Source: a virus
Virus record (IMG/VR): IMGVR_UViG_3300046535_000869
Coordinates: 38,083-102,082 of that record
Reading direction: 5' to 3' (one strand)
Length of the DNA stretch: 64,000 nt
The position numbers and the translations under genes are program-made. The notes beneath the pieces were generated by a model that made no database searches, was not told where the DNA came from, and was given only the letters and a program-made list of their open reading frames with translations. Below are positions 1 to 64,000 of the stretch, piece by piece. Within the stretch, counting starts at the first letter, position 1, and each line of letters starts with the position of its first letter.

Positions 1-1200
1 TGGCGAGACCGATGGCGACGCCGACGCCGACGGCGAGACAGACGCGCTGGGGCTAACACTGGGTGACTGTGACGCGGACGGCGAGACGCTCGCGCTCGGA
101 GACTTCGAGGCGCTGGGCGACACGCTCGGCGATTGCGAGGCAGACGGAGAGACCGACGGCGACTGACTCGCCGAGGGACTAACCGACGCCGACGGCGACA
201 CAGAAGCAGACGGACTGACCGACGCCGACGGCGAGACCGACGGACTCGATGAGGCTGACGGGCTAACGCTCGGCGACTGCGAGGCTGAGGGGCTGACCGA
301 CGCGCTGGGCGAGACGCTGGCGCTGGGGCTGACAGACGGCGACGCCGACGCCGAGGGACTGACGCTCGCCGACGGCGAGATGCTGGGCGACTGTGAGGCC
401 GATGGCGACACGCTGGCGGACGGCGACTTCGACGCCGACGGCGAGACAGACGGACTCTGTGACGCTGATGGACTAACGCTGGCCGACGGGCTGACGCTCG
501 GCGACTGACTCGCGCTGGGGCTGACACTCGCGCTGGGCGACACGCTCGGAGAGGCCGACGCCGACGGCGAGACCGACGCAGACGGGCTAACCGATGGAGA
601 GGCGCTCGCGCTTGGCGAGACGCTCGCCGACGGACTGATGCTCGGAGAAGCGCTGGCGCTTGGCGACTTCGACGCTGAAGGCGAGACCGACGGCGACGCG
701 CTCGCTGAGGGAGAGACCGACGCGGACGGGCTGACAGAGGCACTCGCTGACGCCGACGGAGAGACGCTCGGCGACTCGGCCTTGTTGAACGCCGTGACCT
801 CGGTCGTGTTCAGGATCGCGACAGCCGCCTGCACGTCCACCGTCTCGATGGCGTGGCTGAGCGACGCCGACGGACTCACGCTCGCCGACGGTGACTTCGA
901 GGCGCTCGGACTGACGCTCGCGCTGGGCGACTTCGACGGCGACGATGACGCCGACGGCGAGACGCTTGGACTCTGCGAGGCGGACGGTGAGACGGACGCG
1001 CTCGGCGAAACGCTGGCGCTTGGAGACTTCGAGGCCGACGGGCTGACGCTCGCACTCGGAGAGACACTCGGACTTTGTGAGGCCGATGGGCTGACAGATG
1101 GCGACTGGCTGGCGCTGGGGCTGACCGACGCGCTTGGACTGACGCTCGCCGAAGGGCTGACCGACGCTGAAGGCGAGACCGACGCCGACGGCGATAGCGA
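1..1200 (-). repeat. Degenerate coding tandem repeat (SPSASx / SPSV units), interrupted near 780-860
   Basis: Recurrent GACGCCGACGGCGAGAC-like units on the + strand translate on the - strand as [16 protein letters not shown]... Confidence 0.9.
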
Positions 1201-1914
1201 CGATGACCCGGTACTGCTCTCGACCAGCGCGACGAAGATGTGGTTCGAGTCGCCAGTGATCGCCGTGACCGACGGGTTGCTCGTTTCCCCGGTCGACGTG
1301 TTGATCCTGAACTCCGACCAGCAGCTCACCGCGTTCGCGTTGTTCCTCGACCGCGTCGTCGCGCCAGTCGTGAAGTTGGTCGAGACCGTCAGCGCGGTGC
1401 CGCTGCCGTTGGCTTCCTTGCCCAGCGCCGAGAAGTACAGGCGTGAGAGACTCGCCAAGCTGCTGAAGGCCGTCGAGCCGAAGCCCGCGTTCGCCGCGAT
1501 GTTGTTGAACTGACTGGTCGCGCCATGCACCAGCGAGCTGCCCGCCGCGACCGTGAACTTCCAGCCGACCATGACCTTGTCGGAGCTGGACGGAGCAACC
1601 GTCGCCGTGAAGACCGTGCCGATGGCGTTCGTGCCAGACGAGACGAACCGCCAGAGCGACGTGCAGACGCCGTCCGAGGCCGCGCCGGTCGGGCTGTAGG
1701 TGTACTCCTCCAGCTTCGTCCATGTCCCGGTGCCGCCAGTGATGGACGTGTGGTCGTTCGTCGTGCCGGTCGTGGTCGAGTTGTTGTCGGTGGTGATGAC
1801 GACGAGCGCGATGTCGCCTGACGCCGACAGGGCGTTCGTCGTCGTGGTCAGCGTGATCGCCGTCGCGCCGCTGACGCCGTTGACGCCGAGTGTGCCGACG
1901 GAGGTGATCGCCAT
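1..1914 (-). CDS. Ser/Pro-rich repeat (mucin-like) putative virion protein, runs off window start
   Basis: ATG at 1914, just after the TAG of the upstream gene. Open frame to position 1: [26 protein letters not shown]..., a ~235 aa beta-rich domain, then long [18 protein letters not shown] repeats. Absent from the ORF track because no stop lies in the window. Confidence 0.85.
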
Positions 1915-1917
1915 CGG

Positions 1918-3705
1918 CTAGAACTGCTTGATGGCGATGCCTGACGGGAAGTCGACCTCAACGTCCGCGCCGGTCGTGACCAGCGTGAACGGGAAGAACG
2001 CGACCGGGACCGACTGCGTGTCGTCAGCGCTCACGTCCCGGTAGAGCACCATGCCGCCCAGCGTCTGCGCCGTCGTGACCGCCGGGAAGACCGGCGACGT
2101 GGCCGACAGCGTCGCGAGATCGTTCGTGTCGTCCTCCGCGACGGAACGCCCGGCCATCGTCTGCCGCGTCACGCCTGCCGCCTCCTTGCTCGTCACGTCG
2201 CCCGCGCTGCCGTCGTCGAGCGTCTGAAGATCCGGGTCGAAGACGTACGTCGACAGGACCAGCGTCATCTTGAGTGTCGACGTGTCGAGGTCGAGCGTGC
2301 CGATGAGTAGCTCCTTCTTCGCCCGGTTGTAGAGGTACTGCGCGCTCGCGCCTGCCGGTTGGATCGGCCCAATCCATGCGTAGTTCGTGGCCGCGCCAAG
2401 CGTCGGCGGATTTGCCGCGCCCTTGAGGAGCGTGTTCGTCGGCGTGTAGTCTCCTGTCTCTCCAGTCGCACTCACGTACTGCGGGTCAACGGCGAGATCG
2501 TGTGCTCCGGCGCTGATCGCGCTATATCCGCCAGCCGTGTTGTTGTAGACGTTGTTGAAGTCCATCAAGTGTCCGCCATAGCGGTCATTCGTCGCTGTCG
2601 TTCCACCTGAAAGCAGGAGTCCGTACCCACCATTGTTCGTCAAATTGTTGTTGTTGACGATTGTTCCAGCAGCGGTTTGGACAGACAAAGCTGTATCAGC
2701 ACAACTGTCGATGACGTTCCCTGTGATTATCGAGTTAAGCGCAATATCAGAACCTGACCCGGAGTGATCGTGGATAGCTGGCGAGGCTGCGCGACAACGG
2801 GTGATGACGTTACTGATGAACGCGCACCCTTTTGATGTGTCAAAGACAGGCCCACGATAGTTGTCGATGATGTTGCCGACTAACCGAGTAAAATAGAGAC
2901 CTCCATACAGCGCGTAGTAGGTTCCGGCTGAAGTGCTTCCAGAATTACGGATGATGTTGTCTGTGAAGGAGACGATTCCAGCTACAAACGTCCCATCGAA
3001 CCCGTTCTGGTCATAGATGCAGCTATCAACGGAAGCGCCGCCGTTCCCTTGGATGAAGCCGTTGTCGGTAAGAAAATTCGTCCCGGTCGGGACCATCTTG
3101 AGTTCGCGGAAGATCCAGCCATTGGCCTGATAGAACATCAACCCATTACAGGTCAGGTAAGGACGCCCGTTGTAGCCGAGTACGGTAATCGGTGCCTCTA
3201 ATGTTGACCCCAGTAGTTGGTTGTACCCCGTCTGTGCGACATCAGGCGTACTACCGAGGGCAGGATCGGTACTGCCTCCTGCCGCTCGGACGTTGACGAT
3301 GTTACCAGCGATGAGAGGAGAGGCGAGCAGGGGAGCCGTGATCGTTCCGCCGATGGACACATTTCTGAAGTCGGCCCACGCGCCGCCGATGCGCGCCGAC
3401 TGGCCGGTTCCGGTCCCGGTGTTTCGGTCGACGCCGATGGTGTTCGTGTTCGTGCGGCTGGTGATGACGTAGTAGCCGTCGCCAGCGATCCGAATCACGT
3501 TCCCGATCATCTGCGACGTGAAGCCGCCAGTGACGGACGTGACCGCGCCGGTCCCGACCGTGACGACGTCCGTCAGGCTGAGTTGTGGACTCGCCTGATC
3601 GGAGTAGTTCGTCCCGGCCCCGCTGATCGTGGAGTCGAAGCCTCCACCGTTCAGCTCGTCACCGTCGACGCGAATCCACCACTGTTGTGAGGCGAGGATC
3701 GACAT
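1918..3705 (-). CDS. Putative virion protein with parallel beta-helix (pectin-lyase-like) region and C-terminal phage structural domain
   Basis: Asn/Gly-rich PbH1-like repeats (ITGNVID, VNNNNLTNNGGYG). C-terminal YNRAKKELLIGTLDLDTSTLKMTLV resembles phage minor tail proteins. Confidence 0.6.
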   Translation of the reverse strand: MSILASQQWWIRVDGDELNGGGFDSTISGAGTNYSDQASPQLSLTDVVTVGTGAVTSVTGGFTSQMIGNVIRIAGDGYYVITSRTNTNTIGVDRNTGTGTGQSARIGGAWADFRNVSIGGTITAPLLASPLIAGNIVNVRAAGGSTDPALGSTPDVAQTGYNQLLGSTLEAPITVLGYNGRPYLTCNGLMFYQANGWIFRELKMVPTGTNFLTDNGFIQGNGGASVDSCIYDQNGFDGTFVAGIVSFTDNIIRNSGSTSAGTYYALYGGLYFTRLVGNIIDNYRGPVFDTSKGCAFISNVITRCRAASPAIHDHSGSGSDIALNSIITGNVIDSCADTALSVQTAAGTIVNNNNLTNNGGYGLLLSGGTTATNDRYGGHLMDFNNVYNNTAGGYSAISAGAHDLAVDPQYVSATGETGDYTPTNTLLKGAANPPTLGAATNYAWIGPIQPAGASAQYLYNRAKKELLIGTLDLDTSTLKMTLVLSTYVFDPDLQTLDDGSAGDVTSKEAAGVTRQTMAGRSVAEDDTNDLATLSATSPVFPAVTTAQTLGGMVLYRDVSADDTQSVPVAFFPFTLVTTGADVEVDFPSGIAIKQF

Positions 3706-3714
3706 GCCCTTCCC

Positions 3715-5820
3715 TTACTGCTTGACGAACGCCTGACAGTTGACGCCGGTCGTGTCTGGGCAGAGTCGGAACAGGTTCTGCGGAACGCCGTCAATCGCCT
3801 CCTGCTGAAACAGGCCCGGCAGCGTCGTGAAGGTGATGACCGGCGGAGGCGGAGGCGGAGGCGCGGTCCCGCCGTTCAGTGGAGACGTCCCGGTCCCATC
3901 CCAGAGCACGTCATCGTAGAGCTTCATCACGAACCGGCGAGGATGCGACCCGTACGGCAGAAACGTCACGCGAGCGAAAGCGGTGTTCGGAGGGAGCGTG
4001 ATGGTCGGCGTCTCGACGTAGATATCGAAGAACACGCCGACGGCCCCTTGGACGATAGAATCGGAGACGAGATAGTCGCTATTCGGCACGCCCCAGAGCG
4101 CCGTCGTGCAGCCGGACAGGTACGCGCCTGTGATCTTAATCGGATGCACGTAGCCAGTCGTGATGTCGACACAGCGGCTTCCGTAGTACCGGTCGATGTA
4201 GCCCAGCGGCGCGCCATTACCGAGGCTGCTCTGCTGGATCACTACAGGGTTACGGAACCAGCCTTCGTTGACGTCTTCCGCCTGACGTGCGCCGATGCCG
4301 ATGAAGTCGTTGATGCTCCGCACGTTGTCGAGGACCGGGAGGTGGGCCTCGTCGAAGAAGCGGCCCGGATCTTCAATGCCCCACGTCTCGAAGCCGACGA
4401 ATCCGTTGCCGACGCTGAGCGCATGGTCGACCAGTATCGGCGGGTTGTTGTTGGTGTAGGGAGGCGCGAACAGCACGTCCGGCATCGCCCCAGCGACCGA
4501 CGGATACAGCCCGGACTTTCCATGAAAGCCGAACAGGTTCCAGCCGACCGTGTTGTTCCAGCATTCGTTCCCGTCGAAGGTGTTCTGGATGCCGTGAAAC
4601 CAGCCGCACGCGCCCTCGACGCCGGGTTTATTGTTCAGGAAGTTGACGCCCGCCTGAATCTCCGACACGTCGGAGAAGTTCGTGAGGTTGGCGAAGCCGA
4701 TGTTTCTCAGGAAGCTGTTCCTGACTTCGTAGCCGTCCTCTGTGATGAAGCCCGCGCCTTGGAAGCCGGTCGCGATGTTCTCGACGACGAGCGTGTCCGA
4801 GGTGCCGTGCGTGACGTGGCCCCACTTCCCGCGCCCCTGCCCGATGAGGACCATGTCGACCGTCCGACGCTCGACCGCGCAGCCACCGCCGTGAACATGG
4901 TGCGCGTGAAAGGCGTACTTCCCGATCTGGTTCGTCCCGATGTGCGATTGGTCCGCCGATGTCGAGTTGAGGTCGTCGACCGTTGTTCGACCGAGGCCGA
5001 CGAGCGCGCCGCCTTGGATGTCCCAGCAGGCCGTATCGCCGATATTGGCGACGTGACCGGCGGTCCCGTTCGCGTTCTCTGACCGGATGACGACGTTGCG
5101 CGTGACGTTGAGGATCTTCGGCCGGATGGCGAGCCGCCCATCGTGCGCGAAGACCGCCGCGTGCGCGAACGACAAACCGCGCGACAGGCCGATGCTCGTC
5201 CCGTTGACCGACGTGATGAACGTGGCAGGCTCGACGATGGGCGAGTCCGGGAAGACCGCCGGGTTCGTGCTGAGCAGCTTGACCTCGTCGCCGACGCGCC
5301 ATCCGCTCGGCACGCCGCAGAGGGTGATGAACGAGCTGCCGGGCTGCGCGTCGAAGCACAAGTCCGCGCCCGGCGTCCGGTACGGTTCGTTGATCTTGAT
5401 GGTGCCGAAGCTGGCGATGCCGTTGCCCCACTGGAACGGATCTTGCCCAAGGTCAATCGGCACGTTGCGAATCTGGAGGTCGACGCGCACGCCAGCCGGA
5501 ATCGGGTCGGCTGGTGTGCCGAGGTCGAGCGTCCCGCCCGGCAGGATGAGCAGCGTCGTGACCTTCGCTGAGGTATTCGCCGACCGGCTGACCTTCAGCG
5601 TCCCGCCGACCTCGATGTAGTCGAAGACACTGCCGTCCGGGAGCGTGACCGTCTGTCCGGCCGCGACGATGAGCTGCGCCGGGAGGTCGGTGCGCCGCTT
5701 GACGAACTCCGACGCGCCGATGGTGACGCGGTCCGGCTGGACTGTCGCCATGATCATCTGGGCTGAGGCCGTCGAGGCGATGAACAGCGACGCAAGCAGG
5801 AAGCGGAATGTCTTACGCAT
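3715..5820 (-). CDS. Secreted G8-domain / beta-helix protein (fibrocystin/CEMIP-like architecture)
   Basis: SD AAGGAG, signal peptide MRKTFRFLLASLFIASTASA, G8-like segment (IVAAGQTVTL...ILPGGTLDLGTPADPI), GKYAFHAHH motif, beta-helix repeats, poly-Pro linker. Confidence 0.7.
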   Translation of the reverse strand: MRKTFRFLLASLFIASTASAQMIMATVQPDRVTIGASEFVKRRTDLPAQLIVAAGQTVTLPDGSVFDYIEVGGTLKVSRSANTSAKVTTLLILPGGTLDLGTPADPIPAGVRVDLQIRNVPIDLGQDPFQWGNGIASFGTIKINEPYRTPGADLCFDAQPGSSFITLCGVPSGWRVGDEVKLLSTNPAVFPDSPIVEPATFITSVNGTSIGLSRGLSFAHAAVFAHDGRLAIRPKILNVTRNVVIRSENANGTAGHVANIGDTACWDIQGGALVGLGRTTVDDLNSTSADQSHIGTNQIGKYAFHAHHVHGGGCAVERRTVDMVLIGQGRGKWGHVTHGTSDTLVVENIATGFQGAGFITEDGYEVRNSFLRNIGFANLTNFSDVSEIQAGVNFLNNKPGVEGACGWFHGIQNTFDGNECWNNTVGWNLFGFHGKSGLYPSVAGAMPDVLFAPPYTNNNPPILVDHALSVGNGFVGFETWGIEDPGRFFDEAHLPVLDNVRSINDFIGIGARQAEDVNEGWFRNPVVIQQSSLGNGAPLGYIDRYYGSRCVDITTGYVHPIKITGAYLSGCTTALWGVPNSDYLVSDSIVQGAVGVFFDIYVETPTITLPPNTAFARVTFLPYGSHPRRFVMKLYDDVLWDGTGTSPLNGGTAPPPPPPPVITFTTLPGLFQQEAIDGVPQNLFRLCPDTTGVNCQAFVKQ

Positions 5821-6529
5821 AAGTGTTCTCCTTGAGGAACTCGTCAAACCGTCCGGCGGTCTGGCCCCAGCCCGGCACGCTGTCGGACTCGGTCCAGCCG
5901 TCGGTGTACTTCTGGTTGCGAAACTCGTCCTTCGACCAGCGCGAAGGCGTCAGGTTCTTGTCGTGTCGGATGTCGATGTTCGGGAGCGCCGACATGCACG
6001 CGATGACGTCCAGGTCGTCGATGCCGCCGTGTCGGATCTTCCGCGTGCCAGGCTCGTAGCCCATACGCTGGGTGAAGCCCTCGCGCTCGACGCGCAGGCA
6101 GCGCTGGCGGTAGTGCTCAGCCAGGAGCAGCCGGTTCGCAAAGAGGCCGCTGGTCTGGTTGCAGAAGTAGAACAGGGCCTTCCCGGAGGCCGCGTCGACC
6201 TTCCAGACGTTCTGGTTGTAGTAGTAGGCGTCGTGACGCCGGACGGACAGGTCGAAGTGGCTGTCGTGATACAGCACGTCGTGCTCGACGAGGAACGCCA
6301 CGTCGGTGGATATCATCAGCAGCCCGGCCATGATCTGCTGGAACATCGTGAGCTGGCCAGGCCGCGCGTTCAGGACGACGTTCTTCCAGCCGGTCGGCAG
6401 ATCGGTCCGCTCCAGCGTGACCGCGACGATGGGCCGATGGCCGCGCGCCTCGTCGAGCCGACGACGAACCGCCTCCAGGATGGCCGGGTTGCCGCGACCG
6501 TGCGAGTAGTACACCAGGCCGGACGTCAC
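5813..6529 (-). CDS. Glycosyltransferase, GT-A fold (GT2-like)
   Basis: VAFLVEHDVLY (DxD-equivalent). Lies within the GT cluster. Confidence 0.65.
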   Translation of the reverse strand: MTSGLVYYSHGRGNPAILEAVRRRLDEARGHRPIVAVTLERTDLPTGWKNVVLNARPGQLTMFQQIMAGLLMISTDVAFLVEHDVLYHDSHFDLSVRRHDAYYYNQNVWKVDAASGKALFYFCNQTSGLFANRLLLAEHYRQRCLRVEREGFTQRMGYEPGTRKIRHGGIDDLDVIACMSALPNIDIRHDKNLTPSRWSKDEFRNQKYTDGWTESDSVPGWGQTAGRFDEFLKENTYA

Positions 6530-7515
6530 GCGACACGCTCCTCGGCTGGGTAGATGAACTCACGGCCCGCCGTGAGCACGGTGTCGAGCGCCGCCTGGCC
6601 GACCGGCTCGTGCCAGCCAGGGATGGGTGCGAACTTCGCAATCAGCCAGGCCAGCGGGAGCCGCTGACCGGCCCAGGCGTTCGTCATCCACAGATGGCGC
6701 GAGTAGGCCCGCGCCACGTCCGGCTGGTTGCCTAGCGGGTATGGGAAGCTGAAGCCGTGCTGGGTCCTGAACAGGTGCGAGTACCAGGTCGACCGGTTGA
6801 CGACGTGCCGCCCGCCAGACAGCCAGCTCTTGCAGGCGATCTCGACGCCGTACTGGCCCCAGCTCCCATGCCGGTTGTCCAGACCGCCGAGCGCGTTGAA
6901 CCGCGCGCGCTCCATGAAGAAACACGCCCCTATCGAGGACATCACATCCTGGATCTGGTTGTTATCGCAGCGGGTCTTGTACGCGCCCCAGTACTGGAAG
7001 TGGAGGTCGTGGTCGAACCGCCAGAAGTCCGTCCGCCGGTTGCCCCGCTTCTGCCAGACCATCACCTTGTCGAAGCCGAGCGTCGACAGGCAGCTCGCGC
7101 ACTTGTCCAGCGCCGGACCCTGGTAGGTCCTGGCCTGGCACGACCGGCACTGCCAGTCGAAGACGTGCAGGTTGAACATCCGAGGAATCTGGGTGACATC
7201 CGGGCCGAGCGCCTCCGCCGCCTCGATGAGCTTCACGTCGAAGCCCTCATCGACGCCGCAATGTGCGTCCAGCTTCATCACATACTTGGCCCGCGACAGC
7301 CGAGCGCCCAGGTTGGTCGCCTCCCGCTGGCCGACCGCCGCGCCAGGCTGCACCACGGTCACGCGAGGATGCGTGTCCAGGGCCTCGACCGGCCAGCCGC
7401 CATCGCAGACCGCGATGACCTCCGTGGCCGCGCGCGCGTGCGCGAGGATGTCCTCGACCGTGTTCTTGAGGAACGGCTCGTTCCGCGCCGGGATGATGAC
7501 GCTCAGGTCTAGCAC
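6526..7515 (-). CDS. GT2 glycosyltransferase with CxxC..CxxC insertion
   Basis: GTG start at 7515: LDLSVIIPARNE, KLDAHC, SSIGACFFM, WGQYGVE; WQCRSC...KCASC insert. Confidence 0.85.
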   Translation of the reverse strand: MLDLSVIIPARNEPFLKNTVEDILAHARAATEVIAVCDGGWPVEALDTHPRVTVVQPGAAVGQREATNLGARLSRAKYVMKLDAHCGVDEGFDVKLIEAAEALGPDVTQIPRMFNLHVFDWQCRSCQARTYQGPALDKCASCLSTLGFDKVMVWQKRGNRRTDFWRFDHDLHFQYWGAYKTRCDNNQIQDVMSSIGACFFMERARFNALGGLDNRHGSWGQYGVEIACKSWLSGGRHVVNRSTWYSHLFRTQHGFSFPYPLGNQPDVARAYSRHLWMTNAWAGQRLPLAWLIAKFAPIPGWHEPVGQAALDTVLTAGREFIYPAEERVA

Positions 7516-7781
7516 GGCCCGGCCCCCCGCCAGCTCGCCGAGCACTTCCAGCCGGTGCTGTGCATCCTGAACGCCTCGACGACCAGCGGGCCGATCTTCA
7601 TCCAGACGAACGTGCGGTCCCGGTAGTACTCGAACCAGCCCCAGTCTTCCGGCCGAATGTAGATCGGGCCGACCCGAACGTCGACGCATAGCCCGCAGGA
7701 GTAGCCCTCGCCGTGGCCTTGTGGGCAGGTTGATGCCTTCGATGGCATCGTATCGCCGGTTTTTGATGCGTCTCGTAGCAT
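7509..7781 (-). CDS. Hypothetical protein
   Basis: TGATG overlap with the upstream gene; fills the gap in the operon. Confidence 0.5.
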   Translation of the reverse strand: MLRDASKTGDTMPSKASTCPQGHGEGYSCGLCVDVRVGPIYIRPEDWGWFEYYRDRTFVWMKIGPLVVEAFRMHSTGWKCSASWRGAGPC

Positions 7782-8506
7782 CAGCGTCCCACGTCCAGCG
7801 GTCCCGGAGCGTTGACCCAGAGGAAGGACCGATGCTCGTCCCGCTCGACGCCGACCGCCCCGTCCTTCGCTCCGAGGATGAACCACGGTTTGATGTCGTA
7901 CGCCCGCGTGAAGGCGTCGACGACGAGCTGCACATGCAGCCCCGCGCCAGGCTTGCTGCCGTAGTAGTCGTGGCCCGCGATGATGCCGCCGAACCGGACC
8001 TTCCGCGACCACTCGACGATGTCGTTCGTGACGTTCTGGAAGTTGTGATGCCCGTCGATGTAGACGAAGTCCAGCGACCGGTCCGGCACGCCGCGCACCG
8101 CCTCCATGCTCCGGGAGACCGCCAGCGCCGCGTACTTGTAGGGAGCCAGCCGCTTGGAGGCCAGCCGGTGATAGTTGTCGAAGACCGTCTGGTTCCGCTT
8201 CTGGTCCCGGTAGTCGTCCCGGAGGTTGTACGGATCGACGCCTGTGTAGTGGAGCTGTGGGTTTGCCGCCAGGAGCACCTCGGCGAACTCGCCCTCCATG
8301 ACGCCGATCTCGACGCCCCGGTTGAAGTTGTATCGCCAGAAGAACCTCGCCAGCTCCTTCCGGGTCGATGGGATGACGACCGGGTGCCTGGCGTCCGGCG
8401 GACCGTCGCCGTCTCGGCCCAGCGCCGGGAGGCGGAAGAACTCGGCGAGCTGGTCGAGCGTCTCCGCCTGGGCCGTCGCAGGTCTATTGTCCACTGCTGA
8501 GGTCAT
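7781..8506 (-). CDS. Class I SAM-dependent methyltransferase (Methyltransf_24-like)
   Basis: VEIGVMEG motif I, DFVYIDGHH, GGIIAGHDY. Confidence 0.9.
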   Translation of the reverse strand: MTSAVDNRPATAQAETLDQLAEFFRLPALGRDGDGPPDARHPVVIPSTRKELARFFWRYNFNRGVEIGVMEGEFAEVLLAANPQLHYTGVDPYNLRDDYRDQKRNQTVFDNYHRLASKRLAPYKYAALAVSRSMEAVRGVPDRSLDFVYIDGHHNFQNVTNDIVEWSRKVRFGGIIAGHDYYGSKPGAGLHVQLVVDAFTRAYDIKPWFILGAKDGAVGVERDEHRSFLWVNAPGPLDVGR

Positions 8507-9360
8507 AGCACCCTTTCCCAGAAGCCTCGGCAGATGCGAGGCCAGTTGAACCGCGCCGCCCCTTCGTCAATCTCTGCCTGGCTGACCGGAACCGGCTTCC
8601 GGCTCAGGGTGTCCTGGAGCCAGTCGGTCACCTCTGGCCGGGACAGCTCCGGGACGAAGATGGCCAGCCCGTCGTACCAGGTGCGGTAGTGTGGCCGGTT
8701 GAACACAATCGGCCTGGCCCCGCAGAGCAGGCCCTCCGCCGCCGGTAGCTCGAAGCCCTCGACCCGACGCAGCCCCGACACGTACTCGGCCGAGCTGTAC
8801 AGCCCAGCTACTACCTCGTCGGAGACATCAGTATGGCAGACTACGCCGCTCCGGCGAAGGTTCGGACCGAGATGTGCTACGGTTTTCCCATTTGCCCAGG
8901 CTGCGCGCGCGCACTCCTTGACACTTTCTGTCAGCCAGGACTGGCCGGTCGTGACGATGCCGAAGGTCCGGTCCGTGCCTCGTGGGTAGAAGACCGCCGG
9001 GTCGACGCCCAGGGCCGAGTGATAGAACGGGAACTCGACCTGGAGCGCGTCTTCGAGGAGCAGCTCCTTGAGGTTGTAGTAGGACCAGACCAGCTTCGCC
9101 CCGGCCCAGAGGCGCAGCCAGGCGTCCGTCCTCGGCTTCTGGGTCGACCTCACGGCATACTGGATGACGGCGTACTTGCCGGTCTTCTTGATGAGGCCCG
9201 CCTGCTCGGTGAACTGCTCGACCCGCCCGTTGACGTGGAGGATGGTCAGCCGGGCCTGCTCAGGCCCGACCCAGGTGACGCAGCTCGGCGCGGAGCGCTT
9301 GAGCGCCTCGCTGACCCGTTTCATCGCCCGGTCGTCTGGTGTGACCATGTGGACCCGCAC
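8503..9360 (-). CDS. GT-B fold glycosyltransferase (GT4-like)
   Basis: EGFELPAAE (EX7E), GVDPAVFYP, C-terminal RFNW. Confidence 0.8.
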   Translation of the reverse strand: MRVHMVTPDDRAMKRVSEALKRSAPSCVTWVGPEQARLTILHVNGRVEQFTEQAGLIKKTGKYAVIQYAVRSTQKPRTDAWLRLWAGAKLVWSYYNLKELLLEDALQVEFPFYHSALGVDPAVFYPRGTDRTFGIVTTGQSWLTESVKECARAAWANGKTVAHLGPNLRRSGVVCHTDVSDEVVAGLYSSAEYVSGLRRVEGFELPAAEGLLCGARPIVFNRPHYRTWYDGLAIFVPELSRPEVTDWLQDTLSRKPVPVSQAEIDEGAARFNWPRICRGFWERVL

Positions 9361-9935
9361 TACCCGATCTCCGCGATAATGGCCGGGTTCCAGACCACGT
9401 TGCGCCGAGGCCAGGTCCAGGAATTCATAAAGTCGAAGTCGCCCTCGAACCGATGGCCGAACGTGCTCAGCCGATCCGGGATGTTCGGGACCAGCATCAT
9501 CGGCGTCCCGACGTTGCCGTTCCGTAGGTCCTGGTCGGCCCAGAGGACCCGCCCATCCGCCCGGTAGCGCATGCGGAACAGGACCGGGAACAGCCGCCGC
9601 CGCCCGATGAGGCCCGCGATGGCGTCCGCCTGGTGCGACCGATGGCCCTTGACGTAGGTGTCGTCGTCGTCCATGAACGCCAGCCAGCCGCCCCTCGCCT
9701 GCGGGAGCGCCGCGTTGCGCTCGGTGTGGCCCCAGTCGCCCGCCGGAGGCTTCCCGCGCGCGAGGAGGATCTCATCGCCAGGCCAGAGGTCGATGGACGC
9801 CAGGGTCGCCGCCAGGCTCTCCCGGCCGGTCGTCGCGACGATGAAGCTGATGCTGGTCGACCGGAGCGCCCGGTCGTCGGCCGTGATGCGCTCGACCACC
9901 ACCTCGACGTCCTTGCCCTTCCGTGGCCCCTTCAT
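9360..9935 (-). CDS. Small GT2-like glycosyltransferase
   Basis: ISFIVATTGRESL, RNAALPQARGGWLAFMDDDD. Confidence 0.8.
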   Translation of the reverse strand: MKGPRKGKDVEVVVERITADDRALRSTSISFIVATTGRESLAATLASIDLWPGDEILLARGKPPAGDWGHTERNAALPQARGGWLAFMDDDDTYVKGHRSHQADAIAGLIGRRRLFPVLFRMRYRADGRVLWADQDLRNGNVGTPMMLVPNIPDRLSTFGHRFEGDFDFMNSWTWPRRNVVWNPAIIAEIG

Positions 9936-10045
9936 CGCGGCCCTCGGTAGACGACAAGGAGCAGGATGGCCGTCGTGACCGCCACGGCAATCGCGCCAGC
10001 CGCCAGCACGTACTTGAGGACGACCAGCCCTGTTGCCAGCGTCAC
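9932..10045 (-). CDS. Small single-pass membrane peptide (37 aa)
   Basis: GTGA and ATGA overlaps with both neighbours; MTLATGLVVLKYVLAAGAIAVAVTTAILLLVVYRGPR. Confidence 0.55.
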   Translation of the reverse strand: MTLATGLVVLKYVLAAGAIAVAVTTAILLLVVYRGPR

Positions 10046-11259
10046 AGGTAGCCCAACCTCAATGACTTGCGCTCCAGCGTGACCGCGACGCCCGGCTTGC
10101 CGTCGTGGTACGTGACCCAGAGCCGCTTCCGCTGGCCCGGATAGACAGGCCCGACGCCCAGGGCCTCGTTCGTGACCGTCAGGTCCAACCGAGCGCCATC
10201 TTTGACCGCCGCCCGGACCACGTCCGCGACGTCGACCGTCTCCGCCTCCGACACGCCGTACCGCGCCGACAGGATGGTGAGGCCAGTAGGTTCTGGTGCT
10301 GCGCCGCCGGTAGGTTTTGCCGCCGACATCGCCGCCGCCGGAGTGTCGCCCAGGTAGCCGCGCGCGGCCCGGAACGCCTCGTCGAGGTCGGTCGGCCAGG
10401 ATGGCACGCTTCCTGATTGCGCCGAGAACTTCTCAATCAGCCAGCGAAGGTCGTGAACCCGCCCGGCCCACTGGTCGAGCATCCAGTGCCGAACACACCA
10501 CGCCGAGCCGAGCTTCAGCTCCCGCTTGTCGATGAAGTAGCCGCGCCCATGTTGCGGCCCCTTATGGAGATGCGCGTACCAGGTGCGCTTCGTGACCGCG
10601 ACGTGTCCGCCGCCGAGCCACGTCTTGAGGCCCAGCTCCTGGAACTCCTGGATGAACGTCCCGTAGGTCGCCGGGTTGTCGTCCAGCCCGCCCAGCCAGT
10701 CGAAATGCCGCCGGTCCATCACCCAGCACGAACCCTGGCTCGACATCTCGTCGTCGACCTCGTACGCCGGGTTGCCCAGCCGCGCCTTGATGCGCTCGTT
10801 CCAGATGGTGCCGTGCAGCCCGCACTTCGGGTCGTTCGGCCGCGCAAACGGGTAGCTCAGGTAGTGGTAGTCGACGTCCAGCTTGCCGACATCCTGGATG
10901 GCCCAGGCGTCCGCATCGAGCCGCTTGCGCCGAGGAACCAGGATGCTGTGGTCGTCCGGGAGGTCCCGCTGAACCTGCTCGTCGAAGCCAGGCGCGACCA
11001 TACAATGGGCGTCCAGCTTCATCAGCACGTCCGCCGAGGCCATCGCCACGCCGTCGTTAATCCCGGCCCGCATGCCGCCCGCTGTGCCTTTATGGAGGAC
11101 CTTGACGCGCGGGTCGGCCGGGAGGGGCGTCTCCGGCCAGTAGCCGTCGAGGACGGCGATGACCTCGATGTCACCAGTAGCCTTCTCCAGCAGATCCTGG
11201 ACGGTACGGCCGAGGAACTTCTCGCCGCGTGACGGGAGGATAATACTCAGCTTCGCCAT
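10042..11259 (-). CDS. GT2 glycosyltransferase with C-terminal SUEL-lectin/DUF3395-like domain
   Basis: LSIILPSRGE, KLDAHC, SSQGSCW (paralogous to 6526..7515). C-terminal ILSARYG...DVADVVR...YPGQRKRLWVTY. Confidence 0.85.
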   Translation of the reverse strand: MAKLSIILPSRGEKFLGRTVQDLLEKATGDIEVIAVLDGYWPETPLPADPRVKVLHKGTAGGMRAGINDGVAMASADVLMKLDAHCMVAPGFDEQVQRDLPDDHSILVPRRKRLDADAWAIQDVGKLDVDYHYLSYPFARPNDPKCGLHGTIWNERIKARLGNPAYEVDDEMSSQGSCWVMDRRHFDWLGGLDDNPATYGTFIQEFQELGLKTWLGGGHVAVTKRTWYAHLHKGPQHGRGYFIDKRELKLGSAWCVRHWMLDQWAGRVHDLRWLIEKFSAQSGSVPSWPTDLDEAFRAARGYLGDTPAAAMSAAKPTGGAAPEPTGLTILSARYGVSEAETVDVADVVRAAVKDGARLDLTVTNEALGVGPVYPGQRKRLWVTYHDGKPGVAVTLERKSLRLGYL

Positions 11260-11286
11260 TGGCCCCGCTGGCGCGCTCCTGACCGG

Positions 11287-11691
11287 TTAGGGTTTGTTCT
11301 CGAAGCTGAAGGTCGGTGTGACCTTGACCTCGTCGTCTGTGTGCGCGATGTTGTACGGCCCATCGTCGAACCGCTCGACCCAGACCAGGTCGCCCGCCGC
11401 CGACGTGACGTAGTAGCCGTAGGCCGGTCCAGCCGCCCCGGTGAACAGGAAGCTCTGCCGCGCGTAGGTCGCCAGGCTCGGCTCGCCGACCGCGACGCCC
11501 CACGCGCCAGCCGGGAGCGTCTTCGCCGCGTAGCCGCCGCCCGCCATCTCGACCAGGTTATCCAGCCGCGTCGCGACCGACGGTGTGTAGTCGTTGGCGT
11601 ACAGGTGCAGCGTGAACGGCGAGAGGCTCGACGTGTTCAAGATGGCGTTGAGGATGTCGGCCGATGCCGCCGACGGAATAACCAGCGTCAT
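11287..11691 (-). CDS. Putative phage structural protein
   Basis: LHLYANDYTP...GGGYAAKTL...YGYYVT...WVERF pattern typical of small virion proteins. Directly follows portal. Confidence 0.55.
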   Translation of the reverse strand: MTLVIPSAASADILNAILNTSSLSPFTLHLYANDYTPSVATRLDNLVEMAGGGYAAKTLPAGAWGVAVGEPSLATYARQSFLFTGAAGPAYGYYVTSAAGDLVWVERFDDGPYNIAHTDDEVKVTPTFSFENKP

Positions 11692-14084
11692 ACGGCCTCG
11701 TCCTTATCTGTGTGAATCTTCGCAATCAGCCCGCGCTCGTCCCGCTCGACGGTCTGGGTTACCCGACCTGCCGTGAGCTGCTTGGGTGCCTTCGGCGCTT
11801 CGACGGTGATGTGAATCTCCGGCAGGCCCTTCGACATCTGCCGCCTCAGCTCCGCCTTGACGGCCCGCTCTTGGGTACGGAAGGCCGATCCCAGCTTGGT
11901 CTTCAGAAGCCGGACGTACGCCATCCGCTCGGCGTCCAGGGCCTTCCAGCGCGACTTCCGAAGCATCCCCGCCAGCTCGCCGCCCGCCTCGTCGCCGCCG
12001 CCGCGCGCGAGAGGCGTGATGACCGTGCAGCGACAGTTACAGTCGTCCTCTGGCCCGCCCATCTCGCCAGGGTACGGCCCGCTGTTCCCGGAGGTCTCAG
12101 ACTCGAAGTCATCGTCGACCGCCTGGACCTGGCCGTCCATCTCGACATGGCTGGCCGACTCGGTATTCCGAACCCTGTCATCTTGAGTGGACAACCACTC
12201 TTTTTCCTCGAATCCTGCTTGCGACATGCCCTCCAGCGCCCCGAAGTTGGAGGACCGGGTGATCTCGGTCGTCGCAATCAGGTCGGCCCGGAACTCGTCC
12301 GCCAGGTCGAAGACCTCGGTGATCCGGTCCGAGATGTCGTCGAAGGTCTCGCCCTCCTCCAGGCCGTCAGCGATAGCGTTGGCGATGTCTTCCTTGGTCG
12401 ACTCGTTGATCATGCCGGTGACGCGGTCCGCGCCCCAGCTCCGCATGTGGTTGATGACGTTCGGGTCGGACAGGTCGAACGGGTTCTCAATGGCCGCGTC
12501 GGTCAGGACTTGCTGCCCGAAGTGGCCGATGACCGACCGGATGACCGGACGCCCGGCCCGGATGATGACCTGCGCGTCGGCCGCGTTGGCGATCTCGTGC
12601 GGGTCCGGCCCATCCGCTTTCTCACGCGCGCGTGAGACTTTCGCGACCCGACCCTTGAGCCGCTTCGGCGGAACTGCGTCGCCACTGGTCGTCGCCGCAG
12701 GCGGGAGCGCGGAGTCCGGCTCAGGCTGAGGCGTGCCAGGGTCCGGCTTCGGGTTGAACGCCTCGGCCGTGAACGACGTGACCGGCGTCAGGTTGAACGG
12801 GACCATGTGAACCTTGCCCCGGTTGTTCGGGAGAGGCTCACGCCCAGCGAAGCCGCGCCACTCGTCCAGGTCGAACGCTTCCGGCTTGGCCTGCCAGACC
12901 TTGAGGATGAACTCGCGGTCCTCCTGGACCGGGTTCACGTAGTCGATGACCAGGCGCTCGTCGAACAACGGCATCAGGGTCTCCTGCATCTGCGCCCGGA
13001 GGAACTCCGCGCGAGGCACAATGACCCTGGACTGGTAGATGAAGTCGGCCGACTCGATGGTCGACCGGTTGCTGTTCTCGATGACGCCCGCGATCTCTGG
13101 CGGGATGCCCAGCGTTTGCAGGATGTTATCCCGCTGTTGCTTGCGAATCTCGCCGAACTGTTGCTGCTCGAAGCTGGGACTGAGCTGGTGGACGTCGACC
13201 TTCGCGCCGAGGAAGGCAGGCATCCAGCCCGCGCCGACCCGCTGGAACTTCGACAGCCACTTCTCCTCGACCCGCTGCAGCTCCGACAAGCCGAGGCCCA
13301 GGCCCGCGATAAGGACCGGCGGAACCGCCCGATTACGGAAGAAATCCTTGATGTACTTGGCCGCGTATTCGTCCGTCTCCAGCTCGTCGGCGAGGACCTG
13401 GGCGATGCCAGTGCCACGGCTGAACGGGTTGGCGGGCGACGGATGGTACGCCCAGAACATGTTCGGTTTCGGCACGTCCCATGTGCCGCCAGGCCCGACG
13501 ATGCGGTAGAAGCCGCCGGTCGAGGCCGGGAGCGCCGTAATCCAGGTCGGCGGAATCGGGAGCGCCTTGACCGGCATCCGGTACTGGTTCAGCTCCAGCA
13601 GCCAGGAGGTCTCGCCAACCAGGTCCAGATGGGTCTGGGCGAGCTGCATCGAGACCAGGCCAGGGAAGTACTCGTTCCCGGCCGTCAGGAGGTCGATGAC
13701 CGGATGGTTGGGTAACTCGCGCAGCTTGCCAGCTTTGATGTACTGGCTCATCAGCTCGGCGCGAACCTTGCTTGATGCGCGCTGCAGCCGCTTGTCGCGG
13801 AACGCCTTGCCAGGCTGGAGCGAGGTACCCGGATCTAGGGTAGGCACGTAAACGTGCCAGGTGAGGCCCGCGACATCCTCAGAGATTTTCTGGAGGAAGG
13901 ACCGGAGCCAGGGCATCGTGTCGTACGCCCGGAGCATGCCGTCCGTGCCGAGGCGCGGAGCCGTCGACCAGGACGGCCAGACGGAGCCGCCGATGCCGCC
14001 TGTCCCAGCGAAGATCTTGGACGCCGCGCTGCTCACCAGCGACGCAGCTCGACCGAGGATGGACGGAGTGTTTCGCCTGGACAA
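11688..14084 (-). CDS. Phage portal protein (HK97-like) fused to MuF/SPP1 gp7-like head morphogenesis domain
   Basis: Portal motifs (QTHLDLVGETSW, FFRNRAVP, ILQTLGIPP, NRSTIE), then ADLIATTEITRS...KEWLSTQDDRVR...H...DG...YPG...NCRC. Confidence 0.9.
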   Translation of the reverse strand: MSRRNTPSILGRAASLVSSAASKIFAGTGGIGGSVWPSWSTAPRLGTDGMLRAYDTMPWLRSFLQKISEDVAGLTWHVYVPTLDPGTSLQPGKAFRDKRLQRASSKVRAELMSQYIKAGKLRELPNHPVIDLLTAGNEYFPGLVSMQLAQTHLDLVGETSWLLELNQYRMPVKALPIPPTWITALPASTGGFYRIVGPGGTWDVPKPNMFWAYHPSPANPFSRGTGIAQVLADELETDEYAAKYIKDFFRNRAVPPVLIAGLGLGLSELQRVEEKWLSKFQRVGAGWMPAFLGAKVDVHQLSPSFEQQQFGEIRKQQRDNILQTLGIPPEIAGVIENSNRSTIESADFIYQSRVIVPRAEFLRAQMQETLMPLFDERLVIDYVNPVQEDREFILKVWQAKPEAFDLDEWRGFAGREPLPNNRGKVHMVPFNLTPVTSFTAEAFNPKPDPGTPQPEPDSALPPAATTSGDAVPPKRLKGRVAKVSRAREKADGPDPHEIANAADAQVIIRAGRPVIRSVIGHFGQQVLTDAAIENPFDLSDPNVINHMRSWGADRVTGMINESTKEDIANAIADGLEEGETFDDISDRITEVFDLADEFRADLIATTEITRSSNFGALEGMSQAGFEEKEWLSTQDDRVRNTESASHVEMDGQVQAVDDDFESETSGNSGPYPGEMGGPEDDCNCRCTVITPLARGGGDEAGGELAGMLRKSRWKALDAERMAYVRLLKTKLGSAFRTQERAVKAELRRQMSKGLPEIHITVEAPKAPKQLTAGRVTQTVERDERGLIAKIHTDKDEAV

Positions 14085-14459
14085 TTGGGCCTTGTCCAGT
14101 TTTATGACGAGCTACTCTGAATTGCTAGAGGGTCGGGTCCGAGGGACGCGAACTTCCCGAACGTCGCCGCGATACGGGTCGGACGACCACTCCTCAATCG
14201 GCGGACAGGGACACTCGAAGACGTGCATGCGGTGGACGGTACAGAGGAACTCGCCACAGCCTTGAGGACACCGAACCCATGCAGGCATGGTTCTTGCCTT
14301 GGGAACAGTTCTTGCCTGGCGCGTCACAGACGCCGGTCCTTCAGGTAGGCCAGGCCGGTCCAGACCGCCAGGCCGAGGAAGATCGCCCGGCCTGGCGTGC
14401 CAGGGATGAAGACAAACGACAGCGCCACGAACGCACCACTCATCAGCCCGCCGAGCATG

Positions 14460-14711
14460 TTAGGCTCCATTCCAAACGACATCGAACTCCTGGCCCTCGA
14501 CGACGACCGGGATGGCTGGCCGAGGCTGGAGGCGCTCGTCTGGGATTTTGTTCCTGGCGATCTGCTCCTCGGCCCGGCGGACCTGGTCGCGCTCACGCTC
14601 GAAGACCGACTGCTCGAACAGGCCCAGCCGCGTCGCGCAGCGCCGACAGTGACCGCGCGTCTGAACCCATCGAACCTGGCATGCCTTACACATCTGCGTC
14701 TTGAAGCTCAT
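14460..14711 (-). CDS. Small Zn-finger protein
   Basis: CKAC...CRRC; ATGA overlap. Confidence 0.55.
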   Translation of the reverse strand: MSFKTQMCKACQVRWVQTRGHCRRCATRLGLFEQSVFERERDQVRRAEEQIARNKIPDERLQPRPAIPVVVEGQEFDVVWNGA

Positions 14712-15076
14712 CGCGACCTCCGCTCGATCTCGCGCTGGCAGTACCAGAGCGCCTTCTTCAGGTCCTCCAGCTCGTGGCCCTTCTCGTCCGCACGCCACAG
14801 GTACTTGATCGCGTTGCCGACGTTGAAGTTGAAATGCTCGACGATGGTGATGCACTCGACGCCGGACGGGTGCGCGTTGTAGTGCTTCGGATGGTTGACC
14901 GTCTCCTTCGGCGGAAGGACGCCAGCTATCGACTTGTCAATCGCGCGCGACTGCCGCCGACGCATGGCCATCAGCACCGACGCCGGGTCGCCCGCGCAGT
15001 TCCCGCAGATGTCGCCGACCATGATCGGCAGCTCGCAGACGATACACACGTTCGGACTCACTGAGGTCTCCGCCAT
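14708..15076 (-). CDS. DUF3310 (T7 gp1.7-like) protein
   Basis: VNHPKHYN...ECITIVEHFNFNVGNAIKYLWRA...EDLKKALWY. Confidence 0.85.
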   Translation of the reverse strand: MAETSVSPNVCIVCELPIMVGDICGNCAGDPASVLMAMRRRQSRAIDKSIAGVLPPKETVNHPKHYNAHPSGVECITIVEHFNFNVGNAIKYLWRADEKGHELEDLKKALWYCQREIERRSR

Positions 15077-15085
15077 CGTCGTCTC

Positions 15086-15247
15086 CTAGTGTTTGTAGAG
15101 GAATGTCACCGTGGCCGTGATGCAGAGCGCCGAGGCCCAGTAGCAGGCGTCGGCCAGGGAGCGCGCCCAGGTCCATCGGATGATGTTCGCCGCGTACAGG
15201 ACCATAATTATAAAATTAAACATGCGAGGGTCAGACAGCCAGCGCAT
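15086..15247 (-). CDS. Small membrane protein
   Basis: Two hydrophobic segments; SD GGAG upstream. Confidence 0.5.
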   Translation of the reverse strand: MRWLSDPRMFNFIIMVLYAANIIRWTWARSLADACYWASALCITATVTFLYKH

Positions 15248-15674
15248 CTCCGGTCCCCCACGTCCTGACCGCGTGACAATTCGCACAGACTAAATCGCAC
15301 TTGGCGATCTCGGTCATCATCAATCTCACGCTCATAGTGCCGGTCACGGCACGGCCGATCTGAAACTTCTTCTTCGCTGGCTCGCGGTGGTCGAAGTGCA
15401 TGGCTGCTGGAGCAAACGACCCGCCGCAATCGCTACATGCCTCGGCCTTCAGTTGGCGCACGATACGCTTCTTAATCGTGGAGACTCGTAATCGCGCCCT
15501 GCGAACGGAAGCGCGGTATCGTTCTGGATCTTTCCGCCGCCGCTCCTTCATGTCTTCTGCAAGGCACGGCTTACACCATCGGTGGAGGCCGTCTTTCGAT
15601 TTGGCCGATTTGCAGTAGTCGCTGAGAGGTCTATCCGTGCGACACCTGATGCAGTTCTTCGTTCCGGCTCTCAA
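15231..15674 (-). CDS. HNH endonuclease-like protein
   Basis: CIRC...CKPC, CSDCG...HFDH...CDLVCANCH. Start uncertain; lower GC than flanks. Confidence 0.75.
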   Translation of the reverse strand: MRAGTKNCIRCRTDRPLSDYCKSAKSKDGLHRWCKPCLAEDMKERRRKDPERYRASVRRARLRVSTIKKRIVRQLKAEACSDCGGSFAPAAMHFDHREPAKKKFQIGRAVTGTMSVRLMMTEIAKCDLVCANCHAVRTWGTGDALAV

Positions 15675-15952
15675 TGGTCGCCTCGCAGCCCAGCCAAGAT
15701 CGTCGGTGACGCCGCCTCGATGGAGTACTGGCCGACGGCCCGCTGGACGATGATGCCCTTCCCGGCGAACCACGCGCGCGGTTGCGCCGCGCCCGGCCGG
15801 TAGACGCTGGTGACCGGCACGTTCAGCACAACTTCCGTCGCCGCGATACAGGCGTCCGACAGGTGAATCGTCCAGACCTCGCGCAGCCCGCGCCGCATGT
15901 TGTTCTGGTTGAAGTGGAGCCGGAACTTCCGCGCCTTCATCGACAGCGCCAT
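15671..15952 (-). CDS. Hypothetical protein
   Basis: Coupled ORF (overlapping start/stop) in operon. Confidence 0.55.
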   Translation of the reverse strand: MALSMKARKFRLHFNQNNMRRGLREVWTIHLSDACIAATEVVLNVPVTSVYRPGAAQPRAWFAGKGIIVQRAVGQYSIEAASPTILAGLRGDH

Positions 15953-16100
15953 CAGTCGCCCTTCCGCGCGACGATGGTCTGCGTGTGCTCCAGACCGCAG
16001 CCTGAGCAGACCAGGTACAGGTACGAATGTACGTGAGGCGGAGCCGGGCTGATGATCTTGACGATGAACAGCTCGCTGCACTTCGGACACACGATGTCCA

Positions 16101-16607
16101 TCACGAGATGCGTATCTGGCATCGGACGCCGCATGCCTTCCCGGATTCCTTGTCCATCACGATGGCCGACTGCTGCGACATCGCGATGTCCGCCAGGCGA
16201 ACCTCAATCTCGCTCGGCCTCCAGCCCTTCGTCGCGTCATCAGGCTTGACGCCGTACATCAGCTCCTGGGCCGACTCGCCAGGCTTCAGCGTCTTGTCGA
16301 GGCTCTCCCGCATCTGCGCCAGGACGATGTCGAGCCTAGCCGTGATGTCGCCCAGCGTATCAGAGCCGAGGTTGATCGGGACAGGCGTGTAGCCCGCGTC
16401 CTCGACGGCCTGTGCCAGCTCCGCGTCAGCGTCCGCCTCGGCCAGCTTCGTCGCCGCCAGCGCGGTCCGCGCGTCCGAGTAGCCCTCGTCGAATCGCTTC
16501 CTGAACGCCCGCCGGAACGCGCCGACGAAGATCCTGACCCAGAGGACGCCCGCGACCAGCAGCCCGCCGACCACCATCCCGCCGATGAGGAACAGCAGCG
16601 GAATCAT
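16101..16607 (-). CDS. Hypothetical membrane-anchored protein
   Basis: N-terminal transmembrane segment. Confidence 0.55.
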   Translation of the reverse strand: MIPLLFLIGGMVVGGLLVAGVLWVRIFVGAFRRAFRKRFDEGYSDARTALAATKLAEADADAELAQAVEDAGYTPVPINLGSDTLGDITARLDIVLAQMRESLDKTLKPGESAQELMYGVKPDDATKGWRPSEIEVRLADIAMSQQSAIVMDKESGKACGVRCQIRIS

Positions 16608-16822
16608 CAGTTGACCAGAGGAAGAACGCCGCTCTTGAACAGGTACGACCGGAGGTTGCGCCAGGGAATCTTGTAGCAGCGCCCCACATAGACGCCGCGA
16701 ATGTCGCCAGCCTTGATGAGTTCTCGGACGGTCTTCCCGGAGATGCCAATCAGCTCGACCGCGTGCCGCGTGCCGAGCGTTGGACCGTCTTCTTTGTGCT
16801 GCATGTCGTGGAGCGTCGGCAT
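16607..16822 (-). CDS. Excisionase-like helix-turn-helix protein (HTH_17)
   Basis: LGTRHAVELIGISGKTVRELIKAGDIRGVYVGRCYKIP. Confidence 0.75.
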   Translation of the reverse strand: MPTLHDMQHKEDGPTLGTRHAVELIGISGKTVRELIKAGDIRGVYVGRCYKIPWRNLRSYLFKSGVLPLVN

Positions 16823-16996
16823 CAGGTCTTTGTCCCTTTGCCCCGGATCTTGGTTTTCCAGTCCTTCGCCTTGGGAAGCGGAGGGTTCTTGCTCATCGGT
16901 AGCCTCGCGCGAGGTACTCGATGTAGACGAGCGCCCCGAAGATGATGATCGCTTCGACGGTGAAGTAGACGACGTCACGCCGCGAACCGGGCCAGC

Positions 16997-17458
16997 TCAT
17001 CGACGCCCTTTCCACTCGTTCCGCGTCAGTGCCAGCACGTCCCAGTAGTCGCCGTAGATGTACTCGCCGTCGACCTTCGCCATCGGGTATTTGCCGCCCT
17101 CGATGACGCGGCAGCAATCGTACGTTCCGTAGATGTGGCTCAACTTCTCGGTGACAAGGTTCCGCACCGTGACGCGAATATCAGGCGCGTTGTTGTAGCG
17201 CATGTAACCGAGACCGGAGGCGTGCCAGCCCTCCGGCGCGATCTCCATACTGACGACCCGGCCCTGACAGAGTATTTCGCCGGGCGCGTCGGTTGCCCAC
17301 TCGAAGATGTAGTGCTTGCCGACCTCGCAATCGAGCAGCGTCAACTGGCGCGCGTAGACAGGCTCGACGCGGAAGCTATACACGTCAGGCTTCGCCTCGG
17401 CCAACTTCGGCACGAACGGCAGGCAGGACAGGAGACCGAGGAACCAGCGCCGGGTCAT
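16997..17458 (-). CDS. Hypothetical protein with Tat-like N-terminus
   Basis: MTRRWFLGLLSCLPFV. Confidence 0.5.
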   Translation of the reverse strand: MTRRWFLGLLSCLPFVPKLAEAKPDVYSFRVEPVYARQLTLLDCEVGKHYIFEWATDAPGEILCQGRVVSMEIAPEGWHASGLGYMRYNNAPDIRVTVRNLVTEKLSHIYGTYDCCRVIEGGKYPMAKVDGEYIYGDYWDVLALTRNEWKGRR

Positions 17459-18272
17459 AGCGCGACTCCTGGGATGGCGTTCGGAGCCAGGACCTTCAGC
17501 GTGAACTCCTCGCCGGTCTGCGTGACCTCCAGGATGCTCACATAGTCAGAGCCGTTGCGGACAGCCTGCAGCATCGACTGGATGGCAACCATGTTCAGCA
17601 TCAGCTTCATCCCAGGCCGAATCAGCGCCCGGCCGATGTGCGTGTCCGGTGGAGCATCCACGGTGCCGTCGGCGTTCATGCCTTCTTCGCCTCAACCGGG
17701 ACGACCGGCTTCTTCTTCGGAGGAACCAGCGCGACCGTCTTCACCAGCGTCGACCGCCCAGGAGGCACGCCATCCGCGATGGGCTTCGCCTCGTAGCCGC
17801 CTTCGACGATGTAGACGCCGACCGGAGCGCCGCCGTTCTCGCGCGAGTACTTCGCCGCCCAGTCGTCAGCCCGCCACTGGAGCGCGGCCCGACAACGGTT
17901 CCGAGGAGGAGCTGGCATCTAGTGTGCGACTTCCTTCCGACTTGTCCGCTGGGTGAACCGGGAGACTTGCTGGTCCGGGAGCCAGGGATTGCCCTGGTCC
18001 GGCCGGGCCATGCGCTTCAGCGCCGCCTGGCGCTTCTCCGCCTCGGCGACCTCAAGCCGCCGCTTCTCGCCAGCCGCCTCCAGGAGGAGGTCGTCACGCC
18101 TGGCGTGAATGACCCTGACCGGCTTGATGAGGGTGTCGATGGCCTTGTCCTGTGCTGAACTGAACAGCCCGACCAGGAGGCGCTGCGCTAGGCTAAGCGC
18201 CGGAGAGTACGCGAACGCCAGCAGACAGAGGCCAGCCAGCGCGGACCATAGCTCGAAGGGTGTGACCCTCAC
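17455..18272 (-). CDS. Three coupled hypothetical ORFs (17455-17679, 17676-17918, 17919-18272)
   Basis: Abutting or overlapping start/stop codons. Confidence 0.5.
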
Positions 18273-18520
18273 GATGGAACCTGGTCATGGTTGAGCGCCT
18301 CAACCTCAGCGTCCGACAGCCGAACGCCCTTATGGTCCGGGTGCGAACCCAGCCGCTGGAGCCAGCTTCCCTTGGACGGTGCGCGGAGGAGCGCCGCGTG
18401 CATCTCCGCCGTCACGCCGTCGAACTTGTAGAACCGTCCGTCTTTATACTTCACGACCAGGCCAGCGGGCCGTAGCCCGACCGCCTCAACGTGCGAACTC
18501 GTCACCGTCGTCATCAGCAT
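18269..18520 (-). CDS. KTSC domain protein
   Basis: VTSSHVEAVG...LVVKYKDGRFYKFDGV...LLRAPSKGSW. Confidence 0.8.
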   Translation of the reverse strand: MLMTTVTSSHVEAVGLRPAGLVVKYKDGRFYKFDGVTAEMHAALLRAPSKGSWLQRLGSHPDHKGVRLSDAEVEALNHDQVPS

Positions 18521-18593
18521 ACCAGTCCTTGTGGGTTGGGCCAGGATGAGGCACAGGATAGCACCCTACCGGCCCAGCCGTAAAGATCTTCTG

Positions 18594-19429
18594 TTAACTT
18601 GCCGCCTCGCCCAGCCCGCCGGTCTTCCGCTCCAGGTGGGTCAAGGTCTCCAGGCAGAGCGCCTGCCAGCGGGTCGTGATGGCCGTCTGCCGCTTCGCCA
18701 GCTCGACCAGGTCGAGGACCGTCCCGGTCAGCCGAGCCATGTGTAGCTCGGCCCGCATCTGGGTAATCGCTTCCTGCATCTGCCTGTCCGGGTCCGGCAG
18801 GACGCCCTCCCGGCTTTCGATCCGTACGCTGACAGGTATCATCCTCGTCTCCTATTCGTAAACCACCGTGATGCCGTCCATCCCGGCTGCGTTGAGCTGC
18901 TTCGTCATCGCCTCCGCCGTGGCTTGCCCGGTCGCCTGAATGTACTGGTAGTACGCGTCGGCCTCGGCCTTCATCAGACGACGCCGCCAGCGGAGGTAGC
19001 GGTTGATCCGCCGCCGCGTCGGCGACCTGACCTTGACGAGGAACAGCGCCAGCCCGATGTTCGACAGATCCTTCTTCGTCTTCCGAGGAAGCCGGGTCTT
19101 CATGCTGGCCGACTTGTCCCGGCGATGATGCCGATGTCAGGGCCAGCCCAGACGAGGCCGGTCTTCCGCTCCCAGCGGAGCAACCGGCTGACCAGCTTGT
19201 AGTCGCCTCTCCGCATGCGGAGCGCGAACGCACGCTTCGCCAGCGCCTTCTTCATCTTCCGAGGAAGCCGAGGCCCATGTTGACCGAGCACGGCAAGCTG
19301 TCCCAGCGGCTTACGCAGCCCGACGATGGCGTCCGTCGCCAGCCTGCCGTGCTCGGCCAAGTCCTTCATCGACGCCGTCATCTGGTCGACAGCCGCGATG
19401 ATGAGCGCGGTGGCCTCGTCTCCGATCAT
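18594..19429 (-). CDS. Three hypothetical ORFs (18594-18842, 18852-19103, 19100-19429)
   Basis: SD motifs and coupled overlaps. Confidence 0.5.
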
Positions 19430-19544
19430 CGAATAACTAGCCAGCGCGCGATGCTCGCACCGATGAGCAGCGCCAGTGTGACGACCCAGATCGGCGCGTC
19501 CAGCTCGACGTTCAGTCGGCCGTGCCTGACGCTCACGTCGAACG

Positions 19545-19796
19545 TCACAGGATGACCCAGTCGTCCGCCGCGAGGTCGCCTTCGCTGACGAGTAGCTTGT
19601 GACCGCCAGCGATCCTGTCGCCGATGCTGTCCGCGATGTAGATGTGCAGGAAGCCGCCCTGCATGAAGATCTGGTCACCGTCCGGCCAGCTCAGTCGACG
19701 GGCGGACTGCCCGGCGAGGAGCGCGGTGATGAGGACGTCGCCGAATCGGCGCTGTGTCTTGGAAGCTGTCGGTGTAGCTGTCGGTGAACCTGCCAT
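19545..19796 (-). CDS. DUF2829-like protein
   Basis: FGDVLITALLAGQSARRLSW...SEGDLAADDWVIL. Confidence 0.7.
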   Translation of the reverse strand: MAGSPTATPTASKTQRRFGDVLITALLAGQSARRLSWPDGDQIFMQGGFLHIYIADSIGDRIAGGHKLLVSEGDLAADDWVIL

Positions 19797-19811
19797 CGTC
19801 GTCTCCTGAAG

Positions 19812-19840
19812 AAAAGCAGGCCAGCGCGGTGCTGGCCTGC
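19812..19840 (-). terminator. Rho-independent terminator
   Basis: 10-bp perfect stem GCAGGCCAGC/GCTGGCCTGC followed by TTTTC on the minus strand. Confidence 0.7.
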
Positions 19841-19850
19841 CGGTGAACGC

Positions 19851-20432
19851 TTACTGTTTGAACGGCGTGCCTGCCGCGAACGCGAACGCCGCCTCGTCGC
19901 CGACCTTGATCTCGACCGCGATGTTGTCGGTCAGGACGCCGTCGGTGACGCTCACGATGGCCGCGCTCGACAGCGGGCCGACCGCGCTCAGGAGCTTCGA
20001 GTTCGGGTCGCCCGCCGGGTCATCCAGCACCTTGACGATGGACTCGTCAGCCGACGTGAAGACGAGCGTGCCGCCCAGGGGCTGCGGGTTGCCCTTGCTG
20101 TCGACTGCACCGCCGATGGTGACGAGAACATTCTCGTCGGCTTCGATTGAGACATTGAACATGGTGACTCTCCTTGGTGGTTGTTAGATAGCCTGCTTGA
20201 ATGGTTTACCGAACGTGACCTTGAACCCGACCGCGACACCAGCCGACACGGCGTCGAAGACGTCCTGATACGGCGCGCGAACATCGAACGATACGCCGCT
20301 TCGGAGCGTGACCTCTGTGCCATCCCGGCCCTCGTCGCCCAGTGCGTCTACTTCGGCTGCGAGGAACATCGCCCTGTTCTGTCCGTGATGGTCGACCATG
20401 ACGACGTACGGCCCGACGCGCTTCGCTGTCAT
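19851..20432 (-). CDS. Two hypothetical ORFs (19851-20162, possibly Ig-like; 20184-20432)
   Basis: SD AAGGAG before each; similar C-termini (GTPFKQ / GKPFKQAI). Confidence 0.55.
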
Positions 20433-20670
20433 TGGCTGCTCCTTACTGCTCTGGCCCGAACCTTGAGACGCTGCACAGATCGGGCCAGCGATGCGACACG
20501 CCGCTTCAGGCCGAGAATAGACGGGTCGCGTCCCTTCGTCTTCGTCATCGTACCGCCTTCGTGTAACTTCGATTGCGAGGTTGTCGTCGACCGGGTTGTC
20601 ACGCCGGTCACATCATCGCCGTCTTCACGCGGGAGGATGATAAGACCAAGCCGCCGCCGTTGTCAAGTGA

Positions 20671-21885
20671 TTAGTAGAAGATCGGGAATGGCGCGCCGAA
20701 CTCCAGGCTCGCCCGCGACCCAGACGTGAACGCCGAGCGCGCCAGCGCCAGCGCGCAGACCGCGTCATCGTGCAGCCCGGACGGAGCCGAGTATCGCACG
20801 CCGGTCCGCGTCGACTCGAACTCGAATGCCTCCAGCTCGTCGACGATGACGCCCTCCGGGAATCGAATGGCCCGCTGCTGAATCGCGAGCGCCAGGCCCT
20901 CCATGATCTGCTGCTTCGACGATGCGCTGAACTTGAAGCCCTCGTATTTGCCAGACGGGTTGCGCCGCTGGATGGCCTCGACTACCGGGTCGCCGACGCC
21001 GGTCGAATCAATCAGCGCGCGCGCGGTCCCAGTCGCCTCCAAGATCGCCGCGACGGTTTCTCCCCACGGCTTCTGGAACCGCACGAACCGACACGCGCGC
21101 CCGTCCTCGTCGAGCGCGATGCCGACCGTCCAGTCGAAGGACTTCGCCAAGTCCCAGCCCCAGACAACCGGAGGCTCGTCCGTCAGATTCCCGACGCAGG
21201 CGCGAATGGCCGAGAGGCCGAACGGGTTGCCCGCGTCGTCCGACGGCTCCGCCAGGTACAGCTCCCGGAAGACTGCCTCTGGAAGCTGCTGCCGCGCGTC
21301 CTCCACTTCCTCGGCCGACAGGAAGCCCGCCAGGACCGCGTCGTGGCAGACGATCTTCGCGTATGACATGTTCGGCGCGTGACTCTGCGCCTTGCGCGCG
21401 ATGTGGTACGCCCAGTTCCGCCGCCCCTTCACGTTGCCGATGATCCGAACGGGACCTTCCGTCGCCGTCAGCGTCGACCGGACCGCGTGCCAGGCTTCCT
21501 CCTTGACGCGCGTCGCCTCGTCGATGACCGCCGCGTAGACGTCGTCGCCGTACAGGGAGTCGGGATGGTCCGCGCCCTTGCACCAGATGATCGCGCCGTT
21601 CTTGAGGGTCAGCGTCAGCTCGGTCTCGTTGGCATGGTAGACGCGCCGAGGGAGCGCATGCTTCAGCCGCCGGAAGACCATCTTGGCCTGGTCGCGAATC
21701 GGCGAGACCCACCAGAAGTTCTGGTGCGCCTGCCCCATCATCGCTTGCTCGGTCAGCCAGACCATGCAGCCGGTCGTCTTCCCGACCTTGGTCGAGGCTT
21801 CGACGATGCCGTAGCGGGCATCGCCGAACAGGGCCGTCAGTTGGTAGTCGGCGAGTTTAGGACGTGTGTACGTCCACGCCGTCAT
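20671..21885 (-). CDS. terL: Terminase large subunit
   Basis: Walker A ASTKVGKT, Walker B AVIDEA, nuclease domain GWDLAKSFD...DSTGVG...HDDAVCALALA. Confidence 0.92.
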   Translation of the reverse strand: MTAWTYTRPKLADYQLTALFGDARYGIVEASTKVGKTTGCMVWLTEQAMMGQAHQNFWWVSPIRDQAKMVFRRLKHALPRRVYHANETELTLTLKNGAIIWCKGADHPDSLYGDDVYAAVIDEATRVKEEAWHAVRSTLTATEGPVRIIGNVKGRRNWAYHIARKAQSHAPNMSYAKIVCHDAVLAGFLSAEEVEDARQQLPEAVFRELYLAEPSDDAGNPFGLSAIRACVGNLTDEPPVVWGWDLAKSFDWTVGIALDEDGRACRFVRFQKPWGETVAAILEATGTARALIDSTGVGDPVVEAIQRRNPSGKYEGFKFSASSKQQIMEGLALAIQQRAIRFPEGVIVDELEAFEFESTRTGVRYSAPSGLHDDAVCALALARSAFTSGSRASLEFGAPFPIFY

Positions 21886-22280
21886 TGTGGAGAGGACAGA
21901 TTGAGCGTGAAGGCCAGCGGTTCGCCGTCAGCTCCCGCGTGCTCCAGCTTCGTCGGCGCGTCCAGGCCCAGGAGCTTCGCCCGCCGGTCCATCACCGCGA
22001 CGACCGCGCGAACGGCCTTCTCGTCGCCAGCCTTGACCTTGGGCCAGAGCGCCAGCACCAGCTTGTCGCACCGCTCCAGCTCCAGCTCGCGTAGCTTCTC
22101 GGCCTTCTTCGCCGACAGCGCCGCCAGCTCGCCGAGCGCGGCCTGGACATCCCGATACGCCGTCTGATGGTTGACGCCGAGCTGCGCGCCGATCTGCCGG
22201 TAGCGTACGCCCGCGATCCTTAGCTCCAGGGCCTTCCCGCGCCGCTCTATCGCCGCTTCCGATTGGCCAGTCTTAGGCAT
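21882..22280 (-). CDS. terS: Terminase small subunit (HTH)
   Basis: ALELRIAGVRYRQIGAQLGVNHQTAYRDV...RRAKLLGLDAP; immediately upstream of terL. Confidence 0.75.
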   Translation of the reverse strand: MPKTGQSEAAIERRGKALELRIAGVRYRQIGAQLGVNHQTAYRDVQAALGELAALSAKKAEKLRELELERCDKLVLALWPKVKAGDEKAVRAVVAVMDRRAKLLGLDAPTKLEHAGADGEPLAFTLNLSSPQ

Positions 22281-23679
22281 CGATCTTCTTCGCCTTCTTC
22301 CCCGTGAACGCTTCCCAGCGGTCGATGGCAACCTGCACGTACGTCGGGTCCAGCTCGATGGCGAAGACCTTCCGGGAGGTCATCTCGCCCGCGATGATCG
22401 TCGACCCGGAGCCTGAGAACGGCTCGAAGACCTCCAGGATGGCATGGTTCCGCATCGGCCGGGCCATGCACTCGACCGGCTTCTGGGTACTGTGAATCGT
22501 GTCGCCCGTCTTATCGCGCGTCTCGATATCCCAGACCGTCGAGTCCATCCCTTCAGGGAGCGCGTCGACCTCGGTGGAGCCGCACGTCTGACAGGTGTGG
22601 ACGGTCGGAACAATCGGCCAGACCGTCGACTGGTTCCGCTTCCCGCCCCAGTGACCGGTCCGGTTGTCCTTGACCGCGTAGAAGCAGGTTTCGTGCTGCC
22701 AGTGGTAGTGACCGCGCGAGAGGACGATCCGTGGCTTACGCCAGATGATCTGGCTCCTGACGCCGAACGCCGCCTTCGTCAACGAGTCCTGGACCTCCGA
22801 GCAGGCGACCGAGGCGTGCCAGACGTACGCGACATCGCCAGGGAACAGCTTCCAGACCTCGGTCCAGTCCGCCCGGTCGTCGTTCATCACCTTGCCCATG
22901 CGGTCGGACTTGTTCACGCCCGCGCGCGTCCGCCACTCCGGGTCGTACTCGACGCCGTACGGCGGGTCCGTGACCATCAGGAGAGGCTTGGCCCCAGCCA
23001 GCAGCCGGTCGACCGCCTCAGCCGACGTGGAGTCGCCGCAGAGCAGCCGGTGCGGCCCCAGCTCGAACAGGTCGCCAAGCTGGATCTCGGTGTGCTGCTT
23101 GGCCGGGACGGAGTCCGGGTCGGTTAACCCACCGTTAGGTTTCGCGTCCGCTTCGTACAGCGCCGCCAGCTCGTCCTCGTTCCAGAAGGTGCTCAGGTCG
23201 ACGCCGTCCGCCGCCAGGGCCTTCAGGACCTCGGTGTCCCAGCCGTCCGCCAGCTCAGCCGCCCGGTTGTCGAAGATGGCCAGGCGCGCCTTCTGCTCAG
23301 GCGTCAGCCCGCGCCGCCGGACCGCGATGATCGTGTTGCCGTCCGCCTCGACCACCTGGACCTTCGTCAGCCCGGCTTCGCCAGCCGCCTCGATGGTCGC
23401 GTTCCCGGCCAGGACGACGTTGTCCTCGTCGATGACGATGCTCCTGGCTGCGCCGACCTCGTTCAGGGCATCCACGATGGTGCCGACGTTGCGAGGCGTG
23501 TGCTTCCGGGCGTTCTTCGGGTCGGGAACCAGGTCGGAGATGTGGGTCGTCGGGCCGTCGCCAGCCGAGGGAGCGACCGGAGGAGGCTGCTCGGTGACGA
23601 GCTGTGTCGCGCGCGGCTTGGTCTTCTTTGGCGGAACTTCAGCCTGCAGAGCGAGATGCGCGCCGTCTGACTCGGCCAT
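22273..23679 (-). CDS. ParB-like N-terminal domain fused to DNA amino-methyltransferase
   Basis: PDPKNARKH...IVIDEDNVVLAGN; HRLLCGDS, TDPPY, HSTQKPV, EPFSGSGST. Confidence 0.9.
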   Translation of the reverse strand: MAESDGAHLALQAEVPPKKTKPRATQLVTEQPPPVAPSAGDGPTTHISDLVPDPKNARKHTPRNVGTIVDALNEVGAARSIVIDEDNVVLAGNATIEAAGEAGLTKVQVVEADGNTIIAVRRRGLTPEQKARLAIFDNRAAELADGWDTEVLKALAADGVDLSTFWNEDELAALYEADAKPNGGLTDPDSVPAKQHTEIQLGDLFELGPHRLLCGDSTSAEAVDRLLAGAKPLLMVTDPPYGVEYDPEWRTRAGVNKSDRMGKVMNDDRADWTEVWKLFPGDVAYVWHASVACSEVQDSLTKAAFGVRSQIIWRKPRIVLSRGHYHWQHETCFYAVKDNRTGHWGGKRNQSTVWPIVPTVHTCQTCGSTEVDALPEGMDSTVWDIETRDKTGDTIHSTQKPVECMARPMRNHAILEVFEPFSGSGSTIIAGEMTSRKVFAIELDPTYVQVAIDRWEAFTGKKAKKIDA

Positions 23680-23837
23680 TCTCGCCTAGAGTAGCACAGA
23701 CCAGCCAGGTCGTCAGAATCTCCGCCTCCAGGCGTACGCCCAGAGCATCAGCGGGAGAGGCCAGGGCGACCCGGCCATCCAGAGGACCGAGCCGGTCAGG
23801 AGCGTCAGGACGAACCGGTCGCGCGGACCGAGCCGCC

Positions 23838-25043
23838 TCATCTCCGCCTCCGTGATGTCCTCGGCGCGCCGAGGTAGGTGTTCGTCAACTGCGTGTCGCC
23901 TGACCAGACGGCCCACTGCTCGCCGCCCTTGCCGCCCGCCACCAGCTTCAGGTCCTCGATCTTCCCGAACTGGTCGACGTTGCCGACCATGTCGACAATC
24001 ATACCGTGAGACTTGCCAGGCGACGGCCGAACCGCCCGGCCGACCTGTTGGTAGTACTTGGTCAGGCTGAGCGTCGGGTGCGCCAGGACGACCGTGTCCA
24101 GCTCCGGGAAGTCGAAGCCGAGGCCCAGGACGCCGACGTTGGCGATGACCTTCAGCTTCCCGGCCTTGAAGTCGGTAATAAGAGCCGCGCGTTCCCATCG
24201 GCCGGTTTCCCCGGTGACGACCTCGGCCTGTCCAGAGAACGCCGTCGCCAGCTCCTCGGCCTCGTCAACGTAGCGCGTGAAGACCAGAACGTGCTGCCGC
24301 CCGATGGTCAGCAGCCGCCGGACGACCCGCTCCAGCCGAGCACTAAAGGCCGTCGCTTTCAGGTGCGCCTTGAGGGACTCGTCGTCGAAGTCCGAGCCGG
24401 TCGTGTTCCGCTTGACCGCGCCCGCGTAGAAGCCCGGAACCCGGTGGTACTCCAGCGGAGCCAGGAAGCCCTGCCGGAACAGGTCGCCGGTCTGGGTCAC
24501 ATGCAGGACATCAGTGAAGACGCGCGGACGGGTCCGGGTCAGAAACTTCAGGATGGCCCCGCCGTAGCCGTCGACCGTCAGCCGGTACGGCGTCGCCGTC
24601 AAGCCGAGGATCTTCGCGCCCTGTAGCTTCTCGAAGAATTGCCGGTACATGGTCCCGGCGACCGCGCCGACCAGATGGGCCTCGTCGACGATGACGTACT
24701 TGGTCCCGGCGAACGGCGCGACATCGTTGACGACGCTGCCGATGGTCGCGAGGGTGATCTGCCCGGTCGTCTTCTCGCCCATTGATGCCGACCATACGCT
24801 CGGAGCGTAGCCGTAGCTCAGGAGCTTCTCGGCGTTCTGTTCGAGGATCTCCTTGGTCGGCTGGAAGACGATGGTCCGCCCGCCGAGCTGCGTCGCCAGG
24901 TTCGCGATGATGAGCGCCTTCCCAGACCCGGTCGGTGCGACGATGAGGCCGTGCCTTGGCTTCGTCGGCGACTGCGGCTGGGACAGGAACGTCACGCCCG
25001 CGTGAACGGCCGCTGCCTGGTAGCCCCGGAGCGCGTAGCTCAC
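23838..25043 (-). CDS. SF2 DEAD/DEAH helicase (RadD/YejH-like)
   Basis: LRGYQ, APTGSGK, DEAH, LTATP, GFDFPELD, QQVGRAVR. Confidence 0.92.
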   Translation of the reverse strand: MSYALRGYQAAAVHAGVTFLSQPQSPTKPRHGLIVAPTGSGKALIIANLATQLGGRTIVFQPTKEILEQNAEKLLSYGYAPSVWSASMGEKTTGQITLATIGSVVNDVAPFAGTKYVIVDEAHLVGAVAGTMYRQFFEKLQGAKILGLTATPYRLTVDGYGGAILKFLTRTRPRVFTDVLHVTQTGDLFRQGFLAPLEYHRVPGFYAGAVKRNTTGSDFDDESLKAHLKATAFSARLERVVRRLLTIGRQHVLVFTRYVDEAEELATAFSGQAEVVTGETGRWERAALITDFKAGKLKVIANVGVLGLGFDFPELDTVVLAHPTLSLTKYYQQVGRAVRPSPGKSHGMIVDMVGNVDQFGKIEDLKLVAGGKGGEQWAVWSGDTQLTNTYLGAPRTSRRRR

Positions 25044-25233
25044 GCCGAGAACTCCTCGATGAAGCAGCCCGCCGGAAGGCCGCGACTGAGCGTGACGCCG
25101 ATGCCGCCGGTATCAACTCGACACAGCCGACAGTCCGCCGGGACAGGTTCGAGGAAGGCCCGCGACTCCCGCTTGCCGTCGTCGACCGATGCGCCGACGA
25201 CAACGTCGTTTTTGTTCAGGAGCACCCAGACCT

Positions 25234-25686
25234 TCATGCCTTGCTCCAGTAGCCGTAGACGCAGCGCGTCCCGCCGCGCGACGGGTTGTAGATGTCGTGG
25301 ATGACGCCGTCGATGACCGCGACGATGTGCTTGGAGCAGTTGACGACCAGCCGCCCCTTCGGCAGCTCGCTCGCCTTGAGATGTACCGTGCAGCCGGTCC
25401 CGATGCCCATCGTTGGCGTCCACTTCCAGCCGATCCGGGCCATGTACTTCCGCGTCGTCGGCTTATAGACGCCGGACTGCGAGGTCGACCGGCCCGCGCT
25501 TTTGCGTCCGCGCGTCACACGCTCGACCCGGCCGAGCGCGTCGATCCCATCCGCGACGACCTGATACGGGAGGCTGGTCGCGATGGCGATGGCCCGCGTG
25601 ACGCAGTCGTTTTGCCGCTTGACCGACGGGTAGCCCGCCGCCTTCCGCCCGCCGTCGTTGTAGGTCCAGGTGATCATCGTCATCAT
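25234..25686 (-). CDS. Conserved phage hypothetical protein
   Basis: NDGGR...DCVTRAIAIAT...HIVAVIDGVIHD...CVYGYW; Cys/His pattern suggests a peptidase-like fold. Confidence 0.65.
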   Translation of the reverse strand: MMTMITWTYNDGGRKAAGYPSVKRQNDCVTRAIAIATSLPYQVVADGIDALGRVERVTRGRKSAGRSTSQSGVYKPTTRKYMARIGWKWTPTMGIGTGCTVHLKASELPKGRLVVNCSKHIVAVIDGVIHDIYNPSRGGTRCVYGYWSKA

Positions 25687-25703
25687 CTCCTTAGCTGCAG
25701 GGT

Positions 25704-25934
25704 TTAGGCTCGTTCCGCCCAGTACTGATAGAAGGCCGTTCGGTAGATATCGCTCGGCTTCGGAGCCATCAATTCCTCGGCGACCGCCTTGGCCTCGGTC
25801 TCGGTCTCGAAGTATTGAACCGCGCCGTCGCGCTTCAATGGAGCCTGGCGCGTCCCAGCCGCTCCGCCAGAGACGCGACACATTACGATAAAGTCGCCCG
25901 CCACCGTCGCCGTCCGCGTCGTCATCGTCATCAT
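25704..25934 (-). CDS. Hypothetical protein, leaderless
   Basis: ATG 7 nt downstream of TTGACA-17-TAAACT (25970-25942). Confidence 0.6.
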   Translation of the reverse strand: MMTMTTRTATVAGDFIVMCRVSGGAAGTRQAPLKRDGAVQYFETETEAKAVAEELMAPKPSDIYRTAFYQYWAERA

Positions 25935-25995
25935 GTAGAGGAGTTTATATGCTCAAAGGACCGATGTCAACAGGAGATTCGACCCTGGCGAAGAT

Positions 25996-26460
25996 TTATT
26001 TTCCGGTGCTGCCGAACCCGCCCCGGTCGACCACGCCCGGCGAGAACATCCCGAAGATGGCCCGGATGTGGGGCAGAATCACGACCTGCGCCAGCCGTTC
26101 GCCTCGCTTGACAGTAATTGTCACCTCGTCGAAGTTGTGCAGCGGGAGGAAGACTTGGTCCGTCGGCCCGCAGTAGTCCGGGTCGACGATGCCGACGCCG
26201 TTCGCCAGCATCAGCCCGCGCTTCTGGAGGCTGGACCGCGCGACGACCATCGCGAAGTAGCCAGGCGACGGCTTGAGGATGACGCCGGTCGCGACCTTGG
26301 CAACCCGGCCCGGCCGGATGAAGGCATCCTCGTTCGCCGTCAGGTCGAAGCCGACCGCCCGCTCGCTGTGGTACAGCGGAGGCCCGGCCCCGTCCAGGAG
26401 CGCAACCTGGCAACCGACGTCGACGATCCCGGTGTCGTAGAAGAACCCGCCATCGCTCAT
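25996..26460 (-). CDS. dut: Trimeric dUTPase
   Basis: Five motifs: GFDL, ARSS, GIVDPDYCG, RLAQ, RGGFGSTG. Confidence 0.93.
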   Translation of the reverse strand: MSDGGFFYDTGIVDVGCQVALLDGAGPPLYHSERAVGFDLTANEDAFIRPGRVAKVATGVILKPSPGYFAMVVARSSLQKRGLMLANGVGIVDPDYCGPTDQVFLPLHNFDEVTITVKRGERLAQVVILPHIRAIFGMFSPGVVDRGGFGSTGK

Positions 26461-27104
26461 CTGCATCCCTCCATGAAGTCCATCCGGTCCCGCCCGGTCC
26501 AGGCCCGCTCTGACGGCCGACAGGCCGCGCACCAGCAGCCGAGCGCGTGCTGTTGGACGAGCGTCCCGTCGACGATGACCGGCATCCGAGGAGCCAGCGT
26601 GTACAGCTCCTCGACCGGCCGAAGGTCCGCGCGCGAGACGCCCAGCGGCTTCTCGTCACCGTGCTTGTCCCAGCCGCTGACCGGCCGCGCCAGGATGAGG
26701 AACTCGTCCCAGGGCAGGTAGCCCGCCGCGACCGCGTACGTCTGGTCCGGCGCGACAACCGACAGCGCGATGAAGTCCGGCTCGATCTCGCCCTCCCGGT
26801 AGAGGAGCTGGAACGGGTAGTTCATCCGGCTCTCGACCTGGACGCCGCGCACTGCAAGCTGCCGTCCATCCGGGAATCGCAGATCGCCGGAGTCGGCCCC
26901 AGCGAAGACCCGCATATCGACCGCCAGCGACAGCAGCGACCCGTAGACGACCTCGCTCAGCTTCCCGCCGAGCTGATACGCCGTCTCGACGGTCTCGTGC
27001 GCCTTGCTGATGGGCAGCGGCTTGAGCCGCCGGAACTCCTCACAGAAGGCGTTGACAGCCGCCAGGTCCTCGCCGCGAATCGGCACGATGACCTCGCTCA
27101 CCAT
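26457..27104 (-). CDS. PD-(D/E)XK-like nuclease-fold protein
   Basis: GGKLSEVVY...DSGDL...LAVRG resembles a degenerate E..D..xK pattern. Confidence 0.4.
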   Translation of the reverse strand: MVSEVIVPIRGEDLAAVNAFCEEFRRLKPLPISKAHETVETAYQLGGKLSEVVYGSLLSLAVDMRVFAGADSGDLRFPDGRQLAVRGVQVESRMNYPFQLLYREGEIEPDFIALSVVAPDQTYAVAAGYLPWDEFLILARPVSGWDKHGDEKPLGVSRADLRPVEELYTLAPRMPVIVDGTLVQQHALGCWCAACRPSERAWTGRDRMDFMEGCR

Positions 27105-27766
27105 AGCCCCGGCTGAATCTCTTGGCGGCTGATGCCGGACATCAGCGCGTCCATGTTCTCGCGGTAGCTCTTGGTCTCGGCGTCCAGCTCGTCGAGGACG
27201 CGCTCGTCGGCGTACTTGATGAACTGCTCGCCGCTGTGATCCCAGACAACCCAACAGCAGCACATCGAATCCGTGGCCCAGTCGCCGGTCGTCGGCGAGC
27301 GCTGGAACGCGAAGCGCTGGAGCCAGAGGATGCCGTTCGGCGGACGGTTCGATAGCCACGTCCGGCGGACGCCGGTCTTGAGGACTTCGTGAATGCTCGC
27401 CCGGAGCAGCATCGCGACGCCGACGCGCGAGATCTCCAGCATGTTCTCGATGATGTCGACGGCTGGCTCGAACGGCGGGTTGCTCACCGACCAGTCGACC
27501 GAGCCGAGTGTTGACTGGTTCAGTAGTGGCTTCGCTGCATCGAAGTTGTAGTCGGCCGTCCAGCGCGGGTCGAGGTCGTTCGTGACCCACGTCCGGCCAG
27601 ACGGCGAGCCGATAGACCAGTGTGGCCCATCAGCCGCGCGAGGGATGGCCCCGCTCCCGACGCACGGCTCGAAGCACCGCCCGCGTATGTCGACGTTCCT
27701 GAACAGGAACCTGACGAAGGCGCTGGGCGTCTCGTAGAACTCGAACGGGTTCGCCTCGTGGCTCAT
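27098..27766 (-). CDS. DNA adenine methyltransferase
   Basis: FYETP, EPCVGSG, TNDLD, SNPPF. Confidence 0.85.
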   Translation of the reverse strand: MSHEANPFEFYETPSAFVRFLFRNVDIRGRCFEPCVGSGAIPRAADGPHWSIGSPSGRTWVTNDLDPRWTADYNFDAAKPLLNQSTLGSVDWSVSNPPFEPAVDIIENMLEISRVGVAMLLRASIHEVLKTGVRRTWLSNRPPNGILWLQRFAFQRSPTTGDWATDSMCCCWVVWDHSGEQFIKYADERVLDELDAETKSYRENMDALMSGISRQEIQPGLW

Positions 27767-29071
27767 GCGCGGGTCCATTCCTCGGCCAACCCGGCGAGAT
27801 GTTCGAAGCGCGCGTCCTGCTTCGCCAGCCGGTTCAGCGCCTCCTGATGGTCGGCTTGTAGGCGGGCGTTCTCCTGCTGGAGACGGGAGACGTCGGCCCA
27901 TAGGAAACAGATATTGCAGTCGCAAGGCTGCTGATGGTCTCCACCCGGAGGATCAAGCCGCATCTGCTGGAGTCGCACGTCTTTATCCATCATCTTCGTG
28001 GTCTCACGAACTTGATGGAGGCGTGTGTGGGTGTCGTCAGGGGCGACGGGCTTGGTCATGATCTGGTTCGCTTTCGCGCCATATCTTCAGCCGACGCAAG
28101 CTGCTTCTCATAGACCTCGATGATGCGTTCTCTGGCTGCAAGTTCATCGCGGAGACGGGAGACTTCGGCCTCGGCTTTGGTCAGTTCTCCACGCAGGTAG
28201 CGCACGGTTTCCGCATGGCTGTCTCGTTCCTCGCGGAGACGGGAGACGTCGGCCGTTTGCTGCGAATCATGTTCACAAATGGCATCCACAAGGTCAGCCA
28301 CGTTGTCAGGCGTGGTGCGCTGAAAGTGTAAGGCCCGCGTATGCTTCTCCAGCCGGTCAATTACGTCAGCAACCACGGCTTCAGACAAGCGTGTGGGGGT
28401 GTCGTCAGGGGCGACGGGCTCAGTCATGAAATCCTCTCTCGGATGGCTCTGGCAACATCCTTAGCGAAGTTCAACCCATCTGCACAGTTCGGACACCATT
28501 GACTAAATTGCTTCTGGTCGTCCCTATGGTGCGTCTTGTGCTCCTTGTCCCCGTAGTCCTCGCACCACCTGTAAGCCAACCCTCGGAGCAGTTCCCTCAT
28601 ACAGTCCTGCGGCGGGGTGTCGTCAGGGGCGATGGGCTTGGCCGCGCCCGCACGAATCTCATCAAGCGGCCGGATGCGTCCCGCCTTCACATCATCAAGG
28701 GCGGTCACAAGTGCTTCCGCTTCTGCCTGATCGAACTGCGGCGGGGTGTCGTCAGGGGCGACGCAACTAGGGCTAGGCGCGTGTGGCAATCGACCGCCAC
28801 AACGACAAATAATGTCATCAGGGTCGGGGGTGTCGTCAGGGGCGACGGGCGGCTGACAGGTGCAGGGCCGTGTTCGATCAACGCTGATGGAATGTTCTCC
28901 CTCAACGAAGACATTGCAGCCTTCATAATGGCCGAAGGCTTCAAAGACACTCGCTGGCATCTTCGGCGCTTCGGCGTTTTCAGCATCGCACGCCGGACAG
29001 CCCCATGTCTGATACGGCTGGTCATGGTTATGTTGCGGCGGGGTGTCGTCAGGGGGGCGGGCGTCAGACAT
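27763..29071 (-). CDS. Three coupled mosaic ORFs (27763-28059, 28056-28427, 28424-29071) built from APDDTP-delimited modules
   Basis: Each begins MTxPVAPDDT or MSDARPPDDT; ATGA overlaps; lower-GC interiors. Confidence 0.7.
28031..29061. repeat. Six dispersed copies of ~20-bp repeat GTGTCGTCAGGGGCGACGGG
   Basis: Copies start at 28031, 28399, 28617, 28746, 28830 and 29043. Confidence 0.9.
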
Positions 29072-29226
29072 CGGCCCGCCCGCCCGTCGCCGAGAACTGC
29101 GCCAGCGCCCGCTGGAACTCCGGCCGCTTGCCGAACTTACGGATCATGCGCGCCCGGACCAGATCGCCCGCTACGCCGCTCGGCAGTCGCTTGAACGCGA
29201 TGGCCCTCATCGCCCAGGTCAATCGC

Positions 29227-29625
29227 TTAGCCCTTCCCATGCTTCGCCTCCTCCTCCAGTGCTGCCCAGGTCTCGCTGTTTTCGCTGACCATCTGGTTAT
29301 AGAACGCCTGGACCTCTGGCTTCTCGAACTGGTCCGCGTACGCCTCGCGCACGCCGTCCGGGAGCAGGTCGCTGTCACCGCCGTCGGCCGCGTCGGCGAC
29401 GGCCAGGAAGATCTCGACCAGCGCGCGGACGACGACCGGCTTCAGCGGCTCGCCCATCTTCGGTTTGAACATCATGCCCTCATGCCATCATGCCGCGACG
29501 TACCACTTCCCCAGGTAGCGGAACAGGACGCCGGTCGTCTGCCCCGGAGGCAGCGCGACGAAGCGCTGGATGTCCTCGTGGAAGACGACCAGCAGCGACC
29601 CGTCCGGTTGTCGTTCGACGCCCAT
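29227..29625 (-). CDS. Two small hypothetical ORFs (29227-29475; 29488-29625)
   Basis: 29488-29625 (MGVERQPDGS...) starts at the array end, with GAGGAG upstream. Confidence 0.5.
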
Positions 29626-30752
29626 GCCTGCCACTCCTCGCCGGGCCGCGCCACGCCTGCCCATCCGAACCCAGACTTGCCTTGCCCCGCCTTGCCTGCC
29701 GGACACCGCCTCGCTCTTCCTGACCTCTCCCTGCCATGCCTGCCAGACCGGACGAAGCCGGGCCTAGCCTCACCACGCCTGCCGAGCCGCTCCGCGCGCC
29801 GCCTAGCCTTACCTGTCCAGGCCCTGCTTCGCCTGGCCTGCCGAACCGCGCCTAGCCCAGCGCAACCGGACCTCGCCTGGCCTGCCGCTCCGTTCTTAGC
29901 CCAGCCAAGCCAGGCCGGGTCCAGCCCAACCTCGCCTGCCGCTCCACGCCACGCGATGCCGAACCCGTCAGCGCCGCGCACCGCCACGCCTGCCGAACCG
30001 TGCCGAACCGTGCCGAACCGTGCCAGGCCCAGCCTCGCCTCGCCAGGCCCATCCTGCCGAGCCGAGCCATGCCATTCCCGGCCTCGCCTTTCCTTACCTG
30101 CCTCGCCGAACACCGACTCGCCCTGCCTGGCTTCGCCCTGCCATGCCTGCCGAACCAGACCCAGCCAGTCCTCGCCTTACCTAACCAAGCCTGCCAAGCC
30201 CGACCGCGCCATTCCCGGCCGCGCCAGGACACGCCTAGCCTGCCGAGCCGCGCGCAACCTTACCCCGCCTGTCGTTACCCAACCACTCCATACCTGGCCT
30301 GCCGAGCCTAACCTATCCACGCATGACCACGCCTTGCCCAGCATTACCGAGCCTGCCGCTCCGAACTAAACCCAGCCGCGCCCGGCCGCGCAGCGCCTAA
30401 CCAGTCCTGCCGAACCGCGCCAGACCTAGCCGACCTGACCTAGCCGAACCTGCCGAACCGCTCCATGCCCGTCCCGACTACGCCCCGCTGGGCCAGTCAT
30501 GACCACGCCTGCCGATCCGACCTCACCAGTCCAGGCCCGGCCGAGCCTCGCCCCGCCTGCCAGACCTCGCTGGACCTTGCCCTACCAGACGCCGCCTTGC
30601 CGCGCCTGCCGTTCCTTGCCTCTCCAAGCCCGAACACGCCAGACCAGGCCAGTCCTAGCCCTACCACGCCTGCCTCGCCGTGACCCGCCATGCACCGCTG
30701 TGCCACGCCTGCCGAACCAGGCCGCGCCAGTCCTAGCCCTGCCTTGCCTGCC
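29626..30752 (-). ncRNA. GGY-NN pentamer array (~23 units delimited by GGCA), putative guide-RNA precursor
   Basis: Minus strand reads GGCA GGC AA GGC AG GGC TA GGA CT GGC GC GGC CT GGT TC GGCA GGC GT... Delimiter spacings are almost all 5n+4 nt. No credible protein in any frame. Confidence 0.8.
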
Positions 30753-30757
30753 GAGAC

Positions 30758-31387
30758 TTAGACGCGCTCGAACCGGCCCCAGCCCAGCGCGCTCGACCGC
30801 TCCGGCCGTCCCTCGCAGATCCCGACGCCCCAACCCGCCTGGTCAATCAGCGCCAGAAGCTGGGCCTGGCTGATGAGCCGAGGGTTGAATTCGATGCGGA
30901 CCCTGAGCTGCCAGTGCGGGTAGATCGGCCGGTAGACGAGGCCGCGCGTGTTGATCCCGATGGTGACCGCGTCCTCCCGCATCGCGCCGATGGCTGGCCC
31001 GCCGTTCGGCGTCTCGATGGGAACATACGCCGCGCCAGGCGACGCCACGCTGTCGACGAAGATCGCCTGCCGGAGCGCAACCTTGGTCAGATCGTCGAAC
31101 GCCGTCGCCGCCGAGATGAGGGACTTCTTGAGCGCCGTGATCGGCGCGCACTCCCGGCCCTGCTCGTCGACGTACCGCGCCGCCAGGAACTCCGTCTCCG
31201 GCACGCGCTCCGCCTTCGCCTTCTTCGCCTTCTTCTGCTGCTTGTCCCGGATCTCCTGCTTGGCCTTCTCGGCGAACGCATGGATGACCAGAGGCGATCC
31301 GTTGCGCCCGCGCAGCGTGACCTCGATGCTCTGGATGCCGGTCGTTGCCGTGTTCTCGGTTGGTGCTGCCAGTACTGCCGTCGTCAT
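30758..31387 (-). CDS. Stand-alone Cas7/RAMP-superfamily-like protein
   Basis: IEVTLRG..SPLVIH (beta1 + SPLhiG-like), APITALKKSLISAA (IPgsslKGalr-like), thumb-like REDAVTIG...YRP, C-terminal Gly-rich loop AGWGVGICEGRP....LGWGRF. Confidence 0.75.
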   Translation of the reverse strand: MTTAVLAAPTENTATTGIQSIEVTLRGRNGSPLVIHAFAEKAKQEIRDKQQKKAKKAKAERVPETEFLAARYVDEQGRECAPITALKKSLISAATAFDDLTKVALRQAIFVDSVASPGAAYVPIETPNGGPAIGAMREDAVTIGINTRGLVYRPIYPHWQLRVRIEFNPRLISQAQLLALIDQAGWGVGICEGRPERSSALGWGRFERV

Positions 31388-31408
31388 CTTCGTCTCCTTG
31401 GTGAGTTG

Positions 31409-31963
31409 TTATTTGAGCTTCACGTTTCGGCCTTCGAGTTTGAGGCGGTCGGCCAGGGCCTGCTGGTCCGCCGCGTCGACGCAGGACACGGACAACCAGC
31501 ACGCGGTCGTCTCGCCCTTCGCGATCTTCTTGGTTTCCTTGATCTGCGCGCGCACCTGGTCGCGCGTGAGATGTTCCGCCTCGGCCTTGTCGAGCCAGGC
31601 GTCCTGCTGGTCCGGTTCCAGCGGCGCGACCTCCTGATGAATCGCGAACGGGAGCGACTCGCGCCGACGGCTCGGAGGAATCGCGCGCGCGACCCAGGCC
31701 AGGTTGTCCGCCGTCCCAGACTCGTAGTCGACCGCGTCGAGGAACTGGCTGTACGTCTCCGGGAAGGTGACCTCGCCGAACGCCAGCAGATCGCCGACCC
31801 AGAACGGACTCGCCCGGTGCGCGTGCTTGGCCCAGGCCAGCGTCTCGCCCCACTCCTCGACGGTCATGTCCTCGGTCGCGACGACACGGTTGCCCTCGAA
31901 CTCGAACTTCCCAATCGTGAACGGAGCGACCTCTAGGGCCTCAGCGACAGCTTCCATCGTCAT
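31409..31963 (-). CDS. LmbU-like DNA-binding protein
   Basis: FWVGDLLAFGE...Y...NLAWVARAIPPSRRRESLPFAIHQEVA...WLDKA. Confidence 0.7.
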   Translation of the reverse strand: MTMEAVAEALEVAPFTIGKFEFEGNRVVATEDMTVEEWGETLAWAKHAHRASPFWVGDLLAFGEVTFPETYSQFLDAVDYESGTADNLAWVARAIPPSRRRESLPFAIHQEVAPLEPDQQDAWLDKAEAEHLTRDQVRAQIKETKKIAKGETTACWLSVSCVDAADQQALADRLKLEGRNVKLK

Positions 31964-32418
31964 CTCCTAGCGCCGAACACTTCGCCCAGCACTTGAATCG
32001 CCCGGCCACTATATATCATATCAGTAGTGAAACGCAAGAGCCGATATCCAGCCAGCGTGAGCGCATTATACTTCTCGATGTCGTTCACGTACCCCTGCCC
32101 GAAGTTGTGCCGAGACTTCTGCCATGTCCCGCCCTCGACCTCGACGACCAGGCGACGGACAGCCCAGTAGAAGTCCACCTGCCACTTGCGCCCAGGAATC
32201 AGACGGACCTCGCGCTCTGGAGCCGGGATGCCATCCGAGTTGAGCTGGAGCAGGAGCGCCTCCTCGCCAGGACTCGGCGCGCGCTTCGCCTTGCGCCGCT
32301 CGACCGGCGTTTCCTCCGGCCAGTCGCGGACGACCTCGGCCCGCTTCAGATCGGCGCGCGGTTTCGGGAGCCGCCGCTTGAGTCGCATCACGTCGGCCTC
32401 GGTCCAGCGTTGCGTCAT
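31960..32418 (-). CDS. Vsr/DUF559-like PD-(D/E)XK endonuclease
   Basis: EREVRLIPGRKWQVDFYW...VVEVEGG...DIEKYNALTLAGYRLLRFT. Confidence 0.8.
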   Translation of the reverse strand: MTQRWTEADVMRLKRRLPKPRADLKRAEVVRDWPEETPVERRKAKRAPSPGEEALLLQLNSDGIPAPEREVRLIPGRKWQVDFYWAVRRLVVEVEGGTWQKSRHNFGQGYVNDIEKYNALTLAGYRLLRFTTDMIYSGRAIQVLGEVFGARR

Positions 32419-32605
32419 GCAGGACTCCACGTCGTCGAGCACCACGTACAGAAGAACTCGCCAGACGGTTTCGCGATGGCCCCGGTCTGTTGACAGCTCG
32501 GACATCTCGCCGACGTGAGGCGCGAGCGCTCGGCCTTGTCCTTCGGCAGCTTCATCATCGGCCGCGCGCCGGGCCGACGGAGGCCCAACTTCTCGTTGAT
32601 CTTGC

Positions 32606-32854
32606 TCATCGCCAGCCCGCGTCGTAGAGGTCAACCTGCATCTGGAGGTTCAACCAGAACTCCGGCGTCGTCTTCGTGTACTGCGCGAAGATGAGCGCCA
32701 CGCGCGTCGACACATTCCGCCGACCGTGGATGATGTCGCCGAGGTACGTCGCCGCGATGCCCATCTTCCGCGCGGCGTCCTGCTGGGTCTCGGATAGAAA
32801 CTGCTCAATGAAGACCTGACCGGGAGGCGTCGGCTCGCGCTGCTTCGGCGTCAT
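32606..32854 (-). CDS. HigA-family antitoxin / XRE HTH protein
   Basis: PTPPGQVFIEQFL...QQDAARKMG...IIHGRRNVS...TPEFWLNLQ..DL. Confidence 0.8.
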   Translation of the reverse strand: MTPKQREPTPPGQVFIEQFLSETQQDAARKMGIAATYLGDIIHGRRNVSTRVALIFAQYTKTTPEFWLNLQMQVDLYDAGWR

Positions 32855-33258
32855 GCGACCTCTGTGCTCTGGACGATGCCCATGAACCTGCGCGCGTCCC
32901 TGAAGCGCAGCTTGATCCGCCGCTCAGTCACGTCGCGATGGCAAACGTGGCAGAGTCTTCCGCAAACTAAAATATTGAAGCGGAGGTATGGAGCCATCCC
33001 GCGTGTCGCCGAACGTGGCGGATCTTCGTGCATTTCATCCGGCCTTCCATCGCACTCGCCGCGCCTGAGACCAGCGCAGACCTGACAGCGCTCGTGCAGG
33101 AGGAAGACGATCTCATGGGTCTGCTGGATGATAGCCGCTTCGAGCGCGTCGGCTTGGTCCTTCTTCTCGGCGCGCGTCTGGCCGATGCCGAACGCCGCCG
33201 TCTGCTTGTACTGCTGGAGCGCCGAGCGTGCGCGCGTCAGCTTCTTCTTCGGCCTCAC
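32851..33258 (-). CDS. HNH-like protein
   Basis: CQVC...MHE...LCHVCH. Confidence 0.55.
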   Translation of the reverse strand: MRPKKKLTRARSALQQYKQTAAFGIGQTRAEKKDQADALEAAIIQQTHEIVFLLHERCQVCAGLRRGECDGRPDEMHEDPPRSATRGMAPYLRFNILVCGRLCHVCHRDVTERRIKLRFRDARRFMGIVQSTEVA

Positions 33259-34727
33259 ATGACCCGCCTTCCGTCGGTCGCTTGGTCGTTCCGTTTGATG
33301 TGTAGCACAGCTCCGCTGAAGTCTGCATCGAGCGCGACCAGCGGACAGCCTGTCGAGCCGTCGAGCCGGTAGGTTGTCCCGCAGGACCGGCAGACGAAGT
33401 CGCCGACGCGCAGCACCATCCGATTGTCTTGGTCGAGGCCGAGGCTCCAGCCTAACTTCAGGTCTGGCGCAGCGCAGCACAGCTCAGTCATACGTCATGC
33501 TTCAATCTGCCGAGGATCATGTGCTCCACGGCCTGCTGTTGTTTCGGCGTGACGACGCCGGACGCGACCATCGTCGCCCGGATGCCCGTCATCGTCTCGC
33601 GACACCAGTCGTACTTGCCGGTCGCTAGATGCCGGTCGATGACGTCGATGTAGTACTCGGCTGACGGCTTCATTCGAGGTCGATCTTTCTGGTCTTCCCG
33701 TCCGGGAGGACCGGGTCCACGTAGGGTTCAGGCTTCGGCTTTTTGACCGGCGGGAACTTCGGCACGCGCCCGCCGCCGTCGAACTCGTACTCCTCGTCTG
33801 GCGCTTCGTGCGAGACCGACACGCTCGGCGACGGCGAGTACGAGAAGTCCGAATGCGAACCTGACTCCGACTCCGAGTACTCCGGGTCCAGCGTGACACC
33901 GGCCGGGATATGCTTCGCCGCCGACAGGACGCCGTAGACTTGCTGCTTCGCCAGCATCACTGCCTCGTCGCTCGCGTCGCCAACGCCGACGGCCTTCGCG
34001 CTCCAATCGCTCGGATGGCCGTAGGTCTGCTGGCAGTGGTCGCAGAAGACGAACCGCCCGCCGCTGTAGAGCGCCCACTCCGGTTGATGGAACAGGATAC
34101 ACCGCAAGCGCGACGCCGCCGTGATTAGCTTGCCGGGCTTCATTCGAGGTCAATCAGCCGCGTCTTGCCGTCGGCGAGGACCGGCTCAGGCTCCGGCTTC
34201 TTCGGCTCGATGACCTGGCGCGTCGCCCTTGGAGCAGGAACCAGTACCGCCTCGTTATTCCACGCCGGGTCGTAGGCGCTGTAGCCTGACGCGACCAGCG
34301 GGTAGACCTTCGGCTTCTGGAGACCAGAGACCCACTTCTTGACCGAGTCACTTAACGTTGTCACGTCTATCGGCGCGTCGAGGATGACCGTCGCCGTCCC
34401 GTCGTCTGGATGGTTCTCGTGGTTCCGAAGCGCCAGGCCAAGGTGCCACGGTGAGCACGCGACGATGGTCTTCCCGGTCTGCTTACTGACCTCAGAGCAG
34501 CGCGCCTGGAAGCCGTCGACGTCGACGCCGCAGACCGGACACGCGATGTCCTGGTGCTCGATGCCCGCCTGCTCGCGCGCCGCCTTGACCGCCTCCTTGA
34601 TGTGGTCGTTCGAGCATGCCTCCAGCTTGACGCCGTTGACCTGGGCCTCCCAGACGCCGCCCGTCAGGAAGCCGTGGCAGTACGAGCAGCGCCGAGCCGG
34701 AGGAGCCTTCGGAGACTCCAGGCCCAT
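33255..34727 (-). CDS. Four coupled hypothetical ORFs (33255-33491, 33488-33673, 33670-34143, 34140-34727), several Cys-rich
   Basis: ATGA overlaps; CxxC motifs. Confidence 0.55.
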
Positions 34728-35002
34728 TACTCGAAGATCCAGACCCTGGACGCGCGGTAGCCGTTCCCGTTGCCCTTTGTGTCCTTCGGCTTGCCGTCGT
34801 CGTCGAGGACCGGGACGAACTTGCAGTCCATGTCGTTGACGACGTCCTCCCACGGAACCGGCGAGCCGGTCATCATCGACCGATGGAAGAAGAAGTCCAT
34901 CCCGGTCTCCGTGTGACTGATGAAGCCGAACCCCTCGACTTGCTTCACGGCCTTGACCACACCGTTCAGCGTCGCCTTCTCCATCTCCTCCGTCAGATTC
35001 AT
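34727..35002 (-). CDS. Cold-shock domain protein
   Basis: GVVK...EGFGFI (RNP1), DFFFHRS (RNP2). Confidence 0.85.
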   Translation of the reverse strand: MNLTEEMEKATLNGVVKAVKQVEGFGFISHTETGMDFFFHRSMMTGSPVPWEDVVNDMDCKFVPVLDDDGKPKDTKGNGNGYRASRVWIFE

Positions 35003-35003
35003 C

Positions 35004-35450
35004 TCACGCCTCCGTATGCCAGTGTTTTCGCGGTCGCCCCACTTTGTTGTAGGGCGGGTTGTGTTCGACGATGAGCGCCTTCTCGAACTTCAGATCCTGG
35101 CGTTCCCCGGTTGACCAGTCCGTCGGCGGACGCCTCACGCTGACCGTCCAGTCGCTCCAGTTCACACAGGTCCAGCCCTTCCCGTTCGCCAGCGCGCTCC
35201 GCAATCGCAGCGCGATTGGCATCTCCGTCAGGCCGACGTACTGAACCGTGCCGTCAGGCGACCGCAGGATGTATGCCCCCGTCGCCAGGTCCGTCCGGTC
35301 CTCCCTGCCGAAGACCGCCTTCCTCGATACGATGTCAATAATCAGGACGCGCTCACTCTCAGCGCCGCTGTCAGGAACCGCGACATAACGCGCACGAAAC
35401 CGACGACAGTACCGCTCCTCGATGTCCCAAAGATCCTTAGAAGTAGCCAT
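35004..35450 (-). CDS. GIY-YIG nuclease-like protein
   Basis: GAY...YVG...R...EKALI...PPYN. Confidence 0.75.
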   Translation of the reverse strand: MATSKDLWDIEERYCRRFRARYVAVPDSGAESERVLIIDIVSRKAVFGREDRTDLATGAYILRSPDGTVQYVGLTEMPIALRLRSALANGKGWTCVNWSDWTVSVRRPPTDWSTGERQDLKFEKALIVEHNPPYNKVGRPRKHWHTEA

Positions 35451-35568
35451 AATCTCCTCCCTCTAATACTGAGAATAAAGTAAGAATACCCTACTTTAAG
35501 AAAGTTCCTTTAGAGAGAGAAGTAGAAAAGTTTCTAAAAATGGTCGTTCTTTGTTTACTCTCACTTCG
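35451..35568. other. AT-rich intergenic tract, candidate replication origin
   Basis: Most AT-rich stretch seen in the window, directly after the primase-helicase stop. Confidence 0.45.
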
Positions 35569-37767
35569 TCAGCCTTCAAAAAGATCTTCCTTGGTTAGCT
35601 CGAAGCCCTTGTAGGCGACTGTGTTATGGACCTTCACGCGCTCGAACGGTCGACGCGCCATCAGGTTACTGAACGACTTCGACGTCATCATCTCGCGCTC
35701 CCGAATGCCCTGGGCTTCAGCCCATTTACGATAAGCGTTGTAGAGCGCTGGTAGAGAGACCACCGACGTCACCGTCGCCGCGTCGCACCTGGTCCGCGCC
35801 TCGAAGAACTCGGCGACCGGATCTTCCCCTTGCTGGTAGACCTCCGTCGCCTCCTGGACGACCGGCGGAATCGGCAGGCCGTGTGCCTGCCATTCGAGAC
35901 AGCCTCGCACAGCCCATGCCAAGATGCCTGGCGCTTCCGCCTTCAGCGTCTGCCGTAGCGTTCGATCTTCGGCCGAGCCTTGGAACGTTCGCAGGAACGG
36001 AACCAGGCGGACCCGCCGCCAGAACCCGAAGCTGTCATCGGCGACCTTCGGCCGATGGTTCACGCCCAGCCAGATCTTCCCTTGCGGGCGAATCGTGAAC
36101 GACCGGCCGTACTTGTGCTCAGCCCGGAGACTTTCGCCGCCGGTAAAGTTTTTCAGCGTGTGCTCGTTCATCCGGCTGTTCGGCTTGATCTCGGCCGCGA
36201 AGACCAGACGCTTACCCCGGAAGTCCGCGTTGTGGAACGTGTTCTGGTCCGCGCCGTTCCCGGCGAAGATCCGCATGTCGGCCCGATGGCCGTAGGTTCC
36301 CCAGACGGTCTCCAATGTATCAAGGAATATACTTTTGCCGTTGCTCCCGGCCCCGTAGGCGACGAAGAAACACTGCTCGCGCATGTCGGCCGTTAGGCTG
36401 TAGCCGAGCGCCCGATGGATGTACGTGACAATCTCCAGGTTCTCCTCGAACACTTCCTCGACGAAGCGCTCCCACCTGGGACACGTCGCGTCCTTGTCGT
36501 AGGGTGTGCCAGTCTGCTGGGTGATGCAGTCGTCGAACTGCCCAGGCCGTAGCTCGCCCGTCTTCAGATCGAGCACGCCGTTCGGACAGCCCATCAGCCA
36601 GCCGTTCGAGTCCCAGGCTTCGCCGTCGCTCGCGATGGGCGTCAGCGCCCGCGCCTGGCCCATCATCGCCACGATCTTCCCGCGCTGTTCCCGGCCCAGG
36701 GCGAACTCCGTGATGGCCTTGCGCCGGGAGTAGTCGGTCAGCTCGGTCGACGCTGCCGCCTCGGCCTGCCACTTCCTGACGTGTTCGTGCGCCAGGCGGT
36801 AGGCGTGCTCGTCCGCGTCCGGTCGCCAGTGATGCCCTTGCCAGATCAACCACTGCTCGCGCTGGTGGTCGAACCGGACGACGTCGCCGAACCGGTCACG
36901 GAACGCCTCCGCCGCGCCCAGGTCGGTCAGGTTGTACGCGCCTGGGTCGATGACGCCCTTCGCCAGCGGGACCGGCCCCTCGACGACAATCGGCGCGAGG
37001 CCCGCCGCCGGGACGACGTAGAGCGCCGCCGCCAGCCGGGCCTTCAGATCGTCGGCCGTGTTCCCGGCGTTCAGCCAGTCGCTGACATCGCCATGCGCGC
37101 CCAGGCCAGGGAGATCGACGACGTTCACGCCGAGGCCCGCCGCCTTCGACTTCTGCGCGACGACGTCGGCATGGTTTTTGCCAGCTTCGTCGTTGTCTGG
37201 CAGGATGATGATCCGCGCCGCGCCCGCCGCCTTGAGCGCCTGGGACTCGCCCGCGCCCCACTTCTTCGCGCCCGCCGTCGATGTCGTGGCCGGGATGCCG
37301 ACGGACCAGAGGCGATCCGCGTCCTTCTCGCCCTCGACGACGACGACGACCTCCTTGTCCTTCAGCTCGTTCAGCCGGTACGGGAGGCGCTTGACGCCGG
37401 TCATATTCCAGACCCAGCCGCCGACGCCGTCCGGCCGACGCTGGCGGAACTGCTTCCCAGGGTAGCGGCAGACCTGGTAGACGAGCGCCCCGAAGGCGTC
37501 CTTGTAGTCGTAGGTCGCGATGGGGAGCTGCTCGACCGGGTCGGTCTTCGTGAACAGGTCCGCCATGCTCAGGCCCATCGCCGACAGAATCGAGGACGGC
37601 GCGCAGCCCGCGTGACAGAAGATCAGCGCCCGGCCGTCGTCGCCCTCGTCAATCTTGAGACTTTGGACCTGGTCTTCGTGCGCCGGACAGCGACCTAACC
37701 AGCCGCCGTTGCCAGGTTTGACTCCGCCGATCTTTGTGAGTAGAGCCTCGACTGCACTTGATGGCAC
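35569..37767 (-). CDS. Primase-helicase (Zn finger + TOPRIM + D5/P4-type SF3 helicase)
   Basis: CPAHED...CHAGC, VEGEKDAD, PDNDEAG, D5_N region, GAGSNGKS, FWRRVRLVPF. Confidence 0.93.
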   Translation of the reverse strand: MPSSAVEALLTKIGGVKPGNGGWLGRCPAHEDQVQSLKIDEGDDGRALIFCHAGCAPSSILSAMGLSMADLFTKTDPVEQLPIATYDYKDAFGALVYQVCRYPGKQFRQRRPDGVGGWVWNMTGVKRLPYRLNELKDKEVVVVVEGEKDADRLWSVGIPATTSTAGAKKWGAGESQALKAAGAARIIILPDNDEAGKNHADVVAQKSKAAGLGVNVVDLPGLGAHGDVSDWLNAGNTADDLKARLAAALYVVPAAGLAPIVVEGPVPLAKGVIDPGAYNLTDLGAAEAFRDRFGDVVRFDHQREQWLIWQGHHWRPDADEHAYRLAHEHVRKWQAEAAASTELTDYSRRKAITEFALGREQRGKIVAMMGQARALTPIASDGEAWDSNGWLMGCPNGVLDLKTGELRPGQFDDCITQQTGTPYDKDATCPRWERFVEEVFEENLEIVTYIHRALGYSLTADMREQCFFVAYGAGSNGKSIFLDTLETVWGTYGHRADMRIFAGNGADQNTFHNADFRGKRLVFAAEIKPNSRMNEHTLKNFTGGESLRAEHKYGRSFTIRPQGKIWLGVNHRPKVADDSFGFWRRVRLVPFLRTFQGSAEDRTLRQTLKAEAPGILAWAVRGCLEWQAHGLPIPPVVQEATEVYQQGEDPVAEFFEARTRCDAATVTSVVSLPALYNAYRKWAEAQGIREREMMTSKSFSNLMARRPFERVKVHNTVAYKGFELTKEDLFEG

Positions 37768-37855
37768 GCCTCCGCCTCCAGCCCCAGGTTCGTAGTGTCA
37801 CAGATGAAGACCGCGAGCCGGAGGGAAGCCGGGACGCCAGGGAAGAATAAAGTCA

Positions 37856-38704
37856 TCATCGTCGTCGTCTCACGCCCGCGTGGACAGGCACAGCCCGCAC
37901 GCCAGGATAGGCTTTCTCGACTTGCTCCTTGAGCGCCGTGGCCTGCTTGTTGAGCTGAGGCCCCAGCGCGTCCATCAGAGGCTCGATGTCAAGATGGCAG
38001 CGCCCGGCGAGCCAGGCTTCCATCAGCAGCTTGAAGTCGAAGACCTCGGCGGACCAGGTCGTCCGCACGCTCGCGCCTGCTATCGGTGCGGGCCGACGCT
38101 CGATCTCCACAGGTGCGGCCTTAACCTGGACGGCCGCGACGGCCGCGCTCTCCTGGCGGAAGGCTTCCGCGAGCGCCGGGTTCGGCTCGGCCTCCGCGAT
38201 CCGCTCGTAGGTTGCCGCCTTCGCCGCCTGGGCCGCGCGTGCCGCCGCGTCAGCGGCCTCCTGGTCGCGTCGCTGCTTCTCCCTGGCCAGTCTGTCCTGC
38301 TCGACCTTGAACGCGCCCAGGCGTCGCGACAGGGCCTGCTTGACCGGCTCCAGCGGCTTGGCGACCTCGCCCTCCAGCGCCCGGACGGTGTTGACCAGGG
38401 TGTTCAGCGGCCCCTTGAACCTGGCGTAGTGCTCGACGATCTTGAGCTGAAGGTCTCCCAGTTCCTGGATGACCTCGAAGCCCCGCTTGTTCGCGTCCTC
38501 GTCGACGACCAGTAGCTCGGTCGCCGTCGCGATGAGGATCTCGTCGTCGATGGACAGCTCGAAGGCGTTCGCCTTGAGCGCCGCGACCAGGCCGTCGAGC
38601 GCCGCCTGGCTGGTCAGCTTGTTGTTGAGGATCGTCAGCGCGTCCGGGTCGCGCGCCACTTCGATGTCAGGTAATGCTCGGCCGTGGTCTTCCATCTTCG
38701 TCAT
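37856..38704 (-). CDS. Coiled-coil phage recombination-associated protein
   Basis: Helical and Ala/Glu-rich; adjacent to the exonuclease and annealing protein. Confidence 0.55.
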   Translation of the reverse strand: MTKMEDHGRALPDIEVARDPDALTILNNKLTSQAALDGLVAALKANAFELSIDDEILIATATELLVVDEDANKRGFEVIQELGDLQLKIVEHYARFKGPLNTLVNTVRALEGEVAKPLEPVKQALSRRLGAFKVEQDRLAREKQRRDQEAADAAARAAQAAKAATYERIAEAEPNPALAEAFRQESAAVAAVQVKAAPVEIERRPAPIAGASVRTTWSAEVFDFKLLMEAWLAGRCHLDIEPLMDALGPQLNKQATALKEQVEKAYPGVRAVPVHAGVRRRR

Positions 38705-39227
38705 CTCCTCCGTGTGTCCGTGGTATCCAGTAGTCGCCGTCGTTCGTGACCATGTCTATCGCCGACGCCCGATCATACTCGAAGCGCCGATGGTCGGCCG
38801 GGTCCTCGTATAACTGCAAGCCGTACTTGCCGTTAGCGCCCAGGTAGCAGGCCCAGCGCGCGCCGGTCGGGTGCAGCGCGTTGTACGCCGCGAGCTGCTG
38901 TCCGTGCCAGGCCGACCTCCCGCCCGTCTTGAAGTCGAGGATGGCCCGCGTCCCGAACAGGTTCGAGCAGACCCGGTCGATCCGTCCCGCCAGGCAGTCC
39001 GCCTGCACCTCCAGCTCCGTCGCCTCGTAGGTCGGCCGGACGATAGCGAGGAACATCTGGTACGCCTCGACATAACCCCAGAGGCCCTCCGGCACGTTCA
39101 GCGACTCGCCCCGGTCCATCGCCTCCGTCAAGCTGTGAACCGCCTGGCCCCGCGCCGCCGCCTCCGGCGAGAACCAGGTCTTGTCAATCCGACCGGCGAG
39201 CGTCAGGACTTGCGTGACCGATATCAA
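38667..39227 (-). CDS. PD-(D/E)XK exonuclease (phage RecE/Cas4-like fold)
   Basis: SVTQVL, RGQAVH, AGRIDR, LDFKTG, QLAAY. Confidence 0.85.
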   Translation of the reverse strand: MISVTQVLTLAGRIDKTWFSPEAAARGQAVHSLTEAMDRGESLNVPEGLWGYVEAYQMFLAIVRPTYEATELEVQADCLAGRIDRVCSNLFGTRAILDFKTGGRSAWHGQQLAAYNALHPTGARWACYLGANGKYGLQLYEDPADHRRFEYDRASAIDMVTNDGDYWIPRTHGGDDEDGRPRPSIT

Positions 39228-39529
39228 CGGTCGTCCGTCAGCCCGCCGGTAGCGGACAGGTAAGCGCTCAGTCAGGACCGAACCTCTGCGCCAGGACCCA
39301 GAGCAGGACCAGCGACAGCACCGCCGTCAGGACGCCGCCCGCGATGTAGGCCAGCATCACATCCTCGCCCTGATGACGTCCTCGACGACCCGCTGCTCAA
39401 TGCCAGGGAATAAGGCCCGGATCTGCTCAGTCGACCAGCCGTCACGGAACAGGTCGACCATCGCCAGCTTGCACAACTCGACCCAGGCGTCTAGATCAAC
39501 CCGCCGCCGCCGCTGCTTCGGCTTGCCCT

Positions 39530-40684
39530 TCACCGGCTCACCGGCAGGTCGAACTTCGTCACGTTGTAGCTGCCCCGCTTGTTGCCCGGCTCCAGGACCG
39601 GCAGGACGAGCGCGCCGCTCGACCGGTAATCCTCCGCCTGGGCCGCGACCTTCTCGTCCAGGGTCGTCGCGCTGTTGGCGTTCTGCCCGTCGCTCGCCTT
39701 CACCGCGCCGCCGAACTTGACGACGTAGAGGTTCCAGCCGCCGCGCGAGTTGGTCCCGGACTTCAGCTTGTCGACCGCCGTGACCTTCACGCCCGCGTGA
39801 CTCGCGACGACCTCCGGCCCAGGCTCCGGCCCTGGCCCAGTCTGCGCGACCGATGGCTCGACCTTCGGCTCGACCGCCGCGACGATAGCTGGCCCGATGG
39901 TCTGCTCGACCGCCTGCTTGAGCGTCGGCCCATCGAGGACGACCGCCTTGACGTCGATGATCGGCTGATGGCTCAGGTCTTCCATGTCCTGGGTGAACAT
40001 CCCGGCCGACCGCGTGACGCCGATGACCGCGTCGATCTTCGCCCGCTTCTTCGCCATCTTCAGGACGGTGTTCTTCGCGTCCGCGATGTCCGGGTTCTCG
40101 ACGCGCCCGACTTCCTGGCTGATGATGTTCGGGTCGTTGTCGTTGAACTTCGCCCCACAGCCGCCCTTGTTCTTGAAGCACAGCCAGCCGCCGCCGTACT
40201 CCTGCTTGCCCTTGATGATCGCCGCCTGGCGACACTGCGGACAGAGACGCTGGGCCTGCCGCCAACGGTAGCGCGACTCGAACGTCGAGCACGATCCGAG
40301 GCCAGTGCCGAGGAAGCTGTCGTCCCGGCGAGATCGGAGCGTGCATTCGAGCATGTAGTCGAACAGCCCGCTGTCCCAGTCTTCGGTCTTGCTCAGGATT
40401 TTGTACTCGTCCGCCAGGCCGTAGATCTCGCACAGCTTGTCGGCCCCGGACTTCAGGAGCGTCATCTTGTTCCGCGTGCCTGGGATGACGCCGTAGTCGC
40501 CGCCGTCGTCGCCGCCGTCCTTGCTCTCCGTCAGGTAGTGCTGGCAGAACTCCTGGAACTTCTCCAGGTTCGTCTTCGCGACCGCGACCTCCAGGACTGG
40601 CATCAGGACGACCGCGCTCCGCTCGCGAATCATCATCCCGGTCCCGACCGTGTGCTCGATTGCTTCGTCCACTGCTGTCGTCAT
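39530..40684 (-). CDS. Putative single-strand annealing/recombination protein
   Basis: DYGVIPG...LLKSGADKL...GSCST...NTVLKMAKKRAKIDAV...FTQDMED; linked to the exonuclease. Confidence 0.65.
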   Translation of the reverse strand: MTTAVDEAIEHTVGTGMMIRERSAVVLMPVLEVAVAKTNLEKFQEFCQHYLTESKDGGDDGGDYGVIPGTRNKMTLLKSGADKLCEIYGLADEYKILSKTEDWDSGLFDYMLECTLRSRRDDSFLGTGLGSCSTFESRYRWRQAQRLCPQCRQAAIIKGKQEYGGGWLCFKNKGGCGAKFNDNDPNIISQEVGRVENPDIADAKNTVLKMAKKRAKIDAVIGVTRSAGMFTQDMEDLSHQPIIDVKAVVLDGPTLKQAVEQTIGPAIVAAVEPKVEPSVAQTGPGPEPGPEVVASHAGVKVTAVDKLKSGTNSRGGWNLYVVKFGGAVKASDGQNANSATTLDEKVAAQAEDYRSSGALVLPVLEPGNKRGSYNVTKFDLPVSR

Positions 40685-40934
40685 CGTCTCCCTCGTTTCT
40701 GTTGGTTGCATCTGCCGAGTATGTCACGCCCCTCTGACAGGGGAGGTCACGCCGCGCGGTTGATTTTTCTGGACGTCTCGGAGATCCGCCGCTTGTGGCG
40801 GGCCTTTATCTTCGACGCCCAGAAGACGGTCTTGTTCTGCCAGCGGCCCTTGCCTTCGCCGCTCGGCCGATGCTTCAGCGCGGTCTTCCTGAACCGCCGC
40901 TGCTTGCCGCCGACCTTCCGTATCGCGACGGTCA

Positions 40935-41174
40935 TCAGCTCGCCTTCGCGACGGTCGCGCCGTCCGGGAGCTGCACGTTGTCGGCGTGCTTGTCGACCAG
41001 GAGGCCGAGCACGTCCGCGCGCGTCACGCCCAGCCGCGACTCCGCCTGTCGGAGTTTTCGCAAGTGGAGCGCCGTGAAGGTGATCGTGACCGGGTGCTCG
41101 CGCACCTTGCCCCGGAACAGAGATCGCCGCCCTGGTCGAATCTTCGCTGCCTTCGTTTTTGCTGCCTTCGCCAT
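40935..41174 (-). CDS. Ribbon-helix-helix-like DNA-binding protein
   Basis: VTITFT...LRQAESRLGVTRADVLGLLV. Confidence 0.55.
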   Translation of the reverse strand: MAKAAKTKAAKIRPGRRSLFRGKVREHPVTITFTALHLRKLRQAESRLGVTRADVLGLLVDKHADNVQLPDGATVAKAS

Positions 41175-41242
41175 GTCGTCCGTGGTGTCCTTTGTGCAGG
41201 ATGTGGCCGGACCCGTTGCCAGGTCCGGCCGGGTGTCTACGC

Positions 41243-42202
41243 TCACTCGTCGCCGTCCGTGAAGGAGATGGCGCGGTCGGCCTTGTCGACCACCAGCGGG
41301 TCGAGCGCCGCCGCCAGCTCCGAGATTTCGTTCAGGACCTTCGTCCGCACCAGGTCGTCCTTCAGCGTCTGCGGGTCGACGCCTTCCATCACGCTCCTGG
41401 CCTTCGCGATAATCGGCGCGAAGTCCGCGTCGCCAGTGATGTCCTCGAACGACTTCAGCCACTCCTGGATGTTGCCGGTTGCCGACTTCATCAGGCGCTT
41501 CGGCTTCCCGTCCGCGCCCGGCGTCAGCCGGTCGGCCAGGTGGTCGAACATGTCGCTGAGCTGCTTCCGAATCGCCTGCTGGACGTTGTCCGCGACCATC
41601 GTGAGCTGGATGACGGCCTTCTGCTTCTCCTGCTCGAAGATGTCCGCGTTGATGGCCTTCAGCTTCGTCGGCGTCTCGAACGCGACCCAGTTCCACTCGA
41701 AGCCGAACTTCGACCGGAAGACCTCGACCGACGGATAGTCGCCGCTCGCCGCGACCACATTCAGCCGTGCCGCCGTCTCCTCGCAGCGCTGCGCGTACAT
41801 CTCGCAGGCCCGGTTGACCAGGACCTCGCGCTCCGCTTGCCAGGTCTTCAGATTCTCGTTCGTCTCCGTGACGCGCGTCACGCTCACCAGGTAGACGCCC
41901 GCCTTGAAGTTGGACGGGAAGCTGACCTTCTCGATGGCGTTCGCGACCTTGCTGTCGTGCTTGCCGATGGCGACCAGCTCCGGCGAATCGAGCAGGGTCT
42001 TCGTCAGCCGGAGGAGCGCCTTGTCGGCCTCGACCGTGACGACGGACATGCTGGCCTTGCGGCTGTTGCCGAAGCTGCGCTTCTGAATCGACAGGCAGAT
42101 GGTCTTCGCCGCGATGTTCGCGGCTGGTGCTGGAAGGATTTCAATCCCGTCAATCGGTTCCGGTTCGGTCATCGCGGCGTCCTCTATCGTCATCTGAGTC
42201 AT
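41243..42202 (-). CDS. DUF3150-like protein
   Basis: Helical 319 aa with KTLLDSPEL, GVYLV, DYPSVEVFRSKFGFEW. Confidence 0.55.
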   Translation of the reverse strand: MTQMTIEDAAMTEPEPIDGIEILPAPAANIAAKTICLSIQKRSFGNSRKASMSVVTVEADKALLRLTKTLLDSPELVAIGKHDSKVANAIEKVSFPSNFKAGVYLVSVTRVTETNENLKTWQAEREVLVNRACEMYAQRCEETAARLNVVAASGDYPSVEVFRSKFGFEWNWVAFETPTKLKAINADIFEQEKQKAVIQLTMVADNVQQAIRKQLSDMFDHLADRLTPGADGKPKRLMKSATGNIQEWLKSFEDITGDADFAPIIAKARSVMEGVDPQTLKDDLVRTKVLNEISELAAALDPLVVDKADRAISFTDGDE

Positions 42203-42270
42203 CGTCGTCGTCTCCTGCTGTCGGCGGAATTGCCTGACCAGGGAATGATACGCTCAACGGGTTGAGCATG

Positions 42271-43355
42271 TCAACAAGTATTTTTCGGAGGCGACAGCGG
42301 GTCGCCGACCGCGTGCCGCCGCCGCCACTCCTCGCGCCCGATCTTCTGGGCGTAGGCCCCGGAGCGCTCCATGTGCGGGACGGATGTGCGCTTGCCGTTC
42401 GGTTGCCGACACGGCCGCTCTGGAGCCGCCTCGCACTTCGGGCAGGCCATCTCGCGGACGACCTGGATGTTCGCCCAGCGGCTGATGCTGCTCATCGTCG
42501 ACTCTGCGCCAGACGCTGCGCCTTCTGCGCCAGGACCGACTGGTAGATCGCGGACAGCTCCCGCGCGACGCAGCCCAGGAGATCGAGCCGCTCGACATGC
42601 TCCTGACGTGCGATGGCGAAGGCGTTGTCGCTCTGGACGTAGTAGTCCCGCGCGTTCGGGCTGGCGTCTTGTAGCGCCCGGATGGCCTCGTGGACCTTCG
42701 TCGTCGCCGTCTCGTACTGCGCCTCCAGGTCAAGCCCTGACGTGCCGTTCAGGTGAACGGTCGGCGCGATGACCGTGTGCTCGCCGATAGCGATCAGGTT
42801 GTTCTTCATCGGTTGTACGGCTGGAGCGCCTCCTCCATCTCGACCTCGGCGCGGTCGAGCGCTTCGAGGGACTTGTTGAACCGCTCGCTGGCCCGCCGGA
42901 ATGTCGGCGAGTTGGTCTTGAACTGGACCCAGTAGTAGTAGCGCTCCTGGGCCTTGAGCGCCGCGCGGCCCGCGCGCATCAGGGAGATCGCCGCCCGTTC
43001 GACGCGGTTCTTCATGGCTTCCTCCGCCGCTGTTGGCGCAGGAAGTAGATCACGGTGTCGCAGACCAGAATCCAGAAGGCTGGCCGCGCGAACGGCGCGA
43101 TGGCGTCCGGGACGGAACCTGCGCTCAGCGCCTGCCAGCGCTCGATGAGCTTCGCGTTCTCGGTCATCGCTGCGCCTCCACCAGCCGGTCGACGGCCCGC
43201 CGCGCCGCCTCGATCTCGGTCGCGCGGTGCGCTCCCAACCAGTCAAGTCGAGCCGTGGTTCCGATCACGTCGTCGCCCAGCGCCAGCCTGCCCATCGAGA
43301 CCAGCATCTTAAGCTGGGCCTCCGTGAGTCGCACGTCGTAGTACCTTCCCATCAT
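42271..43355 (-). CDS. Cluster of small hypothetical ORFs (42271-42495, 42492-42809, 42806-43015, 43164-43355)
   Basis: Coupled overlaps; the first carries a CPKC...C...H Zn finger. Confidence 0.5.
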
Positions 43356-43535
43356 CGCCTCCGTAGCGCCAGAAAGAAGTTATAGAGGCTCAGCCCCAGC
43401 GCGACGCCGAGCATGAACTGTTGCGTCTCGGTCATCGGTCGAACCACTTCCCCGGATGCTGGCCCCGGAGCGACAGCCACATGAGCGCCGCCGCCGCCAG
43501 GACGATGAGCGCCGCGCCGATCTGTTGGAGTGTCA

Positions 43536-43775
43536 TCACAGCCCCTTGTGCTCGCGCAACCATGCCAGCTCCGCGTCGAGCGCGTCCTGCCGGAGCACGA
43601 ACGGCCCCAGCTTCGGGCCGAGGACCGGACCCATGTCCGCGAACCAGCCCTTCCCGTTGTCGGCAGGCTCGACGTGGCTCACGCGCCGAACCGTCGCCGG
43701 ACCCATCGCCAGCAGCCCGGCCATCTCGTCCGAGTAGATGAACTGCGCGACGCCGTTCCTGATGTTCACTCTCAC
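43536..43775 (-). CDS. Conserved hypothetical protein
   Basis: RRVSHVEP...WFADMGPVLGPKLGPF..RQDALDAE..WL; coupled to the DUF2997-like gene. Confidence 0.6.
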   Translation of the reverse strand: MRVNIRNGVAQFIYSDEMAGLLAMGPATVRRVSHVEPADNGKGWFADMGPVLGPKLGPFVLRQDALDAELAWLREHKGL

Positions 43776-43963
43776 TGGCCTGCTCCTGCTCGGAGGCCGA
43801 GCGTGTTCGGTTTGTTCATCTCCTCAGTCGCCGTGTCGCTGGTCGTCGCGCCGAGCGCCCGCTCCAGCATCTTCGTCGCGTCCTTGCAGGCGACGCCGCT
43901 GAAGCCCTTCGTCGTGATGACGGCCTTGCCGTTCTCGATGACGACCGTGATGGTCTGCGCCAT
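43772..43963 (-). CDS. DUF2997-family protein
   Basis: ITVVIENG...TKGFSGVACKDATKMLERALG. Confidence 0.8.
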   Translation of the reverse strand: MAQTITVVIENGKAVITTKGFSGVACKDATKMLERALGATTSDTATEEMNKPNTLGLRAGAGQ

Positions 43964-43966
43964 GTT

Positions 43967-44428
43967 CTACCCCTTCACCATGTCAAGCTGCAACCCGGTC
44001 GGCGTGACCGTCCGCGTAATCCGGTAGCCCTGGCGCGCCATAATCCGCATCGTGACTTCCGCCGCCAGTTCGTTCTTCAGCGTCTCCAGGTTCTTCCCGG
44101 CCCGCTCCTCGATGGCTCGCCCGCCGCTCGACCAGTTGTCGTACAGCAGCTCGAAGCCTGGCTGGCCGTCGACGCGGTTGACCAGGCCGACCTCGTACAT
44201 GCCGTCCTTGTGGTCCTTGCGACGCAGCTTCCAGCCGTCGCACTTGCCGAAGTTTTTCGGGTCGTGGCCGTTCGAGACCGCCGCGACGCCGCCCCGGAAG
44301 TCGTTGACCCAGGTGCCGTACCACTTGTAGGTCGTGGCCTGCACCAGGTCGAAGCCGAGGCGATCCGCTGCCGACTTCAGCGCGTCCAGGTCCGTGACGA
44401 AACACTCGACCGATGCTACGTGACTCAT
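43967..44428 (-). CDS. DUF1257 (Ycf35-like) protein
   Basis: MSHVASVE..VTDLDALKSAADRLG...YEVGL...FELLYDNW. Confidence 0.75.
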   Translation of the reverse strand: MSHVASVECFVTDLDALKSAADRLGFDLVQATTYKWYGTWVNDFRGGVAAVSNGHDPKNFGKCDGWKLRRKDHKDGMYEVGLVNRVDGQPGFELLYDNWSSGGRAIEERAGKNLETLKNELAAEVTMRIMARQGYRITRTVTPTGLQLDMVKG

Positions 44429-45068
44429 TTCACCGCCGCCTTCTGCTTGTTGGTCAGCGCCCAGAATGGAACCAGGTGCCGACGGTTAATCGGGTAGACG
44501 TGGCCGCGCTTCGGGTCGCGGACGTACAGGTGCTTCGTCCCCAGCTCCGAGTAGAGCAGCTCGACGACGACCGGCTGCGCGAAGTAGGCCCGGTCGGTCT
44601 CCAGGACGAACTGCTTGAGGAGCGCCGTCGGTGTCACCAGGTAGCCGGTCGTGTTCGTCATCGTCATCGTCTCCATGAACCGAATGATAGGATAAAGCCC
44701 TGACCGAAGTCAAGGCTTTTCTTTTAGCGCGCCGTCGGAATCTTCGAGTCGGCCTCACGGTCGTGGTCGCCCTCAAACCAGCCACGGCCCGCGCTGATGT
44801 TGACCAGGCCCGCGTGATACGCCTCGAACGCCGCCACGGCCTCGCGCTTCGTCCGGTAGAGCATCCGGGAGCCGAGGCCCCGGAAGGACCAGAGCCAGCG
44901 CTTGCTGGTGCTGTGTGCCTTGCGGACAGGGTAGCCAGCCGAGCCGAAGCGGCTGACATGAACCAGCAGCGCTCGGTGGTCTTCGTTGTTGAACTGGGCC
45001 TCGAAGTAGGCAACCTCGCCCGCCGTCAGTTCCCGCTTCGTCGTCGCCGTCGTCATCATGTTGTCCAT
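44425..45068 (-). CDS. Two leaderless hypothetical ORFs (44425-44676; 44724-45068)
   Basis: Each ATG lies 7 nt after a TATCAT -10 box. Confidence 0.65.
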
Positions 45069-45448
45069 GTAAGCGATGATATGCTCAATGGAGTCGCCTG
45101 TCAACAACTATTTTCAGCCGCCGCGATCTTTTTTTCGCGCGGCCGATCTCAGGCCGCGTCGACCCAGCGGCCCAGGCGTATCGCCTCGGCGAGCTGCTCC
45201 TCCGCGATGTGGATGGTCATCGCCTTCGCCAGCTTCTTGTAGTCGTCCGCGACCGTGCAGCGATAGCGCCGGGCCTCCCGGTCCAGCTCCTCGACGTGGA
45301 CGACGACCGACTCGCCGTACACTTCCAGGACGTAGGTCGCGCCGATAATCGGCTCCTCCGTCGGTGGCATTGATCTTGTCATGCGGCCAGTCTGCACTGG
45401 TTCGTCCGCGACCGCAAGTCCTTCGTCTTCCCTTCGCCTCGATCTCAT

Positions 45449-46261
45449 TTAGAACAGTCCTCCCTGAATGGCGATCTTCGTCGCCGGTTCACGCTCTAGC
45501 GCGAACGGAACCTCGGCGACCGCCGGAGGCTCCGCGTTGACCTGGTCGGCGATCTCCGTCAGCACGTCCCGCGCCGACGCGCCTGGCCAGCCGTAGCTCG
45601 TCAGGAAGTCACAGCTCGCCGCCGTGACCGCCCACTCTCCGCCGCGCCCGGCCTGCCGGTCGAGCGTGTTCCCACAGCGCGCGATGCCGCGACATCCGGC
45701 CAGCGACATCTGGACGAACGTCATCTTGAAGCACAGGTCGGCCAGATCGGTCGCGTCGAACCAGACCCGGTTCGCGTCGACGCCGCGCGCCTTCAGGACC
45801 GCCGCCGTCGCGAGGATCATGCCGCCCGCGCCGCTCGCCGGTTCCGCAATCGTGATGTACGGTTGCCCGTCCAGGTCAGGCGTCAGGTCGCCCATCGTCA
45901 TCTCGGCCATCAGCCGGGAGACTTCTGGAGGCGTGAAGTACTGGCCGATGTGTCCGTTGACGGCCGCGATCCGCTCGTCCTGGGCGATAGCTCCCAGGCT
46001 GTCGCCTTGGCCCTCCAGGAGATCGAGCGTCAGCTCGCCGAGCAGCTCACCGAACTGCTGGGTCCTAGCCGCGCCGATGGCGTCCGCGACCCGCTGGTAG
46101 CGCGCCTCCAGGTTCGTCGCGCGCGGTTCTCCGGCCAGCGCCTTCGCCAGCGCGCAGTAGGCCATCTCGATGAAGCGCTCGAACTCGCGGTAGGGTGCCT
46201 CGCCCGCCCGCCCGTCGGCCAGCGCCTTGATGATGGTGGTCTGCCTGGTGCGGTCTCTCAC
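45449..46261 (-). CDS. N6-adenine methyltransferase-like protein (HsdM N-terminal half)
   Basis: GQYFTPPEVSRLMA, EPASGAGGM, ATD, GNTL. No NPPY/F motif seen. Confidence 0.75.
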   Translation of the reverse strand: MRDRTRQTTIIKALADGRAGEAPYREFERFIEMAYCALAKALAGEPRATNLEARYQRVADAIGAARTQQFGELLGELTLDLLEGQGDSLGAIAQDERIAAVNGHIGQYFTPPEVSRLMAEMTMGDLTPDLDGQPYITIAEPASGAGGMILATAAVLKARGVDANRVWFDATDLADLCFKMTFVQMSLAGCRGIARCGNTLDRQAGRGGEWAVTAASCDFLTSYGWPGASARDVLTEIADQVNAEPPAVAEVPFALEREPATKIAIQGGLF

Positions 46262-47827
46262 CGTCGTCTCCTCCGTATATCCGGGTCCGTCGTCGTGATC
46301 TCCGCCGGGTAGCCCAGCTCCATGTACGCCTGGTAGTTCGCCAGGTCATCGCGACCGAGCGCCGTGACGAAGCCCGTCCAGACGCCCTGCCAGACGAACG
46401 CCTGGCCCGGATCGACCTGTTGCCAGCGCCGACAGACGCGCTCGGCCCAGAGCCGGACCACGTCCTTCGTCGCCATCTTCTTCTTCGTCATCCTCGCCTC
46501 CCGGCCTCGCGGCCGATCTCGGCCACGGTCCCGCGCTCGCGGACCCGCTCCTGGAGGAACGCTCGATCTTCCGGTCGCAGGCCGACGCCCGCGAAGTCGT
46601 AGTTCCCATGCCGGACCTCGGCCTCCTCGCGCGCCCGCGCGTAGCTGAAGTTGGGGGCCTGCTTCTCGTCCTGGCTGCACGGTAGACAGATGTCGTCCCG
46701 GTTGAAGTAGCTGGTCGTCCAGCTTCGCAGCTCGCCCTGACAGCGCGGGCAGATCTTCTCGCTCATCGTCATCTCCTTGAATGTGGAAGGGCCGACGTGT
46801 TAGGAACAGCGCGCGCTCGCGGAATTGCGCCGCCTCTCGCTGCCCAGCGCCTGCACGGAACTGGCACGTCGACCCCTCAACCTCCTACGCCGGGCGGTAC
46901 TCCTCGGCGTGCTCGCACTCGTAGCAGAACCAGACCGCGACCAGGACGCGCCGCGTCGGGAGCGCCTGACCGGCGACATGATAACCGGGATGATAGACCT
47001 CCTCGGTTTGCGCCTGGCGGTCCAGGTGCATCGTCCCGCCGCACTCGCCGCACCGCTTCGTGGCGTCCATTACTTCACCTCGTAGACCCGACGCTCGCTG
47101 GCGTCGTAGACGAACCCGGTCGTCCGCCGCGCGTTGCACTCGGCCGAGCCACGGTTCGCGAAGGCCCAGCGGCTCGCCTTCCCGAAGTCGTTGCGGTCGT
47201 AGATGCCGCCGTCGGCCGTGACGACGATGAACTTCATCCCGCCGTCGCGCGACCCGCTCACCAGCCGCTCTAGGAACTCCGCGTTCGCCTTCGTCATCGT
47301 CGTCTCCATGTCCAGGGATGATAGGATAAACCAGAACCGAAGTCAAGCGGTTTGTTCCGCGCCCTCGCGGTAGTCGCCCAGCTCCAGCACGCCGTACTTG
47401 AGGCTGATCCTGGCCGGGCGCTCGTTGACGATGTCGCGCGGCGTCCCGACAATCATCTCCTCCTGGCGCTCGCCGTCCGCCGAGTAGACCCGGTAGAAGA
47501 CCAGGCGATCCGTCCGCTTGACCAGGAGGCCCCAGAAGGACCGGCGCTTGCCCTCGGCCAGCTTGACCGTCGCGCGCACGTAGGCCGTCGGTTCGTAGGT
47601 CATTAGCGTGCCTGACGGACGATGACCAAGTCGCCGTCCAAGGTGTCGACCGATGGCGCGCCGAACAGCGCGTCGATTCTGGCGTCGTCGGCGTTCTGTG
47701 ACCGCGCCGCTGCGTGCATCTCGGCCTCGGTGCCGACCGCGACGACCGCGCCGCTCACCGCGTAAACCGCCTCGAACACCACCACCACCACCGTCGCCGC
47801 GTTTGCCTTTGTCATCACCGCCTCCAT
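46258..47827 (-). CDS. Small hypothetical ORFs (46258-46491, 46488-46772, 46885-47070, 47070-47309, 47343-47603, 47603-47827)
   Basis: Coupled starts/stops, SD motifs and promoter cassettes. Confidence 0.6.
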
Positions 47828-47928
47828 GTCCAGAATGATAGGATAAAAGGCCGGGCCTGTCAACAACTATTTTCAGGATCGGTGCGATTTTTTTTGAGGC
47901 CCTGGCCAGCTCGGCTAGAATAGGTGCC

Positions 47929-49599
47929 ATGAAAATGACGCTTCGATCTGCCTTCGCCCCGATCTTCCTGGCGCTGGCCGCGATCTCCGCCTGTCGCCCG
48001 GCCGTGACGCCGCTCCCGCCGCGCGCGTTCGCCGTGGACGTGGCCGCGACCTCCGGGACCATCACCCTGGACGGCTGGGCCTGCCCCGGCTCGAACCCGG
48101 ACTGGTGCGGTATCCCGCAGACCATCCAGAACAAAGGCACGTACGGACACGCCGACTTCCCGGCACTGGCCGGGAACGCGCCCGCGATGAACTTCCACAT
48201 CCGGGCGAACGGGTACGAGCCGATGGATTGCGTCGGGAGCGTCCCGCCAGGGAACGCGACAGCGGCCTGGGACGTACCACCGAACCCTCAGCGCTACACG
48301 CCGACCGGCTGTCCCGACCACCTGACGCCGAGCTTCCCGCCCGCCAGGACCGGCGTCGTCATCCCGGACGGGAAGGCGATCCGAGACGGCCAGGGGAACT
48401 TCCATGCTGAAGGGCTGACGTTCTTCTGGGCCATGCAGGGCATGAGAGGCGACTACGACCGGTTCCTCGCGAATGTGAAGTTTATCGCGACCCATGACCG
48501 GCCGGACTACGTGCGTATCCTGGCCCAGGTCGACTGGCAGGGCTGGGAGATCGACCCGAACTGGCCAGACTACGAAGCCGTCCTCGGCCGGGTCATCGAC
48601 CTGTTCTACCAGTACGGCATGCGGGTCGAGATCACGGTCCTCGGTAGCCCGTACAGTAACCCGGTCGAGCTGGCCCATCGCGTCGCCCGCGTGACGTCGA
48701 CGCGCCCGGAGAAGGTCATCGCCATCGAGACCTGGAACGAATGGTCCCAGAACGGCGGCTCGATCTCCGCGATGTCCGACATGGCGCGCGTGTTCCTCGC
48801 CGAGTCCGGCGTGAAGCTGGTCGCCCTGTCGTCCGACCCGTTCGATCCGAACATCGCCGCCGCGACCGCTGCCGTCGGCGCGACGATGGGCACGATTCAT
48901 CCTGACCGCGATGCCGGAGACGGCGACTGGCGAGCCGTCCGGCAGTGCTTCGACGCCAAGGACTTCCGCATGATTATCGACCTCAACGAACCGCCGGGAC
49001 CGAACAGCTCGGTCGAGGTCATGTCAGACCCGACCCATCTCGGCATGTTCCGGGCCTGCACCCATCAGTCGGGCGGAGCCATGTGGGTGTTCCACGTCGG
49101 AGACATGGTCATGGGCCAGCGCGATCCGGGCCATCACCGGATGCCGAACATCTGGCAGGTCGGCTGCGAGTCGGACAACCCGGTCGCGAACACGCCGGAG
49201 AACCCCTGCCCCTACATCGTCCAGGCGCTGCACGCCGTCAGATCGGTCGACGGGTACATCCCGGACTCGGTCGAGAACTGGCAGAAGACGGCGGGGAACC
49301 CGAACTTCGCGCCCCAGGCGCTGAAGCCAGATCAAGCTGGCTGGGACGTGCAGGGTCCGACCGTCAACCGGGCGTACGCCGCGCTCGGCGGGACGATCTT
49401 CATGCAGACGCTCCTGGGCCTCAAGGGTCCGCTCCACTTCACGCTGACGATGCCGGGCGTCTCCAGGTGTCACATCCAGGGCCTGAACCCAGGAACGGGC
49501 GAGCTGCTGTCGCTCGATCTCAACGTCGGCGACGGGACGGTCATCACCGGACGCGACGACGGGAACACTGGGTATGTCCTGACCGGGTTGTGCCAGTGA
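47929..49599 (+). CDS. Lipoprotein with glycoside-hydrolase-like TIM barrel
   Basis: Lipobox LAAISA-C; IETWNE and DLNEP resemble clan-A GH catalytic motifs; own -10 (TAGAAT 47916-47921). Confidence 0.6.
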   Translation: MKMTLRSAFAPIFLALAAISACRPAVTPLPPRAFAVDVAATSGTITLDGWACPGSNPDWCGIPQTIQNKGTYGHADFPALAGNAPAMNFHIRANGYEPMDCVGSVPPGNATAAWDVPPNPQRYTPTGCPDHLTPSFPPARTGVVIPDGKAIRDGQGNFHAEGLTFFWAMQGMRGDYDRFLANVKFIATHDRPDYVRILAQVDWQGWEIDPNWPDYEAVLGRVIDLFYQYGMRVEITVLGSPYSNPVELAHRVARVTSTRPEKVIAIETWNEWSQNGGSISAMSDMARVFLAESGVKLVALSSDPFDPNIAAATAAVGATMGTIHPDRDAGDGDWRAVRQCFDAKDFRMIIDLNEPPGPNSSVEVMSDPTHLGMFRACTHQSGGAMWVFHVGDMVMGQRDPGHHRMPNIWQVGCESDNPVANTPENPCPYIVQALHAVRSVDGYIPDSVENWQKTAGNPNFAPQALKPDQAGWDVQGPTVNRAYAALGGTIFMQTLLGLKGPLHFTLTMPGVSRCHIQGLNPGTGELLSLDLNVGDGTVITGRDDGNTGYVLTGLCQ

Positions 49600-49792
49600 C
49601 GCCTCCCTGGACGGACCAGGAGCCGATCACCGCCGAGACCTCGCCAGCTCGCCTCCGCGAGAACCTGGCCGAGGCCCGCGCCCAGCTCTTGTGGATTCGG
49701 GAGATGATCGACGGGAAGGAACCAGCGCCGGAGGTCTTCGACTTCGCGCTGTCCTTCCCGCTCGTCAGGGACGTCTGGGTCCAGCTCGACGC

Positions 49793-50308
49793 CTAGTCGT
49801 CGAACGTGATCAGCCTGACGCCGATGACCACCGGCTCGCCGACCGTCGCGCTGATGGACGGAGCCTGGCCGCTCGGCTTGAACGCCCGCAGGCGCTGAGT
49901 CATCTTGTCGACCATGCGCTGGCGCTCGCGCTGGCCCAGCGTCTCCCAGATCGCGCCGTCGGCGACGCCGAGCACGTCCCGCAAGATCGCCGCCGCCTCC
50001 TCCTCCTGGTGCATCCAGATCGGCTTCGGTGGAGGAACCGTCACGCCCGCGTGAGACTTCGGCCCGAACGTCGCCAGGCTTCCGCTCGACAGGCCGGGCT
50101 GGGTGTTCAGGCTTGCCGTCTCCGCGTAGTACTGGTGGATGTGTTTACAGGTCTTCGGGCTGGCCTTGTTGAACTGCCAGGCCGAGCACAACTTCTGGCT
50201 GGTCACGTCGTAGCAGTAGACCTTCCCGTCGGCGTCGCGCCGCACGGAGTAGATCCGGCCGCTGGTCTTCGACGGCCCCTCGGCCAGGACGACGAACTGC
50301 TTCGCCAT
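49793..50308 (-). CDS. SWIM-like zinc-finger protein
   Basis: YSV...YC...C..WQF.....CKHI. Confidence 0.6.
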   Translation of the reverse strand: MAKQFVVLAEGPSKTSGRIYSVRRDADGKVYCYDVTSQKLCSAWQFNKASPKTCKHIHQYYAETASLNTQPGLSSGSLATFGPKSHAGVTVPPPKPIWMHQEEEAAAILRDVLGVADGAIWETLGQRERQRMVDKMTQRLRAFKPSGQAPSISATVGEPVVIGVRLITFDD

Positions 50309-50622
50309 CAGTCGACCACCGGGCCGAGGATGATGTTCGCGTAGTGCGCCGCCTTGCGGACGTGCATCACGAGGTCGAGCGTCGCCGTCGTGACCGCGAA
50401 CTGGCTGACCGATCCGGTCGCCAGGTTGCCGCCCTTGCGCTGGCTGGCCGCGACCAGCGCGTTCCGCCGCGCCGTGTTCAGGCGCTTGAAGGTCTTCGCC
50501 GCCTTGACCAGGCCGAAGGTCCAGACGTTCAGGTTCCACGTCGCCAGCTCCAGATCGGAGCCGAGGCGGAAGGACGCGGTCATGCTGTTCAGGTGTTCGT
50601 CGTTGGTCATCATCGTCTCCAT
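50308..50622 (-). CDS. Leaderless hypothetical protein
   Basis: ATG 6 nt after TATCAT. Confidence 0.6.
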   Translation of the reverse strand: METMMTNDEHLNSMTASFRLGSDLELATWNLNVWTFGLVKAAKTFKRLNTARRNALVAASQRKGGNLATGSVSQFAVTTATLDLVMHVRKAAHYANIILGPVVD

Positions 50623-50705
50623 GTAGCGATGATATGTTCAATGATTGTGCTTGTCAACAACTATTTTTGAGGCCGGGCGGATTATTTTCGCCCGGCCTCC
50701 TGGCC

Positions 50706-52286
50706 CTACTCGCCGACCTCGATGGTCCGCTCGGTGGGCAGCGGAGCCTCGTCCGGCCGCTCGTCCTCCGGCGACTTGTACCAGCCCGGCTTGCTGGCGC
50801 TCAGGAACCGCCCGGAGGCGCTCGACCGGAGGTCCTTAATGACCTGGCGCGCGCTGACCGCCGACGGGATGATGTAGCGTGCCGCCTCGACGACCGTGGT
50901 CTCGAACTCGGCCGCGCGCTCGCAGGCCCGCTCAATCTCCGCCCCGGTCCAGCCGTCGTCGAACCCTTCCGGGAACGTCGCTTGCTCCGCCGTCAGGCCC
51001 AGCTTGCTGACGTAGACGTCCCAGACCGCCCGGCGACCGGCCTTGTCAAGCAGGTCATGGAAGAACTGGTCCGGGAAGCGCCGGTTCATCTCCGGCGAGA
51101 AGGTCGTCGTCTTGTTGGCTGTCGCGATGAACAGGACGCGCCCGCCCTCGCCCGCCATCGCTGTGACCATCTTCAGGCCGACCCGGATGGTCGCCTCGGA
51201 CTGGCCGACGACGCCGCCCTTCATGCCGCCCAGGTCGAACACCAGGACCGGCTTGCCGCTGGCCTTGCCGACCGCCTTGGCGAGCTGGGACTTGCCGCAA
51301 CCGGCGACGCCGCCGAGCAGGACGCCCAGGTGTGCCTTCCGGCCCTTCGGCGTCATCACGCCGTCCTGGATGTAGCTGAGGACCTGGCCGACCTGGTCCT
51401 TGCCGACGCCGCTGTCGCCAACGTGCTCGGCCATGCCGCCCGCGAATGCCTTCTCCGCCTCGTCGATGAAGACGATGACCTTGAAGGCGTTCTTCGCGAT
51501 GTAGCGCGTGAAGAACTCGACGACGTTGTCGAGGCCCTTCAGGTCTTCCAGCTTCTCCTGCCCGCGCCAGACGCGCAGCCCGGCCGTGTTCTCGATGGCC
51601 TGAATCTTCCGCTCCCACAGCTTGGCGACGTCGATGCCCTTCGGCGTCAGGCTGATGGCCGTCGCCTCCTCCGCCGTGTAGGCCGACAGACCGATGACCG
51701 CGTCGAGCGCCGCCTCGCGCACCGCGCCGACCGGGAGCGCCAGGTTCGCGTTTTTGTGCTGCTGGTCGACGATGGCCTCCAGCTCCGCGCGGGTCGGGAG
51801 AGGTTCGCTCAGAAGGTGGATGTCGCCGGTCAGCTCGACCGGCAGCTTGAACGTCGGGCCGAGCAGGACGAGCTGTCGACGGTTCATCTTGAACTTGTCG
51901 CGCAGGTTCCAGACGGCCTGGACGTTGCCGGTCTCCGCGAGCTGTCGATGCGCGTTCAGGATGAAGACGACCGTCTTCTCCGAGAACTTCTCCGCCATCT
52001 CCATCGCCGTGACGAAGTTGACGCTCTGGAACAGGTTCGGGAACTTGGTCAGCTCAGCCTGGCCGGTCTCGTTCAGACCGATGAGGCCGCGTACGGCGTC
52101 CCACTGGCACGTCGGGACGACGCCGTTTAGGCTGACCCGGATGGCCTTGATGGTCGCCGCCGGGTCGGGCGTCTCGATGGCAATCAACGGCGAGGATACG
52201 CGCCGCGCTGCCTTGAAGGACTTGACCAGCTCACTGTCCGCTGGCGCTACCGTCTGGTCGATTGTCGCTACTGCCTTGGGTGTCAT
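50706..52286 (-). CDS. AAA+ ATPase (Ycf46-like)
   Basis: PLIAIET...WDAVRG N-domain, GVLLGGVAGCGKS, VGQSE, IATAN, RRFPDQFF, GWTGAEIE. Confidence 0.85.
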   Translation of the reverse strand: MTPKAVATIDQTVAPADSELVKSFKAARRVSSPLIAIETPDPAATIKAIRVSLNGVVPTCQWDAVRGLIGLNETGQAELTKFPNLFQSVNFVTAMEMAEKFSEKTVVFILNAHRQLAETGNVQAVWNLRDKFKMNRRQLVLLGPTFKLPVELTGDIHLLSEPLPTRAELEAIVDQQHKNANLALPVGAVREAALDAVIGLSAYTAEEATAISLTPKGIDVAKLWERKIQAIENTAGLRVWRGQEKLEDLKGLDNVVEFFTRYIAKNAFKVIVFIDEAEKAFAGGMAEHVGDSGVGKDQVGQVLSYIQDGVMTPKGRKAHLGVLLGGVAGCGKSQLAKAVGKASGKPVLVFDLGGMKGGVVGQSEATIRVGLKMVTAMAGEGGRVLFIATANKTTTFSPEMNRRFPDQFFHDLLDKAGRRAVWDVYVSKLGLTAEQATFPEGFDDGWTGAEIERACERAAEFETTVVEAARYIIPSAVSARQVIKDLRSSASGRFLSASKPGWYKSPEDERPDEAPLPTERTIEVGE

Positions 52287-52359
52287 CGTCGTCTCCTCCG
52301 TCGGTTCATTCCGACCCGCTGATGATAGGATAAAGCCTGACTGAAGTCAAGCTCTATCT

Positions 52360-53601
52360 TCAGCCCTGGTTGTCGCCGCACCATTCGCAGCTCTCGATGT
52401 CGCAGGCGATGACCCGCTCGTCGATGAGCGCTTCCATCGCTCGACGCCAGAGACCGTCGCTGACCGGCCCGGCGTTCGCGATGACCTGCTCGTGCAGGTC
52501 GCAGCCGTAGAACTTGTGACCGTCCGGTGCCGTCAGGATTAGCTCGAACCAGCCGCCGCTCTCGTCGACCGCGATGGTCGCGCCCAGCTCCTTCGCCCGC
52601 GCCCGCGCAATCTTCCGCGCCGCCGTAGCGACGCTCCGTTCCTTCGCGCTCGTGTAGTATGCCATCGTCGTCTCCTTAGAACTGCTGCCCAGACGCCGCC
52701 TGCGCCGCCTGCGCCGAGGCGACCGACAGCCGAACCGCCGCCTTGCGCGCGGCCGTCTCGGACTTGTAGACGTTGCCGACCGGCTGGTCGCCGTCGACCG
52801 GGAACACGCGGTAGCGGACGTTGTCGCGCTGCCAGCCGAACTCCGCGCCGCAGCGGCTGTAGTCCGTCCGAACCTCGTAGTCCTGATACTCGACGCCGTA
52901 GAAGGTGGTGGCCATTGTCGTCGTCTCCTCTTAGTGTCGGGTCGCGTGAACCGCGACTCGGTGCGCCTTGTGACTCGATGCGCTCATGTCAATCATGCAG
53001 ACCAGCGCCGCCAGGAACATCGCCGCCCGCAACATCGTCATCACCATGAAGGAGATGATATGCTCAATGTGTTGAGCTTGTCAACAACTATTTTCAGCCC
53101 TCACGCATTTTCTTTGAAGCGCTGCCGGTAGATCGCGTGCCGGTGCGGCCCGGCCCAGTTGTCCAGGATGCTGACGCTCTGGGCGTTCCTGACCGCGAAG
53201 ATCTCGGCCTGGCGGAAGACGACGCCGAAGTAGCTGGTCCCTGGCGTGTCCCAGGTCTGGTCGATGACCCGGCCCAGCTCGTCGACGATCCAGGCATGGT
53301 GGACCGGGAAGAACTGGGACAGCGCGATGCCCTCGACGTACCGCAGATCGCGCCGCTTGTGGCGGGCGTCCGTCAGGGTCCGGTAGGCGTTGTCGAAGCA
53401 GTACTTCGCGGTCATCTGCCGGAAGCCGCGCGGCCGATCTTGGGGCGTCCAGAACCGCCCATGCTGCTGGAGGAAGTCGCACATCCCGGCGTACACGAAG
53501 CCGTCCGGTCGCGGCCGATCTTTACCGGTCGCCAGGTCGAACTTCTCCAGCGCTGCGCGGGCCTTGATGTAGTCGTCGACGACCCGATCCTCGGCCGTCA
53601 T
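52360..53601 (-). CDS. Small hypothetical ORFs (52360-52665, 52676-52915, 52931-53047, 53101-53601)
   Basis: SD GGAGACGACG motifs or leaderless start; 53101-53601 has C..NA...YVEG...HAW...D (transglutaminase-like triad). Confidence 0.6.
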
Positions 53602-53962
53602 GGGAGCAGCGCCGCCAGGTGTCCGGCCTGGGCCAGGACGCTCAGCATCCCGGCCGTGAGCAGCCCGCCGAGCACTAGCACGCCGAGCGCCCGTTCTGTC
53701 ATCGTCATCGTCATCTCCTCGAAAGTGCGCCGGGTGATCGTCCCGGCCTTGGTGGATTCATCACGACCGGGTGATCAATCCCGGTCGCCCTCTCGCTTGT
53801 GACCTGATGCCTGACGCCCGAGAAGGGTCCACGTCAGGTTGTCGGTCGCTCTATCGCCCCATCTGCCCTCCTGAGTTGCGCGACGTTTCGACCTTTATCT
53901 GGTCGAGCGTGCGAGCCTGCTGCTCGCCCCTACGGTGACAGCCCCTCCGGCCGTCGCGCTGG

Positions 53963-55032
53963 TTAATCTTCGAGAACCCGTCGACCCTTCGCCCCGTCCT
54001 GATAATACGACTTGAAGACCTTCACTAGTCCCTGATGTCGAGCCTGACGCCGCCGACGTGCCTTCAGGTACCGCTTCGTGACTGCTCGATGATGTGACAT
54101 CGCTATCTCCTCCGGTTACTCGGTGCCGAGCGCCAGGTCCGTCTCGTCGAACTCGTGGCCGAACTCGTGACCCTCGGCTTCCATCTCCGCGAGCGCCGCG
54201 CGCGTCAGCTCCCACTCGTCGGCCTCGTCGAAGGCCGACGAGTGGAGGAGCGCGTCAACCGTGGCCTCGTCGCGGGTCGGGAACATCAGGTCCAGGCCCG
54301 CCGCAGTCAGCCCGCGCACGATGACGAAGTCGTCGGAGGTAAAGCCGTGGAAGTCCTCGAACGCCTTGTCGTCGGCGTTCTGCATCTGTGCCGCTTCGAG
54401 CATCTCGTCGAGCGTGCCAGCCGCGATGACCACTCCGCCCAGGTTGTAGACCGCCTCGAACATCAGCACCAGGTCCGTCGCCACTTCGTTGTTGTTGTTC
54501 ATCATCGTCTCCATGTAGTGAATGATATGCTCAATGTTTCTGGATGTCAACAACTATTTTCAAAAATCTTTCAGAGGAACCGAACCTCGACCCGGTAGCC
54601 GCGCGCCGTCAGGTTGAACCGGATGACCTCGGCCCATTCCGCCGTCAGCGGGAGCGCCTGCGCGCGCGAGCCGACGATGGGTTCGTTGAACTTGTGACCG
54701 GTGTGCTTGAAGTAGCGCAGCCGGGTCGACTGGAAGTGTCCGCCGCCGACGGCCAGGATACGGTCCTTCGGGCTGTCCATTGTCACGTTCGCGAGTGGGG
54801 TGTCCATCGTCGTCTCCTCAGTTGGCTGCTGTTAGTTGGCGAGCGCCGCGTTCATCTTGGCCTTGTGCGCGTGCGCCTGGGTCTTGTTCGCGAACTCGGC
54901 CTTGTAGCTGCCGGTGACTTCCTTGCCGTCGACCAGGACCACCGACAGGACGTACCAGCCGCGAACCGTGGGCTTCGGGCTGACGTAGTACCGAACCGCC
55001 GCCGCCGTCTTCGTTGTCGTCATCGTCATCAT
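53963..55032 (-). CDS. Small ORFs (53963-54100 basic 45-aa peptide, 54116-54514, 54571-54807, 54832-55032)
   Basis: SD GGAGG or leaderless promoter cassettes. Confidence 0.6.
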
Positions 55033-55309
55033 GGAGAGAATGATATGCTCAATAGAATCGGTTGTCAACAACTATTTTCAGTCCAGGCGAATTATTTTTG
55101 AGGTCCGTGTAAGTCCTTGAGCTGGCTCCTGCCAGGACAGGACAAGATCGGACAGATGTGAAATTAAGTCACTAGCCCTAGTGGTCGCTCCGATCTTACA
55201 TACTAGGCCCCATAATGACCAGGTTGACTCCTGAGCTACGGCCCGCCGTCGACATCCACAGGTCCCGATCCTGAGCGTCTACCGCCCAGGAACGGAGCCG
55301 CCCTGCCCC

Positions 55310-56443
55310 TTGCAGCTTCCTGGCTGTCAGGGCTACGTCAAATCCCGCGACGCCAAGAGCTGCTATCCCTGCTCCCAGGTCGCCTCCCGGCGGAGGCCCT
55401 CAACCAGGGAGCTGCCCAGTGAGCGACCGATCTCCCAGACGGCCGGACCTGCCTGGCCCTCGGCGATGATGCACGCTGGGCCAGCCTCGCCAGCCCAGGC
55501 CCCGATCTCCGCGCTAGTCGAGCCGCCCTTCGAGCCGGTCCTCCATGTCCCTGATCGGCCCTTCGAGGAACACTGGGCGGTCTTCATGCGCGAGATCGGC
55601 ATGGCCAAGGACCGGTACGCCGGGCCTGCGAAGCTCCGGGCGAAGGTCGGACGCCGGAAGATCCTCGTCGTCCCGGACCTCCATGCGCCGTTCCAGGACC
55701 ACCAGGCCGTCGCGATGATGCTGGAGCGCGAGAAGGACGCCGACCTCTGCGTCATCATGGGCGACATCGGCGACAGCTACTCCCTGTCCCGGTTCCTGAA
55801 GTACGACAGCGTGCCGTACGAACAGGAGATCGCGGCCGTGACGCTCCTGCTTCAGACGTTCTCGGAGCGCTTCCCAGAGGTCCGAATCATCGTCGGGAAC
55901 CATGACGGACCCAGGCTTGAGAAGCAGCTCCTCGAACGCCTGTCCGGCGACATGGTGGTCGCGATCCGGTCGATGACCGGAGGCACGCTCGACCCGGTCG
56001 AGGTCCTCTGCCGCCAGTTCGGGAACATCGAGCGCGTCATGCCGTTCGCCGATGGCATCGGCCTCCGCTGGATGACCCAGGTCGGCGACGCGATCTTCAC
56101 CCATGCCGAAAAGTACAGCCGGGTCCCAGGGAGCGCGCTCCGCTCCATCGATGAATGGATGACCGACTTCGAGGACGTCATCGGGCTGAAGGACTGGCGT
56201 GTCCTCGTCCAGGCTCACACCCATGCGATGTCCTGGATTCCCTGGAAGGCGAACCGGCTGCTGATCGAATGCGGCTGTCTCGCCAGGAACATGGGCTACC
56301 AGTTCACGGCCCGCATCGGCGGACGGCCCCAGCGCCGTGGCTACGTGGTCCTCGAACAGGTCGACGGTCGAACCGACATCAACGCCTCGCGCGTCGTCTG
56401 GCTCGATCCTGAGCTGGCCGACATCAAGGCACAGAATCAGTAG
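55310..56443 (+). CDS. Calcineurin-like metallophosphoesterase
   Basis: DLH, GD, GNHD, H, AHTH motifs; start uncertain. Confidence 0.85.
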   Translation: MQLPGCQGYVKSRDAKSCYPCSQVASRRRPSTRELPSERPISQTAGPAWPSAMMHAGPASPAQAPISALVEPPFEPVLHVPDRPFEEHWAVFMREIGMAKDRYAGPAKLRAKVGRRKILVVPDLHAPFQDHQAVAMMLEREKDADLCVIMGDIGDSYSLSRFLKYDSVPYEQEIAAVTLLLQTFSERFPEVRIIVGNHDGPRLEKQLLERLSGDMVVAIRSMTGGTLDPVEVLCRQFGNIERVMPFADGIGLRWMTQVGDAIFTHAEKYSRVPGSALRSIDEWMTDFEDVIGLKDWRVLVQAHTHAMSWIPWKANRLLIECGCLARNMGYQFTARIGGRPQRRGYVVLEQVDGRTDINASRVVWLDPELADIKAQNQ

Positions 56444-56513
56444 GACGGATGGGCTGGCATGGACTACACTGCTCGCGACGTTCGCCTCACCGAACCTTCG
56501 CTGGACGGAGCCG

Positions 56514-56876
56514 ATGCCACAGACACGTCGCCAGACCCCTCGACCGAAGACACCTTCGCGCGACAGCGCCGCCTTCATCGCACGCATGCTGCACGCGCTC
56601 GGCGGGAAGGCCGCGACCAAGGGTTACAACCAGACCGGACCAGACAGTGCTAACCCGCTGTACGAATTCGTCCTGGAGACGAACGGCGACCACGGTCACG
56701 CCGTCGGCGAGGTCATCTACAAGATCCGCCGCTGGACCCGAACCAGGAATGACGAGGACCTGGAGAAAGCAGCCGCATGGCTGTTCCTGATCTGGAAGCA
56801 TACGCCGCCGTCGTCCGGCTCGCCCGCGCCGCGTGCGCGTGCGGCTTCGCGACGCGCCTCGTCGTCGCGCCGATAG
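56514..56876 (+). CDS. DUF3310-like / nucleotide-metabolism protein
   Basis: KGY...GEVIYKIRRW...EDLEKAAAW. Confidence 0.5.
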   Translation: MPQTRRQTPRPKTPSRDSAAFIARMLHALGGKAATKGYNQTGPDSANPLYEFVLETNGDHGHAVGEVIYKIRRWTRTRNDEDLEKAAAWLFLIWKHTPPSSGSPAPRARAASRRASSSRR

Positions 56877-56948
56877 ACCTCGCCTCGATTCCCTGTCCAC
56901 GCTGCGACGCGCCAGTCGCCCTGACTCCTCCGCCGGAGGTCCGCCCCG

Positions 56949-57251
56949 ATGTCTAAGACCCTGCTCGTCCTCGCCGTCCTCCTCGCCTCCCAGCTCGGCC
57001 TACCAGGTCGAGGCCCGGCGATGCTGTGCATGGGTGCGGTCCACGCTGCCGCCGCCCAGGAGCGCTCGACGCCTCCAGGCGAATGGTGCCAGCGCCCGCC
57101 GGTCAGATCGACGAAGGCGCACGCCTGCGCCTGCCATCAGCACGATTGCACGGACCCGGACCCGAACCACGTCAGCGCGCACGTCGACGCCGCCTGCCTG
57201 AACTTTTGTACGACGAAAAATTGTCAGTGCGTACACAACGACTGCCCCTAG
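56949..57251 (+). CDS. Small secreted Cys-rich protein
   Basis: Signal peptide; about 9 Cys in the mature part. Confidence 0.6.
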   Translation: MSKTLLVLAVLLASQLGLPGRGPAMLCMGAVHAAAAQERSTPPGEWCQRPPVRSTKAHACACHQHDCTDPDPNHVSAHVDAACLNFCTTKNCQCVHNDCP

Positions 57252-57896
57252 TCGAGCTAACCGGCCTTCGCGCTGGGCTTCGGGATGTCGACCGGCTTGA
57301 AGTCTGGAAGGTGGACCGTGACGATCTGCCCGTCGGTCCACTTGACCGTGATGTCGCCCGCCTTGGTTCTCAGCGTGAAGCCGCCCGCGTCGAGGTTGAA
57401 CTTCTCCAGCTCGACGCCGATGACCTGATTCTCGAAGTACTGCCTAATCACACATCCTCCTCTTGGCATGGCCCGACCTTCGTCACCACGTACTCGCCAG
57501 CGTCGGTCAGATAGTCCCACTCGCGCATCGTCCAGCGCCTCACGGCCAGTCCGTCGCGACGATGAACGGGTTGCCGTCGACGACCCGCACGAAGATGTGC
57601 TCGGTCGGCCAGCGGGCGATGAGCTTCGCGACCTCGTCCCAGGTCCGGCGACGGAGCGTCGGCTTCGTCAGAATCTCGAACTTGATGACGATGTCGTCCG
57701 CGCCCGCGCAGTCCTCGCAGATGTAGCGCCCGTCGACCTGGCACTGATCGCTCACCGAGGTCTCGCCGTGGCACTCGCTGCAGGTGAAGGTTGAGAGGCC
57801 GTCGTCGTCGTGCATCATCATCGTCGTCTCCGTTCGTGTCAGCCGACCATCGACTGACTTGCAGATGATAGGATAAAGGCCAGGCAGAGTCAAGAG

Positions 57897-57930
57897 AAAA
57901 GTGAGGACCGGGAGTTTTATCTCCCGGCCC
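57897..57930 (-). terminator. Rho-independent terminator directly upstream of a promoter cassette
   Basis: GGCCGGGAG/CTCCCGGTC stem followed by CACTTTT on the minus strand. Confidence 0.55.
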
Positions 57931-57939
57931 CTGCCCCGA

Positions 57940-58716
57940 CTAGAACCTCCAGGCCCCGTTGACCGCCTCCCGCTCGGCTCGGTCGATGTCCATGTTCTCC
58001 GCCGCGCGCTCGGCCGCGATCTCGGCCAGGTAGTCCGCGCGCTCGTTGGCGATCTCGGCGTCCAGGATGCGCTGTTCCATCTCGTCCTCTTCGGCGATCC
58101 GGCCCTCGACCGGGACCGCCGTCAGGGCCTTCGTTCCCTTCGGGTGATGCGGGAGGCCCCAGTGCTTCGCGCAGATGGGACCGTAGCCGACTTCGATGCT
58201 GCCCTCGTCCGTGAGCTTCAGCCCGCAGAAGCTGCAGGAGCAGGTCAGCGCGCCGTACGCCTTGGCCGCTGCGACCGGGTCCGCCGCGATGGCCGTCAGC
58301 GTCGCGATGACCGAACCGTCGCTGTAGGTCATCGGCCCGGCCGTCTTGCCGTCGACGCCGATGCGGCCGACCCAGAAGCCGTCAATCTTGACCTGGACGG
58401 AGCCAGGGAACTTCGAGCCGCTGCCCGCGATGCTGAGAACCAGCTCGCCGCCCTTGGGTGCGAGGAAGCGCGCCTTCGGGAACTTGAGACCGCGCTCGCG
58501 CGCCGCCATCAGGAACGCTGCGATGCCGGTCGACTCGACCACCGGAGCTGCCGCGACCGCCGCAACCTTCGACGCCGTCGCCTTCGCGCAGGCTTCCAGG
58601 CTGATGTGCTTCGCGCCCGCTTCGCGCGTCCAGGTGATTACCTCGCCCGCCTTGATGTAGCCGCCGCAGGCTTTGCAGGAACCGTTGAACTTGGAGGTCA
58701 TCGTCATCGTCGTCAT
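57940..58716 (-). CDS. DUF6011-like Zn-finger protein
   Basis: N-terminal CKAC; C-terminal CSFCGLKLTDEGSIEVGYGPICA. Confidence 0.7.
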   Translation of the reverse strand: MTTMTMTSKFNGSCKACGGYIKAGEVITWTREAGAKHISLEACAKATASKVAAVAAAPVVESTGIAAFLMAARERGLKFPKARFLAPKGGELVLSIAGSGSKFPGSVQVKIDGFWVGRIGVDGKTAGPMTYSDGSVIATLTAIAADPVAAAKAYGALTCSCSFCGLKLTDEGSIEVGYGPICAKHWGLPHHPKGTKALTAVPVEGRIAEEDEMEQRILDAEIANERADYLAEIAAERAAENMDIDRAEREAVNGAWRF

Positions 58717-59037
58717 CTCCTTGCGCCTTGATTGGCCCGACCAGAGAATGATAAGACAAACGAATGAGCATGTCAACGATTATCTTGGGCCTCGGTCGAT
58801 TTATTTACAGGCCCAGAAAACCGGGCTATTTCGGCCTGATTCGGTCTCCTTTCGCTTTCTCCGCCGCCTTCTCGCAGGCCCGGTGGACGGCCCGGTCCGC
58901 GATGACGACCGCCTCCTCGATGACGTTCGACGTTGGGTCCGCCGAGGCCGACGCCTCTCGGAGCAGCTCCGCGACCTCTTCACGCGCGCGTGAACGCCAG
59001 AGCACGCCGACCGTGAACCGAACCCAGACATGCTGGC

Positions 59038-61896
59038 TCATCGGAGCAGCTCCTGAATGGCCCTGAGCTTCTCGGCGCTGTGACACTGACGGACCGCGTC
59101 GACGATCTTGCCGATCTCGTCGTGGACGAAGACCGCCGAGTCGACCTGCTCAGCCGACGTGTAGATCTCCCGATTCTTGCCGTACAAGTTCGCGCCTCGC
59201 AGGAGCAGCGTCTTCTTGTCGACCTTCAGCGCGTCCGAGTATTCGCCGTCCAGGAGCCAGCTCGCCTTCGTCTCGGCCGTGATGACGTGCGCGACGAAGG
59301 ACGACCGGAAGTCCGGCCCGCCGCCCTTGTCCTTATAGACCCGGACGTTTCCGTCCCAGACCCAGACCGTGTCGCCGATCTTCATTTGCCGCCTCCCGTC
59401 TCCAGGCCGACCATCCCGCCCGCGACCGCCTCAGCCAGCTTGACCATCAGCGCGCCGACCTCGTCGCCGCTGCCGGTCGTCAGGACGAACCCAGGCTGCG
59501 GCTTGCCCATCGAGTCCTTCGCAGCCAGGACGCGCAGCCGGAAGAACCGCGCCGGGAGCCTGCACTCGTCAATCTCGACCGCCTGGCCGTCGCCGTCCTC
59601 GCGGTCCTTCTCGAACCGCGCCACGGTCTGCCAGTCGCCGTGCGAGAACTTGCCGACCTTGAGGTAGCGCTTCCCGAACAGCGCGCGGTCGCGCGGGTCG
59701 GGTTCGTACAGGCCAGCCATCGGACCATCGTGAAGATGGCGGCTCATCGCGTCACCGTCCGACGTCCGGTCAGGACGTTCACGACTTCGACGCCCTTGCC
59801 GAACGCTGCCGACATCTCGAACATCTCTTCCTCGGACGGCTCGACCGCCTCGCGCTGCCGGAGGTCGGCGACGATGGCCGCAGTGTAGACGCGCCGGGCC
59901 TGGTCCTGGACCGCCGGGCGGAAGATCGCTACCCCGTCTGCGGTCGAGCGCTCCGCGCCGTGAACCTTGGCGTCGAAGATGACCAGGCCGTCGGCCTCGG
60001 CGTGCGCGCGCGCGTCCTCGGCGAATAGCGGCGCGTCGTTTGACTTCCATCGGTAGACACCCTCGGCGTCGTAGTAGCTCTCGAACTGGAGGCTGCGATT
60101 CGCGTGCAGGTCTTGGTTTTTCATCGTCGTCATCTCCGTGAACCTTGTCAGCGTTCGTGCTGACCAGGGAATGATAAGACAAAAGGAATCCGCTGTCAAC
60201 TACTTTCTTCGGCCCAGGTGCTCTTCGAGGAACCGGACCCGCGCGACCGCCTCCCGCTTCAGGTCGTAGTCGCCGTCGACGACGCCGTCGATGAGGACGA
60301 CCCAGCGCCAGCGCCCGGCCGAGACGTAGGTCCGGTTGCCGCGCTCGGTCACGGCCTCGTTCCCGTCCCACTCCTTCGCGACGGTGAACTTCGCGCCGGT
60401 TCGCATTTCCTTCACCAGCCCAGTCGCCATCAGCGTGCCTCCGGCTGAACCGCGACCGGCTCCGCGCATCGAGGACATGGAATCGAGACCAGGTCGGCCG
60501 GGACGACGACCAGCCGGGTCGCGAACCCGCACTGGCAGACGACCCGGCCCAGACGCAGGACGGAGGCCATCAGGCCCTCCCGTCCAGGACCGCCGCCGCG
60601 CGCTCCAACTGCTTCGCCGCCGAGTGGCGGACTTCCCAGGACTCCTGCCGGGCCTGGTCGACCAGCCGGACGGCTTCCTGCCGACCCTTCGAGACGATCT
60701 CCGCCGCCTCGGCCTTCGCCGCCGCGAGCAGGTCGAACGCCTCCCGCCGGGCCTGCGCTGGCATCGTCGGGTCGGGCGTCACGTCGTTCGTGATGTCCGC
60801 GACGAAGCTCGCCCGGTTCTCGGCCAGCCAGGGTCCCAGGTAGGACTCGGTCCCGAACGCCCGGATGGTCTTGTCCAGCAGCTTGATCTCGTCGGCTTTC
60901 ATCATCGTCGTCGCCTCCTGGTGTCCGCCGGAATTGGCTGACCAGAGAATGATATGTTCAATGGAACCTGATGTCAACAGGAAAATGAGACCCGGCGAAA
61001 ATAATTCGCTCGGGCCTCCGGGCCTACCGCGCACCGTGCCTGCCGCCTCCCTTCCTGATGGGCCGACCTGGCAACCAGTCGCCTTCAGCGCCGACCTTCG
61101 GTTCAGCCTCTGGGTTCGCCCGCTCAGCCGCCAGCTTGTCCGCTTGGTACCTGGCCTTCGCCGAACGACTGCGGATCTTGGTCGTCAGGGCCTCCCGCTG
61201 CCGCGCGATGATCGTCGACACGCTCGGCGGAAGGTGAACCCGCTGCAGGCCCTCCGGCCCGGTGATGGTCACGAACACAATGTCGCCGACCTCCGGGACC
61301 CGGAACGTCTCGACGATGTAGGACCGGACGCCGCCGATGCCCATCAGGTTGGCCTCGGTCTTGGTCGACGGCCCAGCGTGCGCGAAGCCCTGCGCCTGGC
61401 CGTACGCGCGGTCGAAGGCGTCCGGCTGGTGCTCGGTGAAGTGTCGCTCGGTCTCGTTCTTGGTCGTCATCGTCTCCTCCGGTCTCTGGTGAATCCCGCC
61501 GGACGGTTGTCGCCCGGCGGGCCTAGCCTACCATCGCTTCATCCTGCCCTCCTTCCTGGAGCCGAGCCTCCCGGCTCAGGCCCCGATTGCCACGTAGTAG
61601 CCTGCCGCCTGCACGCGGTAGGTGACCCGTCCACCGCGCGCGCGCATCGGTGTCATCGTCGGCACGGACCCGGTGAAGAAAATCACCGCCTCGCGCACGC
61701 CGAGCAGGTCGCGGTCGTTGTCGAGGACCACGTCCGCGTCGATGGCGAGCTTCCAGTTCTCCCGGTTCTCGACCTGCTTGAAGTAGGACGCCAGCTCCTT
61801 GCGCGTCCATTCCATCGACCCGTTCTTGGCCGCGACCAGGTTGTCGAACTCGGCCATCTCGGCGTTCAGGGCTTCGATTTGCGTCATCTGGGTCAT
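59038..61896 (-). CDS. Series of small hypothetical ORFs (59038-59385, 59382-59747, 59744-60133, 60200-60430, 60570-60905, 61024-61470, 61576-61896)
   Basis: Promoter cassettes, SD motifs and coupled overlaps. Confidence 0.6.
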
Positions 61897-61983
61897 CGTC
61901 GTCTCCGGGTCTGTTGGGCCAGCGTTCGTGCTGACCAGTGAATGATAAGATAAAGCGTTGAGCATGTCAACAACTATCTTCAA

Positions 61984-62433
61984 CTAAATCACGAACCCGC
62001 CGCGCGCCGCCAGCTCCCGGACCGCCCGCTCGTACCGTGGCTTCAGGCTCAGCGGGAGGCCCGGCGTCTCCAGGTGGTCCGCCAGGTCGGCACGCTTGAC
62101 CTCGATGGCCAGCTCGTCGCCGCTCGTCGCCAGGACGCTGATGTACATCCCGTAGGTCGTGAAGCCCTCCGGCCTGGTCAGCTTACGGACCGCCGCGACG
62201 ACCTCGGCGCTGATGCCGACGCTCGCCAGGTACTCCAGGGTGATGTCGGTGTCCTCGACGACGTCGTGGAGCCAGGCCGCTGCCTTGGCCTTGTCGCCGC
62301 TCACGCGGGCGACGACGCGCTCGACGTGCAGGATGTAGTCGTGGCCGGTCGCGTCGACCTGGTTCGTGTGGGCGTCGCGCGCGATCTCTTCGGCCAGCGC
62401 CAGCTCGTTCTTCGTTGTCATCATCATCTCCAT
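61984..62433 (-). CDS. HD-domain small alarmone hydrolase-like (RelA/SpoT HD, Mesh1-like)
   Basis: AH..Q....G..YI.H...V...AAWLHDVVEDT...V..LT...VKRADL. Confidence 0.85.
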   Translation of the reverse strand: MEMMMTTKNELALAEEIARDAHTNQVDATGHDYILHVERVVARVSGDKAKAAAWLHDVVEDTDITLEYLASVGISAEVVAAVRKLTRPEGFTTYGMYISVLATSGDELAIEVKRADLADHLETPGLPLSLKPRYERAVRELAARGGFVI

Positions 62434-62449
62434 ATCCAGAATGATATGC

Positions 62450-63288
62450 TCAACGGCCGGGAGAGTCAAGCCCTTTCTTGGCCAGGGCAAAAATAATCTC
62501 CTGGTGCCGGGCCTCGGCCCAGGCGAGCGCCTTCGCCTTTGAGGCGAAGTGGACGCTGCTCGCGAAGGTCCCGTCGGTGTTGCAGCGTGAGCCGTTTCGA
62601 TACACCCAGTAGATGCCGACCTTCCGGCCGGACTCGACCCGGAGGCCGATGGGACCTCGGACCAGCCAGCGCCCGGACTCGGCCAGCGCCACGTACCCGT
62701 AGGGAGATTTGAGCCAGGTCATCATCGCCTCCTAGTCGTGATCCATCTCGTCGCGCCGGACCTCGGCCGCGACCCGCGCGTCCATCTCCTCGAACGTCTC
62801 GCCAGGCCAGGTGCCGCCATCCTGGCAGGACTCGACGCTGACGAGCGCGCCGCAGGCCAGGCAGGACGTGACGTGCTCGCTGCCGTCGCAGTTCGTGACG
62901 GCGTCCTCATGCCCGCAGGCCAGCGGTGACCCGCCCTGCTGTGTGGGCTTGTGGCCCGCGACGAACAGCTCGATGTAGTCCAGGTCGCCCTCGATGTCGA
63001 ACACGAACTGGTCCTCCAGGGGCATCTGGGCCTTGTCGCCGACCATAACCACCGTCCCGCAGCCGCATGAGCAGGTTGTCGTATCCATCGTCGTCATCTC
63101 CCTTATTTGCGCCCGGTGTTGAACATTTCCAGGTCCTTGACGTCCTCGCGCTGACGGAGGATCTGGTGGAGCTGCCGAGCCGCCATGAAGCCCCTCGGCC
63201 CGGTGAACGCCTGGCGGACATCGTCGTCGTTCTCGTCGAGGAACCGGACGACCCAACCGCGCTCGCCGCTCTGTGTTCGCGTGTCCAT
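62450..63288 (-). CDS. Three small hypothetical ORFs (62450-62725, 62732-63097, 63103-63288)
   Basis: SD or leaderless starts. Confidence 0.55.
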
Positions 63289-63705
63289 GTGTGAGATGAT
63301 AGGATAAACGCAGGAGTGAGTCAAGCACTATCTTGGGGTCAGCCAAAAATAAATGACGCGGACGGGAAGGCGGTCGACAACGACCGTGGTCCGGGGCGAA
63401 CCACGTTCCCAGCGCTGCTCCGCCTCGCCCGCCCGCGCCAACTTGCGCCCGACTTTCGCCGGGCAAGCTTTACCAGGTCTTCTGGATGGTCACGCCGTAG
63501 TCCAAGCCGCCAGCCCAGGGATGGTCGATGTAGGGAGCCAGGACCCAGGCGTCCGGGTCATCCGTCATCCGCATGGCCGCGACGACCCGTACGCCGTCCT
63601 GGTTGACCACCGTGACGAACGCGCCACGGTGACCCGCCGGGATGCTCGTGTCGAGCGCCAGGGCCTCCTGGACCGCCTTGGTGACGTCCTCCGGGCCGAA
63701 CGCCA

Positions 63706-64000
63706 CTAGGCTCCGACCGTCGCGAGGCCGACCTCCAGCGCCGCGAACACGTACCAGTACTGCGTCAGCACGCTCTCCGGGAGCAGGCTGTACAGCTTCT
63801 CCAGGCAGGTCCGCACGATCTGCCCGTAGTTCTGCCCGGCGATATCCGCCGCCAGCGCGGCCTGGGCCTCACTGATGGCGACCAGGACAGCCGGGTTGAC
63901 GTTCGACTGGTGCGACAGGATGCCAGCCAGCGCCGCCAGCCCGTTCGTCAGCGACTGCGCGACCTGGGGCGAGACGACCGGCGGACGGTTGCCCGCGCAG
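63706..64000 (-). CDS. Partial hypothetical (possibly lipoprotein) ORF entering from beyond the window, followed by 63470-63706
   Basis: Open frame ...CAGNRPPVVSPQVAQSL...ATVGA* with stop at 63706-63708. Confidence 0.45.
   Translation of the reverse strand, partial: CAGNRPPVVSPQVAQSLTNGLAALAGILSHQSNVNPAVLVAISEAQAALAADIAGQNYGQIVRTCLEKLYSLLPESVLTQYWYVFAALEVGLATVGA

Follow-up and report, generated by a model that had tools for sequence, protein, structure and literature searches.

A probable VIPR system with a staggered array of tail-less vrRNA units in a 102-kb uncultured soil phage

Results

The vipr locus and its neighbours

The locus lies in an uncultured soil phage whose virus record (IMG/VR IMGVR_UViG_3300046535_000869) is complete at 102 kb. 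It was analysed in a window of 64,000 nt, corresponding to positions 38,083 to 102,082 of that record, and all positions given here are counted from the first base of this window. The features at its core are the following.

31409 to 31963, minus strand: upstream neighbour of 184 aa, LmbU-like, ending 21 nt short of vipr
30758 to 31387, minus strand: vipr, encoding a 209-aa Vipr-family RAMP (Cas7-like) protein
29626 to 30757, minus strand: vrRNA array of ~23 units, each consisting of GGCA and 7-12 GG(C/T/A)NN pentamers
29488 to 29625, minus strand: first ORF past the array, 45 aa, with its ATG at 29625, given as context only

An AAGGAG sequence is found six bases 5' of the vipr ATG, and the gene ends in a TAA stop codon. 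The G-rich tract starts 5 nt beyond this stop on the same strand, just as an earlier note on this DNA, made from the sequence alone, had placed a non-coding tract there, and it can be read down to ~29626. The 45-aa ORF that follows also has a longer, 72-aa form with a GTG start, which overlaps the last array units. Further downstream, the region 27763-29071 (minus strand) encodes six copies of the peptide motif (V/I/P)APDDTP, two of them at the N-termini of consecutive small genes (MTEPVAPDDTP and MTKPVAPDDTH) and four within a 215-aa gene at 28424-29071. At the DNA level this corresponds to a motif of ~20 nt that recurs a short way downstream of the VIPR locus.

On the other side of vipr, the product of 31409-31963 matches NCBIfam NF038070 (LmbU-family transcriptional regulators) with an E-value of 9.6e-27 and 94 bits, which is under the 125-bit cut-off of that model. 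In 31 related loci where vipr was matched, no LmbU-like homologue adjoins it, and the gene is thus no conserved partner. Further upstream, the region 31960-32854 (minus strand) encodes two more proteins: one of 224 aa that carries an endonuclease domain of the DUF559/Vsr-like type (phrog_503), and an 82-aa HigA-family antitoxin-like HTH protein, for which no HigB partner is evident nearby.

The Vipr protein is predicted to adopt a Cas7-type fold

When the 209-aa protein was compared to PDB sequences with phmmer, the sole match was entry 36pp, 'SUSP1 Vipr protein', at an E-value of 7e-4. A profile built from 68 diverse homologues matched the same entry at 9.6e-14, and hmmsearch run directly on agp039, the gene of SUSP1, gave a match at 1e-18. 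Furthermore, phrog_4652, which PHROGs annotates as being of unknown function, matches the protein with an E-value of 7e-21, while no match was obtained in Pfam, NCBIfam or PADLOC. The Vipr family is large: at 90% identity it counts 820 clusters, and at 50% identity 1,949 representatives.

The AlphaFold (AF2) model of the protein (pLDDT 93, pTM 0.85) predicts a Cas7/Csm3-type RAMP fold with a single RRM core, a thumb formed by a beta-hairpin at residues 135-156, and a C-terminal glycine-rich loop. Residues G185, G189 and G204 are invariant. With Foldseek, the model had 51 PDB matches below 1e-3, and every one of those listed is a CRISPR RAMP/Cas7-family entry, including Csm3, Cmr4, Cmr6, type VII Cas7 and Cas7-11. 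VIA-align placed the model on Csm3 with a Z-score of 11.6 and an rmsd of 3.4 Å over 152 aligned residues, its top 50 rows again being all of the CRISPR RAMP/Cas7 family. The earlier note's reading of this ORF as a RAMP/Cas7-type protein, which was based on sequence hallmarks, is thereby supported.

This Cas7-like fold would also suit a degraded or orphan piece of a type III or type IV CRISPR-Cas system. However, no Cas1, no Pfam RAMP-family match and no CRISPR-type repeat-spacer array was found in the complete genome, which agrees with the earlier statement that the window has neither a CRISPR repeat-spacer array nor a cas1/2/3/5/6/10 gene. Moreover, the adjoining tract has a period of 5 nt as opposed to the 6 nt of Class 1 systems, and the best sequence match of the protein is Vipr instead of any Cas protein. 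As far as sequence can show, such an origin is refuted, and we give it practically no weight.

According to the VIPR cryo-EM preprint, the residues of SUSP1 Vipr that contact GGY are H17, R138, D177, W178 and R179, of which W178 is the pi-stacking tryptophan in the published structure. Their equivalents by alignment are given below.

SUSP1 H17: H36 here, within the SPLVIH motif
SUSP1 R138: R153 here, invariant in the 68-sequence alignment
SUSP1 D177: E192 here, a conservative change
SUSP1 W178: G193 here, not conserved
SUSP1 R179: R194 here, conserved

Counterparts are therefore present at four of the five contact positions, and the aromatic residues W186 and W203 are found near G193. These residues bear on the question whether a Vipr-family protein and its repeat RNA could act unlike those of SUSP1, either by binding or cleaving RNA as Csm3 does, or with the array serving as a continuous scaffold or decoy. 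The closest solved folds being those of the RNA-targeting Csm3 and Cmr4, together with the absence of a W178 equivalent, point in this direction, but H36, R153, E192 and R194, the counterparts of SUSP1 residues that contact G, have all been retained, which speaks against it.

A pentamer array punctuated by GGCA

The tract downstream of vipr measures 1.13 kb and consists for 48% of G. Its GG autocorrelation at lags 5, 10 and 15 amounts to 2.8, 2.5 and 2.3 times expectation, the lag-5 value being 0.99 +/- 0.11 in 200 shuffles, and no second GG-lag-5 tract is present in the window or in the remainder of the 102-kb genome. Within the 210 pentamers that were parsed, position 1 is a G in 87% and position 2 in 96%, while the third base is never G but C in 61%, T in 24% and A in 14%; 83% of the pentamers carry GG and 85% a pyrimidine at position 3. 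Positions 4 and 5, the NN, are near-uniform. Their composition is 51% GC, versus 65% for the phage genome. Of the three possible frames, the one that places them on codon positions 1-2 gives the best fit, but a uniform model does equally well.

The hexamer GGCAGG occurs 28 times, and a dynamic-programming parse places ~23 of these as a 4-nt GGCA between pentamers, the first at 30752-30749 and the last at 29632-29629 (minus strand). Each inserted GGCA shifts the pentamer phase by one base. The earlier note had described the tract as fixed triplets alternating with variable dinucleotides, and while this pentamer periodicity stands, the tract is not one unbroken run, since GGCA shifts its phase some 23 times. 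The resulting units have lengths of 5n+4 (39, 44, 49, 54, 59 or 64 nt), with 7-12 pentamers each. Unlike the variable position 3 of ordinary pentamers, the C and A of the delimiter are invariant, and the base 5' of it is a pyrimidine in 86%. None of the units carries a 3' tail, GGCA alone separating one from the next, and no Rfam family, ribozymes included, was found in the array. Three units are referred to individually.

30358 to 30411, minus strand: unit 8, with 10 pentamers; NN = CT TA GC GC CG GC TG TT TC GC
30103 to 30151, minus strand: unit 13, its first seven NN identical to those of unit 21
29701 to 29744, minus strand: unit 21, guide duplicate of unit 13

Of the positions compared between units 13 and 21, 1 of 16 is changed in the NN and 6 of 24 in the scaffold letters, a suggestive contrast that falls short of significance (Fisher p = 0.21). 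Unit 8 contains a terminator-like hairpin at 30373-30388 (minus strand) followed by GGTTTAGTTC, which is probably a coincidence.

Contigs from four soil or rhizosphere runs were found to hold the same phage in three cases and a variant in the fourth (X4). In this rhizosphere strain, the flanking gene is ~90% identical and the distal array units differ (29633-29879): 46 other letters stand in place of 104 nt, and another 54 nt are skipped, which would suggest that array units turn over from one strain to the next. The NN differences of X4 were not counted as evidence, as these are expected wherever non-homologous units align.

Linkage of gene and array among relatives

To place the array in context we compiled 32 related loci from IMG/VR and species genomes, with protein identities of 31-82%. 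A same-strand GG-lag-5 tract adjoins vipr in 27 of the 28 loci that have flank enough to judge, usually directly downstream of the gene and sometimes upstream, and the relatives with linked arrays span 34% to 70% GC. The check that the earlier note had called for, on whether homologues have adjacent tracts with a 5-nt period, is thus positive in nearly all judgeable cases. As a positive control, the tract detector also recovers both known SUSP1 vrRNA regions. Furthermore, the GGCA delimiter and the 5n+4 lengths are kept in 18 other arrays, which together hold 84 delimiters at spacings of mostly 39, 44, 49, 54, 59, 64 or 69 nt. Two cultured actinophages with distant vipr homologues, Mycobacterium phage Saal (gp51) and Gordonia phage ODay (gp19), show the same GGCA-delimited grammar next to the gene.

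The guides themselves are not shared. Not one of 151 guides from 23 arrays is common to different phages, though the proteins are 67-86% identical, and near-identical pairs among these guides are only duplications within single arrays. In other arrays of the clade, entire units or pairs of units have recently been duplicated in tandem (L009:1422-1640 and L020:3781-3870), which suggests that arrays grow by duplication of units, followed by divergence of the NN.

Across the related loci of this clade, no protein gene is conserved beside vipr, the apparently 'conserved' ORFs being array artefacts. The clade is without a recognisable accessory (vap) gene, and the description of vipr as a 'solo' gene has held up. 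More distant Vipr clades do carry a conserved gene of 150-170 aa, phrog_15946, directly 3' of vipr, with the motif FEW(D/N)D...AA...QAR.LI (L025:4609-5115, L027, L029, L031 and L043:3570-4025, the latter being Mycobacterium phage Saal gp52). This is probably one of the vap families of the VIPR preprint, and it has no homologue in the 102-kb phage genome. According to that preprint, VIPR loci 'typically' have vap, which implies that the accessory gene is not obligatory.

With the array and its relatives in hand, we can consider whether the tract is in fact unrelated to vipr and represents a coding low-complexity region, a G-quadruplex former or DNA repeats to which a protein binds. Stops being rare in G-rich sequence, the array does contain several ORFs of 70-210 aa, and with a GG every 5 nt, quadruplexes of two tetrads are conceivable. 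On the other hand, no reading frame survives the one-base shifts in phase that recur every 39-64 nt, and the only ORFs that seem conserved across loci are the artefacts mentioned above. Moreover, the tie to vipr is always on the strand of the gene, and the protein is homologous to one that was solved in complex with such RNA. We therefore regard an unrelated tract as very unlikely.

Candidate targets of the guides

Under a rule in which one nucleotide is skipped after every two, the best own-genome match of all 23 guides is at the level of shuffled guides. Self-targets are likewise absent from published VIPR systems, according to the VIPR preprints. External targets were sought by exact-pattern scans, seven in IMG/VR and one in JGI metagenomes, the latter with the 20-base core of guide 30674. 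No exact IMG/VR match was found for guides 30674 (24 bases), 30513 (20), 30303 (20), 30151 (18) and 29994 (20). Guide 29940 (18 bases) has two independent groups of IMG/VR matches, which were put down to chance: the tenth NN is mismatched, and the group of seven contigs has its skipped base at the first position of the codon. The JGI scan returned one homologous pair, in which 1 of 4 flanking bases matched and stops are present in both wobble-aligned frames, and this candidate was rejected as well.

Unit 8 is the only scanned guide with a candidate external target. Six IMG/VR contigs, homologous to one another and from six metagenomes, match its pattern, CTnTAnGCnGCnCGnGCnTGnTTnTCnGC, at all informative bases (20/20). 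On the opposite strand the site codes for AEK(Q/H)ARAAYS, an Ala/Arg-rich stretch, and the skipped bases are all at third codon positions, which vary among the six contigs. The gene concerned encodes a coiled-coil protein of 293-312 aa and is located between a GroES-like gene and the gene for the major head protein, the usual position for a scaffolding protein, and we refer to it as scaffold-like. Its family is very abundant in phages unrelated to this one, with more than 1,500 clusters in genomes of ~58-62 kb, within which the exact motif marks one subclade, and no homologue is present in the 102-kb VIPR phage. In the head module of these phages, a GroES-like co-chaperonin (phrog_3188) directly precedes the scaffold-like gene.

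L058:8608-9911 (G001) and L050:5074-6377: regions with the GroES-like co-chaperonin

How often such a match would arise by chance was estimated from 401 genomes of one phylum, in which a scan of unit 8 allowing up to 3 mismatches gave ~168 matches versus ~98 under a uniform expectation (~1.7x). A reversed-pattern control gave a similar number, as judged by hand from about the first 50 rows of the table (25 versus 21). It should be noted that three of these genomes (G160, G032 and G057) are unpublished, and only the background count rests on them. From this background, 0.1-0.2 chance exact matches are estimated for the unit 8 guide in IMG/VR, which makes the match suggestive instead of proven. 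Additionally, it is a single match with no other guide converging on the same phages: the other guides do not match 35 kb of the largest target contig. Likewise, none of 102 guides from other phages scored above the shuffled level against this phage or the candidate target family, and neither did the guides of this array against related vipr loci. As such, unit 8 and the scaffold-like head gene form a candidate guide-target pair that is suggestive only, and could be due to chance. Of the gapped-NN search that the earlier note had proposed, this 20/20 candidate is the yield, the remaining scanned guides giving nothing or chance matches.

Discussion

The locus described here is very probably a VIPR (Viral Interference Programmable Repeat) system, composed of vipr and a staggered array of ~23 tail-less vrRNA units, and constitutes a further example of the VIPR RNA-guided DNA-silencing systems, a kind first published in 2026. 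In these systems, protomers of Vipr hold GGY, the NN read a gapped target, and silencing is brought about by binding (bioRxiv 10.64898/2026.04.26.720920,.720927, 2026.10.15.759431). The earlier note had proposed a non-CRISPR RNA-guided system and likened it to phage 'VIPR'-type systems. Such systems are described in the three preprints of 2026, and the homology to SUSP1 Vipr, the Cas7-like fold and the linked arrays, in combination with the published behaviour of VIPR, support the proposal by analogy.

By homology with SUSP1, transcription would read through vipr into the array, and one Vipr protomer would coat each pentamer, with 7-12 protomers per filament. The first and second G of a pentamer would be held by the RRM sheet, the thumb and the G-loop, while the following protomer would take its third base. 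This would leave the NN exposed for pairing with double-stranded DNA, skipping every third target base and covering a footprint of 20-35 bp, by which transcription of the bound gene would be blocked, most likely in rival mobile elements. We infer that GGCA marks the end of one guide and the start of the next, and may be where the RNA is processed or where a filament stops.

Not every aspect of the locus speaks for such a SUSP1-like action. Besides the features of the protein discussed above, the array units have no tail and the locus has no vap. Furthermore, the VIPR preprint reports confirmation by sRNA-seq for ribozyme arrays and single-vrRNA systems, and none for staggered arrays. Conversely, units of 7-12 pentamers with a conserved delimiter resemble discrete guides, the NN are hypervariable between phages, and the one candidate target follows the DNA skip-one rule at wobble positions. 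All in all, we consider it unlikely that this Vipr and its repeat RNA act by RNA binding or cleavage, or as a scaffold or decoy, and prefer the reading of a programmable, DNA-silencing VIPR system.

Building on that preferred reading, we tentatively propose that in this clade without vap or tails, GGCA is a self-sufficient punctuation by which many short guides are made from one transcript, and that the array constitutes a panel in which each guide is directed against a different rival, with unit 8 silencing a head gene of the ~58-kb phage family. As a whole, this combination is possible rather than probable. If true, GGCA-driven maturation would be a mode that has so far had no experimental demonstration for any VIPR.

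The published picture of VIPR is unchanged by this locus. What it does provide is a clearly resolved case of the VIPR architecture that has been studied least, namely a staggered and tail-less array without an accessory gene. The explicit grammar, GGCA plus n pentamers with n = 7-12, is common to 19 arrays, some of which belong to cultured mycobacteriophages and Gordonia phages, and such cultured actinophages offer a bench route to how staggered arrays are cut into guides. In addition, the locus supplies one concrete and testable candidate guide-target pair.

How then does it compare to known systems? With Csm3 and Cmr4, the Cas7 backbones of Class 1 systems, the protein shares the RRM core, the thumb hairpin and the Gly-rich loop. 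Polymerisation along a guide RNA is a feature of Csm3 and Cmr4, and would be expected here by analogy. In contrast, Class 1 Cas7 keeps a 6-nt register, where that of the present array is 5 nt with non-contiguous guide bases, and it comes with repeat-spacer arrays, other cas genes and a Pfam RAMP match, none of which is found at this locus.

The likeness to SUSP1, an Escherichia phage with a type II VIPR (PDB 36pp), is closer. Both systems have homologous proteins and GGY/NN RNA genes on the strand of the protein gene, and both are phage-borne, without cas genes and without self-targets. According to the VIPR preprints, type II vrRNAs have 9-16 repeats and a conserved 3' tail or pseudoknot. SUSP1 accordingly has four separate vrRNAs of ~100 nt, whereas the present array has ~23 abutting, tail-less units of 7-12 repeats, some of them counting no more than 7-8. 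SUSP1 moreover carries the accessory gene vap1, while this locus has no conserved accessory gene, and its W178 is replaced by a Gly in this Vipr. Lastly, the shared target element of SUSP1 is known to be a satellite, whereas here there is a single candidate pair without convergence.

Mycobacterium phage Saal and Gordonia phage ODay, with proteins (gp51 and gp19) that are 31-35% identical to the present one, have GGCA-delimited arrays directly adjoining the gene. In Saal, however, the array lies upstream of the gene, which is followed by the phrog_15946 accessory gp52 ('FEWND') that the present phage lacks. The architecture that comes nearest is that of the staggered VIPR arrays, for which the legend of fig. 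S18 (bioRxiv 10.64898/2026.04.26.720920) describes vrRNAs from positions that overlap by 1 nt, the end of one being the start of the next. There as here, a Vipr-family gene adjoins an uninterrupted array of pentamers, with a shift of one base from each guide to the next. As compared by this figure legend, the one-base offset in the present phage takes the form of a GGCA 4-mer, giving the 5n+4 lengths, and the array fits the 'staggered' architecture of the preprint.

What the first reader, a model, noticed from the sequence alone, without database searches (positions are those of the whole stretch)
29626..30752. Array grammar: GGCA punctuation yields ~23 guide-sized units of 5n+4 nt
Seen: delimiter GGCAGG (plus-strand CCTGCC) at 29627, 29656, 29695, 29739, 29778, 29837, 29881, 29935, 29989, 30053, 30097, 30146, 30190, 30239, 30298, 30352, 30406, 30449, 30508, 30556, 30605, 30669, 30708, 30747. 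Spacings are 29-64 nt, and all are 5n+4 except two (43, 48) that are 1 nt short. NN strings differ per unit: unit 1 AA-AG-TA-CT-GC-CT-TC; unit 2 GT-AC-GG-AT-GG-AC-GA; unit 3 GT-AG-TA-CT-CT-CT-GT-CG-TT-GA-AA-AC; unit 4 GC-AA-GG-CT-AG-AA-CC-GA-CT. A 10-nt triplication near 29991-30024 suggests slippage-driven expansion. Inference: a conserved register with diverse NN indicates selection on phase rather than a microsatellite, and the 4-nt register break may mark processing or filament boundaries.
Basis: partly seen in the sequence, partly recalled or inferred. Interest (0 to 1): 0.85.

Follow-up and report, generated by a model that had tools for sequence, protein, structure and literature searches.

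The report
Phage VIPR guide-RNA array, staggered type
The 1.1-kb five-base-periodic tract is the guide-RNA array of a VIPR system (a small CRISPR-like protein plus pentamer-coded guides, first described in 2026 preprints) in a soil phage. It is a genuine but already known kind of element whose targets remain unidentified.

Summary
On the minus strand, window 29626-30752 reads as (GG-Y-NN)n runs broken by 24 four-base GGCA steps. That gives 23 units of 5-12 pentamers, and 21 of 23 spacings are 5n+4. GG is near-invariant, position 3 is never G, and NN carries about 2 bits per base.

The array starts 5 nt after the stop of a 209-aa gene (30758-31387, minus). Its predicted fold is a Cas7/Csm3-like RAMP. 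Its family profile hits the experimentally characterised Vipr of Escherichia phage SUSP1 (E 9e-16).

This is therefore a VIPR locus (bioRxiv 10.64898/2026.04.26.720920, .720927, 2026.10.15.759431). The 5n+4 grammar is what the first preprint calls a 'staggered' array of vrRNAs overlapping by 1 nt.

The gene-plus-array module, with the same 5n+4 rule, recurs in about 24 of 28 IMG/VR loci, in Mycobacterium cluster F phages and in Gordonia phages.

- **Not shown here:** RNA ends, because no RNA runs exist.
- **Targets:** 1-nt-skip searches gave only chance-level matches.
- **Seen before:** this scan has noted VIPR-type loci in at least 307 other genomes.

Verdict: a new member of a known kind, of modest interest.

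The parts
30758..31387 (-). vipr gene: 209-aa single-RRM RAMP (Cas7/Csm3-like), phrog_4652
   Evidence: The AF2 model has pLDDT 93.9. By VIA-align against the PDB, the top 24 rows are all CRISPR RAMPs: Csm3 9g9a_D Z 10.9, Cmr4 6s6b_I Z 10.3, Csm3 6ae2_B Z 10.0. Foldseek gives Csm3 at E 3e-5. The family profile hits SUSP1 Vipr at E 8.9e-16, and hhalign gives 98%. phrog_4652 matches at E 7e-21.
29626..30752 (-). vrRNA array: 23 units, each GGCA followed by 5-12 GG-Y-NN pentamers. It sits flush between the vipr stop and the start codon of the next ORF.
30611..30674 (-). unit 3, a 12-pentamer guide (NN = GT-AG-TA-CT-CT-CT-GT-CG-TT-GA-AA-AC); example of a long regular unit
   Evidence: No exact 1-nt-skip match in IMG/VR.
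29995..30058 (-). unit 15, 12 pentamers, holding the (GGCAC GGTTC)x3 triplication
30103..30151 (-). unit 13, a near-duplicate guide of unit 21. NN agree at 15 of 16 bases and scaffold positions at 18 of 24.
29701..29744 (-). unit 21, the partner of unit 13
30514..30561 (-). unit 5, 48 nt: an exception to 5n+4 caused by an internal 4-nt GGTC step
30412..30454 (-). unit 7, 43 nt: an exception to 5n+4 caused by an internal 4-nt GGTC step
29629..29632 (-). the last GGCA step. It is followed by GGC-ATG, the start of a 46-aa ORF (29488-29626).
31409..31963 (-). 184-aa ORF directly upstream of vipr. It is a possible DNA-binding accessory (vap-like), is not conserved beside vipr in relatives, and is given as context only.
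   Evidence: No Pfam or PHROG match. Atlas structure neighbours are an LmbU regulator, HTH_ParB and methylase N-terminal domains. It is absent beside vipr in related loci.

Best explanation
The tract is the vrRNA array of a VIPR system carried by a 102-kb soil or rhizosphere phage.

It is probably transcribed from the minus strand together with the vipr gene just upstream (inferred). One Vipr protomer binds each pentamer, hides the GG-Y bases and presents the two N bases. Each unit thus becomes a helical filament whose 5-12 NN pairs read double-stranded DNA, skipping every third base, and silence it. That mechanism is shown for phage SUSP1 in the preprints and inferred here by homology.

The array is of the 'staggered' kind. 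Units have no structured tail, no ribozyme and no spacer. Each is set off from the next by a repeat that is one base short (GGCA|GG), so successive guides sit in different 5-nt phases. The phase break most likely ends one filament and starts the next, and exposes the junction to cleavage (inferred, not shown).

The 23 guides differ from one another and from those of related phages, as expected of a programmable panel aimed at competing mobile elements. Their targets are not yet known.
For: - **Grammar:**
- **Partner protein:** the AF2 model has pLDDT 93.9, and its best structural matches are Csm3, Cmr4 and Cas7.
- **Homology to a tested Vipr:** the family profile finds a single ORF in phage SUSP1 at E 8.9e-16. 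That ORF is flanked by GGYNN tracts laid out as the paper describes, one upstream and three downstream.
- **Contact residues:** the SUSP1 residues that contact vrRNA align with window residues. H17 aligns with H36, R138 with R153, D177 with E192 and R179 with R194. R153, R194 and P195 are invariant.
- **Linkage:** about 24 of 28 IMG/VR loci with a homolog have a period-5, G-rich array on the same strand next to the gene. Quico, Saal and UmaThurman do too. No flanking gene is conserved.
- **Covariation:** lineages with a different scaffold (GCA-NN in L029, AT-rich in L023) keep both the 5-nt period and the 5n+4 rule.
- **Turnover:** guides are not shared between phages whose Vipr is 70-85% identical. 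Near-identical pairs differ by whole units. One metagenome contig skips exactly 54 nt, 29879 to 29934, which is one unit (weak).
- **Literature:**
Against: - There is no RNA evidence for transcription or for ends at GGCA. The preprint confirmed other array types by sRNA-seq, but not the staggered type.
- The 1-nt skip rule has been demonstrated only for type II (SUSP1, P. fulva), and its validity for this clade is assumed.
- Units here have 5-12 repeats, shorter than the 9-16 reported for type II.
- No conserved vap gene accompanies vipr in this clade.
- The SUSP1 stacking residue W178 is Gly in the window protein.
Confidence: 0.85

Rival explanations
1. The array is a decoy or sponge RNA rather than a guide panel. 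It would soak up Vipr proteins of rival phages, or redirect them, as satellite-encoded solo vrRNAs do.
For: The October 2026 preprint describes solo vrRNAs that compete for Vipr. No natural targets were found for the units tested here.
Against: The array sits 5 nt downstream of its own vipr gene on the same strand, and this linkage is conserved. NN is maximally diverse. A pure sponge would not need that diversity.
Confidence: 0.07
2. The array is a DNA-level element, such as phased protein-binding sites, a G-quadruplex-forming tract or a replication or packaging signal, with no RNA role.
For: The tract shows strong strand asymmetry (GC skew about -0.35 on the plus strand) and GG every 5 nt.
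Against: Relatives with a GCA-NN scaffold have no GG runs yet keep the period and the 5n+4 rule. The G-rich strand is always the coding strand of the adjacent RAMP gene. The homologous SUSP1 tracts are expressed as RNAs that co-purify with Vipr.
Confidence: 0.04
3. The tract is a degenerate microsatellite, or a coding or pseudo-coding repeat, or a CRISPR array.
For: One perfect 10-nt triplication shows that slippage occurs. Long ORFs overlap the tract in several frames.
Against: - A period of 5 is not a multiple of 3, and no ORF spans the tract.
- NN entropy is 1.98-1.99 bits, whereas a microsatellite would be low.
- There are no repeats of 20 nt or more with unique spacers, only 60-80% families centred on the 6-nt delimiter.
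- The seven neighbouring ORFs tested showed no cas domains in Pfam.
- Rfam gave no match.
Confidence: 0.02

Closest known systems
VIPR systems with 'staggered' vrRNA arrays (bioRxiv 10.64898/2026.04.26.720920, text and fig. S18 legend)
   Same: A lone small RAMP gene sits next to a tract of GGY/NN pentamers. Successive units overlap by 1 nt, which is exactly the 5n+4 spacing seen here. The context is viral.
   Different: The preprint did not confirm this architecture by sRNA-seq, and the held text gives no delimiter sequence. Here the delimiter is GGCA|GG, there are 23 units, units can be as short as 5 repeats, and no conserved vap gene is present.
Type II VIPR of Escherichia phage SUSP1 (the experimentally characterised reference; .720920, .720927, 2026.10.15.759431)
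   Same: The Vipr proteins are homologous (profile E 8.9e-16) and the RNA-contact residues are conserved. Both use a GGYNN repeat code with NN hypervariable.
   Different: - Each SUSP1 vrRNA carries a 3' pseudoknot tail of about 40 nt, and the vrRNAs are separated from one another.
- SUSP1 has vap1 between vipr and the downstream vrRNAs.
- SUSP1 vrRNAs have 9-16 repeats.
- In the window, units abut directly with no tail.
Class 1 CRISPR Cas7 backbone (Csm3/Cmr4) on crRNA
   Same: Both have the RRM, G-loop and thumb fold (Z 9-11), and both form a protein filament that periodically flips guide bases.
   Different: - The period is 6 nt in CRISPR and 5 nt here.
- CRISPR spacers are contiguous, with no gapped NN code.
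- CRISPR arrays have 23-50-nt repeats and come with cas1/cas2 and effector genes. None of these is present here.
TRAP-type periodic RNA binding (triplets spaced by 2-3 nt; from my own knowledge of B. subtilis TRAP)
   Same: Both have a conserved triplet every 5 nt bound by an oligomeric protein.
   Different: TRAP is an unrelated protein fold that forms a ring rather than a filament. Its spacers carry no information, and it has no multi-unit array.

Membership tests
VIPR system | Vipr protein: a small (~20 kDa) single-RRM RAMP with a G-loop and thumb | tested here: met
   The protein is 209 aa and its AF2 model has pLDDT 93.9. The top 24 VIA-align rows are CRISPR RAMPs, with best Z 10.9, rmsd 3.6 and 150 residues aligned. 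The invariant C-terminal motif is G185, G189, R194, P195 and G204.
VIPR system | Sequence homology to an experimentally characterised Vipr (phage SUSP1) | tested here: met
   Profile A1 searched against the whole SUSP1 genome gives one hit, E 8.9e-16, covering positions 22-201 of 206. That ORF is flanked by GGYNN tracts. hhalign gives 98% probability, E 1.4e-13.
VIPR system | Conservation of the residues that hold G1, G2 and Y3 of the repeat (SUSP1 H17, R138, D177, W178, R179) | tested here: met
   H36, R153, E192 and R194 align with H17, R138, D177 and R179. W178 aligns with G193 in the window, though it is W in many family members. Four of the five residues are conserved.
VIPR system | vrRNA tract: at least 4 tandem YNNGG/GGYNN repeats with a conserved scaffold and hypervariable NN, next to vipr | tested here: met
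   Over 189 pentamers, G is 87%, G is 97%, and position 3 is C/T/A at 62/23/14% and never G. NN entropy is 1.98 and 1.99 bits. The tract starts 5 nt after the vipr stop on the same strand.
VIPR system | Staggered architecture: successive vrRNAs overlap by 1 nt | tested here: met
   21 of 23 spacings are 5n+4. The rule also holds in 59 of 69 units of relatives and 11 of 13 actinophage units.
VIPR system | Accessory vap gene (the paper says typical, not universal) | tested here: inconclusive
   No flanking gene is conserved among close relatives. The upstream 184-aa ORF has only atlas-level resemblance to ParB-HTH or LmbU-like domains. A conserved gene between vipr and the array does exist in the distant group L024-L031.
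VIPR system | vrRNAs are expressed and bound by Vipr | not testable with these tools
   No RNA run holds this sequence.
VIPR system | NN strings match DNA targets under the 1-nt skip rule better than controls | tested here: inconclusive
   In 0.35-0.79 Mb of local sequence, the best matches equal those of shuffled guides for skips 0-2. Exact-seed scans of IMG/VR for five window units, plus one full-length pattern, one metagenome scan and one Saal/Quico guide, gave only chance-level hits with no extension. These databases and tools were much weaker than the nhmmer pangenome searches used in the paper.
VIPR system | Viral or proviral context | tested here: met
   The window lies in a 102,082-bp IMG/VR virus record that CheckV rates 100% complete. 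Relatives are viral contigs and isolated Mycobacterium, Gordonia and Pseudomonas phages.
CRISPR-Cas | An array of identical 23-50-nt direct repeats separated by unique spacers | tested here: not met
   Only 60-82% repeat families centred on the 6-nt delimiter are found. TRF finds only short local repeats.
CRISPR-Cas | Adjacent cas genes (cas1/cas2, large subunit, nuclease) | tested here: not met
   Pfam and PHROG scans of the seven surrounding ORFs found only HTH_3, DUF559 and phrog_4652.

The most novel reading that the evidence does not exclude
In this clade the guide boundaries are encoded by nothing more than a repeat that is one base short (..CA|G). There is no tail, no ribozyme and no accessory gene.

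The short repeat co-varies with the Vipr lineage: GGCA|GG here, GCCA|GCA in L029 and ..CA|GAT in L023. That suggests either that Vipr itself measures and cuts at the phase break, or that the 1.1-kb transcript works uncut, as a string of 23 independently phased filaments. Either would be a new way to make or use multiplexed guides.
Probability: 0.3. Interest if true: 0.55.

Novelty: new member of a known kind. Interest (0 to 1): 0.3.

Why it matters
It adds a large (23-guide), tail-less VIPR array from an uncultured soil phage.

It also shows that the same module sits unannotated or mis-annotated in cultured actinophages. These are 27 Mycobacterium cluster F records and 5 Gordonia records, all labelled 'hypothetical protein'. 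In UmaThurman the array itself is called gene 40. Those phages grow on M. smegmatis and G. terrae, so the staggered architecture could be tested directly by small-RNA sequencing. The preprints did not verify this architecture experimentally.

The class, its code and the 1-nt overlap are already in print, so the finding confirms current knowledge and does not extend it.

Tried and rejected
- **G-quadruplex reading of (GGNNN)n:** dropped, because relatives with GCA-NN arrays have no GG yet keep the grammar.
- **TRAP or CsrA-like sponge:** dropped once the partner protein proved to be a RAMP.
- **Rfam:** no match.
- **Promoter and terminator scan:** nothing informative in or around the array.
- **RNA runs:** no RNA holder is listed, so expression and RNA ends could not be examined.
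- **Target search, local:** 1-nt-skip matches in the phage's own genome plus all fetched loci (0.35 Mb) and in full contigs of 18 Vipr-bearing relatives (0.79 Mb) were no better than shuffled guides. Mean best fraction was 0.76-0.78 for real guides and for controls.
- **Target search, collections:** exact seeds of 8-12 NN were scanned.
  - Units 3, 6, 9, 10 and 19 in IMG/VR.
  - Unit 17 in metagenomes.
  - The Saal/Quico shared guide in IMG/VR.
  - All returned counts near expectation, from unrelated low-GC or gut contigs, with no extension beyond the seed.
- **Duplicated guide:** the pattern with 1 mismatch in 20 records gave 2 hits in a MAG, and the reversed control gave 2 in another, so this is chance.
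- **Host inference:** close homologs lie on contigs binned to Acidobacteriota, Verrucomicrobiota, Alphaproteobacteria and Parcubacteria MAGs. These are contradictory, so the host is left open.
- **RNA fold of a 308-nt piece:** z = -3.0 against shuffles. Not interpreted, because the periodic sequence may inflate it.
- **SUSP1 vap1 comparison:** failed on my coordinates and was not repeated.

Full report
**What is in the sequence.** Window 29626-30752 has a lag-5 autocorrelation of 0.51. Lags that are not multiples of five stay near 0.2-0.3. No other 200-nt stretch of the 64-kb window passes the period-5 threshold.

Read on the minus strand, the tract is a chain of pentamers, GG-Y-NN. The chain is interrupted 24 times by a four-base step, GGCA, followed directly by GG. 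The four other CCTGCC in the tract are ordinary in-phase GGC-AG pentamers.

- **Units:** the 23 units hold 5-12 pentamers and measure 29-64 nt.
- **Spacing rule:** 21 of 23 are 5n+4. The two exceptions (43 and 48 nt) each contain one further 4-nt step, GGTC|GG. At least 21 of 23 in one residue class has probability 3.5e-13.
- **Composition over 189 pentamers:** position 1 is G in 87% and position 2 in 97%. Position 3 is C/T/A at 62/23/14% and never G. Positions 4 and 5 carry 1.98 and 1.99 bits and use all 16 dinucleotides.
the NN strings for units 1-4 and the 10-nt triplication at 29991-30024 are exact.

**Where it sits.** All genes here are on the minus strand. The array begins 5 nt after the stop codon of a 209-aa ORF (30758-31387). 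It ends at GGCA-GGC-ATG, the start of a 46-aa ORF. The ORFs that the ORF listing reports across the tract are artefacts of high G+C. None spans the tract, and a period of 5 cannot encode a repeat protein. Rfam has no match, and there are no CRISPR-like long repeats.

**The partner protein.** The 209-aa protein belongs to phrog_4652, of unknown function, and matches no Pfam family.

- **Family size:** at 50% clustering it has 1,949 relatives at E <= 0.001.
- **Structure:** an AlphaFold2 model built on 68 diverse sequences has mean pLDDT 93.9.
- **Structural matches:** in a search of 48,161 PDB representatives, the first 24 rows are all CRISPR RAMPs. They include Csm3 (9g9a_D, Z 10.9, rmsd 3.6 over 150 residues), Cmr4 (6s6b_I, Z 10.3), Csm3 (6ae2_B, Z 10.0) and Cas7-11. 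Foldseek agrees, with Csm3 at E 3e-5.

**Identification.** A literature search found three 2026 preprints on VIPR systems.

- **bioRxiv 10.64898/2026.04.26.720920** describes Vipr, a ~20-kDa ancestral RAMP encoded mostly by phages. It also describes vrRNAs made of alternating GGY/NN pentamers. The NN dinucleotides specify a double-stranded DNA target with one skipped base per repeat. The paper shows programmable transcriptional silencing and targets in competing phages and satellites.
- **.720927** gives cryo-EM structures. One protomer binds each repeat. GGY is sequestered by H17, R138, D177, W178 and R179, and NN is presented for pairing.
- **The first preprint also lists array variants.** These include 'staggered arrays with overlapping vrRNAs'. 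According to the fig. S18 legend, neighbouring vrRNAs share 1 nt. A 1-nt overlap of 5-nt repeats is exactly the 5n+4 spacing.

I then tied the window protein to the experimentally studied system. The family profile, searched over the whole SUSP1 genome, hits one ORF at E 8.9e-16. That ORF has one GGYNN tract upstream and three downstream of a second gene, as the paper describes. In a joint alignment H36, R153, E192 and R194 stand at the positions of H17, R138, D177 and R179. R153, R194 and P195 are invariant. W178 is Gly in the window protein.

**Conservation of the module.**

- **Co-occurrence in IMG/VR:** of 28 IMG/VR loci that encode a homolog, about 24 have a G-rich period-5 array on the same strand. 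It usually lies directly downstream of the gene and sometimes upstream.
- **Cultured phages:** the same holds in Mycobacterium phages Saal and Quico (cluster F, Cheoctovirus) and in Gordonia phage UmaThurman, whose proteins are about 32% identical to the window's. In all, 27 Mycobacterium, 5 Gordonia, 1 Pseudomonas and 1 cyanophage record carry a homolog, always annotated as hypothetical.
- **No other conserved gene:** nothing else around vipr is conserved among close relatives. A more distant group (L024-L031) has a conserved gene between vipr and the array, as SUSP1 does.
- **The 5n+4 rule elsewhere:**
  - It holds for 59 of 69 units in close relatives and 11 of 13 in the actinophages.
  - It also holds where the scaffold differs.
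    - L029 uses GCA-NN with GCCA|GCA steps (10 of 10 spacings).
    - L023 is AT-rich with ..CA|GAT steps (9 of 10).
  - That result removes a G-quadruplex explanation. It shows that scaffold and delimiter change together with the protein lineage.

**Turnover.**

- **Guide sharing:** phages whose Vipr proteins are 70-85% identical share no guides. Only near-identical pairs share units: L008/L009, and one unit in Saal/Quico. Those pairs differ by whole-unit duplications or losses.
- **A near-duplicate pair:** inside the window, units 13 and 21 agree at 15 of 16 NN bases but only 18 of 24 scaffold bases. This is suggestive of selection on NN but not significant on its own.
- **Other metagenomes:** contigs from other soil and rhizosphere metagenomes carry identical pieces of the array. 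One variant contig skips 29879 to 29934, which is 54 nt and exactly one unit. That contig is low-depth, so this is weak evidence.

**What could not be shown.**

- **Expression and RNA ends:** no RNA run holds the sequence, so both are untested.
- **Natural targets:** none were found.
  - Within 0.35-0.79 Mb of local sequence, real guides match no better than NN-shuffled guides at skips 0, 1 or 2. That sequence comprised the phage's own genome and the loci and full contigs of Vipr-bearing relatives.
  - Exact-seed scans of IMG/VR and the metagenome collection for six window units and one mycobacteriophage guide returned only chance hits, with no extension beyond the seed.
  - These searches needed exact seeds, and the host is unknown. 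They are much weaker than the published nhmmer pangenome searches, so the negative result is uninformative.

**Mechanism and verdict.**

- **Shown here:** the grammar, its conservation, the linkage to a RAMP gene and the homology of that gene to SUSP1 Vipr.
- **Taken from the preprints:** one protomer per pentamer, and NN reading of DNA with a 1-nt skip leading to silencing.
- **Inferred:** co-transcription with vipr, the GGCA phase break as the end of one filament or guide and the start of the next, and competing mobile elements as targets.

The locus is a new member of a known kind. This scan has already noted VIPR-type loci in at least 307 genomes.

What remains open, and testable in cultured mycobacteriophages, is how tail-less staggered arrays are turned into guides.

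Noticed in passing
L003 2856-3179 (Gordonia phage UmaThurman NC_031249 33362-33685); L001 about 2989-3010 (Mycobacterium phage Saal): UmaThurman gene 40, annotated as a hypothetical protein, lies wholly inside a GGYNN/GGCA array and is probably not a gene. The annotated start of Saal gene 51 (the Vipr homolog) runs into the array, whereas Quico's homolog starts 147 nt later.
   Followed up: partly
L029 3500-3950 and 4590-4860; L023 4500-5100: Distant Vipr lineages use other scaffolds but keep the 5n+4 spacing. L029 uses GCA-NN with GCCA|GCA steps, and L023 is AT-rich with ..CA|GAT steps. The common core of the delimiter is a repeat that lacks one N and ends in CA.
   Followed up: partly
window 31409-31963 (-): The 184-aa ORF just upstream of vipr has no Pfam or PHROG match. 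Atlas structure neighbours are LmbU-family regulators, HTH_ParB and N-terminal domains of phage MT-A70 methylases. It may be a DNA-binding accessory, but it is not conserved beside vipr in relatives.
   Followed up: partly
window 31960-32634 (-): This 224-aa protein has a DUF559 (Vsr-like endonuclease fold) C-terminal domain and matches phrog_503. It lies two genes upstream of vipr. Any relation to the VIPR module is unknown.
   Followed up: no
L141 reverse strand about 1385 and 2935 (phage SUSP1): Two SUSP1 repeat tracts (the upstream one and the last downstream one) end ...GGATGG(T/C)AGTAGCC at the start of the tail. This loosely resembles the GGCAG step here and the GGCAGTA steps of L025. 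The staggered delimiter might be a relic of a tail start.
   Followed up: no
window 30304-30611 (-): As RNA this piece folds 3 sd better than dinucleotide shuffles (z = -3.0), although it is G-rich and C-poor. This may be a by-product of the periodic sequence.
   Followed up: no
L024-L031, 50-1000 nt downstream of vipr: A gene of about 150-230 aa is conserved in 7 loci of the distant Vipr group. It lies between vipr and the array, the same order as vipr-vap1-vrRNAs in SUSP1.
   Followed up: no
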